This document shows positions 1 through 64,000 of a stretch of DNA of 64,000 nt, piece by piece. The translations under genes and the position numbers were made by a program. The notes beneath the pieces are model-generated. The model had not been told where the DNA came from. It saw nothing but the letters and a program-made list of their open reading frames with translations, and ran no database searches. The first letter of the stretch is position 1; each line of letters begins with the position of its first letter. The stretch is from Azolla caroliniana (Eukaryota > Plantae > Polypodiophyta), in assembly GCA_043228905.1 (NCBI GenBank), contig JBHGNT010000012.1, forward strand, positions 6,820,001 to 6,884,000, given 5' to 3'.

Positions 1-2371
1 CCTCCGAATCGATTATATCAAAATCAGTTTCGATTAGATCGGATGGAGTTGAGTCATCTGTGTACCAAGATGCCGTGTCGTCGAATATGACAACCCTACT
101 CACTCTTATCTTATTGGTAGAGGGGTTGAAGCACTTATACCCCTTTTGTTCGAGAGAGTACCTACAAGGATACACTTCTTCAATTTCGGATTAACCTTTT
201 GCCACTTTTCATCGGGAATGTGTACAAACACGATAGAGCTGAATATCCGTACATGGGATAGATCCAACTTCTTTCCATAGAACTTCTCGTGGGGGGGTGA
301 CATCGTGCACTCTGGATGATGTGCACCGATTGATTATAGACGGTCGTGTTCACTGCTTCAGCCCAGTAGAATTTCGGTAGACGTTTCTCGTTCATCGTTG
401 CCCTTTCCACCTCATGTATATGTCGGTTCTTTCGTTCGGTCGGCTACTCTGTTTTGCTGAGGTGTGTGTCGGCTGGTGAACTCCTGCCGAATTCCTTCTT
501 GTCGAAGGTATGTTGTGAAGGCATCAGAGAAATACTGCTTGCTGCCATCCAATCGAAGGAATTAGACATGGCGACCAGTTTCCTTTTCAACTTCGTTTTT
601 GAATTTTTGGAAGTGTGTGAACACGTTGCTCTTCTACTGCATAGGGTAGATCCCTGTGTGCATGGAGAAGTCATCGATGAAAGTCACATAGTATCGGCAA
701 CTACCGAATGTTGCCATTTTGGCTGACCCCCATACATATGAATGTACTACATCTAGGATCCCTTTGCTCATGTTCCTCTCCTTTGGGAATGGTTGGTGTT
801 ACTTGCAAAACTGGCAGGCTTCACATACACCTGTAATCTCCTTCTCGGTAAAGGTTGGAAGTTCGATGAAGACTCCTTTTTACTGCAATCCTTTGAGCTT
901 CTGGAAATTAATGTGGCCGATTTCTTTTGTGCCACAGTTCAATGTTGGCATCGGTTTTATGGACCTTGACAAACATTGCCAATTTCATCTCGTGAGAATC
1001 AAGGATGAACATTTGGCCTTCTCTTCGACCGCGAGCGATAATTCGGCCTTCCTTTTCGATGAAGCAACCACCGTTGTTAAATCAAACTTGCAGGCCTTGT
1101 TCCACAATCTGGCCAACCGAGACCAGATTCTTCGTTATCGTTAGAACATGCAAGACTTTCTTGATGTAGGTTTGGTTGCCCTTTTCGCCGAAAGGGACGT
1201 TTCCAACATGTTGAATGGGGTGAATTGTGTCATCCCCAATTTCCACATAGCCGGGTCGTTCGGGCTTTCATAACTCTCGAAACCAATCTTCATGAGACGT
1301 CATGTGGTTGGATTCACCCGAGTCGACAAACCATACATTTTCTGAGTTGGAGGTACTTGTCGGGCATGATTCCATCATCGAATTCGCTCTGTGTTGCATC
1401 ATGAACATTCCGCCACGATCGTCGTACTCGGAGTTTGAGGCATAGTTGGTGAGTTGTTGGCTTGTGAGGGCCCACTCACTCTTCTTCTTCCAACACTCTA
1501 CCTCATAGTGGCCGAATTTGCCACGGTATCCGCACTGGACGGAATTGTTTTGTCGGCTGGGTCCAGCATGATTGCTCCCCCTTCTACTAGACTCTCTGCC
1601 TCGCGCGTTTGAAACATCTTACTGGTAGTAGAAATTGTAGTCTTGGGGTTGTTCTTGGTTGTGTCGGCCTTGGCCGAATCGATCTCTTCTTCCCTGACCT
1701 TGTCCTCTTCCTCCATCGAAATTCGAATAGAGCATGTGTCCTTGCACATTGCTTCTTGTCCGAACATGATTTTCTTTGACCAGTAGCATCGACTGGAAAT
1801 CGAAGGAGGGAGGATTCTCCCTTGCGAGGATGACCAACATTATCGTGCCGAACCGAGGTGCCAAGCCACTGAGGCATATCTGCACCATTTCATCATTGTC
1901 AATGTTGACGTTGATGGACCCGAGGGCATCGCATAACTCCTTGATCTTCAAGGTGTAGCTGCCGATTGACATGTCCCTCTATTGTATGCCGTTCAACTCT
2001 TGAGGGAGTTGAAGCTTTCTTGCGTTCGTGTTGGCTGCAAGTATCTTTTTCAGATTCCCCCAAACCTCCTTCAACGTTTTGGCCTCTTGGATGTAGTTGA
2101 GCATGTGATCATGAATGCACGATACAAGGCAATACAACACACAAATCGCCACTTGCTCCCGAGCTAGGTAGTCAGCATGTGTTGGGTTGGGTTGTGTTTC
2201 TTGTGCTCCTTCAATATAACTCCAATAACCTTGGCTGACAAGGTATTGGTGCATCTTGTACTCCCAAGATGCAAAGTTGTTTCTGTCGTGTTTCTTGGTG
2301 GGAAGAGCGCTTCCCATTTGAGTATTCATGTTTTCTTCTTCTTCTTCTCTTGATATGAACTGTGCAAGTTG
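1..2371 (-). mobile_element. Ty1/Copia LTR retrotransposon family A, internal part (gag-zinc knuckle-protease-integrase, degenerate); continues past the left edge
   Basis: Minus-strand fragments encode gag (NNFASWEYKMHQYL, ARKLQL), WFVDSG protease near 1330, and integrase (LPKFYWAEAVNT, KCILVG). Homologous to 40488-43834. Its PBS and 5' LTR lie at 15165-15475, beyond the inserted element. Confidence 0.9.
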
Positions 2372-2995
2372 TGTTAGGAATATGTCCCTCCATTGGGAGG
2401 AGCCAACTGCTCAGAGAGAGCTGGCAGTTGAGAATTCAACTCAGAGAGAATTGATTGAGGTCGAACACACGACCGGCTAGTTGGGCCGACCGGATGGTCG
2501 ATGACTAGGTCGACTAGTCGGACCGACTCGACAGTCGACGAATGAGTCGGCTGATTAGTAAGATTGCTATTATTATTATCATCGGATAATAATAATGACC
2601 AAGATTGTAAATAGCCCATTCTGTGTATTAGTATAAATACACCTAGGGCAAACAGAATGGAGTGTGAGAGATTGTGAGAATAGTGTGTGTGGTCCTCTGT
2701 TGTAGTTAACGATAGAGAAGTGCGAGAACGTGAAGGGAGTCTGTGTGAGCGGCGCCATAGATGTGTTTTGTAACGGCATACGCCAAGAGCCCTGCGCGGT
2801 TGATACACTCGGTGTAGAGAGTGTTGTACTCTAATCTCGTTATTGTATATCCATTGTATAGTGAAGCTATGTTCTTCGTGGTTTTTCTCCCGCTTTAGGG
2901 TTTCCACGTAAAATCTGTGTACACTTTCTTTTGTGTTTCTGAACTGTGTATTACAACGCATTCCTTCTTGTGGATTGACGATTCGTTTCTCTACA
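2372..2995 (+). repeat. 5' LTR of Copia 2372-15071
   Basis: TGTTAG...CTACA ends, TATAAATA at ~2632, direct repeat of 12784-13264 plus 14945-15071. Confidence 0.92.
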
Positions 2996-3023
2996 ATCTG
3001 GTATTAGATCTTGAGGTGCAAGC

Positions 3024-4168
3024 ATGGAAGGAGGTGTGAGTGGCTTCTCAAGAATGATAGTTCTAAACTCTCAGAACTATGTAGAATGGAAGATAAAGAT
3101 GGAGGACCTTCTCATAGTCAAAGACCTGTATCAGTCGATCGATAGAGCAGAAATATCCATAGGGGTATTAGAGTCGGAATGGAAACTTCTTAACAAAAAG
3201 ACGGTGGCTACCATCTGACAATGCATCGATGTAAGTGTCCTTCAACATGTGGAGAATGACACAAATGCCCACGAAATGTGGTAGAAGCTGTCAGGTCTAT
3301 ATGAGAGGAAGAACGCCCTCAATAAAACCTCACTGATGAGAAAGATCGCATGGTTGAAATACAGAGACGGCGAGAGCATCGTCGAACACATCAACACATT
3401 CATGGGGTATGTAAATCAACTTGTTGCAACCAAGTTTCCCCTTGATGATGCTATGCAGGCCATCCTGCTGATGTGCACACTGCCGGATAGGTGGGAAAAC
3501 TTGGTGGTTACTCTCAAGCCCTCATGTCAAGAAGAGAACTTGTCTTTACAAGCGGTGAAGACAAGCATCCGGAATGAGGAAGCGAGAAGGAAGGACAAGG
3601 GTGTCCTAGTCCAGTCGGAGTCAAATTTGACTCAACACATCGTAGAGGAAGGAACTGGCAAAGAAGTCCACCAAGGAGAGAAAAGTCTCAAGCCAGGTCG
3701 AAGTCTAGAGGTAAGCTCGTGTGCTTCTATTGTGGAAATCCTGGACATTTCCAGAAAGACTGCTGACACCTTAAGAGGGAAAAGAGTGTCAGTAATAATG
3801 TCGAACTAAGGAAGATTCTTGAAGAAAAGTACACTTCAACCATTGCTACGAGCAATGAAAAACTTTTGTTCATTTGTGAACAAACAAGTGCAAATCTTGC
3901 AAGCGAAGAATGCACTTGGGTGATCGACTCTGGTGCATCCTTCCACATAACTCTGTCAAGAGAGTATTTCTCGACTTACATAGCCGGTGATCATGGTTAT
4001 GTAAAGATGGGTGACAGTGGCGAGTGCAAGATAGCCGGAATTGGAAGTGTCTACTTGACGACGTCGACAGGGTGTTGGTTAACTCTGAAGGATGTTTGAC
4101 ATGTACTAGATATTAGATTGAATCTGATATCGACTAGAAGACTGAACGACGAGGGCTATAGTGGCAGC
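3024..4168 (+). pseudogene. gag-pol: Copia gag-protease, 5' part
   Basis: LNSQNYVEWKIKMEDLL, UBN2-like gag, CFYCG knuckle, WVIDSGASFH protease; stops and frameshifts; interrupted at 4169. Confidence 0.9.
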
Positions 4169-4616
4169 TGTCATGAATCCATGAACATTATGCTTCACCT
4201 AGACTTGAACCTAGAATTTTGTATAACGAAATTTGAAGCCTAAGCATTAAGGTAACCTATCAGAACGTGAATTGATAAAGGCTACTTTGCATAGTGATTA
4301 TTGTATCAGAGAAACTTTTGGAACTTTCTAGAACATTCTTGAAATCTTCTAGAACATCCTAGAATATTCTAGGTCCAGAACATTCTAGAAATCTCTAAGC
4401 TATTCTATAGAAACCTATAAATAGAGACAAATAGATCATATCAAATCAATTCGAATCAACACCAGTCTTAAGCTCCAAGCCTACCTTGTATCCAACTCAT
4501 CCTTGTACTCATTCTATTCTAATAAATCCACTATTCTCTTATCAATCCATTCTCCTCTCTTCTCCTATTCTCTTATACCTTCCTTCAATCATTCAATCTC
4601 TTGCTTTGGTTTGACA
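4169..4616 (+). repeat. 5' LTR of Tcn1-like chromovirus
   Basis: Direct repeat of 9441-9898; TATAAATA at 4416. Confidence 0.95.
4311..4390 (+). promoter_or_regulatory. Heat-shock element (nGAAn/nTTCn) array upstream of LTR TATA box
   Basis: Alternating GAA/TTC at 5-bp spacing, e.g. TTCTAGAACATTCTTGAA. The 3' LTR copy has 7 perfect units at 9583-9615. Confidence 0.75.
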
Positions 4617-4670
4617 GTTTGATTCAAATTTCTTCCCCTTTACCTCTTCCACAAACACTAGTCAGTACCC

Positions 4671-7600
4671 ATGGCTACTAGCAACCCACAAGAATACCTC
4701 ACCCTTGTTGTAGAAATGGAGAATCTCAAAAGCAAGTTTGCATCACTAGAGCTAGAGAATCAAGGACTACTTGAAGATCTACATAAGGTTTCTGTAGAGA
4801 AGCAACAAATACACGACGAGTTTACACGAAGGGATCAACAATTAGAGTCGGCAATTGTAGCTTTACAACAACTAAAAGTCGATGGTCAAGGAGTTCTTAA
4901 GGAGCCCAAAATCAGCCTCCTAGCTAAATTCGATGGTTCGAGAGCACATTTTCGGGGTTTTATAAATCAAGTGCGGTTGGTGATCCAGATGCATCCCACG
5001 TATTATCCGACGGATTCATCTCAAGTCGGGTTAGTGGGCACTTTATTGACTGGCACGACATTGTCATGGTTTGCTCCATTGCTAGAAGCAAATTCTCCCC
5101 TACTTAACAACTTTGAAGAATTTATCAAAGAGTTTGAGGCTTGCTTTGGAGACATTGATAGTGTAAGAACGACAATCAACAGGATTCACACACTATGGCA
5201 AGGGGATCAACCAACATCAACGTATGCAAACAATTTTCGTCTCATTGCAAGTGATATTCCTTGGGACAAACAAGCCCTAATGGAGCAGTTTCATTCGGGC
5301 CTCTGTGGAGATGTAAAAGATTTACTGCTTACCTTCCCTGAGGATCCAAAATCCCTTACAGAATCAACTTTTTGAGCATCAGTCCAAGTGACAACAACAA
5401 CAAACAAGATCAAGATTTACACGAACTTATGCATCAACGATGACACAATCTCCAAGGCAACAATATAGCCCCATCCCAACTCCACGACAAACACGTAGCC
5501 TAACACCAATGGATAGCCCGACACCGATGGAGATTGATATGACTTGGCGACGAGGACCGTTATCGGATGAAGAGAAACAACATTGTCGAGCAAATCGACT
5601 ATGTTTATATTGTGGAGATCTAGGACATATTGCCATTCACTACCCGCACAGACCGAGACGTCAGGTACATCACATTAACTATGATAATAGAAATGAGTCT
5701 AGCATCGTTGAAGCTGTGCCAACTAGTGATTCTAGTAATCCAACTCTATCCAATAAGTTTGAGGTCCTAAGCCAATTAGAACAAGAGTCAAATGAATAAG
5801 TCCGTCCAAAATCGGAGCCGTTTGGTTGGACAATCCTAGATCTATACAACCTAGTGTGGGTTCCATCTTTGCCAAGCATGTTAGTAGAGTTTTCTCTGCC
5901 CAAGTACAAGTTAGGACACCAAGTTGTCAACTTCATGTCCCAACTCTCTTAGATACCGAAGCCAATTCTTGTTTCATGAATAGAGATTTTGCCTGAAAAC
6001 ATCAAATACCCTTGCATAAACTTCCTAGCCCAGTTTTTGTAGTAGTGATTGATGGACGTCCCATAGCTTCTGGAAAGCTATTTGAGGAGTCTGAGCCGAT
6101 ACACATACACTTAGATGATTTAGGATGTGTAGTTTTGTTTAACATAATCCGTAGGCCTGAGCATCCAATAGTCATTGGTTTGCCATGGTTCGAGCTACAC
6201 AACCCAGGAATCCGTAGGCCTGAGCATCCAATAATCCATAGGCCTGAGCATCCAATAGTCCTTGGTTTGCCATGGTTCGAAATTAGGTGCCCTTCAAAAG
6301 GAAACATAGTAGTCAAGGGTCGAACCCAGGATCCTCCTCTTGAAAAACATAGTGTTACCAATTCACCTTCTACCAAACACGTTATTCCTTTTCATCAGAT
6401 TTCAACCATCACCCTACAACAATTATGCCACGAAGGAGCAAAAGAAGATTTATTCTTATTTGCCATATTAGTTGCACCTTCTAGTGACACTCAAGGGAAG
6501 TCAAAGGTCTACATTCCTAAAAAGTACCAAGAATTGCTGATGTCTTCGACAAATTCAAAGCTAGTGTACTTCCAAAGCATCGGCCATACGATTGTCCCAT
6601 TGATCTAAAGCCAGGAAAAGAGCCACCATGGGATGCGATCTACAATCTATCACCAACGGAGCTTGAGGTTCTTCGAGCATACATCGACGTGGGTTTATTC
6701 GACATTCAAAGCCTCCAGTTGGTGCTCCTATCTTTTTCGTGAAGAAAAAGGACGACTCACTTCGTTTGGTCGTGGATTATCGGGGATTAAATAAAGTCAC
6801 AATAAGAAATAGGTATGCTCTACCTTAAATTTCCAGTCTTTTAGAGCGCATTGGTGGGGCAAAGAATTTTACCAAAATTGATCTAAGGGGTGCATATAAT
6901 CTTGTCCGTATTCGACCGGGAGACGAGTGGAAGATTGCATTTTGCACTCGGTATGGCCATTTCGAGTATACAGTAATGCCTTTTGGGCTCATAAATGCTC
7001 CCACCGTGTTTCAGCATATGGAAAATGACATTTTCTGAGATTTTCTAGATATCTTTCTCATCATCTATTTAGATGATCTATTGATTTACTCTAGAGCATA
7101 GGCGGAACATGATATACATGTGCGGAAGGTACTCCAATGCTTAAGAGAGTATGATCTTTATTCCAAACTGGAGAAGTGCAGTTTTGATTGCAAAGAAGTT
7201 GAGTTCTTGGGTTATACCATTTCATCCAAAGGTATCTTCATGGATCCAACAAAAATTCAAACAATATTGGAATGACATACTCCAAGTTTCCTTGGATTTG
7301 CCAACTTCTACCGCAAATTCATATGGAATTATTCGAAGATTGTATTGCTACTCACTCAACTCACCAAGAAAAATCAAGCGTTTGTTTGGACTCCTGAAAC
7401 GGACAAAGTCTTTACTCAGTTGAAAGAGGCATTCACATTAGCTCATGTCTTAGCTCATGTTGATCCAGAAAATCCATTTACCATTGAGGCAGATACATCC
7501 GACTTTGCATTGGGGAGCATCTTATCACAACCAGGTGAAGATGGGCAGTTGCATCTAGTCGCGTTTCACTCAAGAAAATTTAATGTTGCGGAGATCAACT

Positions 7601-9430
7601 ACGAGGTGCATGACAAAAAGTTACTAGCTGTGGTCGACTCTTTTACGCAATGGCGACATTTCTTGGAAGGTTCGCTTCATCAAATCATCATTTATAGTGA
7701 CCACAAAAATCTTACATATTTTCAGATGGCTCGAGTGCTAAATAGGCAACAAGCTTGGTGGGCACAATATTTAACTCGTTTTGATTTCAAGATCATTTTC
7801 CATCCGGTGAAACAACAAGGGCAAGCAGATGCTCTATCTCGATGCTCATATTTGGCACTTTGCCCTGGAGATCCAGCTTTCGACAATCAAAAGCAAGTTC
7901 TCCTTGGTTGAACAAAACTACAAGCAACCACAGTTTGTGCCACGCCACTAGATTCAAGTCTTCTTGATACTATTCGAGAATGACTTCACTCTGATGATTT
8001 TGCTAAGGATGTCATCGCCCACCTTGGTCCAAATCATGCATTGCTAGGGACATCTCGATGCTACAAGGAGTTCAAACGGCAAGATAACTTACTTTTCTAC
8101 AAGAATCTCCTTTATGTCCTTGATGGATCACCATGCCTTTGAGTGTTGGAGCACTATCATGATGCCCATATGGCCGGACACTTTGGTATTGCCAAGACCA
8201 TGGAGCTAGTGAAGCGATAATTTTGGTGGCCTCATTTACAACAATTTGTTGAAGATTACGTTGGCTCATGTGACACATGTTGTCGAGCCAAAATGACTAA
8301 GCATCATCCTTATGGGTTGTTACAACCATTGCCGACTCCGAGCAAGCCATGGCAGTCAATTTCTATGGATTTCATTACAGATCTGCCACCTTCACAGGGT
8401 TTTGATGCTAGTTTAACCGTAGTGGATCGATTTACCAAGATGGCACATTTTTTTCCCTTTGTAAAGAGACAACAGATATCATTATGCGTGAAGTATTTCG
8501 CCATCATGGTCTTCCAAACGACATAATTAGTGATCGTGGTCCGCGATTTATCTCACTTTTGGAAGCACCTATGTAACGGGCTCCGAATCTCTTGCAAACT
8601 CTCTTCAACATATCATCCCGAAACTGATGGCCAAACAGAGCGCACAAATCAAACACTTGAGCAGTATCTTCGATGTTTCATCAGTTATCAACAAGATGAT
8701 TGGAGTCATATATTGCATCTTGTAGAGTTTGCATACAATAACACCATACACTCTTCTACCAAGGTCACACCTTTCTATGCCTATACTGGCAACCATCCTC
8801 GATGGTGTCTCTTGGACATTCCAGTGATCTCACCGAACCCTAGTGCGGAGTAGCACCTCCACCAATTGCAACACCTCCAGTTCGAGTTGTCTTCACATCT
8901 TTAGAAAGCTCAAGCCTAACATAAGGCCCACATAGATCGACATCGTCTTCCGTCTCCATTCAAGATTGGTGATCGGGTATGGTTGTTACGCCGTCACATA
9001 AAGACTACTCGACCATGTGATAAGCTAAATTATAAACGCTTGGGTCCTTTTGTCATCATGGAGCGGATTAATGATGCAACATTCCATCTTGATCTTCCTG
9101 AAAATTTGCGGCTTCATCCAGTCTTTCACAGCTCTCTTTTGGAACCTTACCACACTAGCTCGATTCCCAATCGTGTCGTGTCGCCGTCGCCGCCTCTCCA
9201 ACTTGTTGATGGCCTAGAGTATGAGGTAGCCTCCATTCTTGATTCTAAGATTGTGCGCAATAAGTTGTATTACCTAGTTGATTAGCTAGGGTATACCCCG
9301 AACGATCGCACATGGGAACTTGTCGATAATGTTTGTAATGCTCAAACTCTTATTGACGACTTCCATCGTCCCTATCCCAACAAACTCGGTCCTGCATTGC
9401 TAACAACTCCTTCCACTTGTCATTTTAAGA
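4671..9430 (+). pseudogene. gag-pol: Chromovirus gag (PEG10/Ty3-like, CLYCG knuckle) and pol (PR, RT, RNase H, integrase, chromodomain)
   Basis: PMEID gag motif, YLDD RT near 7065, EADTSDFALG RNase [11 protein letters not shown] integrase, EYEVASILDSK chromodomain; many stops and frameshifts. Confidence 0.92.
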
Positions 9431-9440
9431 GGAGGGATAG

Positions 9441-9898
9441 TGTCATGAATCCGTGAGCATTATGCTTCACCTGGACTTGAACCTAGGACTTCATATTACG
9501 AAATTCGAAGCCTAACCATTAAGGTAACCTATCAGGACGTGAAATGATAAAGGCTACTTTTCATAGTGATTATTGTATTAGAGAAACTTCTAGAACTTTC
9601 TAGAAAATTCTTGAAATCTTCTGGAACGTCCTAGAATATTCTAGGTCTAGAACATTCTAGAACATTCTAGAAATCTCTAAGCTATTCTATAGAAACCTAT
9701 AAATAGAGACAAATAGATCATATCAAATTAGTTTGAATCAACACCAGTCTTCAGCTCCAAGCCTACCTTGTATCCAACTCATCCTTGTACTCATTCTATT
9801 CTAATAAATCCACTATTCTCTTATCAATCCATTCTCCTCTCTTCTTCTATTCACTTATACCTTCTTTCAATCGTTCAATCTCTTGCTTTGGTCTAACA
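9441..9898 (+). repeat. 3' LTR of Tcn1-like chromovirus
   Basis: Follows PPT; direct repeat of 4169-4616. Confidence 0.95.
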
Positions 9899-9903
9899 GC
9901 AGC

Positions 9904-12767
9904 TTCCGAAACGGGAAATGGAAGTTCTGCCGAGGAAATCTTATAGTGGCCCAAGCACAGAAAGAAGGCACATTGTATGTGATGCAAGCCCGACTGTGCA
10001 AGTCAGAAGGGAATGTGGCAGCCGACTCGACAAGACAGATATGGCATAAGAGTTTAGGCCATATGAGTGAGAAGGGACTGCATCTGTTGGCTGACCAGAA
10101 GCTTCTACGAGATGTAAAGGGAGTGCACCTGGAGAAGTGCGTTGATTGCTTAGTCGGAAAGCGGAATGGAGCAACATTCCACACACGGCCACCGAGAAGA
10201 AGAGAAGCTGCACTGGAACTGGTACACCCGAATGTGTGCTATGTAGATGCTCCGTCACAGCGAGGCGGACAATACTTTGTGACCTTCATCGATGACAGTC
10301 GGAAGTTGTGGGCTTTCGTACTAAAGTCAAAAGATCAAGCATTGTCGTTCTTCAAGGACTTCCAGGCAAGAGCCAAACGAGAGTTGGGTCAAAAGTTGAA
10401 GACTGTCTGAATCGACAATGGTGGCGAATATAAATGGTAGTTCGAGGAATACTGCAAGGCCCAAGGTATTCAAATCGAATACACAGGATCGAAGACCCCT
10501 GAGTTGAACAGACTTGCAGAGAGGATGAACTGGACAATCATGGAGAGAGTAAGAAGCATGTTGTCGCATGCGAAACTACTGAAAATATACTGGGCTGAGG
10601 CGATCTACACAACTGTTTATCTGATCAACAGGTCCCCCTCAGTACCGTTGAAAGGTGATGTCCCACAAAGGGTGTGGATAGGAAAGGATGCCTCCTACGG
10701 ACACATGAGGGTGTTGCATGTAGCTAAGGATCAGAGGTCAAAGTTCGACAGTAAGTCGAAACCACGCATATTCATGGGATACTCGGAAGATGAGTTTGAC
10801 AGTAAGTTGACAAGGAGGTAATGAGGAGTCGGAACATAGTCTTCTTGGAAGACAAGACCATAGAGGGCTGAAAGCAACAAAAGTCGGAATCGACTAACCA
10901 CTCAACCTCCACTACTACTGTCGATTTGAGGCCAAGTGAACCGACACAGTTGGATGTTCGGAGACAGCCAGTCGGGATAGCCGATTCCGAGTCGGTTGAC
11001 TTGGAGAGACTGACCGACTATGAGTTTGCATTGGCTGAGGTGTTAAGGTCGATCGAGGAATATGAGTTGGAGTCGTCCAACCTTGAGAAGCCGATCAACA
11101 TATATGAACCCGAACAAAGAGGAGAGCCAGGAGAGACACCCGAACGAGAGCCGACAACGAGTGGAAGGAGATACCCACTTAGAGAAAGGAGAGGACCGAC
11201 GACATATGCCAATCGATACATTCTCTTGACTGATGAAGGCGAGCCATAGTGCTATGATGAAGCCATTGCCGATGAGCATAGAGAGAAATGGATGAGCGTG
11301 ATGCAAGGTGAGATGAACTCCTTGCACGAAAACTACACCTACGACCTGGTAGAATTACCAAAAGGTAAGAGAGCACTTAGGAATAAATGGGTTTACAAGG
11401 TGAAGACTGGAGAAATCGACAATGCACCTAGGTACAAAGCCTGCATTGTGGTGAAGGGTTTCCAACAGAAAAAAGGCATTGACTTTGACGAAATATTTGC
11501 TCTAGTCGTGAAGATGGCATCTATTAGAACTGTTCTGAGCATAGCTGCCAGCATGGATCTAGAGATTGAACAGTTGGATGTCAAGACGACATTCTTGCAC
11601 TAGGAGCTGGATGAAAAGATTTACATGTAGCAGCCCGAAGGTTTTGAGGAGGAAGGGAAAGAGAACCTGGTGTGTCGACTGAAGAAAAGCCTGTATGGGT
11701 TGAAACAAGCTCCATGCCAATGGTACAAGAAGTTCGAGTCCTTCATGGTGGAACGTAGGTTCCAGAAAACATAGGCTAATAATTGTGTGTTCGTCAAAAG
11801 GTACGATGAAGGTGACTTCTTAATTCTCTTGTTATATGTAGATGACATGTCGATAGTCGGTCAAGATACAAGGAAGATCGGAAGCTTGAAGAAAGCTCTA
11901 GGCAAATTGTTTGACATGAAAGATCTTGGACCGGCTAGACATAACTTAGGGATGCACATAGTTCAAGATAGAACTAAGAAAGTGTTGTGGTTGTCACAAG
12001 AGAAATACGTGACTAAGATCCTAGAAAGATTCAACATATCAGAAGCAAAGCTGGTCGACTCTGTGTTGCCGACTAGCTGCAAGTTAAATGCAAAGCAATG
12101 CCCGGGAGGGGAGAAAGAAAAGGCTGAGATGATGAAAGTACCATATGCCTCAGCCATCGGCGGTCTAATGTAAGCTATGGTTTGCACGAGACCAGCCATA
12201 GCATTTGCTGTGGGAACAGTAAGACGATACATGAGTAATCCAGGACGAGAACACTGGGTAGCGGTGAAATGGATACTCAGGTACTTAAAAGGCACCTCGG
12301 GTGTGTGTCTTAAGTATGGTGTCGGAAAACCCATGCTCGAAGGGTTTACCAACTTCGACATGTTGGGGGATGTGAACTCAAGCCGATCCACGTCAGGGTA
12401 TGTGATGACCTATGCAGGGGGAATGTTGACCACACAGGCAAAGTACATGGCAATGGTAGAGGCTGGGAAGTAGTTGATTTGGATGAGAAACTTTCTCAAC
12501 GAGCTGGGGATGAAGCAAAAGGATTTCTTGCTTCACTTTGACAGCTACAATGCCATACATCTAGCCAAGAATGCTGCATACCACTCTTGGACCAAGCACA
12601 TACATAGAAGGTATCATTGGCTATGGGAGAAAGTCGAAGAAGGGGAGTTTACCCTCGTGAAGATCCATACTGACGACAATGGATCTGACATGCGGACAAA
12701 GAACCTACCGATGGACCGACTTAGAGTTTGTCGACAGAGGATAGGAATAACGGACTCCTCCCCATAG
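9904..12767 (+). pseudogene. pol: Copia pol, 3' part (integrase, RT, RNase H)
   Basis: WHKSLGHMSEKG, YFVTFIDD, LLYVDDM, TKHI motifs; resumes the frame interrupted at 4169. Confidence 0.92.
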
Positions 12768-13264
12768 GAGTGAAGGTGGAGTTTGTTAGAAATATGTCCC
12801 TCCATTAGGAGGACCCGACTACTTGGAGAGAGCCGACAGTTGAGGAGTCAACTCAGAGAGAGTTGATCGAGGTCGAACACACGACCGACTAGTCGGGCCG
12901 ACCAGATGGTCGATGACCAGGTCGACTAGTCGACGAATGAGTCGGCTGATTAGTAAGATTGCGATTATTATTATCATTGGATAATAATAATGACCAAGAT
13001 TGTAAATAGTCATTCTATGTATTAGTATAAATACACCTAGGGCAAATAGAATGTATTGTGAGAGATTGTGAGAATAGTGTGTGTGGTCCTTTGTTGCAGT
13101 TAACGATAGAGAAATGCGAGAACGTGAAGGGAGTTTGTGTGAGTGGCGCCATAGCTGTGTTTTGTAACGGCATACGCCAAGAGCCCTGCGCGGTTGATAC
13201 ACTCAGTGTAGAGTGTTGTACTTTAATCTCGTTATTGTATATCCATTGTATAGTGAAGCTCCGT

Positions 13265-14944
13265 TGCCGTGATGTGGCATACTCGAGTGTGGGAAAAACC
13301 GGCGAAAGGGGGGGTCAAAATGTGCATGTGCAATGTATGTGCACACAAAGACAATTAATTGTGCACATGCAAAAGAAAAGGGAAAAGAAAGGGTGGAAAG
13401 GAGGTATAGACACTCGTGTAAAAAGTAAGAGAGAGAAGAGATGAAAAGTAGAGAGGAGACATGCTATGAATATGTAGATATAGAATTATATATTATATAA
13501 TAGAGAGTTAATGGGTTAGTGGATAGACATATTGACTCTTAGCTAAAGGTGCACGGTTCAAATCTCGACTTACAATGTAACGTGATTTGAGGAATTTTAT
13601 TCCTTTTGCATTGAAGACGAATGTGGTGATCCCCCTTCCTTTTTTTCTTATAAAAGGAGGTCCAGGGGGGCTCATTGGGGAGGATGTTTTGGGAGGAGGA
13701 GACTATTGTCATTTTTCTTTCGGAGCTCTTAATCTTAATCTTCACCATTTCTCTTCATCTCATACCCCTTCATCCCCTCATCGCCACGTGTTCGTCTTCT
13801 TCGCGTTGACACTCAAAGTGCTCATTTATGGTGCTCGTGACCCCAAGCCTCGTTGGTTCGGTGTTGCTTCGCTCCCGTTCGTCGTTGCGAGCCCGTGTGC
13901 TCGCTATTCGGGTGGTCGTGGTTTGTTGGGGGAGACATTTTTGTGGTGCTTGTGTGCTCGTCTTCTTCGTGTTCAGATTTGCTTTTGTCTCTAAGGGCAT
14001 TTAGTATTTATGTTTTGTTGAACTTGTGGTTAACTAGAAGTTGTCACATTGTAATCAAACCCTAATTATAAAGGGCCCTCTTGCGTTGGAATCGAACACA
14101 TATTTATTTCCTTAGGCAATATCATTCGTGTTTTTCTTTCTTTCTTTATTCTCGTCCCCTTGTACGTTCGGCCTTCTTGTGACGAGGGAGCGTTTCGAGT
14201 GTGCCAATGCACCTCTACTCCTCATAAAGGTTTACGAGCATTTGTGCGTGTGTTTGTGTCTTCCTTGTACGTTCGGCCGTCTTGTGACGAGGGAGCGTTT
14301 CGGGCGTGCCCATGCACCTCTCCTCCTCATAAAGACGTACGAGCATTTGTGCGTGTGTTTGTGTCTTCCTTGTACGTTCGGTCCTCTTGTGACAAGGGAG
14401 CGTTCAGGCTTGCCTATACACCTCTCCTCCTCATAAAGCCGTACGAGCATTTGTGTGTGTGTTTTGTGTCTTCCTTGTATGTTCAACGTCTTGTGACAAG
14501 GGAGCATTTGGGCATGCCCATGCACCTCTCCTCCTCATAAAGACGTACGAGCATTCGTGTTTGTATTCTCTTCCCTTTCCTTGTACGTTCGGCGTCTTGT
14601 GACGAGGGAGCATTCGGGCGTGCCCATGAACCTCTCCTCCTCATAAAGACGTACGAGCATTCGTGTTTGTGTTCTCGTCCCCTTGTGTGTTCATCTTGCG
14701 TGCTCATCTTTGCTTGTACACGTTTGATCACTTGGCTCGTCCGGTGATCTTGAAAACTCGGCGAGTCATGATCAACGAAAGCCACCGGCCCCACAAATGG
14801 GGCAACGAGCCCTTGCTCGGGAAGGGATCGGGAAGTAGTATTGTTGTAAAGCAAACCTCAGGTCTTCTCTATCCCTTCGTACTCCCTAGTCCAAGACCCC
14901 CGTGGTCTCGATCAAGTAACACACACATGCGAAATTTCGTGACA
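13265..14944. mobile_element. Probable solo LTR (1.68 kb) with 4-bp TSD
   Basis: TG...CA termini, CCGT duplicated at 13261-13264 and 14945-14948, non-coding, absent from the sister LTR. Confidence 0.8.
14158..14685. repeat. ~105-bp tandem repeat, 5 copies
   Basis: CCTTGTACGTTCGG...CTCCTCATAAAGACGTACGAGCATT recurs at ~14158, 14263, 14368, 14473 and 14579. Confidence 0.9.
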
Positions 14945-15076
14945 CCGTTCTCTGTGGTTTTTCTCCCGCTTTAGGGTTTCCATGTAAAATCTGTGTACAC
15001 TTTCTTCTGTGTTTCCGAACTGTGTATTACAGTGCATTCCTTCTTTTGTATTGACGATTTGTTTCTCTACAAGTTA

Positions 15077-15231
15077 CTGCTATAGTAATTGATCGGTTCT
15101 TCGTGAACGTAGGCTTAGACACAACACACGCAAATACGATGGGCTTGGATCAAGCTACCAAGCACTCTGATACCATGTAAAGAATCGGATATGATTCTGT
15201 GCAACGAAAGAGATGTGTGTGTGTGTGTGGT

Positions 15232-15328
<97 letters not shown>

Positions 15329-15475
15329 ACAATGTATACAGAAAACAACTGAAAAACTGTATCACAAGAACAAGAATGAACCAACAGTTACAAGGAGAGG
15401 GAGAAGGTGGTTATGTAGTCACCTCCTCTCTAAGTTCTCTCACTAGAGTCACCTCTTAGAAAAGAGGTGGAGTCT
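15077..15475 (-). mobile_element. Copia A leader, PBS (15165-15175) and proximal part of its 5' LTR (from 15176)
   Basis: CTCTGATACCA (reverse tRNA-iMet PBS) abuts TGTAAA. Contiguous with 1-2371 once the insertion is removed. Confidence 0.8.
15233..15326. repeat. (GA)n microsatellite, about 47 units
   Basis: Uninterrupted GA run. Confidence 0.98.
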
Positions 15476-16195
15476 TGTTATGTACACATAACATTGGTGA
15501 GGGTAGGTCACCAATATTTACATTAGTGAAGGGTATGTTCACTAATGTTAAAAAGGGGACTAATGATTGGATAGAAGGAATGATAAGTGCATGCACTATC
15601 ATGATTTGGATAACCAATGAATGGAGAGCCTTTTAGAAAGGCATATCTATTCAAGGGGCCTAGGAAAAGGTATAAATATGAGGCTTAGCTACCCTCATAA
15701 GGACATTACGTCGGAAGGCTGCCGTCTTAGACACCGGTGGTGCGGGCTAGGCTTTCGTCTCGACGATCGTGTTTATCTCTTCCATGGTATTAGTCATCCT
15801 AATATCCGGCGGTATGGGACGTCGGTGGTAGGTTGGCTATGTCTAGATCATAGCTCGGGGGCGGTTGGGTGGAATGGGTTCTTCTATCCATTCTATTTTC
15901 CTTCTTTTACTTTAGTTTGGTCTATTGATTAGTAATAGACTCTTAACAGTGGTATCAGAGCATTTACTAGCATTTTTTTTTGTTGTTTTGATGTTTTTTG
16001 TGTGAGCGATGGGGATCTAACAAGGCTAGTCGTGCTCTTCACAGGATCAAAACAACATTCTTAACCCGGTATTCTTCTTTCTCGATCTCTCTTTTCTTTC
16101 CTATGATGCTTTCTTCTTTGTCATATGGAAGGGGTATTACATTTTCTTTTCTTTTCTTTCTTCTTTCTACCATCATACGATGTTAATCTACTTAT

Positions 16196-16640
16196 GCATC
16201 GGGTCGAGCATGTTTGCACTAATCACACACGCTCAACTCATGGCCCTTTTGCATATTGCGATGTATCTCCCACTCTCCCCTCTCTTGATCCTTCTCTTAC
16301 GATATTAATTATTGTTGTGCATTGGGTCGAGTGTGTTTGCCCTAATTGCACACGCTCACCTCATGGCCCTTTTGCATATGATGTTGAATATGCTACTCTT
16401 CCCTTTATTGAGCCATCACTAGTTGATTCTATGGGATGTTGTGGTCTGGATGAGGTGTATGTCGCCTACCTATGCCACTCTACTCTCTATTGAGCCATCA
16501 CTTGGCCGATTCTATGGGATGTTGTGTCCTTAACGAGGTATATGTCGCTTACCTATGCCACTTTACTCTTTATTGAGCCATCAATTGGCTGATTCTAGGG
16601 AGATGTGGTGGTCTTGAGGAGGTGCATGTCGACTACCTTA
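16196..16640. repeat. Imperfect tandem duplications in the retrotransposon leader (~125 bp x2, ~80 bp x3)
   Basis: GGGTCGAG...CTCATGGCCCTTTTGCATAT twice; TATTGAGCCATCA...GATTCTA three times. Confidence 0.7.
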
Positions 16641-17365
16641 GGGTTTCATACCTTAAGGCACGCTTAATGATTCATACACCTAATTGATTATTATTCTAAT
16701 TAATTTCTAATTACACAAATTTTCGTTTCACTTTTGTATGATTTTCTAGTAATTGTCATTTACCCACCCACAATTAACTCTATTTCTTGCCCTTATTTTA
16801 AGTTCATCTACACTATTTATGTAAGTTTAATGGTGTAATGATTCATGTAGACTATTTTTAAATATTGAGTGGGCATCATGCCATTTTTTGAACGATTTTT
16901 TCCAACGGCTCATCTAGGTTTAACTCATATTATCGAGCCTTAGAACTCGAGTAAAACCACATGAGTTCCCCTATTGATGTTTTACTCATAGATTTGAGTT
17001 CTATGTCTTTGCGCACAACACCACTGCCACTTGTATCAATTTGTGGCTTATGTCACAATTGTGCAAATTACAACCACCATATTGGGATGTCTATGTGCAT
17101 ACCTCGCACCATCCATTTATTTGTGACTTTTTTTAGTAGGTAACACATGGGTTTTTTGACCCTTGTTTTCGTCACTGCTTGATTCTTATGGGTAGTGCCT
17201 TATTTTATCGTTTTTGACATAACATTTGCTTGTTACTCGCAAGACTAAAATATTACTTGCGAGTGCACTTGTTTTCCATGTAATACACTTTCTCGACCAT
17301 ATCAATACATGTTGGGTTGGCATTCTAATATAAGGCTAACTAGGAAACTACGTTGATGTTAGAAC

Positions 17366-17529
17366 CATGGTTGAGCCTTGGGGAGCCGCCATGATTATTC
17401 AAGATAGAGATCCGAGAAAGACATCTTAGCTATGTTTTCCCCCATGGTTTTTAAAACACCATAGTGTTACCATAGTTATCGGATCTCGAATCACATCTCA
17501 TATGTCTAGAGGGGTAAAGACGTGAGATG
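17366..17529 (+). ncRNA. Putative cis-acting structured RNA in chromovirus leader
   Basis: Conserved with 57077-57236 (minus strand) while the flanks diverge; compensatory base changes in a stem. Confidence 0.65.
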
Positions 17530-17628
17530 CTTTCTTGGTAAAGTTCTTACAATCAAAATTTCAAGCATTAATTTTGCTTGTGTATTTTTTGAACCTCCTT
17601 ATTTATATTGCATACCCACAGCTTGCAT

Positions 17629-20392
17629 CATGGAACAAGTTTTGAACGCTGTTGGAGCAATCTCTCTGACCGAGACCTCTCAACTCCAATCCGCATCTCG
17701 CACACAAGCTGAGATCACTATTGAGCAATTGCTCACTAATACCTTGAATCAATTGGCCGAAATGAGGCAGGCCAATATGGCATTGGAAAAGAAATTCCAA
17801 GAATTGACTATTGAGTCCAAGAAAGAAGGTGAGCCTTCTTTCGTAGTAACGCCATTCAAGGGAGATAAGAAAGAAAGAACCGAGGAGGCCATTAGCACTT
17901 GGCTTGGTCTTTGGGAGTCTCACTTTGAGCTCCACCCCAAGCCTGATGCTGTAAAAATTGGTTATGTCGGTCGTGAGTTAGGTGGCCCAGCTGCTGCTTG
18001 GTGGCGCGGCCTAAGGACTGCAAAGAACTTACCCACAACTTGGGAAGGTTTCGTTGATGTTTTTAAGAAATAGTTTTTGCAGCCACCTTCTCAAACTGAA
18101 CAAGTGCAACACTTGCTCACATTGTTGAGTAAGCCATTTACCTCTCTCGAGGATTATGTACATCATGCTCGGAACTAGATCTAAAAATCGGGACTTACGG
18201 GTGAGAAATGGTTTGTTGCTTGTTTTTTGAATGGTATTCGTAATGGGGATTACCATTGGATTCTCCATGACAAGAACCCCACAACTTTTGAGGAAGCCAT
18301 CAACATTGTACTTCGGTATCATAGGACTTCCAAGAAAGACCACAATAAACCCGAGTTTGCCAAAACTTTGAATGTCAAGTTCATTGGGAAACCTAAGCAA
18401 TCCAAAGACACTCTTGACCGCGACTCCAAGAAACCTAACCTCTTCTGTGCATATTGCAAGAAACGGGGCCACACAAAGGATACCTGTCGTCATCTTGAGA
18501 GGAAGTCAATGAACACCCCTCCTCAAGACAAATCTACGAGTCACACAGGTGAGTCTTTTGATGTTGTTGAAGTTCATACCAACCACTTAAGTTCATGTGA
18601 ATGCACTTTTCCTTCACCTTTACTTGGACCTAATGATTTACTCCGAGCAGTCGGGTATATCAATGGAACACAAGCACATTTCTAGTTTGATTCCGGTAGT
18701 TCTCACAATTTTCTTAATGATCACTTTGTGTAGCAAATGGAACTCCACATAAATGCAAGTGATCATATCTATCAAGTTCACATGGCAAATGGAAGTGTTC
18801 AATACATCAGTGGCATTGTTTGTCACCTGTCAATTCAAATAGATACCTATTTGGAGAAGCTTGACTTTCAGATTATGAAGCTACAATCTGCAGATGTCCT
18901 TTTAGGATACCATTGGTTTTTTAATAAAAACCCATTGATTGGGTTAATCACTCAATCACATTTGAACTTAATAATTGTAAACATTTTATTCAATGTTCCA
19001 AACTTCCTTCTTGTTCACTTGAGTCTTCTAAATATTTAAGTGAGTATTCAAGTTCATTAATTTATTCGTGTGTAATTGATCCTGCGCTTCAATTTTATTA
19101 TTTTAATATTGACACCACACAATTACCACATTATGAACAATGATTACTCAACTCTATTTTAGATGATTTTCAAGACGTGTTTCCTAACGAATTGCCATTT
19201 ACTTTACCACCAAAACATAATGTGGACCATCAAATTGAACTCATTCCTGGTGCTGCTCCTGTGAGCATTCCACCTTATCGACTTAGTCGATTAGAAGATG
19301 GTGAGATTGCTAAACAACTTAAGGAATACTTGAGTATGGGCCACATTAGGTATAGTAAATCACCTTGGGGTGTGCCAGTTCTATTGGTTAAGAAGAAGGA
19401 AGGTTCATGGCGAATGTGTATCAATTATCGCCGTTTGAATAAAATGACAATTAAAAATGCATATCCGTTACCTCGTGCCAATGATTTGATTGATCATTTG
19501 GATTGGGCCTGATATTTTACGAAAATTGACTTACGGACAAGTTATCATCAGATTCGCATTGCCGAGGATGATATTCCTAAAACCGCTTTTCGTACGCGCT
19601 ATGGCCATTATGAGTTTTTAGTCATGCCTTTCGGGTTGACTAATGCTCCAGCCACATTCCAACAAACGATGAATGACGTTTTTCGAGATCAACTCGGTGA
19701 TTTTGTTGTCATCTTCTTGGATGATATTTTGATATATAGCCATACCTTGCAAGATCATGTTCAACATGTTCGATGTGTTTTGCAAAAGTTGCGTGACAAC
19801 TCTTTCTATGCAAAAAATTCAAAATGTGATTTTTTCCAAAAATCTATTGTGTACCTAGGTCATTTAATTACGGAAAATGGTGTTGAAATTGAACCTTCTC
19901 ATATTGAAAAGGTTAAACTTTGGCCCATTCCTCGTAATATTTGTGAACTGTGATCATTCTTAGGGTTTGTTGGATTTTTACGAAAATTAATTCGTAATTA
20001 TTCCAAATTGACTACGCCATTAACTGACCTTTTAAAAGGTCATCCACATAATTCTGTCAAACCAATTGCATGGAATGAACAACTTGACAAATCATTTGAG
20101 ACACTCAAAGAGCATGTGTGTCTGGCTCCCATTCTTCTATTACCGGGCCCTTCTAAGCCTTTCTCAATCGAAACCGATGCCAATGATTATGCTATTGGTG
20201 CCGTTCTTTATCAAGGGGGTCACCCTATTTCTTTTGAAAGTAAGAAGCTTGATGCTGCTCAATCTCGGTATTCGGTTCAAGAGAAAGAGTTGTTTGCGGT
20301 GATACATGCACTTAAAACATGGAGGCACTATCTTTATGGAAATAAATTTGTGGTTACAAAAGACCATCAATCATGAAGTATTTTTGTGACCA
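17629..20392 (+). pseudogene. gag-pol: Gypsy gag-pol (gag, CAYCKKRGH knuckle, PR, RT, RNase H)
   Basis: FLDDILIYS RT, ETDANDYAIG RNase H; multiple nonsense codons. Confidence 0.92.
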
Positions 20393-22118
20393 TGATGTGC
20401 GAGAAATGACAGAAACATGCAAATGACGGCGATGATGTTCAATGTATGTGCAAGCGAAGAAATGGAAACGATGACGTTTGTGTACAAGTGCAAGAAATGT
20501 TTGTGTACGAGTGCAAGAAATGATGATGCGATGGAGGAATGCATGAATGGCAACAATGGTTGTGCGAGGTTGCGATTAGTGTCAATGTGCGGGTTTCCGA
20601 TGCGGTTAGCAACAATGTGCGTGTTTTTGAAAGCGTGGTGCAAGATGCACGGCTATACAAACTGCGATGCAGTGGGAACCGGTGCCAGCACGACCGGAAA
20701 GAGAAGCCTACCAGGAGACCGCGGAGAAAGTCGCAGTGTGTGGAGCGGAGACCGGCATGATGTGCTGAGAATGCACGAGAGGTGGTTCTAAAAGAAGCAA
20801 CACAGAGAGAGTCGGAACCGGAATCGGAACCAGAACCGGAGCCGGTTAACACCGAAGGGCCGAAGAAGATGGAGGAGATGCAGATGCAAACCAGACATCA
20901 ACCAATAGCGCTAGAAAGATACGGACGGATGCACTAGACAAAGGTGACCAAAAAGACACAAGACACAGTAGGATGGGTCAAATGGGCCAAACAAGCGACC
21001 ACACAGACGGACAGACCAGACACACGATTGGAAGACAGTGGGACGACGGCCGGACAGAGCCGAAGAGCGACAGAGACGATATCCGAAATGCACAGCCACG
21101 ACAATGGCAACAACCAAACGATGGGACATGGACACCGAAAAGCGACGGAGCCGGCGACGAGGACAGAGCCGCCGAAAAGCGAAGGAGACGATGACAACGA
21201 CGAACAACAATTCGAGCGGTCGGATAGGCCGGAGAGTGACCGGACATGAGCAATCGGAGCGGCCCGAGAAGCGACTGGACAACAACCAGAACAGCGACAC
21301 CGCCGAAAAGCGACAAGAATGGCCGGAGAACCGACGGCCAGAATGGCGATGACGTTGAAACGACGGGCCGGACAGACAATAACGGCCGGATCTGACTGAC
21401 TGACCGGACGGAGTCGGAGACACAGACAAACAGCCGAGAACGGACGGGCCGAACATCAACGATTGGAGCGGCAGGATGATGCGGTAGCAGGTGTAAGGAC
21501 TGGACAGAGACAGACAACCACGGTTGGGCAACGGAAATGACGGCGGCAGCACAAAGAAGGAGATGATGTGCAAGCAAAGGGAGAGTGACGGTCGTGTTTC
21601 CTCCCTACCTCGAAACACCAAAATAGAACAGGAAGAAGTGGAAGAAACAAAGGAAGAAAGAGAGAAGATTTGCAGAAGACATCAAACAAGAAGAACTCAC
21701 AAAGAAAGAAAGAAGAGAAACGATGAAACAAAGAGGAAAGAGAAGCACCATTAGCAGTGGAAGAACAGAGAAAAGGAAATGAAAGACAAGAAGAACAGAA
21801 GATGCAACAGTTAACACCAAGAAGAAGGAAGCATGCAAGAGTAGAAGACTAGAGAACACGCAAAATGTAAGGGGGAAAAAAAAAATGTAAGAAAATGAGA
21901 AGAAGACAAACAGAAAAATGGAAAAAATGACCTAAAAGTAAAAGTGAAAATATAGATGAAATCGAAAAACAAGAGAGAGGAAAAAAGAGAAGAGAGGGGA
22001 GGGGCATTTGTGAGATTTTAAAAACTTGAGGTTAGCAAATGAAATTTCAAAACCGTGAGGGTACGGAACGAAATTTTAGAAATTTGAGGGTATAATACAT
22101 CATTTTAAAAACTCATCA
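20393..22118. mobile_element. Non-coding LTR-like segment (TGATG...CATCA), probably minus orientation
   Basis: Begins exactly where the RNase H breaks, 5-bp inverted termini, strong purine strand skew; no TSD found. Confidence 0.45.
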
Positions 22119-22440
22119 ACTTGAATGAAATCAATGTAATTGAATCACGATAACTCACAAAATAGAAAAAAGAACACACATACACACAATGTTATTTTAG
22201 ACCCATGACGAAGTTCGTAAGCTGACAGAACGAGAATGTTTGTGTCGCGGACGATTTGCTGACCGACAAAGATGTTCGAGTCAAGCATTCCGATCGAGGG
22301 AGTCGATCGTTGAAAGGACCGATGGAAGTTCCGGTCGAAGAAATATCATCATCAAGGCATGTGGGATCGACGTGCAAGGCACTTTCCCACGGGCGTGCCA
22401 TATTGTGTTACCCCATACGAGATGTACGGAGAGTCAAGTG

Positions 22441-22932
22441 TGATGAGTGAGGGTCGAATGTTATCATGATGTTGTGTATGTGTAGGGGGCATAAATGTAA
22501 TTGTGAGTCTATACGTATGTGAACACATGCACACGTGTGTGCATGTGGATGGATACGAGGAGGTGTGAATGAGTGTCCAATATGAATGCTTGAGGGGGCT
22601 TACACCCCTATGTATCTACCCCCTCTTGTACTATTTAACCCCTTATGGGGAATGAATGAAACATGAATAACCATTTCTCTCTCTCTCTCTCTCTCTCTCT
22701 CTTTGACATCTTTCTCTCTCTCCCCCCTTAACGTTGAACCCCCTTGGGAGGGGGGTGGAGCCATTCTAGGCACCACCCCCCACCCCGCAATGCCTCTCAA
22801 TGCTTGTCTTGCATCTTCATGATCTCTCACCATCATACCATTCATCATCTCCACCATTACACAATGTCTATCTTCATCATCAATCATCATCATTATCATT
22901 CTCATTAACCCTAACCCTAAAAACCTACAACA
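22441..22932 (+). repeat. LTR-like segment with (CT)n and telobox-like AACCCTAACCCTAA end
   Basis: TGATG...CAACA termini; ends precisely at a break in Copia integrase; no partner LTR in the window. Confidence 0.5.
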
Positions 22933-25520
22933 ACGTAATGCACCACTAGAGTTGGTGCATACAGATGTGTGTCAAGTAGACACGAAGTCACATGCCGGAG
23001 CGCAGTACTTCGTGACGTTTATAGATGACCACAGCCGGAAGTTGTGGGCCACACCGTTGAAGACGAAGGATCAAGTGCTATCCGTCTTCAAAGAGCTCCA
23101 CGCGAGAGTGGAAAGCGAAACCGGCTGGAAGCTAAAGGCGGTTCGAGCAGATAACGGAGGAGAATACCGGGGGCAGTTCGAGGAATACTGCCGCTCGAAG
23201 GGAATCCGGCTCGAATTTACCGTGCCGAAGACGCCGGAACTAAACGGGCTGGCCGAGAGGATGAACCGGACCATAACGGAGAGGGTCCAGAGTATGCTAG
23301 CGCATGCAAAACTACCCAAGAAATTTTGGGCTGAGGCACTGTCGACGGCGACATACGTGATAAATAGATCACCCTCAGTACCCTTGGACGGAGACACGCC
23401 ACAGAGAGTGTGGACCGGTAAGGAAGTATCCTACCGGCATCTGAAGGTATTCGGGTGTCTCGCGTACGTGCATGTAGCTAAGGACCGGAGAGGAAAGCTA
23501 GATCCAAAGACCCGGCCATGCATATTCCTCGGTTACGGTGACGATGAGTTCGGCTACCGAGTGTGGGACCTGGTCGACAAGAAGGTATTCCGGAGTCGAG
23601 ATATTATCTTCATGGAGAACAAGACGCTCGCCGACTGGGAGTCGGAGAAGAAGATAATGAACTCCGAGTCGACCGGTAAGGATAGACTCTACGATGAGTA
23701 GACCCAACTGGAAAGAGACCGGTTAGCACTCGAGGAACTAGCCGGTTACGGTGAGGATACCGAACCGGCAGAAGAAGAGGTAGAGGAAGCTGAGACCGGA
23801 ACCGGCCAAGACCCCGAATCGGATTCGGATGAAGAGCAAATGGAGGAGCCGGTTACCGAAGCCCGAAGACGGAGATATCCTCTCAGAGAGAGAAGGGCCC
23901 CCCGGAGATTTCCGGATGCAGAGCATGTTTTGCTGACCGATGAGGGGGAGCCGGAAAGCTTTGAAGAAGTGAAGGAAGACACCCACAGCCGAAAATGGTT
24001 AAGTGCCATGCAGGACGAGATGGATTCCCTGCTTGAGAACCATACATACGAATTGGTGGAGCTGCCGGAAGGAAAGCGGGCACTCCGAAACAAGTGGGTG
24101 TACAAGTTGAAACCGGGAGATGCCGGCAACCCCCCGAGATAGAAAGCCAGGATCGTGGTGAAGGGGTTCCAGCAGAAGAAGGGTGTGGACTTCGACGAGA
24201 TATTTGCCCCGGTAGTAAATATGACCTCCATCCAGACGGTGCTGAGTATAGCAGCAAGCATGGACCTTGAGGTAGAGCAGCTGGACGTGAAGACGGCATT
24301 CCTTCACGGCGACCTCGAAGAGGAGATCTACATGCAGCAACCGGAAGGATTCGTGTAGAAAGGGAAGGAGCACCTGGTATGCCGGTTGAAGAAGAGCCTG
24401 TACGGAATAAAGCAGGCTCCCCGACAATGGTACCGGAAGTTCGACTCCTTCATGACCGATCAAGGGTACCACAAGACGCAGCCGATCACTGCGTGTTTGT
24501 GAAGAAGTTCGAAGGAGGCGACTTCTTGATACTCCTCTTGTACGTGGATGACATGTTGATCGTTGGACGGGACCAAGTCAAAATACGGATGCTGAAGAAG
24601 GCTCTCAACCGGACCTTCTCAATGAAAGACTTGGGTCCGGCAAGACAGATGCTGGGGATGCACATCATTCGGGACCGGTCAGTGAAGCAATTATGGCTGT
24701 CATAGGAGAAGTTTGTGACAAAGGTGCTTCACCGGTTCAACATGTCAGAAGCGAAACCGGTCGGATCGACACTTCCGGCAAACTGCAGGCTATCCGGTAA
24801 GCAAAGCCCGAAGACGAAAGTAGAGAAGGCGGATAGGATGAAGATTCCATATGCCTCTGCCGTCGGGAGCTTGATGTACGCAATGGTGTGTACCCGATCG
24901 GACATAGGATACGCAGTCGGAGTGGTGAGCCGGTTTATGAGCAATCCCGGCAAGGAGCACTGGAACGCGGTCAAATGGATACTCCGGTATTTGAAGGGCA
25001 CTTCAAATATGTGTCTCCGATTCGGCTCCGGAAAACCTCAACTGGACGGTTTCACCGATTCGGACATGTCAGCTGATGTGGATACCAGCCGGTCTACATC
25101 CGGGTATGTAATGACATATGCAGGGGGAGCTGTTTCGTGGCAGTCGAGGCTGTAGAAGACGGTTGCATTGTCAACCACAGAAGCGGAGTACATGGCGGCT
25201 GTGGAAGCCGGCAAGGAAATATTATGGATGAAGGACTTCATCGGAGAGCACGGTAAACGGCAAGAGGAATACCGACTCTATTGCGACAGTCAAAGTGCCA
25301 TCCACCTTGCTAAGAATGCAGCCTACCATTCCCAGACGAAGCATATCCAACGGAGGTATCACTGGATCCGGGTAAGAGTAGATGACGAGGAGTTCGCACT
25401 GACGAAGATCCACACGGCCAAGAACGGGTCAGATATGCAGACCAAAGTGTGGACACTCGACAAGCTGGACGCATGCTGGAAGAGGATCGGACTGGTAAGA
25501 CACCCCATGCCGGAGTGAAG
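22933..25520 (+). mobile_element. pol: Copia family B fragment (integrase-RT-RNase H), no LTRs
   Basis: ORFs 22952-23701, 24155-24358, 24715-25155 and 25168-25518 carry IN/RT/RH motifs; breaks inside the PPT. Confidence 0.93.
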
Positions 25521-25535
25521 CATTACTGGTAAGAC

Positions 25536-26860
25536 CACACGTCTCCTATGCCGACAATTCGGCATGTACCTTCATTCCCCATCGGGACACAGCCGTGGTC
25601 ACCGGCTGAGTAGGTGGAGAAGCATTTCCGGTCTGGGGTAAGGTGGAACGACGCTCCGGAGTCTACCACCCAGGTCATCTTGTCGCCGGCAAGGTTTATC
25701 TCACTCTCCTCGGTGATGAGCATCAACTCTTCTTCACTTGCCGCGATTGTTGTCGTTCCTTTCCGGTTCGTCCCCTTCTGGTCTTTACCGTTCCGGTCCG
25801 AGGTTTGCTTCGAATCGGTACCGTCTGTTTCTTTGTCTTTACGGAAATGCCGACAGTTCTTTTGGAAGTTTCCTGGCTTGCCGCAATAGAAGCAAGCAGG
25901 CCTTCCCCTTGACTTTGACCGTGTTCCCGACTTCTCCCGGTTCTGGGGACTACGGTTTCTATGTCTTCCGCGTTCCGATTCAGTAAGGCGCGCTTTGGAG
26001 TCGGAGCTCGTATCTTTGTCTTTCCAACGCGCCTCCTCATCTAGCAAGCTCGACTTTACTCTTGCTAGGGATAACCATTTTCCTTCCGGCCCGGCATTGC
26101 CCAAAGTGACAACCAACGTCTCCCAGCTATCTGGGAGGGAACCGAGTAGGAGTAGCGCTAGTACCTCATCGGCAAGAGGCACTTCCAATGAAGTTGCCTG
26201 GTGGATCAGCCCCTGGAAGGCATTCATGTGCTCCGCCATGCTGGAGCCATCTTGGTACCGGAGTCTTACTAGCTTTCCGGAATACCGAAACCTGATTAAC
26301 AACATTTTTGTTTTGAAACATTATGCCGATCTTCTCCCCGAGCTCATGAGCCTTGCTCTCCTCATTGAAGTTGTTGTACAGGCTCCCGTATGTACGCCGT
26401 TGTTGATGAAGCACCGTATGTACGCCGTTGTCTTCATGTTCATCACCTCCCATATCGCGGCGTCGATCTTGTCCAGTCTCTTGTCCCCGAACTGAACCGG
26501 CAGCCAGAGGTCTTTAACTACGAGCATGTCCCTCATCTTCGACTTCCACACTGAATAGTTGGAGCCGGTGAGCTTGAACATTCCGCCAAACGATTCGTCC
26601 ATTTTCTGTGTCGATTTCGCTCTGATACCACATGACGGGAACCCAACGTTCACTATGCGCTACGCTCGGCCACAACCGAGTTTAGAATGATACACAGGAA
26701 ATGGGAAATAAAATGCGACACAAAGAAGGAGAGAATACACAGGAGGTTTACGTGGAAAACCCCAAACTAGGGGAGAAATTACGGCAGCCCACAGGCTGCA
26801 AACTGTCACTATGTAGGAATATACAACAGTGAGTTCACTGAGGCACAACTTCGTGCTCAC
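25536..26860 (-). mobile_element. gag-pol: Copia family B fragment: LTR 3' part (26633-26860), PBS (26619-26630), gag-protease
   Basis: MDESFGGMFKLTGSNY start, CFYCGKPGN knuckle, WVVDSGASFH; reverse PBS GCTCTGATACCA. Confidence 0.92.
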
Positions 26861-29736
26861 AGTTTTTGGCTGAGGCACTGTCGACGGCGACATATGTGAT
26901 AAACAGATCACCCTCAGTACCCTTGGACAAAGACACGCCGCAGAGAGTATGGACCAATAAGGAAGTGTGCTACCGGCATCTGAAGGTGTTCGGGTGTCTC
27001 GCGTATGTGCATGTAGCTAATGACCGGAAAGGAAAGTTAGATCTAAAGACCCGGCCATGCATATTCCTCGATAACCGCGACGATGAGTTCGGCTATCGAG
27101 TGTGGGACCCGGTCGACAAGAAGGTATTCCGGAGTCGAGATATTATCTTCATGGAGAACAAGACGCTCGCCGACTGGGAGTCGGAGAAGAAGATAATGAA
27201 CTCCGAGTCGACCGGTAAGGATAGATTCTACGATGAGCAGACCCAACCGGCAAGAGACCGGTTAACACTCAAGGAACGAGTCGTTTACGGTGAGGATATC
27301 GAACCGGCAAAAGAAGAAGTAGAGGAAGCTGAAACCGGAACCGGCCAAGACCCCGAATCGGATTCGGATGAAGAGCAAATGGAGGAGCCGATTACCGAAG
27401 CCCAAAGACGGAGATATCCTCTCAGAGAGAGAAGGGCACCCCAGAGATTTCCAGATGCAGAGCATGTTCTGCTGACCGATGAGGGGGAGCCAGAAAGCTT
27501 CGAAGAAGCTAAAAGTGACGCCCATAGCCGCAAATGGTTAAGTGCTATGCAGGATGAGATGGATTCCCTGCATGAGAACCATACGTACAAATTGGTGGAG
27601 TTGCCGAAAGGAAAGCGGGCACTCCGAAACAAGTGGGTGTACAAGTTGAAACCAGGAGATGTCGACAACCCCCCGAGATAGAAATCCAGGATCGTGGTGA
27701 AGGGGTTCCAGCAGAAGAAGGGCGTGGACTTCAACGAGATATTTGCCCCGGTAGTAAAGAGAACCTCCATCCGGATGGTGCTGAGTATAGCGGCAAGCAT
27801 GGACCTCCAGGTAGAGCAGCTGGACGTGAAGATGACATTCCTTCACGGTGACCTCGAAGAGGAGATCTACATGTAGCAACCGGAAGGATTCGTGTAGAAA
27901 GGGAAGGAGCACCTGGTATGCCGGTTGAAGAAGAGCCTGTACGGATTGAAGCAAGCTCCCCGGCAATGGTACCGGAAGTTCGACTCCTTCATGACAGATC
28001 AAGGGTACCACAAGACGCAGGCCGATCACTGCGTGTTTGTGAAGAAGTTCGAAGGAGGCGACTTCCTGATACCCCTTCTGTACGAGGATGACATGCTGAT
28101 CGTTGGACGGGACCAAGCCAGAATACGGATGCTGAAGAAGGTTGTCAACCAAACTTTCGCAATGAAAGACTTGGGTCCGGCAAGACAGACGCTGGGAATG
28201 CATATCATCCGGAACCGGCCAACGAAGCAATTGTGGCTGTCACAGGAGAAGTACGTGACAAAGGTGCTTCAACGGTTCAACATGTTAAAAGCGAAACCGG
28301 TCGGATCGACGCTCCTGGCAAACTGCAAATTATCCGGTAAGCAAAGCCCGAAGACGAAAGTAGAGAAGGCTGATATGATGAAGGTTCCATATGCCTCTGC
28401 CGTCGGGAGCTTAATGTACGCAATGGTGTGTACCTGACCGGACATAGGATATGCAGTCGGAGTGGTGAGCCGATTTATGAGCAATCCCGGCAAGGAGCAC
28501 TGGAACGCGGTCAAATGGATACTCTGGTACTTGAAGGGCACTTCAAATATGTGTCTCCGATTCGGCTCCGGGAAACCTCAACTAGACGGTTTTACCGATT
28601 CGGACATGTCGACTGATGTGGATACCAACCGGTCTACGTCCGGGTATGTAATGACATATGCAGGGGGAGCTTTTTCGTGGCAGTCGAGGCTGCAGAAGAC
28701 GGTTGCATTGTCAACCACGGAAGCGGAGTACATGGTGGCTGTGGAAGCCGACAAGGAAATACTATGGATGAAGGGCTGCATTGGAGAGCTTAGTATCCAA
28801 CAAGGTGAATACCGGTTCTATTGCGACAATCAAAGTGCCATCCACCTTGCTAAGAATGTGGCCTACCATTCCCAGACGAAGCATATCCAGCGAAGGTATC
28901 ACTCGATCCGGGAAAGAGTAGATGACCAAGAGTTCGCGTTGATGAAGATCCACACGGCCGAGAACGGGTCAGATACCCGTCAAGCTGGATGCATGTCGGA
29001 AGCGGATCGGACTAGTAAGACATCCCATGCCGGAGTGAAGGGGGAGTTTGTTAGGAAACAAGTCCCTCCGGATGGGGAAGACCTAGTGAGAACCGGATGA
29101 CGAGTACCCGGCTACGGAAGATCCGGTGATACCGTATGACGAGTACCCTGCAAGAGCCGGATGGTGAAGACCCGGTGAGAACCGGATGTGGAGTACCCGA
29201 CAATGGAAGACCCGGTGAGAACTGGATGACGAGTACCCGGAAAGCGCCGGATGATGCAGGCTCGGTGAGGAGTGCTCATCGTGACGAGAACTTGTCGTTC
29301 CTTATGCGCTAGACTCGGCCACAACCGAGATTCTTTTCATACACAGAAAGCGGGAAATAGAACACGACGCAAAGAAGAGAATTGGTACACAGGAGGTTAA
29401 CGTGGAAAACCCCAAACTAGGGGAAAAACCACGGCAGCCCACAGGCTGCAAACTGTCACTATGTATGAATGTACAAAACAGTGAGTTCACGGAGGCAACG
29501 ACCTCGTGCTCATGATCGTCGCCACAGGCGGCGGTTACAACAGAGGCAATGACCTCTTTCTCTCTCTCTCTCTCTATGCAACGTTACGTGCTCTGATTTC
29601 GTGTAGAACAGAAAAAATGACAACCACTGGTTAAAAGTTTGCCCTAAGTCATATTTATACTAATATGACTTTTCGGCTATTTACAAATGTAGCCACAATG
29701 GGCTCTCAGAAACATATTTACAAATATGTCTCTTCC

Positions 29737-29955
29737 TCCGGTTCATACCGGGTCTGCACCATCCGGCTCTCCGTAACCGGGTATTCCTCATCCGGTTCAT
29801 ACCGGGCCTGCACCATCTGGCTCTCCGTAGCCGGGTACTCCTCATCCGGTTCATACCGGGCCTGCACCATCCGGCTCTCCGTAGCCGGGTACTCGTCATC
29901 CAGTTCATACCGGGCCTGCACCATCCGGCTCTCCGTAGCCGGGTACTCCTCATAC
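29737..29955. repeat. 54-bp CCGG-rich tandem repeat in LTR U3 (4 copies; also ~33987-34205)
   Basis: CCGGTTCATACCGGGCCTGCACCATCCGGCTCTCCGTAGCCGGGTACTCCTCAT unit. Confidence 0.92.
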
Positions 29956-30041
29956 CGTTTCGGCCTCGGCCGAGTTTGTTCGTCGGCACTGTTCTTCTCC
30001 CTTCCCATTCGGAGGAACCTGTCTCCCAACAAACTCCCCCT

Positions 30042-33000
30042 TCACTCCGGCATGGGGTGTCTTACCAGTCCAATTCTCTTCCGGCATGCATCCAGCTTGT
30101 CGGGTGTCAGCACTTTGGTCAGCATATCTGACCCGTTCCCGGCCGTGTGGATTTTCGTCAGTGCGAACTCCTGGTCATCTACTCTTTCCCGGATCCAGTG
30201 ATACCTCCGCTGGATGTGCTTCATCCGGGAATGGTAGGCCGCATTTTTAGCAAGGTGGATGGCACTTTGACTGTCGCAATAGAGTCGGTATTCCTCTTGT
30301 CGTATACCGAGCTCTTCAATGAAGTCCTTCATCCATTACTCCGCCTCTGTGGTTGACAATGCAACCGTCTTCTGCAACCTCGACTGCCACGAAACAGCTC
30401 CCCCTGCATATGTCATCACATACCCGGATGTAGACCGGCTGGTATCCACATCAGCCGACATGTCCGAATCGGTGAAACCGTCCAGTTGAGTTTTTCTGGA
30501 GCCGAATCGGAGACACATATTTGAAGTGCCCTTCAAATATCGGAGTATCCACTTGACCGCGTTCCAGTGCTCCTTGCCGGGATTGCTCATAAACCGGCTC
30601 ACCACTTCGACTGCGTATCCAATATCCGGTCGGGTACACACCATTGCGTACATCAAGCTCCCGAAGGCAGAGGCATATGGAATCTTCATCCTATCCGCCT
30701 TCTCTACTTTCGTCTTCGGGCTTTGCTTACCGGATAGCCTGCAGTTTGCCGGAAGTGTCGATCCGACCGGTTTGCTGGAACCCCTTCACCATGATCCTAG
30801 ATTTGTATCTCGGGGGGTTGCCGGCATCTCCCGGTTTCAACTTGTACACCCACTTGTTTCGGAGTGCCCGCTTTCCTTTCGGCAGCTCCACCAATTCGTA
30901 CGTATGGTTCTCATGCAGGGAATCCATCTCGTCCTGCATGGCACTTAACCATTTTCGGCTGTGGGTGTCTTCCTTCACTTCTTCGAAGCTTTCCGGCTCC
31001 CCCTCATCGGTCAGCAGAACATGCTCTGCATCTGGAAATCTCCGGGGGGCCCTTCTCTCTCTGAGAGGATATCTCCGTCTTTGGGCTTCGGTAACCGACT
31101 CCTCCATTTGCTCTTCATCCGAATCCGATTCGGAGTCTTGGTCGGTTCCGGTCTCAGCTTCCTCTACCTCTTCATCTGCCGGTTCGGTATCCTCACCATA
31201 ACCGGCTGGTTCCTCGAGTGCTAACCGGTCTCTTGCCGGTTGGGTCTGCTCATCATAGAGTCTATCCTTACCGGTCGACTCGGAGTTCATTATCTTCTTC
31301 TCCGACTCCCAGTCGGCGAGCGTCTTGTCCTCCATGAAGATAATATCTTGACTCCGGAATACCTTCTTGTAGACCGGGTCCCACACTCGGTAGCCGAACT
31401 CATCGTCACCGTAACCGAGGAATATGCATGGCCGGGTCTTTGGATCTAGCTTTCCTCTCCGGTGCTTAGCTACATGCACGTACGCGAGACACCCGAACAC
31501 CTTCATATGCCGGTAGGATACTTCCTTACCGGTCCACACTCTCTGTGGTGTGTCTCCGTCCAAGGGTATTGAGGATACTTCATCGGCACTGTTCTTCTCC
31601 CTTCCCATCCGGAGGGACCTGTCTCCCAACAAAGACTTCTTGGGTAGTTTTGCATGCGCTAGCATACTCCGGACCCTCTCCATTATGTTCCGGTTCATCC
31701 TCTCGGCCAGTCCGTTTAGTTTCGGCGTCTTCGGCACAGTAAATTTGAGCCGGATTCCCTTCGAGCGGCAGTACTCCTCGAACTGCCCCCGGTATTCTGC
31801 TCCGTTGTCTGCTCGAACCACCTTCAGCTTCCGGCCGGTTTCTCTTTCCACTCTTGCGTGGAGCTCTTTGAAGACGGATAACACCTGATCCTTTGTCTTC
31901 AACGGTGTGGCCCACAGCTTCCGGCTGTGGTCATCTATGAACGTCACGAAGTACTGCGCTCTGGCATGTGACTTCGTGTCTACTTGACACACATCCGTAT
32001 GCACCAACTCCAGTGGTGCATTACGTCTCATCGGTGGCCTTGATCGAAAGGAGGTAAAGTTCTGCTTACCGGCCAGACAATCAGTGCACTTCTCCAAGTG
32101 CACGTTCTTCACTGGAATGAGGTTGACGTCTGCAAGCCCCTTCATCCCCTTCTCGCTCATATGACACAACCTCTTGTGCCACAGCTCACCGGCAGTGTCG
32201 GATGCCACGTTCACTTCTTCCGGACATAATCAGGCATTCATCAGGTACAGTGTGTTTACCTTTCGGGCCCGAGCCACAATCAAGCTCCCTTTGCTGAACT
32301 TCATGACACCGTTCCGGATGCTACCCGTGTAGCCTTCATCATCTAGCCGACCGGCTGATATCAGGTTCAGACGAACCCCCAGAACGTGTCGGACATCCTT
32401 CAGCAGCAACTTGCATCCGGTTGGTGTTGACAGCCACACGTCTCCTATGCCGATAATTCGGCATGTACCTTCATTCCCCATCCGGACACAGCCGTGGTCA
32501 TCGGCTGAGTAGGATGAGAAGCATTTCCGGTCCGGGGTAAGGTGGAACGACGCTCCGGAGTCTACCACCCAGGTCATCTCGTCGCCGGCAAGGTTTATCT
32601 CACTCTCCTCGGTGATGAGCATCAACTCCTCTTCACTTGCCGCGATTGCCGTTGTTCCCTTCCGGTCCGGCCCCCTCCGGTCTTTACTGTTCCGGTCCTT
32701 ACCGTTCCGGTCCGAGGTTTGCTTCGAATCTATACCGTCGGTTTCCTTGTCTTTACGGAAATGCCGATAGTTCTTTTGGAAGTGTCCCAGCTTGCCGCAA
32801 TAGAAGCAAGTGGGCCTCCCCCTTGACTTTGACTGTGTCCCCGACTTCTCCCGGTTCTGGGGACTACGGTTTCTATGTCTTCCGCGTTCCGATTCGGTAA
32901 GGAGCGCTTTGGAGTCGGAGCTCGTATCTTTATCCTTCCGACGCGCCTCCTCATCTAGCAAGCTCGACTTTACTCTTGCTAGGGATAACCGTTTTCCTTC

Positions 33001-33501
33001 CGGCCCGGCGTTGCCCAAAGTGACAACCAACGTCTCCCAGCTATCCGGGAGGGAACCGAGCAGGAGTAGCGCTAGTACCTCGTCGGCAGGAGGTACTTCC
33101 AATGATGTTGCCTGGTGTATCAGCCCCTGGAAGGCATTCATGTGCTCCGCCATGCTGGAGCCATCTTGGTACCGGAGTCTTACTAGCTTCCGGAATACCG
33201 AAACCTGATTTACAGCATTTTTGTTTTGGAACATTATGCCGATCTTCTCCCAGAGCTCATGAGCCTTGCTCTCTTCATTGAAGTTGTTTTATAGGCTCAT
33301 GTCGATGAAGCACCGTATGTACGCCGTTGTCTTCATGTGCATCACCTCCCATATCGCGGCGTCGATTTGGTCCGGTCTCTTGTCCCCGAACTGAACCGGC
33401 AGCCAGAGGTCTTTAACCACGAGCATGTCCCTCATCTTCGACTTCCACACTGAATAGTTGGAGCCGGTGAGCTTTAACATACCGCCAAACGATTCGTCCA
33501 T
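30042..33501 (-). pseudogene. gag-pol: Copia B gag-pol with most of RT deleted
   Basis: ORFs 33289-33501, 32230-33234, 30727-32214, 30336-30689 and 30042-30332. KGFQQ is joined to the late-RT segment at ~30770. Confidence 0.92.
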
Positions 33502-34945
33502 TTTCTGTGTCGATTTCGCTCTGATACCAATTGACGAGAACTTGTCGTTCCTTATGCGCTAGACTCGGCCACAACCGAGATTCTTTTCATACACAGAAAG
33601 CGGGAAATAGAACACGACACAAAGAAGAGAATTGGTACACAGGAGGTTAACGTGGAAAACCCCAAACTAGGGGAAAAACCACGGCAGCCCACAGGCTGCA
33701 AATTGTCACTATGTATGAATGTACAAAACAGTGAGTTCACGGAGGCAACGACCTCGTGCTCACGATCGTCACCACAGGCGGCGGTTACAACAGAGGCAGT
33801 GACCTCTTTCTCTCTCTCTCTCTCTATGCAACGTTACGTGCTATGATTTCGTGCAGAACAGAAACAATGACAACCACTGGTTAAAAGTTTGCCCTAAGTC
33901 ATATTTATACTAATATGACTTTTCGGCTATTTACAAATGTAGCCACAATGGGCTCTCGGAAACATATTTACGAATATGTCTCTTCCTCCGGTTCATACCG
34001 GGTCTGCACCATCCGGCTCTCCGTAACCGGGTATTCCTCATCCGGTTCATACCGGGCCTGCACCATTTGGCTCTCCGTAGCCGGGTACTCCTCATCCGGT
34101 TCATACCGGGCCTACACCATCCGGCTCTCCGTAGCCGGGTACTACTCATCCGGTTCACACCGGGCCTGTATCATCCGGCTCTCCGTAGCCGGGTACTCCT
34201 CATACCGTTTCTCCCTGTTCTTCTCCCTTCCCATCCGGAGGGACCTGTCTCCCAACACATCGGATGAAGGGACATATTCGTAAATATGTTTATGAGAGTC
34301 CATCGGGGCTATATTTGTAAATAGCCGAAAAGTCATATTAGTATAAATATGACTTAGGGCAAACTTAATGGATGAGTTGTTGTCATTCTTGTTTGTGCAA
34401 GACTAGAGAGCGCGTAACTGTGTACAGAGAGAGAGAGAGAGAGGAAGAGGTCGTTGCCTCTGTTGTAACTGCCGCCTGTGGCGAAGATCGTGAGCACGAG
34501 GTCGTTGCCTCCGTGAGCTCACTGTTGTAATCATTGTGATATAGTGATAGTCAGCAGTCAGTGGAGTGCCGTGGCTTTTCCTGTTTTTGGGTTTTCCACG
34601 TAAACATCCTGTGTACTCTTCTCTCCATCGTATCGTGCGTTCATTATCCGTTTTCTATGTTTGATTCTAAGCTCGGTTGTGGCCGAGCGTTGTTCATAGG
34701 AGCGTGTAGTTCCTGTCATGTGTTCCTCTATCTGCCGACTCTGGCCAACTGGTCCTCATCATTGCTTTCCGTCATTTGTGTTAATGCACGCTCGATCATT
34801 TGGCACTCCACGTGCTCCTTGGCCATTCGTTGTGAGACTTTTATTTGTTGCGTTGCCAAGAATTCCATGAGTTCCAAAGAGGTTCCGAACTCTAATAGTG
34901 CGCCGAACTCATGGGCCGAACATGCCATGAGTTTTGTGGTTGTTT

Positions 34946-35030
34946 GGATGCTTCAAGCATTACAAGTTAAGCGTGCTTGAGCCAGAACAGTACTGGGATG
35001 GGTGACCTCCCGGGAAGTCCTGGTTACATC
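34946..35030 (+). ncRNA. 5S rRNA-derived fragment with intact Pol III internal control region (A box, IE, C box); not a full 5S gene
   Basis: AGTTAAGCGTGCTTGAGCCAGAACAGTACTGGGATGGGTGACCTCCCGGGAAGTCCTGG (from 34965) matches the 3' half of plant 5S rRNA; preceded by GGATGC and followed by TTACATC. Confidence 0.88.
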
Positions 35031-35279
35031 TACGATAATAATGGGTTCGGGGGGGCCCATTGCTATCAAGAGTGGACATGCTCCGTATTCGAGCGGTATA
35101 TCGACCCGCACTCCTTGCAAAGCCGTAAGGCAAACCCTAAATTGTGAATTTGTGTTTCTGTGCGCGTGTCGAGTGCATCGGTAGTTTCCTTCCCCTCTTC
35201 TCATTCGGATATTTCTCAGTCCAAGGCCCCCATGGTCCCGCCTCGTTCTCCACGCACGCGCGTAACAATGCGACATATT

Positions 35280-35298
35280 TGGTGAACCCGACGTGAAT
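35280..35298 (+). promoter_or_regulatory. Primer-binding site complementary to the tRNA-Trp 3' end
   Basis: Reverse complement ATTCACGTCGGGTTCACCA equals the plant cytosolic tRNA-Trp 3' end as recalled; starts 4 nt after the LTR. Confidence 0.8.
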
Positions 35299-35319
35299 AG
35301 GCGATAGAGGAATAGAAAG

Positions 35320-38300
35320 ATGAGAGGGTCAGATATTGCAGAAGCCTTGGCTTCGGGTGTGGATCAGATAGTGAGTGCGCGCGAAGGCATAGACGCCCTC
35401 GATAGGGCTATTGAAGCAATCGTCGGCACGATAGGCCGGTTTGGTGGCAAGGACTCCACGAGCTATTTGGAGGCTTACCGAGCCGAAATGGTGATGAGGG
35501 ATATCCCGGAGGACAGGCGACTGGCCGGATTCCCTCGGGTGGCGATGCTGGGCATCCACGCGGAGGTGCTTGAGGTACGTGCTGAGAGTCGGACCTAGGA
35601 AGAGTTTGAAGGTCAGCTCCTTGAAAAATACGAGCTTGATGACGTGCTTCGGCTATCGAAATGGGACTTCATGGAATGGGTGGAGACCCCCGAAAAGGGG
35701 ACAAACGCGTTGGTGCTCCTTCGGGAGTTTGAAGAACGCTTCTCACATCTTTCGGCGCTGGACCAAACTGTACTAGACACAAGTCGTGTCCTATTGTTCG
35801 TTAGATCGGTGGACGTAAGGGACCGGGAGCAACTGGGCTTCCTGCTGGAGACCGATCACGGCCTAACAACCGACTGGGCCGTGGTAAAGAGAGTCTGCGG
35901 CCGTTTTGACAAACGGTGTGAGTGGGTCGATAAAGGCTTGATGGGGGCCGGTTCTGTTGCGACAAGGAAGGTCGAGGTACTCCCACCGGCCCGAAGGGAA
36001 GAGACCCGAGACTGGTTCGAGACCGGCTCAACTTTGACCAACATGGTCAAAGGCTTGTCCGGAGCAGCGGCTCTGGAGGAGCTGACTCAGATGGTGAGGG
36101 ACCTCTAGATTGCAGAAGCATGGAGGGACGGCGGCGAACAAGTCCGTGACCGAAGGCCTCCAGTTGCGAACCGGTGCTTGTGGTGCGACGCGGTCGACCA
36201 CACCCGAAAGGACTGCGGGGACTTCGCTGAAGCGATAAATAAGAGCTAACGAGGTGTACCTACAGAACACTCGGGTGCACGCTAGCGAGACCCGAAGGGC
36301 CCCGGATCTGAATGTCGGACGAGGAGGTATGAAACGGCTGATGGAAGAAGCGGCGGCTCGCCATGCGGAGACCGTCCACTACTCGGCATCGGCTGGAATC
36401 TGGGTCAGATGCGATGAAGTCCAGAAGACGAAGGAAGCCAGATTCTAGCCATTGATGCTGGAAGGACTCGCAGGCGTACGACTGAGGAAAGAGGAAGCGG
36501 ACCACGCGAAAAGACGGGTCCGGGAGACAATCGGGTGGAGTGACCCGGTCGAAGAGAAGACGGGCTTCGTTGAAGCCGCTTGCCAAAACTACGAGGTTCT
36601 GGTGGAGGACAAACGTGTGGGTAAGACCCGTGGGGCCGGACCCTCACAACAGTATAAGACCCGGTTTGGGCAAAAGCAGAATGATGCCGGTGCGACCGGC
36701 GCACCGGATAAAGCCAAGGGGGTCGGGTACCGATTGAGCACGGAGAACGAGAGGACCACGGACTTGCGAAAGGTCCTCGAGGAACGTATCCTCGATAGCA
36801 AAGTGGAGTTGTCACTGAGGAAAGTGCTCGGAATCACCAAGAAGGAGTTCCACGACTCCATCGTGGAGTTGGTGAAGCGGAAAAGGCTTTCAATAGAGCT
36901 GGAGCCGGAGAAGCCGGTGGAGGTGCGAACGACGCACCTAGAAGACATGGCTCTAGAAGACGAGTTGGCGGAGAGCCACTATTCAAGGCCACATTGGGCT
37001 AGAGCAACCACAGAGACCCCCGTTAAGATAGGAGATGTTCAGGAGCCGGTGGTGGTGTTGGTGGACCACGGTTAAGAAATCAACTTGATGTCCACAGACT
37101 TCTACAAGAAGGGGAAGTGGCCGATCAACACCAAGCACGAGTCAAGAGCCAAGATGGGCTTCACTCGGTCCAGTTCCTGATGGTGCGACCGAACCATGAG
37201 ACCCTCTGTGGCGAAAACCGAGGGGATTTTTAGAGAGGGCTATCAAGGCGTGGGGCCGCGATAGTCCGGACACCCCGGAAAAACCCCACAGATGTACTAT
37301 AGGCAAAAAGACCTGTACCATAGGTAGGAAATTTTTGTTCTCCGATAGCGGAGGTTATACGATAGGTGGCGTAGTTGACCGAGAAAAGAAGCGGGCGGAG
37401 GAGCAACTTCGGGCATCCGGAGTCCTCAGACCTGAAGGGGAAATCAACGGAGCCGTGGAGGCGGTCTCTTTCAATGACACCTTAGGGAAGTTACGGGAGG
37501 TGTTTGGAGAAGGCCTAAATGAGGACCAGACGATTCCGGTAAGTTCAGAAAAGATGTACGAAGTCATCGCCGACTTCGGTAATGGACTCGAGTCAGATCG
37601 GACGGCCCGAGTGGATACGAAGTACAAGATTGTGGACCGGAAGTTGAGGCCAGTTGCGGCACCCTTGATGGAGGGTAGGGAGTTACGAATAAAGGGGGTC
37701 GCATCAAACCCAAGTTTACGAGATCCGGCCAGCGTAGGACACATGTTCACCAACATAACGCTACGGGAGCTCAAGGTCGGTGGGGGTGGCTTTCTACTAC
37801 CGGCGGAAGAGGACTGGTTTCGGAGAATGCTCAGGAGGCACGGGAAGGCTTTCACATTCTCACCGGAGGAGATCGGGTGTGTAGACCCGACGGTTGTGGA
37901 ACCAATGGTAATCTTCACGGTACCGCATGTACCGTGGAATCTCAAACCGATTCCAGTACCCAGAGCTCACATCCCGAAGTTGATGGAGCCACTGAAATAG
38001 AAGGTGGATATGGGCATCCTCGAACCGTTGAGTGCCCCATATTCTATCAGTGGTTTACCGTGCCAAAGAAGAACAGCACATTGCGCTTTATTCAAGACCT
38101 TCAGTCGGTCAACAAGGTGACCATTCGGAATGTAGGAATCAGACCGACCATAGACGAGTTCGCAGAGGCCTTCGCCGGAAGGTCGATTTACTCAGTCGGT
38201 GATCTGTACTCGGGGTACGATCAGTTCTAACTAGCCGTGGAGAGCAAGGACATTACGACTATGCAGATTCCTCTCGGCCTAGTGCGGATGTGTACCCTCC

Positions 38301-39949
38301 CGCAAGGAGGGACGAACTCGGTAGCCCACATGGTGAACACAATGAACAAAGTGATGAGGGATTGTATCCCGGGCATCACCATGCCATTCTTAGACGACAT
38401 CCCGATCAAAGGATGCCCGGTGGAGGAAAAGGATGAGACAATCGAACTGGACAGATGTCGGAAATTCGTGGCGGCTCACGTTGATGACTACGAGAAGGTA
38501 CTGCAAAGGCTAGAAGGCGCGAGGCTCACCTTCTCCGAGGAAAAATCGGCCTTCGGGCAACCGGAGATCATGGTCGTCAGACACCTATGCGGGCCATACG
38601 GTCGGAAACCGTCTCCGACCAAGGTGGAGGCCATCTCCGCGATGAAGCAAGACTGCAATTCGGTTACGGAGGTTCAGAGATTCCTAGGAGCATGTGCATT
38701 CTACCATATTTGGATCCCGCATTACGCCCACGTCGTAGAGCCGCTCTATGGGTTGCTGAAGAAAGCGCGTAAATTCCAGTGGAGAGACGAGGATACGGAG
38801 TCGGTCCGGAAGATGAAAGAAGCACACGCCGTGGCACCGGCGCTCCAAAAGGCTGTCTACGGCAAAGACATTCCAATTTACATGACGGTGGACACGAGCC
38901 CGACCGGGATTGGGTGGGTGATCAATCAGGAAGATGAGGACGGTGTACGCTTCCCGATCCAGTTCGGGGCAAAGGTACTGAGCGAGTGGCAACGATGATA
39001 CGCCCAAATTAAGCGCGAGCTATGGGGTATCGTTTCGGCAGTCAAGGTCGACAAGGACTATCTGATCGGGACGGAAGTGATCATCGAGACGAACTGCCTA
39101 CCGATTCTAGGTATGGTTTTCGGCTGCATGACTCCGGACCCGGCGATGCTCAAGTGGATTGTTTACATCAAGTCCCTAAATCTGGAAATACGACACATTT
39201 CCGGAAAGGACAATGCCATGGCCGACATGCTTTCGAGAGCGAGGTTCGATGACGAGAACGGCATGGTTTTGGAGGACGAGGAAGTCGGCGTGGAGTTCTT
39301 CGAGGCGGCTTACGTAACAACAAGAAAGGGGAGCACTCCGGCGCTTAACGAATTCGACGACAGTAAGTACGAGACCAACCGGATTCGGAAGAAAGTGTAC
39401 CAATTCTTCCTACGGGATGGGAGCATATGGAAGCACCCGAAGAAGAGAAACGACATCCTGCCCCGAGTGGTGGCGAGGAAAGAGGAACAGGAAGAATTGC
39501 TGACGGCATACCACGGGACGTGGGCCACATTCGAGAAGCTAAAGGGGAAGTACTAGTGGCCGAGACTATACTGGGACGTGCATCGGTTCGTGATGACTTG
39601 CAAAAGCTGTCAGGTGCACTCTGTAGTCCGACATCGGGACGAGCTTCACCCGACCTACCCTCCGACCGTCCACTTTATGTGGTATGCTGCTACAGATGCG
39701 TAGGTGAGATCGTGGCCGACCACAGAGAATTGGACGCGCAAGAGGCGGAAGAGCTGTTTGATCGGCTAGGGATTAAACTCTCGCTCACCACAACGTCCAA
39801 TCTGGAGGCTAACGAGAAGGTGGAGCGCGGACACGGGCCAATTGTCAAAGCGTTAGTACAGGCGTGTGGAGGCCAAACCGGGAACTGGCCGCGGCTCTTA
39901 CCCTATGCATTGTGGGCGGACCGAACCACGCATAGTTCGGTAACCGGGT
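35320..39949 (+). pseudogene. gag-pol: Gypsy gag-pol (continues 47641 to ~48170)
   Basis: CLWCDAVDHTRKDC knuckle, VLVDHG protease, DLYSGYDQ and FLDDIPIKG RT, VDTSPTGIG RNase H, KVERGHGPI integrase, RRWFGPY after the insertion. Confidence 0.88.
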
Positions 39950-40487
39950 TGTTGAGAGACAAGCTCAACATCGGCAGGATCGGCTGAAGAAGCCGAGGAC
40001 CGGATCGGTTGGAACCGATCGGTTTGGCCGAATGCGTAAACCGGTACGCAGATCGGTGCGTAGGTAGGGTCGGATTGGTGCGTAAATCGGGAGGCCGTTA
40101 GGAAAGATATTCCGTGAGGAATATATTTGGGAGTTAGTGTAGGAGCTCTTAATGAGCATTGAAGTACTGTCAGTACTTCTGTCAGTCCTTCTAGGACTTG
40201 TATAAAAGTGTTCATTGAACACACATATGTATAGAATGGTGAATAGAGATTGAGTATTGTTTGTTGAATATAGTTCTTGTGTTTTCTCCCTCTCTCTCTC
40301 TCTGTCTCTCCCGCGTATACTGTGTAAGCTCAAGCTCTCCATTAAACCTGAGTTTTCTTCCTTCTGTTCGGTCTTCATACTTGCTTCCGCACGCTACCTT
40401 TTACATGGTATCAGAGCGCGAGGGTTGAGAACCTCTCTGCAGCCGATACAGCTTGACGAAGAAGAACAAGAAGAACGATGGATAGAG

Positions 40488-43400
40488 GCATGGCGAGCTC
40501 GCTTCCAACAGAGAAGCTCGACAGAACCAACTACGCGTCTTGGTGCTACAAGATGCACTAGTACCTGCTCGGGCACCCGAATTGACACATAGAGACTTCG
40601 CGTCGTGTGTGGGCGAACAACTATTGAGCTATGTTCGGGATGCAAAGATGCAGAAGGGTGCGTGGGAAAATCTGAAGAAGATTTTTGCCGCGAGCACCAC
40701 AACCAGGAAGCTTCAGCTCCGACAAGAGTTGAGCAACCTATGACAACGCGACTTGTCAGTGGTGGACTATACCTCGAAGATCAAGGATATCTGCGACTCC
40801 CTCGCCTCCATAGAGGTGAACATCGAGGAGAGTGAGATGGTCCAGATCTGTCTTGGAGGTTTGGCGTCGAAGTTCGGAGTGTTCCAAACGGCTTTGTGTA
40901 CTCGGGAGAATACGCCGTCCTTTTTCGACTTACAGTCAATGCTCTTGGTAGAGGAGAACCACGCGGGTGCGTCTACAAGCACGCACATCGACAGTAGAAT
41001 GCTGTACACGGAGGGAGATAGGCCCTGTGGACGTGGAGGACGAGGCGAGTCGGTGCGCAATGGAGGCGGCCGACAAGATCAAGGAAGGAGACACCGAAGT
41101 GATGCCGACAGCAACTCCAGACCCTCCAAAAACAGGGGGAGTCGAAGCGATGAGAACTGGCAAGGGAAGGCCATCACGGAGTGCTGGTACTGTGGCAAGA
41201 AAGGCCACAGGGAAAGTGAGTGTTGGAAGAAGCGCGCCGATTCGGAGAGAACCGGTTCCGAAAACGGCTCCAGACATACCGACAAGGGAAATCGGCAGCA
41301 ATCGCACTACGCCGAAGACTCCGGGAGAGCCGGAGAAGGGTCTGCCTTCGTGACGAGACACGAAGCAAACTCAATGAAACAGAGCACCCCGAGATCGGAC
41401 GAGGTGTGGTACGTAGACTCCGGTGCGTCAAACCACATGACGAGCCATAAGGAGTGGTTCTCGTACCTTGAAAAACCGATACAACTTGGAGTAGTCGCAA
41501 CTGGAGACGACACTCCGCATCCGATCGCGAATGTCGGAGAAGTTCCCCTTAGCCATGTCGGGCAGAAAGGGAAACTCATGAACGTGTTGCACGTTCTGAC
41601 AATCACAAAGAACTTGGTCTCGGTTGGACAGATCGTCAACCAAGGGATGAAGGTTCGGTTTACACACCTCGGGTGCTACATTGAGGAAGAAGGCCGTGTG
41701 ATTGCGCAAGGGCGCAAAGACGGGAGGATGTTCATCCTCGACTCCACTGACGGCGGCACCGCAATGTTCGCGAAGGGACAAAAATCCGAGTCGGACATCG
41801 ACTTGTGGCACAAGCGGATAGGCCACGTCAACTACCAGCGGCTTCAAGATCTGCAATCGAAACAGGTAGTGTTCGGATTGCCCAAATTTAGTGGCCGAAA
41901 GACACAAATTTGTGAAGCCTGCCAGCTCGGGAAGCAACACCGACTTCCTTTCCCCAACGAGCGAAACCGGAGCCGGAACAAGCTCGACCTTATACACTCC
42001 GATGTATGGGGGCCAGCACAAAACGTTAGTCTTGGCGGGAGCCGATATTTCGTCTCCTTCATCGACGACCACACGCGGCACACGTGGATCTACCTCATTG
42101 AGAGGAAGAGCGAAGTCTTCGATTGTTTTCGGGACCTCAAAGGGTTCGTGGAAACGGAAACGGGACGAAGGATCAAGTGCCTGCGGTCGGATGGCAGGAA
42201 AGAGTACTTCTCTGGTCAATTCAACGGTTATCTACAACAAATGGGAATTCAGCGCGAATTCAGTTGTAGATACACGCCGGAGCAGAACGGTGTGGCTGAG
42301 AGGAAGAATCGGTCAGTTGTGGAAGCGGCATGGGCAATGCTGGAGGAGAAGAGCTTGCCCAAGTTCTACTGGGCCGAGGCGGTAAGGACCGCGGTATACA
42401 TCCAGAACCGGATCGGAGACAAAGTGTCGGCGCACGAGCTATATTTCGGAACGAAGCCGAACTTGCAACACTTGAGGGTGTTCGGTAGCATTGCGTATGT
42501 GCATGTACCGAAGGAGAAAAGGAGGAAGTTGGACACAAAGGCCGAGAAATGCATCTTGGTCGGTTACTCGGACGAGCAGAAGGGTTATAAGTGCTATAAC
42601 CCTCGCACCAAACAAGCGTGTGTTAGCCGCGACGTTGTGTTTGACGAGTTTGCGTCCTGGTACCAGCCCCCGACTCCAAACCCCGACTCCAATCCGAGTT
42701 CTGACGATGAGGTCAGCGAGGCTGAGATGCCTCCGGATGAGCCCGAAATCGAGACCCGCCAAGAGAGTCCGATTTCACTCCGCTTAAGTGGACCTATTAG
42801 ACGACTGAGTCGGTACGATCAGTCCAATGAAGAGCCAGCGAGTAGTGGAGACTCAGCTGTGCATTCCCCGCACAAGAAGCCGAGGAGACGGCTTACATGC
42901 AAAGAGAAAGGGAAGAAGAAGGTGTCGGATTCTGGCACGGATAGGAACGAGTCAGACCGACGCGACTCCGACTCCGAGGGAACCGGTGACGGGTCTTTAA
43001 AGGTGAAGTCCGCGTCGACCGAGAAGGCCTCGACATCGGCTAATGTGAGATTACGCCGATCTACCCGCTAGAAGAATCCTGTTTTGCGGTTCGGATACAA
43101 CGAGTACATGGCGCATCACTATGCATACATGACCCATGTAGCGGAAGTGCGTGAGCCGGAGAGCTACGCAGAAGCGGCTAAAGACGCGACTTGGCGTGCC
43201 GCGATGGAGGAAGAGATGCACGCATTGGCGGAGAACGAGACCTGGGACTTGGTTGACGCACCGAAGGGTGTGAAGCCGATTGGGTGTAGGTGGGTGTACA
43301 AGGTCAAGTACAACACCATAGGCTCGGCTAGTGGCAAAGGGTTACGCGCAAAAACACGGCATCGACTACGACGAGACATTTGCGCCGGTCGCGAAAATGA

Positions 43401-43834
43401 CGACCGTCCGTGTTTTGCTCGCAGTAGCTGCGGTAAAGGGGTGGCACTTAAATCAGCTGGATGTAAAGAATGCATTCCTGCAAGGTGACCTTGAGGAACA
43501 TGTGTACATGGTACAACCCCTCGGATTTCACTCTGGAATGAACTCCTCGGCAATATGCCGACTGAAGAAGTCCCTTTACGGACTAAAGCAAGCCCCGCGT
43601 GCCTGGAACGCGAAGATCATGCAACAACTGCGTCGGATGGGCTTCGTCACGTCAAAATCGGACTCTTCCCTGTTCATCCGGAAAGGTCGACTCGGACCGG
43701 TTAGTATTTTACTATATGTTGATGACTTGGTCATCACCGGTGCCGACCTAGGTGAAATCGACCGTGTGAAGCTCCAGCTTGCGGCATTGTTCGACATGAA
43801 GGATCTGGGGGACCTTCATTACTTCCTCGGGATC
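40488..43834 (+). pseudogene. gag-pol: Copia gag-PR-IN-RT; 772-aa open stretch at 40753-43071
   Basis: CWYCGKKGH knuckle, WYVDSGASNHM, WHKRIGH, QNGVAERKNR, LLYVDD. Confidence 0.93.
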
Positions 43835-46629
43835 TGTAAAACGTAACGTGCGGAAGCAGGTATAAAGACCGAACAAAAGGAAGAAAGATTCAGGTTTAAT
43901 GGAGAACTTGAACTTACGCAGTATACACGGGAGAGACAGAGAGAGTGAAATCACACGAACTATATTCAACAATAATACTCGATCTGTACATAAGACGTGC
44001 TCAGTGAACACTTTTATACAAGTCCTAGAAAGACTGACCAAAGTACTGACAGTACTTCAATGCTCATTGAGAGCTCCTACACTAACTCCCAAATATATTC
44101 CTCACGGAATATCTTTCCTAACGGCCTCCCGGTTTACGCACTCGGCCTAACCGATCGGTCCCAACCGATCCGGTCCTCGGCTTCTTCAGCCGATCCGGAC
44201 GATGTTGAGCTTGTCTCTCAACACTCCCCCTCAAGCTCCACTCGAGGCTCTTCGGGATCCTCGGGCTCACAGCTCCGGTTCCTCCTGGCTTCACGCCTCG
44301 CTCGCGCTCCTCGACCTGTTTGACTCCGCGCGCTTCGACCCTTCTGGTCGGCTTGTTTGCTCATGCGGCCCTTATCATGTCTTCTGCTATTGCGGTGTTG
44401 ACGCTTCTCCTGCTACCTTTTCTTCCGCTTGGGCCTCGGTTGATTCAGCGTATCTGAATCAAACATCCGAACTGTCTCGGCTACCTCCGATCGGTTTTCG
44501 CTCTCGTCCGAGTTGGCTGTCTCCAACTCGTCTTCGGTCTTCTCGCCCTCGGTGGTGTCATCTTCCCCATGCGTGGTTGGCTTCGGCTCTCTCCTTCGGT
44601 TGCTCCCCTTTTGTCCGCTTCCGGACTTTTCCGCGGGTCCGCCCTCGGCTTCTTCAGCCGATCCGAAGTCGAACTCGACAACCGAGTCAACAACCGAGTC
44701 AACCGACTCAGTGTCGCAGCCTCCGCTCCTTTCCTGCTGGTTTGCTTGGTCGTTGAGGACTGTTCTCCCCCTCAAGTTGGGCACGTCGAGGTGACGCAAT
44801 CCGAGCACACCGGAGAATTGCTGCAACTTGTCCAGACCAAGGGGCTTAGTGAAGATGTCGGCAGTCTGCCGATCCGTCGGAACGTACTGAAGTTCGACTT
44901 CATCGGAAAGGACATGCTCACAGACGAAATAGTAATGCACCTCAATGTGCTTGTTCCGGGCGTGGAAAACGGGGTTTTTCGCGAGCTGGATGCTGCTGAG
45001 GTTGTCGCAGTAGATCGTCGTCGGATCTGACACCTCCTCTTGCAGGTCCTTAACTAGTCGCTTCAACCATATGGCTTCGCATGTCGCGATAGCCGCTCCT
45101 CGGTACTTAGCTTCGGTGCTCGACAACGCAACTGTCGGCTGCTTCTTATTGCTCCACGCGATCGCGGCACTCCCGAGGGAAAACGCGTATCTGGACGTGG
45201 ATCGTCGATCGGCGGCGTTGCTAACCCAATCAGCATCGGTGTAGCCGACTAACTGCGCGGCTGCACTGGTCTGATATAGCAGTCCCCAATCCTTAGTGCC
45301 ATTGACATACCGAAGTATGCGTTGCGCACACTTAAGGTGCTCCTCGGTAGGTCGTGCCATGAACTGATTGATCACTCCGACCGGATAACTGAGGTCGGGT
45401 CGGGAGATGGTGAAGTATATGAGGCTTCCGACAATTTGTCGGAACCTCATCGGGTCGCATACCTTTCCCGTATCGGGACGAAGCTTGACGGTTCTATCCA
45501 GAGGAGTCGAGATGGACTTACAGTCGGCCATCCTGAATTTGAAGAGCATACTCAAGACGTAATGACGTTGGCTGATCAATATGCCGTCGGGGGTACGGAT
45601 CACTTCGATCCCGAGGAAGTAACGAAGGTCCCCCAGATCCTTCATGTCGAACGATGCCGCAAGCTGGAGCTTCACGCGGTCGATTTCATGTAGGTCGGCA
45701 CCGGTGATGACCAAGTCATCAACATATAGCAAAATACTAACTGGTCCGAGTCGACCTTTCCGGATGAACAGGGAAGAGTCCGATTTTGACGTGACGAAGC
45801 CCATCCGCGTGATCTTCGCGTTCCAGGCTGTGGTGCTCGCGTTCCAGGCTGAAGCTTCCTGGCTGTGGTGCTCACGGCGAAAATCTTCTTCAGATTTTCC
45901 CATGCACCCTTCGGCGTCTTTGCATTCCGAACATAGCTCAATAGTTGTTCGCCCACACACAACGCGAAGCAGTATAATACCCTTCTCACCGATTTCTCCC
46001 ACGACGGGAAGTCTCTGTGTGTCGATTTGGGTGCCGCGTCATTAGCTCCTTCGACATAACTCCAGTAGCCGTGCCCGAGCAGGTACTGGTGCATCTTGTA
46101 GGACCATGACGCGTAGTTGGTACTGTCGAGCTTCTCTGTTGGAAGCGAGCTCGCCATGCCTCTATCCATCGTTCTTCTTGTTCTTCTTCGTCAAGCTGTG
46201 TCGGCTGCAGAGAGGTTCTCAACCCCCACGCTCTGATACAATGTAAAAAGTAACGCGCGGAAGCAGGTATAAAGACCGAACAAAATGAAGAAAGACTCAG
46301 GTTTAATGGAGAGCTTGAGCTTACACAGTATACGCGGGAGAGACAAAGAGAGTGAAATCACAAGAACTATATTCAACAATAATACTCGATCTGTACATAA
46401 GACGTGCTCAGTGAACACTTTTATACAAGTCCTAGAAGGACTGGCCGAAGTACTGACAGTACTTCAATGCTCATTGAGAGCTCCTACACTAACTCCCAAA
46501 TATATTCCTCACGGAATATCTTTCCTAACGGCCTCTGGTTTATGCACGCGGCCTAACCGATCGGTCCCAACCGATCCGGTCCTCGGCTTCTTCAGCCGAT
46601 CGGGCCGATGTTGAGCTTGTCTCTCAACA
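43835..46629 (-). mobile_element. Internally deleted copy of the same Copia family inserted antisense into the host's RT
   Basis: LTRs 46242-46629 and 43835-44223, mutated PBS ~46230-46241, PPT, perfect TSD GGATC; gag N-terminus fused to RT C-terminus-RNase H. Confidence 0.95.
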
Positions 46630-48242
46630 GGATCGAAGTGATCCGTACCCCAGAAGGCATATTGATCAGACCCCGAACGACCAAGCAAGGTAGCAGGAAA
46701 GGAGCGGAGACCGCGACACGGAGTCGGTTGACTCGGTTCTCGAGTTCGACTTCGGATCGGCTGAAGAAGCCGAGGGTGGACCCACGGAAAAGTCCGGAAG
46801 CAGACAGAAGGGGAGCAGTCGAAGGAGAGAGCCGAAGCCAACCATGCATGGGGAAGATGACGCCATCGAGGGAAAGAAGACCGAAGACGAGTTGGAGACA
46901 GCCAACTCGGACGAGAGCGAAAACCGATCGGAGGTAACCGAGTCGGTTCGGATGTCTGATTCAGATACGCTGAATCAACTGAGGCCCAAGCGGAAGAAAA
47001 GGCAGCAGGAGAAGCGTCAACACCGCAACAACAGAAGAGCTGATAAGGGCCACATGAGCAGACAAGCCGATTGGAAGGGTCGAACAGGTCGAGGAGTGCG
47101 AGCGAGGCGTGAAGCCAGGAGGAACCGGAGTTGTGAGCCCAAAGATCTCGAAGAGCCTCAAGTTGAGCTTGAGGGGGACTGTTGAGAGACAAGCTCAACA
47201 TCGGCCGGATCGGCTGAAGAAGCCGAGGACCGGATCGGTTGGGACCGATCGGTTAGGCCGAATGCGTAAACCAGTACGCAGACCGGTGTGTAGGTAGGGC
47301 CAGATCGGTGCATAAACCGGGAGACCGTTAGGAAAGATATTCCGTGAGGAATATATTTGGGAGTTAGTGTAGGAGCTCTTAATGAGCATTGAAGTATTGT
47401 CAGTACTTCTGTCAGTCCTTCTAGGACTTGTATAAAAGTGTTCATTGAACACACATATGTATAGAATGGTGAATAGAGATTGAGTATTGTTTGTTGAATA
47501 TAGTTCTTGTGTTTTCTCTATCTCACTCTCTCTGTCTCTCCCGCGTATACTGTGTAAGCTCAAGCTCTCCATTAAACCTGAGTTTTCTTCCTTCTGTTCG
47601 GTCTTCATACTTGCTTCCGCACGCTACCTTTTACACGGGTTCATGCCGGCAGAGCTAATATACAGGCAGAAGCCGATCATGCCAACGGAGCAAACAATCT
47701 CCTCATGGGCCACGGTGAACTGGAAAGACGAGATGAGCGGGGAGGAGCTATTAGCGGCACGGATTCGGCAACTGGGGCGAAGACCGGAAGACGTGGACCA
47801 AGCCGTGGAAAAGTTACGGGTGGCGAGGGTAAAGAACAAAGGAAGGTTCGACCGGACTCATCGACTGAGACCGAAGAAGATCAACGAAGGCGACTGGGTT
47901 CTAGTGTATGACAGCAGCCTCGACAACGAACACATGGCAATGCAGAAGTTTGCAAGAAGGTGGTTCGGGCCTTATGTGGTGACATGCGCCAACGACAATG
48001 GGACCTACCATCTCACGGAGCTCGACGGGACAAGGATGGCGGTACCGGTGGCGGGCAAAAAGGATCAAAGCATTCAAAAAGCGGCACGAGGCTGAACTGG
48101 ACCCTGATGACCTGGATAGCGACAACGACCGGCTCGGAACGGATGTCAATCCGGAAGATGAAGGATAAGCATGGGCCGGTCTTCTCCGGCAAGAGTCTAA
48201 TTTTGGCGCATACCCGTGGATGCGCGGTTAGGTGGGGGCGGA

Positions 48243-48730
48243 TGTCATCCCTAGGCGGAAACCGGGTATAACGTGCACAAACCGGCCCTTACACGTGGGC
48301 ACAAGTTTTGTTGTATAGGGGTATCACGTTTTGAGGAGGACAAAGTGCTGCCGGACTGGAACCAAGTTCTTCTCCTCTGTCTTCTCCATAGTCGTTCTGT
48401 GCAGGTTTTCGGGAAGCTGACTCTACGCCGCGGAACGCCCGAGTGCTTCCGGCAGAGTCTCCATCTCGCGTTCTGTGTGTGTGTGTGTGCAGGCGTCGGA
48501 GCCTATCACTCGCCGGCTTGCAGGTTGTAACTCCTCGATTTATATATATACATATACATTCGTTCTGTCTCCATCATTCGAAGTTAGTTGTAACGCATGT
48601 GAATCGGTGTTTCTGTGCGCGTGTGGAGTGCATCGGTAGTTTCCTTCCCCTCATCTCCTTCGGATATTTCTCGGTCCAAGGCCCCCATGGTCCCGCCTCG
48701 TTCTCCGTGCACGCACGTAACAACGCGACA
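48243..48730 (+). repeat. 3' LTR of tRNA-Trp Gypsy
   Basis: TGTC...GACA after PPT; last ~130 bp match 35143-35275. Confidence 0.9.
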
Positions 48731-49871
48731 CCGTGTCCGGGATGTCTGGATACGCCAGGACCTCACTTTCCACCGTCAATACGGCTTTCCCTCGTTATGA
48801 CTGGGCCATAATGATCGGCCATGGATCCCGGATTATTTCGAAGGTGGTGTTGGGCTTCGTAGCTGCGGAGCTGTCGCCTACGATCATTGTCTCTGCAGCC
48901 ACGAGTGCGTCTTTCACTAATCCTCGCCCATCTTTCCTTTCTAGCCTCCGCCTTTTCGGCCTGGGGCTTTCCTGTTGTGATTCGACATCTAGCTCAAGTG
49001 CCGCTTCCTCGGTGCGCGCCGCCACCTGCTCTTCCTGCATTGTTTGTGTGTTTGGCTGGGCGGGTTGGGGTTCATCTTCCCACTCTGTGGTGGCTAACTC
49101 CGCTAACCTTCGTTTCGCAAATCGAGGCGGTATAAGCTTGCTGGGTTGCGGTGCTAGCAGCCCTCGGGGCAGGAATAGTACCGTCAGATATTGTTGTATG
49201 ATAGGCCTGAGCTTTTTACCTCCTTGATACGCATGCAACCCTTCCGTTAACGTTGGCCCCGTGATGACCCCCCAATCGACCGTACACCCTTCAAAGGTAT
49301 CAATGCTGATGCCTGCCTTTTGCTTGGCCATCCCATATGCGTTGACATGTACGCATCCGACCTCTAACAGGAACTTGGCGATTTCGCGGAAAAATGGATC
49401 CGGGATCTCCTTCGTTCTAAATGCCTTGGCGGATGACGAATATGGCCCGAAATATCTCTACAGCGACTCCGTAGGAGGGATTTCGAAGTGTCGTTCACCT
49501 AGCGATGACAGGTCCAATTTTTTCCGAATAGATGAGTTGGTGACCGTGTCGATGTTGAGCTTTTTGGCGATGTCCAGTGCATCAGGGTGTGGAGGTGCCT
49601 CCGCGACCCTGATGTACCCGTCCAAGCGTTTCTCCATGAGCCATCGACGCAAGGCGGTAGAGATGAATATCGGAATAGTCAGAATAGGCTCGTGGCTAGG
49701 GGGTGAGGACTGTTGGTTGCGGTTGTCTTGAGCTCTATGATAGGATGGAGAAGAGGGTGAGGACGGGGAGCGATGAGAGCGCTGAGAGTTAGAGGGTCGA
49801 TTTCTGTATTGTGCAGAAAACCTTCTATTTCCTTCTTTTTGTGGCCTAGGGTTCATTGGTCGATGAGCCAT
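48731..49871 (-). pseudogene. Accessory ORF downstream of pol (unknown function, about 380 aa, truncated)
   Basis: 49458-49871 and 48795-49331 are in one frame separated by a single stop; same strand as pol; basic PRPKRRR motif. Confidence 0.7.
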
Positions 49872-52098
49872 CGTGGTACCGCGTGTTCTTGGTCTAGAAG
49901 TGTGTGCACGCCACGCCTTAAGTCCTTTTAATAGCGTCGCTATCTTCTCTCATTTTTTCCCTTTTTTTTCCGTAACGGTTACATACAAGCCTATTTTTAC
50001 ACTAAAATACAAGTGGGGCCATTGACTTACTCCGCAGATTCTCCGGCTTTGCCTTGTCTGGCGGGGAACGAGTTAGGTGGCATGGGTCCCAGATAAGGTT
50101 TAAGGCGAAACCCATTCACTTTCTGTCGTAGTACTGCCCCGACCAGTGTGCCCAGTTTAAATGTGCCTTGTTCCGCTCCTACTATCCAATACGGGCCTGT
50201 CCAGCGGAATCGTAATTTTCCTGGCATATGCCCCATGCAGGTTTGGAAAACCAGTACCTTTTTGCCGACCGCAAAATCCTTTTCCCGTGCGTTCCGATGT
50301 CGATCCACAAATACTTTACGTCATCGTTGCTCCTGATCCAACACAGCCATGTTGTGTACGCGTGTTTCGCCGAGTTCGAGTACCTAGTGCAATCATACTG
50401 CCTCCGACATGGCTTAAGATAGTCGGTCCCGTACTTGAATCCGTAAACTGGGTAGCTGGAACTCTATCGGCATAACGGCCTCCAGTCCAAACGCTAGTCG
50501 AAACGGTGTTGATTGTATGCTTGTTTTGTAGCTGGTCCTATACGCCCATAATGCACTATGTAATTTGGTATCCTAGTCCGTTCTATTGTCATTGACGATT
50601 TTCTTTAATATAGTCTGCAATGTCTTGTTGGTGGATTCCGCCAACCCATTCGCCTATGGGTAATATGGCGTACTCTTCTTGTGGACCACTACATAATGTT
50701 GTGTTAGTTCATGAACCACCGTATTGAGAAAGTGGCTCCCCTGATCGTTGATGAGCTCAATCGGACAACTGAACCGACACCATATGTGTTTGTAAAGGAA
50801 TCTCGTCGTGACAGCTGCCATATTCTCCCATAGTGCCTTTGCTTTTACCTACTTGGTGCAATAATCCGTGGCCACCAATATGTATTTATTACCCGTACGG
50901 GCCGCAGCCGGTGTGAAAGGGCCTACAAAATCCAATCCCCACTTTTGGAAGGGATCTAACGGCAATACAGGCTGGTGAGGCATTCTTGCGCCCTCCGTGG
51001 GCTGGCCCATCCGTTGACACAAATCGCACTTTTTGCAATAGTCATACGCATCCTTCTGTGTAATTGGCCACCATAGGCCTGCTTGCCATATTTTCCGGGC
51101 CATAACATCTCCCGCGTAGTGTCCGCCCGTCGTGCCGCAGTGAGCCTCCCGTAAGATTGCTTCTTTCTCATCCTGATGTACACTGCATCGCCAAATGCCA
51201 TCACTGCCTTTGTGATATAAGATTCCTTCTACTAAGCAAAAGTTACGGCTTCGGGCGGCTAATCGCTTCTTCTCGTCTGTGCGTAATTGCGGTGGGGACA
51301 GTCCCATAGTCAAAAAGTAGGTCATTTCCATGAGCCACCAGTCCAAGGAAGTCTTTTCTGTTCATTCTGTTAGTGTTGCTATCCACATAATGTTTGCATC
51401 CGAAAAGTTGTTGTCATCCCTCTGCGCCGTTTCTCCATTGTCAAGTCTGCTCAAAAAATCTGTCATTGCGTGTTGCGTACTCGGGCGGTGCTGAATTACA
51501 AAATCGAATTCTTGAAGCAGCAGCATCCATCTTGCCAATTTCCTCGGAAGCGCTTGTTTTTCCACCAAATATAGTTGTGTCGAATGATCCACGTGAAATG
51601 TGAATTTCCGCCCTAACAAATAACGCCGGAATTTATTGATGTTGTAGATCATCCCCAATGCCTCACGTTCCGTTGTGGAATAGTTACGCTCCGCCGTTGA
51701 TAATTTCCGACTAGCGTAGTACACCGGTCGGTACCAATTTGGCTCTGTGAGCTGCATTAGCGCACTTCCTATTGCTATATCCGAGGCATCTACGAACACG
51801 TGGAATGGCTTCGCCCAAACTGGTGGTTGTACGATGGGTGCCTACGTGAGAATTACCTTTAGCGCGTCATATGCCTTTTCTTTCGTCGTTGTCCATTGGA
51901 AGGGAATCCGGTGCACGGTGGCATGTAACGGTGTGGCGAAGTTCGCCAAATATCGTATCATCTGACTGTGCCATCGTATTTGTCCTAAAAAACGGCTGAG
52001 TGCTTTCGCGTTTGTCGGGGTTTTGGCTTGAGTAATCATAGAGATTTTATTCAGATTGACCGCTATCCCTTCCTTGCTGACTATATGGCCTAGGAGAG
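48731..52098 (-). mobile_element. Athila-like Gypsy remnant (RT end, RNase H, integrase, downstream accessory ORF)
   Basis: LLGHIVSKEG, FVDASDIAIG, WGLDFVGPF, GKLRFRWTGPY and VNGFRLKPY motifs; cut at both ends by other LTR elements. Confidence 0.85.
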
Positions 52099-52539
52099 TA
52101 TTATAGATCTAGGTACTAATGTAAGCTTAAGATAAGGATAAAGAAATGAAAGATAGAAAGGAGAAAGAGAAAGAAGGGTGCCGATCCACCCGACCACCCC
52201 CGAGCGAAGGGATCGAGACGGACTCGAGCCTCAATCAGCGTCCCATACCACCGCCGTGGCGTCGAGTCGTACCTGGTGCTGGCGCGCTCGCTACAAGAGT
52301 TGACCCACCACATGAGCAGAGTCTCGATGTAGTCAAAAGATGATCCAATGAGGGTAGCTAGGCCTCTTATTTATAGCAATACCCAAGGCCCCCAGGCAAG
52401 TTCACACTTGACCTAATGGGTTGTCTCAATCCCGAGGATTAAAAGTAATCCTCCCCTTCTTTACACTCTCGTTTAACCCTCACACTTATCCACGTGTATA
52501 GAATACTACGGTAAATTCTCACCACGGGATATTAAATGG

Positions 52540-55500
52540 TCATGCCCGTAACATACTCCCCCTCTTTAAAACATTGCACTCTTGCAATGGAAAGTTAGGG
52601 AAGTTAGTTCTAAGAGTATTTTCGCGTTCCCATGTGGCATCTTTTATTGATTTATCCATCCATTTTATTTTAAATTCTCGGATTTCTTTAGTACGTAATT
52701 TTTTTGTTTTAACATCGAGAATTCTTTCTGGTACATGTGGTTTAGAAGATAATTCTTCAGAAGTAACCAGAGTTTCAGTCGTAACTGTATTGTCGCCAGA
52801 ACCTAGAAGTTCTTTTAGACGACTCACATGAAAGACTGGATGAATTCCGACACCATCGGGAAGAGCGAGACAATAGGCTGATGACCCAATGCGTTTGAGG
52901 ACTGTAAAAGGTCCACAAAACCGTGGGGCTAACTTAGCGCACTTACCCGTAGACAATGTCTTAGAATTGTGAGGTACACGTAAAAATACCTTCTGTCTAG
53001 GGTTGAATACACGAGGTTGCCTATGATGATCGGCATAAAAACGCGCTCTATCTTGAGCTGTTTTTATATTATCTCGTGCAATATGCAACATATCTTGCAT
53101 ATCCCGAAGAAAGTTTTGCGTACTTCGCAACTCATCATGATGTATATTAACATCAATCGGAGCTCGTGGCTGAAAACCATACATCAACATAAAAGGACTA
53201 TATCCCGTCGACGTATGCTTGGAGCTGTTATAAGCAAACTCCAAAATTGGGAGATAACGTTCCCATTTTGTTGGTTTTGCACCAACGTATGCTCGAAGCA
53301 TGTCCTCAATAATTTGATTTACTCGTTCTGTCTGTCCATCGGATTGAGGATGATCCATGGAGCTCATGCTCAACGTAGTTTCTAACTTCTTAAAGACTTG
53401 TGTCCAGAAGTCACTAGTAAACTTTGGATCTCGATCACTCACGATATCCATCGGTAACCCATAAAAACGAAACAATTCGTCAACGAATTGGTAAGCCAAT
53501 TCAGGAGCTGTTACCGTGGTTTTAGTAGCAATAAATCTGGCCATTTTAGTTAGTCGATCAACGACAACCCAGATGGCATCATGACCTTTTTGGGTGTGAG
53601 GAAGGCTAACAATAAAATCCATGGATATACTTTCCCACTTATTATTGGGAATGTCCAAGGGATGTAAAAGTCCTGCGGCTTTAAGTCGCTCGGCTTTGTT
53701 AACCTGACGCTGGTGACATTTAGTCACATAGCTATGTATGTCAGGACGCATCTTAGGCCAATAAAATTGAGTGGAGATGAGAACGAGTGTACGATGTATT
53801 CTAGGGTGCCCTGCTGAGGGTGCATCATGGCATTAAAAAAGAATCCTCTTTTTGACCTCGGGTAAATCTGGAACACAAACCTTCCCATTACGGTAGAGCA
53901 AACCGTTAGCAATGTGGAAGTATTCCTTCGAGGATGTGGTGGTGTCTGTTCCAGACTCAACTCTTGCCTAGTATTTTGCGAAATAACTATCATCAGGATA
54001 CTTTCCTCGAAGGTGATCATAAAGATCTGATGATATTGCAGTGAAGCTAAGCGTGTTAACTTCACGGATGCGACTTAGTGCATCAGCGACAATGTTCATG
54101 GAACCTTTACGATATCGTATGGAAAAATCGAAGTCCTGGATGAGATCAGCCCATCGTGCCTTACGACCTTTCAGGTCTTGTTGGTCACAAAAATATTTCA
54201 AGGACTCGTGGTCCGTAGTTACCACAAAGTGATTTCCATAAAGATAATGGCGCCATGTTTTGAGCGCATGTATAACTGCAAATAATTCCTTTTCTTGAAC
54301 GGTATACCGACATTGAGCAGAATCAAGTTTCTTACTCTCGAATGCTATTGGTTTACCATCTTGATACAAGACAGCACCTATAGCATAATCGCTTGCATCG
54401 GTTTCAACCTCAAAAGGTTTTGAAGGATCGGGTAAAAGAAGTGAAGGAGCCTTGCAAACCAGGTCCTTGAGTTCCTTAAAGGCAAGGTCTAGTGTAGCAT
54501 TCCACACAATAGGTTTTGTAGACTTACGCGTTTGACCTTTTAAAAGATCAGTAAACAGCGTCGTCAATTGGGAGTAATTACGAAGAGACTTTCGCAAAAA
54601 CCCCACAAAACCAAGGAATGATCGAACTTCTCGAATATTCCGAAGAGTGGGCCAAAGCTTGATTTTCTCAATGCGAGAAGGATCAATTTCAACTCCTCGT
54701 TCGGTTATGAGATGTCCTAGATAAGTAATTGATTTCTTGAAGAACTCACATTTTGAGATCTTCGCATAAAACTGTTTGTCACGCAATGTTTGTAAAACAA
54801 AGCGGACATGTCTAGCATGTTCTTGTAATGTACGGCTATAAACTAAAATATTATCCAAGAAAATAACGACAAATTTTCCAAGTTGTTCTCGGAAAATGTC
54901 ATTCATTTCTTGTTGAAAAGTAGCCGGAGCATTGGTCAAACCAAAAGGCATAACCAAAAACTCGTAATGGCCATAACGCGTACGAAATGCCGTTTTAGGA
55001 ACATCGTCCTCACTTATTCGTATTTGATGGTAGCCAGTACGGAGATCAAGTTTCGTAAAATACCGAGCTCCCTGGAGACGGTCAATTAGATCGTCAGCCC
55101 GGGGCAATGGATACGAATTCTTGATCGTCACTTTATTCAAGCGTCGGTAATTAATCCACATACGCCATGTGCCCTCTTTCTTTTTAACCAAGAGAACTGG
55201 TGCACCCCATGGAGATTTACTATAACGTATATAACCCATTCGTAAATAGTCCTTGAGTTGCTTAGATACCTCATCTTCTTCAGATCGACTTAAGCGATAC
55301 GGAGGTATACTTATTGGTGCAACACCAGGTACAATGTTTATACGATGGTCTATATTACGTTTAGGAGGTAACCCATCAGGTAGTTCACTTGGAAAAACAT
55401 CATGAAAATCATTTAAGATTTCATAAAGTTTTTGTTGTTCAAAATATGTTAATTGAATCAGAACATTATCGATATTGTAAACGTGAATGTCTGGATCAAG

Positions 55501-56844
55501 TACACAATAAAATAACGTAGAACAAGACAACTCGGATATTGATGGACACAAGGAAACAACCGAGAGGGATTGTTTTTTTACACATTGAATAAAATGCGTA
55601 CAATCGTTCAGTACAAAAGAAATGGAATGACGAGCCCAATCAATAAATAAAGAAGAGTTTTTATTATAAAACCAGGGATAACCCAGTATTACATCGGTGG
55701 TACAAAGATTCATTACATGGAAGTCTACTTCCTCTATATAAGTAGCAATAGAAATTCCTAATGAATGAATCGCCCCGTTGATGTATTGTACTCTTCCATC
55801 AGCCAAGTGCACCGTGTAGGTGTGATCACTTATGGTGGGTTGGATTCCCCATATCTGAACCAAACGATCATTCACAAAATTGTGTGAGCTTCCCGAATCA
55901 AATAAAAATTGTACGGGAGATCCATTGATATACCCGTTTGCACGTAGTAAATCATTGGGACCCAATACATAGTGAGGGAAAGAACATTGACAATTACTTA
56001 AATGATGTGTATAGACCTGAAGGACATTAGGAATCTGACCTTTATGGTCTGCAGCTTTAGCTTTGTTGTCGTGCTCTTTCCGTTGGAGCTTTCGACATTG
56101 ATCTTTTGTATGACCCTTCTTTTTGCAGAATACACAAAAAGGATGTTGTCGCTTACAATCGCGATCCAAGAATTCGTTGGGTGTCTTGCGTTTCCCAACA
56201 AATTGCGACTGCTTAGTCCCGGGCGCTTCGTTGGGTTTGTTATGGTCCTTCTTCGAAGTGCGTTGATAGCGAAGAACTATTTCAACGGCCTCTTCGAAGG
56301 ATTTTGGATCCTTATCGTGCACTATCCAGTGATAGTCCGAATTGGGGATGCCATTGACAAAACAAGCTATCAACCAATTGTCCCCTTCTAGACCTGATTT
56401 TTGGATTTGGGTTCTAGCATGGTGAACATAGTCTTCTAGCGAGGAAAATTTCCTGCTAGAGAGATTCATTAAAGCTTGTGCGGCCTCGGTTCGAGAGGGA
56501 GGTTGCAGAAATTGACCCTTAAAAACCGTGACAAAATCTGTCCAGGTATCGGGCAATTTCCCCATAGTACGGAGGCCACGCCACCAGGCGGCGGCCTTAC
56601 CGCCGAGTTCTCGGCCGACATATGCAATCTTCGTACTATCTGGCGTGGGATAGAGCTCAAAATGAGACTCCCATCGTCCCAGCCATGTGCAGATTGCTTC
56701 TTCGGTTCTTTCCTTTTTGTCTCTCGTAAATGGCTTAACGACAAATGATGGTTCACCTTGTCGCTCATCAGGTCTATTAGTCTCACGTTGTAGACTAATG
56801 ACACGTGCCTCAAGAGCACTCTGAGATTGCCGAAGTTTGGTCAT
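52540..56844 (-). pseudogene. gag-pol: Single-frame gag-PR-RT-RH-IN-chromodomain polyprotein with two nonsense codons and RT FLDN
   Basis: The 958-aa and 403-aa ORFs are in the same frame (stops ~53968 and ~53834). Motifs [30 protein letters not shown] and chromodomain PERILD...KW...ATWE. Confidence 0.95.
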
Positions 56845-57076
56845 CTGTTGAGCGGTGAAACTAAGGTATTGGGTTATTTGTGCCTAATACATCTCAGTGG
56901 ACATTTGTCCAGGAGGATTCCCTTGAGTTCCTTCCGCTTGAGCGGATGACATCGGGTCGTTAATTTGAGCCATGAAAAATTATTTCTGGAAAAGAAATAG
57001 GATAAGGTCAGAGATATAGTCATAACATCATGTCGTGATGTAAACATATCATGGGCGAGCATTAATCGATATCATT

Positions 57077-57236
57077 ATCTCACGTCAATACCCCTCTAGA
57101 CGTATGAGATGAGGTTCAAGATTAGGTTACTATGGTAACACAAAGGTGTTTTAAAAACCATGGGGGTGACAAATAAATGTCTTTCCCTGATCTCTATATC
57201 GATTTTTTCATGGTGGCTCCCCGAGGCTCAACCATG
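57077..57236 (-). ncRNA. Second copy of the putative structured leader RNA
   Basis: Reverse complement aligns with 17366-17529. Confidence 0.65.
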
Positions 57237-58582
57237 TATGTTCGCGTCATGAATAGTTTATACACGAAAAAAATGTTAACAATAAACTATGTTTCGGTGC
57301 CCACATAAGTGGTTTCGGCTCTTTAAGTCCTATTACGAGGACCCCGAGGTGCACTTAGACCTTAAGTCTAAACATGTGTTATAGTCATATGTATCAAGGA
57401 TGTTGTATGGTCTTTGTCATATTTGAACTTGAGACCTCGAGAACAAATACATTAAACACTTGAGCCAACCAAGTAAGTTGCTCTTCTCGACTTAATGTTT
57501 GATGCGTATAAGAGATATGCGAGGCAATTGATCATATATGTTTTTTTAAAAGAACATATATGTCAAGGGTCCTTATTTCGCCCTCATTTACCAAAACTAT
57601 GTTGGTACGTTACCTAACCTCAAGTCTCGTAATTACGATGGCATACTCCAAAGTGCAACCTAATGGTCAAGCCAAATGAGCCCTCATTTCGTAGTAGGCT
57701 CACGTGGGCCATCACATGGTCACGTCATTACGAATGCCTCTCGTAAGAACGATCTCATGGTGGCATCGTATCCATGTAACGAGGGAGGGATGTTGGATAC
57801 GTGCATCATTGGAGCGACCTCACTTGAAGTGGGTCAAGCCCTACGTACTCAACATCATTATGGCTATTGGCATTTCTTTACGTAACGAAATCGAGGTCAT
57901 CAACGGGGTTATCAACAATAAAAAATTGTTGAAAAAGGGATGGTGACAACGCCATTCTCACAAAAATGTGAGGACGGCCACCAACATCCTTTTCCCGACC
58001 ATGACAACTTTCGATATAATCACGTAATAACGAATATGGGTCGAAGCACGCTACGGTGTACCAAAAAAGTACTGTTTTTGGCCACAAAAATTGTCAGTAC
58101 TTTCAATACTGTTAGTACTGAATAATTCAGAAAAAAAATTAGAGAAAAAGAAAATCGATTTTGGAGAGTGGAGTGACTGTAGTACAAGTGGCATTTACTG
58201 TAGAAGGAGTGGGGGGAACACGTGAGGAGATGTTCTTCCATTTTGGGGGCTATTTTCCCCTCACGTCGATTTTGGCGCTTCCCCTCACGTGGTTTTGGCG
58301 ATTCCCCTCATACTGTTCTTCCTCTATCTCTCTGAGCTTTTCATCACAGACATCCATGTCACGTTTCTGATCTTCCTTCAATCTAAATCTCAGACATCCA
58401 TGTCTGGTTGGAGAGTTTGAGTTGAGGATTTCTGATTTTTTTAGGGTTTCTGTTTTTGTTAGGTTTCGGTTGAGGTACAGAGACTGTTCTAAGGGTTTAG
58501 GTAGCAGCCAATAGTCACTTCTTCGACAACGACTTTCGTACTTCCATTGATTGCAGTTGATGTCGTGGTGATTTGGGGCTTT

Positions 58583-58777
58583 TTCCACCAAATCGAGGCG
58601 GCATTGGAGGTTCCTTCCACCAAATCGAGGCGGCATATCCAACGCTCCCTCCACCATTGGAGGTTCCTTCCACCAAATCGAGGCTGCATATCCACGCTCC
58701 CTCCACCATTGGAGGTTCCTTCCACCAAATCGAGGCGGCATATCCAACGCTCCCTCCACCATTGGAGGTTCCTTCCA
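58583..58777. repeat. ~53-bp tandem repeat, about 3.5 copies
   Basis: CATTGGAGGTTCCTTCCACCAAATCGAGGCGGCATATCC at 58602, 58655, 58707 and 58760 (last copy partial). Confidence 0.92.
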
Positions 58778-58988
58778 TCCATTTTTTTATTTTCAGTACT
58801 AAAATGTTTCATTTCTTCATATTTCAGTACTAAATTTTTAGAATTGACATTTGCCATATTTGATATGTAATTCTAATGTTTGAAATAAAATATTTCTCAC
58901 TTTGCAGGCCACATTTAAAAACATTTGATTGTGTTTTCTTGGTTGAGTCTATATAACATTAACTACTTTCGCAAGACACTTAATTTTT

Positions 58989-61900
58989 GTGGATAAATCT
59001 AGTGACCGAATGGGGGTTCCTAACGAGAGTGAGTTGTCAAGTAACTCATGCATATCTAAAAGGACTAAGAGACGAGTGGTTCTTCACATAGTTCGTTATT
59101 TGGTAGAAATAACGAAGAGATTTAGTGAAGAGGATCGTAGGGATATTATTTGTAGAGTGTTACACCATCAAAGTTTGAATGAAGACATGGAGAGAATAAA
59201 ATTTAGGGACCAATGTGTTTCAGAAGAGATTGTGGAGTCTATGAAGTCATCCCTAGACTTAGTGAAAGGTGTAGAGAGCTTAGACAAACTTGCTGCAAAG
59301 AGGGCAGCCCTACACATGGTTGTGAACGGTGCGAGAGAAAAAAAATATAGTGATACTAAAGTTGCCTTAGCCCTGGGTATTCAAAGAAGGAACTTGAGGA
59401 AACATCGCTGAAATATACACTCAAGCAAATTCAAGTGGCTGGGGTCGGGACGTAGACGACGATGTGATGCCTTATCTCAAGAGATTATTGAGAAAGTGGA
59501 TTCATTTTGGGCCAAAAATACGCGTGTCTCACCAAATAAGAAGGACGTGTGTAGACAACGAATAAGTCAGGGTAAGTACCAGATTCACCCTAGACACTTC
59601 TTGGAGATGACAGAGGTATTCCATTTTTTTATATCAATTCACATTCCATAACTTTGTGTTTTGACCAAGTGTATATTAATGTTTGCTATATATATTGGTT
59701 GATGTAGGCTGAATTGTACATGAACTTTAAAGACCAACATCCAAGCTTAACTGTCGGATTCCGCAAGTTCCAAGGTTTGAAACCATTTTATGTTAGAAAA
59801 TTAAATGAGAGGAATACATGTTGTTGTGTGTACCATGTGAAGATGGACATGTTAAGGCTAGCAGTGAATGCAATGCGTACTGATTCTAAGGGTATACATG
59901 GGGAATTATGTGTCTGCACTTGTGAGATTTGTAGACCAAATGGGGAGGATAATAGGTGTAATGCACGAAACATGACTTATGCATCCGTTTCTGTGCTATG
60001 GAGGTCTTGTGTTTGTGAAAAAGAACCATCATGTGAGTGACATCGTCGTACATGTCTATTAAGAACATGTAAGGTTTGTCCGCTACCATTATTTTGTAGG
60101 CAGGAGCTTGATATGGGAAATAGTCATATCGTGAAATGGAAATATTTGGAGTATGTGACTGAAAATATTGGCAAGGGAGTTGTAACTAAGCGTATCAAGG
60201 AAGTATATAAGGAGACATGTGCTGCTACCCTTGTCTCAGAATTTAAGAAACAACTTGGGGAGTTTATTCCACATAACTTCCGGAGTTATTGGCAAAATTC
60301 ACAGTTCAAGGAATGTATTAATAACTTACCAACGGGTGTCATTGTATCCGTTATTGATTTTGCAGAAAACTATACATTTAAAGTTCAAAATGAGGTTCAA
60401 TCAATGCATTGGTACAATGATCAATGTACAATACTTGTACATATTTGCTATTGGCGGCAAGACGGTGAGTTACATAAGAAATCAATATTTTACATTTCAG
60501 ATGATAAAAAGCATGATACACTATTTGTTCAACATTGTTTTAAGCTTCACCATGCAGATTTATTTTCTCTAGGGTTAACCTTTAACCGTCATTGGGTTTG
60601 GTCTGATGGTGCTGCCTCGCAGTTTAAGGCGGCATGATCGTTCTACTTTATCGCCAGGTAATTTTTAATCCATATGTTTAATACTTATCATGCAATGTGT
60701 AAGGAAGTAAATCTTGTGTTAGTGGATGCATACTAATTATGTTTGTAACTATTAACAAACAGTACTAGTCACATCGATGCATACTAATTATGTTTCTAAC
60801 TATTCGAATCTTGCACTTGTGAATGGATGCATGCATACTAATTTTGTTTGTATTATGTTGTACTAAGTAACTTTTAATCCATGTGAAGTGTTCTCCATAG
60901 ACACATTGTACTATGTTGTGTTTACAGAAGGATGTAAAGTACTCATCTTGTACTCATAGTATTGTCCGTCCTTAAGAGAATTGTACTAATGAACTTTTTA
61001 TCCATGTGAAGTGTTCTCCATAGACACATTGTACTATGTTGTGTTTACAAAAGGATGTAAAGTACTCATCTTGTACTTAGAGTATTGTCCGTCCTTAAGA
61101 GAATTGTACTAATTATGTTTTAATCCATGTGAAGGGTTCTCCATAGACACATTGTACTATGTTGTGTGTTGGTTTTGTACTATGTTGTGTTTACAAAAGG
61201 ATGCAGCCCTACTCATCTTGTACTTATAGTATTGTCCGTCCTTAAGAGAATTGTACTAATTATGTTTTAATCCATGTGAAGGGTTCTCCATAGACACATT
61301 GTACTATGTTGTGTGTTGTATCTGTACTATGTTGTGTTTACAGGAGGATGTAAAGTACTCATCTTGTACTCATAGTATTGTCCGTCCTTAAGAGAATTGT
61401 ACTAATTATGTTTTAATCCATGTGAAGGGTTCTCCATAGACACATTGTACTATGTTGTGTGTTGTATCTGTACTATGTTGTGTTTACAGGAGGATGTAAA
61501 GTACTCATCTTGTACTCATAGTATTGTCCGTCCTTAAGAGAATTGTACTAAGTATCGATTAATCCATGTGAAGGGTTCTCCATAGACACATTGTACTATG
61601 TTGTGTGTTGGTTTTGTACTATGTTGTGTTTACAAAAGGATGCATCCCTACTCATCTTGTACTTATAGTATTGTCCGTCCTTAAGAGAATTGTACTAATT
61701 ATGTTTTAATCCATGTGAAGGGTTCTCCATAGACACATTGTACTATGTTGTGTGTTGTATCTGTACTATGTTGTGTTTACAGGAGGATGTAAAGTACTCA
61801 TCTTGTACTCATAGTATTGTCCGTCCTTAAGAGAATTGTACTAAGTATCGATTAATCCATGTGAAGGGTTCTCCATAGACACATTGTACTATGTTGTGTG

Positions 61901-63288
61901 TTGGTTTTGTACTATGTTGTGTTTACAAAAGGATGCAACCCTACTCATCTTGTACTTATAGTATTGTCCGTCCTTAAGAGAATTGTACTAATTATGTTTT
62001 AATCCATGTGAAGGGTTCTCCATAGACACATTGTACTATGTTGTGTGTTGGTTTTGTACTATGTTGTGTTTACAAAAGGATGTAAAGTACTCATCTTGTA
62101 CTTATAGTATTGTCCGTCCTTAAGAGAATTGTACTAATTATGTTTTAATCCATGTGAAGGGTTCTCCATAGACACATTGTACTATGTTGTGTGTTGTATC
62201 TGTACTATGTTGTGTTTACAGGAGTATATAAAGTACTCATCTTGTACTCATAGTATTGTCTGTCCTTAAGAGAATTGTACTAAATCAGTATTTACTCATC
62301 TTGTACTCATAGTATTGTCCGTCCTTAAGAGAATTGTACTAAATCAGTATTTACTCATGTTGTACTCATAGTATTGTACTCATCTTGTACTCACCAAAGT
62401 AGGTATTTCTCTTTATTCAATATTCGTATGCAATGGAATTACTTCGGGTCTGGACATGGAAAAGGAGAGCATGATGGCGCGGGGGCTGTGATCAAACGTG
62501 CCCTTACAAGTGAGCAGTTGGATAATAATGGCGCTAAGTTACAAAATGCACATGATGTTGTGCAGTGGCTAACATGGAAGATGTCAAATGATGGTAAGAA
62601 CAGATTGTTTGTTGAAGTTCGCGGTGATGAGGTCGATAGAACTAAATCATATGGTTGTAAAACCGTGAAAGGCACACGCAGCACCCATTGTGTGTTAGGG
62701 TTTAGCCGCAAGGACACAACCCAATTGTTACTCCGTAGTTTATCATGCTTTTGTTCCATGTGTCTAGATGAAGCTTGGGATAAATGCATCAACCTATCAA
62801 TCGTGGAGCCCTGGAAGTTGCAGAAGCTTGAGCCTGAACGACAAGATGATATTGAAGAGGATGTGCATTCAAACGATATTGTATACTACAACCAAAATCA
62901 AGACTTGGCAGTTTTATTGGAAGTTGGAGATCATTTTGCAGTGCTCAAATATTCTCAGAATGAAGATTTAGAAGACTACTACATTGTGGTGTGCAAGCAA
63001 GGAAAGACATTATTGAAAGAAGTGGTGACGGATGGTTGGGGCAACAATTTCAACGTTGGTGAGTCTGTCGTGTATGGAAACTATTATGCAAAGTTGCCGC
63101 AGTGCAAGAACACATATGCATTACTAAAAGAAGCACCCATCGCAATAATCTACGCTGATGCCATTCTTGCGATCAAATTCAATATGACTCAAGCAAAGCA
63201 CAAGGTTAAGGGATACAACACTGTCTACAAGGTCCCCCAAGAGGTTCATGAGCACATATTAGGGGAGGTCTCTCTATTTAATGCTTGA
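58989..63288 (+). pseudogene. Spliced DDD/E transposase, Sola-like, about 820 aa (exons ~58989-59615, 59708-60657, 62403-63288), three in-frame TGA stops
   Basis: GT-AG introns 59616-59707 (phase 0) and 60658-62402 (phase 2) keep the frame. Motifs SPNKKD, CCCVYH, IDFAENY, WSDGAASQFK, FGSGHGKGEHDGAG, SCFCSMC. True start codon not located. Confidence 0.75.
60870..62390. repeat. Intronic satellite: 10 units (123 bp x2, then 146-147 bp) plus degenerate tail
   Basis: ATCCATGTGAAG recurs at 60877, 61000, 61123, 61270, 61416, 61562, 61709, 61855, 62002 and 62148. Confidence 0.95.
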
Positions 63289-63348
63289 AAGTCACCCTAT
63301 CAATACATTGTACTAGAAAACTGAAAAACATCCACTTGGAGTTCACTA

Positions 63349-63831
63349 TTAATTTTGATGATTGACAAATGAATTGATATATTTCGTCTTTCTTCCAAAG
63401 GGTTTATGCCTCTCAACCACTTGTACTTATCTTCATAATATATTAGTTGTTGTCAACAGGACTTGGATTTCTTCATTGCCTTTTTTGTTTCATGATATGT
63501 CCTGTGAAGCCATCTGAGTTTTTACTTCTTGTATATAAGTCCTGAATATCCAGGCTATGGATTTTAAAGTACAGACCTTCCTTTCCTTAACAAAATAATC
63601 CAACTTCTGAAACAATAATTTGTGATAGCTCAAAAAGGTAAGTGTTTCCTTACTACTGTTAGTGGATGATTCATCCTTTGGGATGATATCATCAAAATAT
63701 GGCCCACATTGCTTCAACAATTTGCACACATTCTGGTTACCGTCCAAATGGGATTGATGAAACAGTCTATACTTCAGTATATCTTCAATAACACCCGATA
63801 CCCGATATTTTCTGTTTCTCATCATCAACAC
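63349..63831 (-). pseudogene. Probable terminal exon of a convergent unknown gene
   Basis: 113-codon open frame (63490-63831) in AT-rich DNA preceded by a TTTTTAG acceptor; protein-like sequence continues past isolated stops to ~63349. Confidence 0.4.
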
Positions 63832-64000
63832 CTAAAAACCTAAATTTTCCTAGCAAGCTAAGAAGACTTTCAAGCATTTTATCTACAATAGACTGAAAGA
63901 CTTTGCGAGGATTAGGAGATGATCTCAAAAAAGAAACAAAACGTTGTAAAATAAGAATACTTAGATCAAAAAGTATATTCCCATTGTTTTTGATATATGT

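Follow-up and report, generated by a model that had tools for sequence, protein, structure and literature searches.

What keeps a short non-coding block alike in the leaders of two LTR retrotransposons, when the sequence on either side of it no longer aligns? The stretch of Azolla caroliniana DNA that we analysed (64,000 nt; hereafter the window) is made up of nested plant LTR retrotransposons, two of which, E1 and E2, carry such a block upstream of gag. The comparisons below point to an RNA structure of 163 nt, conserved in the leaders of a single plant chromovirus clade and kept at about 80% identity in four lineages.

Two copies in diverged elements

E2, judged by its gag-PR-RT-RH-IN order and the chromodomain on its integrase, is a chromovirus (Ty3/gypsy), and E1 is 69% identical to it over gag-RH. 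The E2 ORF (52543-56973, minus strand) encodes gag, PR, RT, RH, IN and the chromodomain in a single frame that premature stops interrupt, and matches Ty3_capsid, aspartyl protease, RVT_1, RNase H, rve and Chromo in Pfam. Gag carries a CX2CX4HX4C zinc knuckle, as read from the sequence. The chromodomain lacks the first aromatic residue, as do the type II chromodomains discussed in excerpts of PMC3350952, and by that comparison we infer that it is type II-like. In an RT tree of 25 of the 120 matches listed (one short match dropped; clade-labelled references such as Tekay, Reina, Galadriel and Tcn1 not among the rows), E2 and four unnamed proteins formed a clade with support of 100/99, apart from the 20 other rows, and the named relatives among the rows reached at most 64% identity over the RT core. 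The polypurine tract (52567-56) and the 3′ LTR (from 52553) of E2 occupy 52100-52567 (minus strand; far LTR end approximate), whereas no 5′ LTR or PBS of E2 was found in the window. The 3′ LTR adjoins RT/RNase H/integrase sequence of a different gypsy element (50500-52090, minus strand), into which E2 probably inserted. In public DNA runs the family is high-copy, with a summed contig depth of about 1e5 (a depth, not a copy number); none of the holders listed in a search of public runs was on record as RNA. In two probably-RNA runs the contig depth at the LTR (52080-52560), a poor measure, was about ten times that of the leader, which is what solo-LTR read-through would give.

E1 lies on the plus strand, with a 5′ LTR at 15477-15948 (left border set by eye) and, directly 3′ of it, a PBS at 15950-15961, which we take to be of the initiator-Met type. 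A leader of 1666 nt follows the PBS. The gag-PR-RT-RH region (17630-20392) contains stops and a frameshift, and its homology with E2 stops inside RNase H. Elsewhere in the window, about five 105-nt tandem units (14147-14693) lie upstream of a minus-strand PBS-like site at 15175, and about ten units of 146-147 nt, of two alternating types, occupy 60858-62354.

In a self-blastn of the window, positions 17366-17528 (plus strand; copy 1, in E1) pair with 57236-57077 (minus strand; copy 2, in E2) at 82.3% identity over 164 columns (E 4e-37), which bears out the first-pass annotation, where a closely similar non-coding block had been noticed in both leaders. Counted by block columns, 129 of 163 match (79%), so that the two copies are 79-82% identical by either count. 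Covariance model R1, built with both copies, scores them at 201 and 209 bits, respectively; its next matches in the window (E 0.35 and 0.93) do not amount to a third copy. The same self-blastn gave a single further alignment between E1 and E2, in gag-pol (69.3% over 2597 columns). A more sensitive comparison added two LTR matches: a TATA-box block of 28 nt (93%; 15671-15698 against 52375-52348) and a G-rich block of 69 nt (71%; 15807-15873 against 52253-52185) that includes GGTATGGGACG, a possible donor or regulatory motif.

The remaining leader sequence fails to align, as had also been remarked at first pass: the 165 nt upstream of the block are 48% identical (z 1.1) and the 95 nt downstream 51% (z 1.2), values like those of shuffled sequence, against an alignment z of 28 for the block, and the flanks are thus not conserved as the block is. 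Between E1 and E2, 80 of 220 fourfold codon sites match (36%), while codon positions 1 and 2 match at 75% and 82%; at 79%, therefore, the non-coding block is conserved like protein-constrained sites. Its borders were reproduced independently by a 679-nt contig from a public run, which matches the window at 57077-57237 only and is unlike it on either side.

One pattern scan of metagenome contigs, with a pattern that demanded the C-run, the ACCAUA motif and the purine loop described below, yielded 11 further loci, which score 113-214 bits with the covariance model (nine of them had helped to build it). Downstream of the block stands gag at seven loci, the contig edge at two and other sequence at two, and no gene-less family retaining the block was found among the 11. 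Together with the window copies they make 13 copies in four lineages: E1-type, E2-type, L004 and L009. At one locus, L001, the frame is intact over 795 codons and 98.9% identical to P0160. Three block patterns and one Gag query found nothing among viral contigs, and two bacterial contigs (L012 and L013) shared 20-mers only; as the rest of the block is absent from them and they score 9.8 bits, we regard these as chance matches.

Between lineages the block is 75-85% identical; identity at fourfold sites is 32-38% for E2 against the others and 61-65% for L004 against E1 and L001. Block identity is 85% between E1 and L004 and 76-79% to E2, an order that parallels the pol distances and speaks against a recent transfer of the block between families.

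Predicted fold and covariation

We aligned E1, E2 and nine of the 11 loci, excluding L005 (cut off) and L008 (5′ part rearranged), and RNAalifold predicted helices P1, P2, P4/P5 and P6 on this alignment. In copy 1, P1 is a hairpin at 17367-17392 (arms 17367-71 and 17388-92) with the apical 8-mer CCUYGGGG at 17376-83. P2, a long stem spanning 17407-17487 (17407-15 with 17479-87), closes a predicted three-way junction, inside which lie a variable hairpin, P3 (17420-36), the C-run (17439-43) and P4/P5 (17444-73). P6 is a predicted hairpin at 17495-17528 with the purine loop AGAGGGGUA at 17508-16. The corresponding parts of copy 2, on the minus strand, are the P1 loop at 57226-19, P2 at 57194-86 with 57126-18, a palindrome (see below) at 57159-45, and P6 at 57110-57077. 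At L008 (359-539, minus strand) a duplicated P3/C-run/P4 segment stands in place of P1.

All the helices named at first pass were recovered in place, and the structure they form pairs in 98.1% of alignment cells, compared with 28-50% for slid controls. Of its 38 pairs, 24 never vary. The compensatory changes claimed for the long stem are real: three of the nine P2 pairs change on both sides over the four lineages, and every two-sided change in the block falls in P2. The mismatch reported alongside them is present in the minus-strand copy and absent from its relatives, which pair there. The covariation score, which relatedness inflates, was above all 500 shuffles, whereas the count of covarying pairs was matched or beaten by 133 of 500; four lineages are too few for proof of covariation at the level of R-scape. 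When one representative per lineage is compared, 7 of 34 pairs vary, of which five still pair and two break, and 57 of 96 unpaired columns are invariant. In five of six copies the variants include two or three G-U and no A-C pairs (E2 has one of each), which favours the sense strand. Folding energies of the sense and antisense strands are about equal. Single window copies fold with z of -2.8 and -1.5; single-sequence folds form the P2-P3-P4/P5 junction for L002 and L009, and other minimum-energy folds for L001, L004, E1 and E2.

Conservation far above that of neutral sites, the two-sided changes in P2 and variants that are G-U rather than A-C, together with the absence of an Rfam match, support the view that the block is a selected, cis-acting, sense-strand RNA structure, as the annotation had supposed, its covariation amounting to three pairs in one helix over four lineages. 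The pseudoknot also proposed there, between the GGGG of the P6 loop and the C-run, stays a guess: both partners are invariant, but the search pattern demanded them, so that the invariance of C-run, ACCAUA and purine loop arises partly by construction, and columns that never vary show no covariation and neither support nor refute the pairing. P1 contains another GGGG, with which the C-run could pair instead.

Several parts of the block resemble sequences elsewhere in the elements. AGAGGGG occurs both in the P6 loop and in the polypurine tract of the same element (57089-57097 and 52556-52567, both minus strand); the C-run could pair with that tract in a 5′-3′ circularisation, or the P6 loop could be an internal primer. 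The 5′ strand of P1 (TGGT..GAGC, 17368-17377) resembles the PBS at 15950-15961 with a short gap, and might be a second contact for the primer tRNA. The motif TTGAGCC, also in P1, recurs in the E1 leader (16173-16638) within tandem repeats that are degenerate and about 60 and 120 nt long; L004 retains a 51-nt piece at 88% identity.

Candidate dimerisation and packaging motifs

The block sits at the end of the leader, between the PBS (15950) and the gag AUG (17630), and contains two conserved self-complementary motifs. The first is the apical 8-mer of P1, self-complementary if G-U pairs are allowed and a candidate kissing loop. P1 was found in 11 of the 13 copies (the others being one cut off and one rearranged), and the loop is self-complementary in all 11; its sole varying base (C/U) sits opposite a G, so that pairing is kept. 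The second, a candidate for another dimer contact, is a 14-nt palindrome with one bulged C over P4/P5 (17446-17460, plus strand), invariant in 13 of 13 copies. The search pattern did not include the P1 loop or most of the palindrome. The palindrome would also account for the pattern in the P5 loop, where one base, the first, is fixed and the remaining three vary.

As an intermolecular duplex the palindrome has a predicted energy of -10.2 to -14.8 kcal/mol, compared with -5.4 to -5.6 for the monomer hairpin, the duplex being 5-9 kcal/mol stronger. A palindrome of 14 nt was reached by 20-26 of 300 shuffles and is thus modestly unusual. The gain of a whole-block dimer exceeds shuffles in two of the four lineages: for L001 and L002, 1 and 2 of 40 shuffles were as good, whereas for L004 and L009 it was 19 and 28 of 40. 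Neither intermolecular pairing shows a two-sided change in the alignment. The G-rich purine loop of P6 is predicted to be exposed; it was imposed by the search and may be paired in the pseudoknot.

This leader layout, with two self-complementary motifs and a purine loop, resembles the dimerisation and packaging signals of MLV and MMTV. We therefore tentatively prefer, at slightly less than even odds, the reading that the block acts as a DIS/Psi, the dimerisation and packaging signal of the genomic RNA. In such a scheme the monomer would consist of two hairpins, P1 and P6, on either side of the three-way junction P2-P5, and pairing between the C-run and the P6 loop might lock this fold. Two genomes would make their first contact through kissing of the P1 loops. 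With the zinc-knuckle Gag as chaperone, the weak P4/P5 hairpin would next open into a duplex of 14 bp between the two molecules, and binding of Gag to exposed G-rich loops would commit the dimer to the particle.

We compared the block with known leader signals, using excerpts of the papers cited. In MoMuLV, two palindromes with a register shift (PAL1 and PAL2) belong to a Psi that also contains SL-C and SL-D (PMC7357161); like the block, it lies in the leader before gag and combines two hairpin-to-duplex motifs (candidates in the block) with a downstream hairpin. The block, however, has no sequence match to it and no GACG kissing loops in its model, and it has a three-way junction, a possible pseudoknot and a plant chromovirus as its setting. 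In MMTV, a DIS palindrome stands next to a single-stranded purine loop (GGAGAAGAG, with GGAG) to which Gag binds (PMC8096270); the block likewise has a predicted purine-rich apical loop near a palindrome in the 5′ leader, but loop sequence and fold differ, and Gag binding, demonstrated for MMTV, is a proposal for the block. The yeast LTR retrotransposon Ty1 needs PAL1/PAL2 and a 5′ pseudoknot for dimerisation and replication (PMC9503155), features that the block matches with its palindromes and candidate pseudoknot; Ty1, however, is a Ty1/copia element, and its motifs lie at the RNA 5′ end and in gag rather than 1.4 kb into a non-coding leader.

Searches for a described family agree with the first impression that none is recognisable. 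Rfam 15 gave no match at gathering threshold in the window (best E around copy 1, 0.86 and 0.95) and none up to E 1 for L002 and L009. The match at E 0.86 is to the tRNA-like structure TLS-PK4 (RF01085), at 15 bits against a gathering score of 80; it is absent from L002 and L009, the block lacks a 3′ CCA, and the similarity seems driven by CCCC/GGGG. A match to snoR26 was due to chance. Likenesses to HIV TAR, the BTE core, PTE and hatchet find no support in Rfam. The openly available full-text literature yielded no description of the block: three papers matching a motif search were unrelated by title and abstract, and the available portions of PMC7197481, PMC7730604 and PMC5035971 added nothing on chromovirus leaders. 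We conclude that the block is a real RNA motif, apparently not yet described, in a single clade of chromoviruses, and that it probably belongs to a known type of signal.

Competing readings and wider meaning

Of the functions offered at first pass (IRES-like element, packaging or dimerisation signal, nuclease block, ribozyme), the evidence favours dimerisation and packaging over an IRES. A packaging role, however, leaves two features unexplained, namely the fixed distance to the gag AUG and the translation of a leader with 49 AUGs (counted in E1). From the block end to the AUG there are 101-105 nt in all eight copies that reach it: 101 nt in E1 (spacer 17529-17629, plus strand; AUG at 17630) and 103 nt in E2 (spacer 56974-57076, minus strand; AUG at 56973). 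The annotation had thus correctly placed the block upstream of gag, but its range of 100-230 nt does not stand.

It is possible, if unlikely, that the block is IRES-like, its fold recruiting the 40S subunit or eIF4F and delivering it to the gag AUG about 100 nt on, past the AUG-rich leader; such a role may overlap with packaging. The constant spacing, kept despite spacers that do not align between E1-type and E2-type copies, fits an IRES better than packaging, and the leader AUGs, the length difference of about 340 nt upstream of the block between E1 and L006, and the invariance of so many unpaired columns point the same way. The order of structured domain, pyrimidine tract and AUG also recalls type I/II picornavirus IRESs, as described in excerpts of PMC5759354, although a type II IRES has about 450 nt, and the block has no Rfam match. 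Against an IRES are the 6-7 AUGs inside E2-type spacers (seven in E2 itself), several of them out of frame, and the lack of any match to Rfam IRES and 3′CITE models. Because the distance from purine loop to AUG is 0, 1 or 2 modulo 3 over the eight copies, with in-frame stops present, an in-frame start of the dicistrovirus IGR type is excluded, and in-frame non-AUG initiation and a coding spacer are ruled out as well.

The spacer also raises the prospect, distinctly less probable, that the block lies in a leader intron, spliced RNA serving for Gag-Pol and unspliced RNA keeping the block for export or packaging. A branch-point-like motif, a pyrimidine tract and a YAG end stand 8-14 nt before the AUG in seven of eight copies, compared with 0-3.9% of upstream leader positions, by criteria set after seeing the sequences; in E1 these are branch-point-like, pyrimidine-rich and CAG motifs (CAG at 17619-21), and in E2 an acceptor-like pyrimidine tract with CAG ending 12 nt 5′ of the AUG. 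One contig of a probably-RNA run begins 14 nt 5′ of the aligned gag start, where contigs of DNA runs break at 15 nt, as a splice junction could give; a downstream variant could equally cause the break. The acceptor AG, moreover, is absent from L009 and from L001, whose frame is intact, and the leaders yielded no donor-like motif that is conserved. A loose end at the gag start, predicted beforehand for contigs joined to the E2 LTR in four probably-RNA runs, was absent among the 24 loose ends listed of 148, and none of nine joints in the same runs had GT..AG ends.

A little less probable again is that the block is a DNA-level element (an internal promoter or enhancer), a captured host fragment, a recently exchanged module or neutral sequence. 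Helices that are mostly invariant rather than covarying and the near-equal energies of the two strands would suit a DNA-level element; the persistence of pairing in five of seven varying pairs, the sense-strand bias of the G-U variants and block identities that follow the pol distances speak against it, and no host RNA in Rfam matches a captured fragment. Least probable of all is a self-cleaving ribozyme or nuclease block missing from the catalogues, which would give some transcripts a new 5′ end and hence a short-leader mRNA: the invariant unpaired positions, possible pseudoknot and fixed AUG distance would fit, and self-cleavage can induce cap-independent translation in plants (PMC13725137), but cutting 3′ of the PBS would destroy genomic RNA, Rfam holds no ribozyme or xrRNA match, and motif scans of five blocks found no hammerhead (as the annotation had stated), twister, pistol, hairpin or sense-strand HDV core.

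The dimerisation and packaging reading might also be combined with its competitors, though we rate this as improbable as a DNA-level element: the monomer fold would self-cleave or load ribosomes, producing a short-leader Gag-Pol mRNA, until Gag-driven dimerisation through the palindromes stops that and marks the uncut genome for packaging. If true, the block would represent a novel class of RNA, catalytic or switching, by which the transcripts of an LTR retrotransposon are divided into two pools.

Ideas on how the RNA of plant LTR retrotransposons is selected, dimerised, exported and translated come largely by inference from work on retroviruses and on yeast Ty1. According to a 2025 review, the export of this RNA has yet to be studied directly in plants (PMC12786077), and excerpts of a plant study report that no Psi or DIS leader structure was found in its element (PMC4350172). 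Being compact, sharply bordered and available as natural variants from four lineages, the 163-nt RNA allows direct testing. It is a candidate new Rfam family, and should it prove to be an IRES or a ribozyme, it would show how long AUG-rich leaders get translated.
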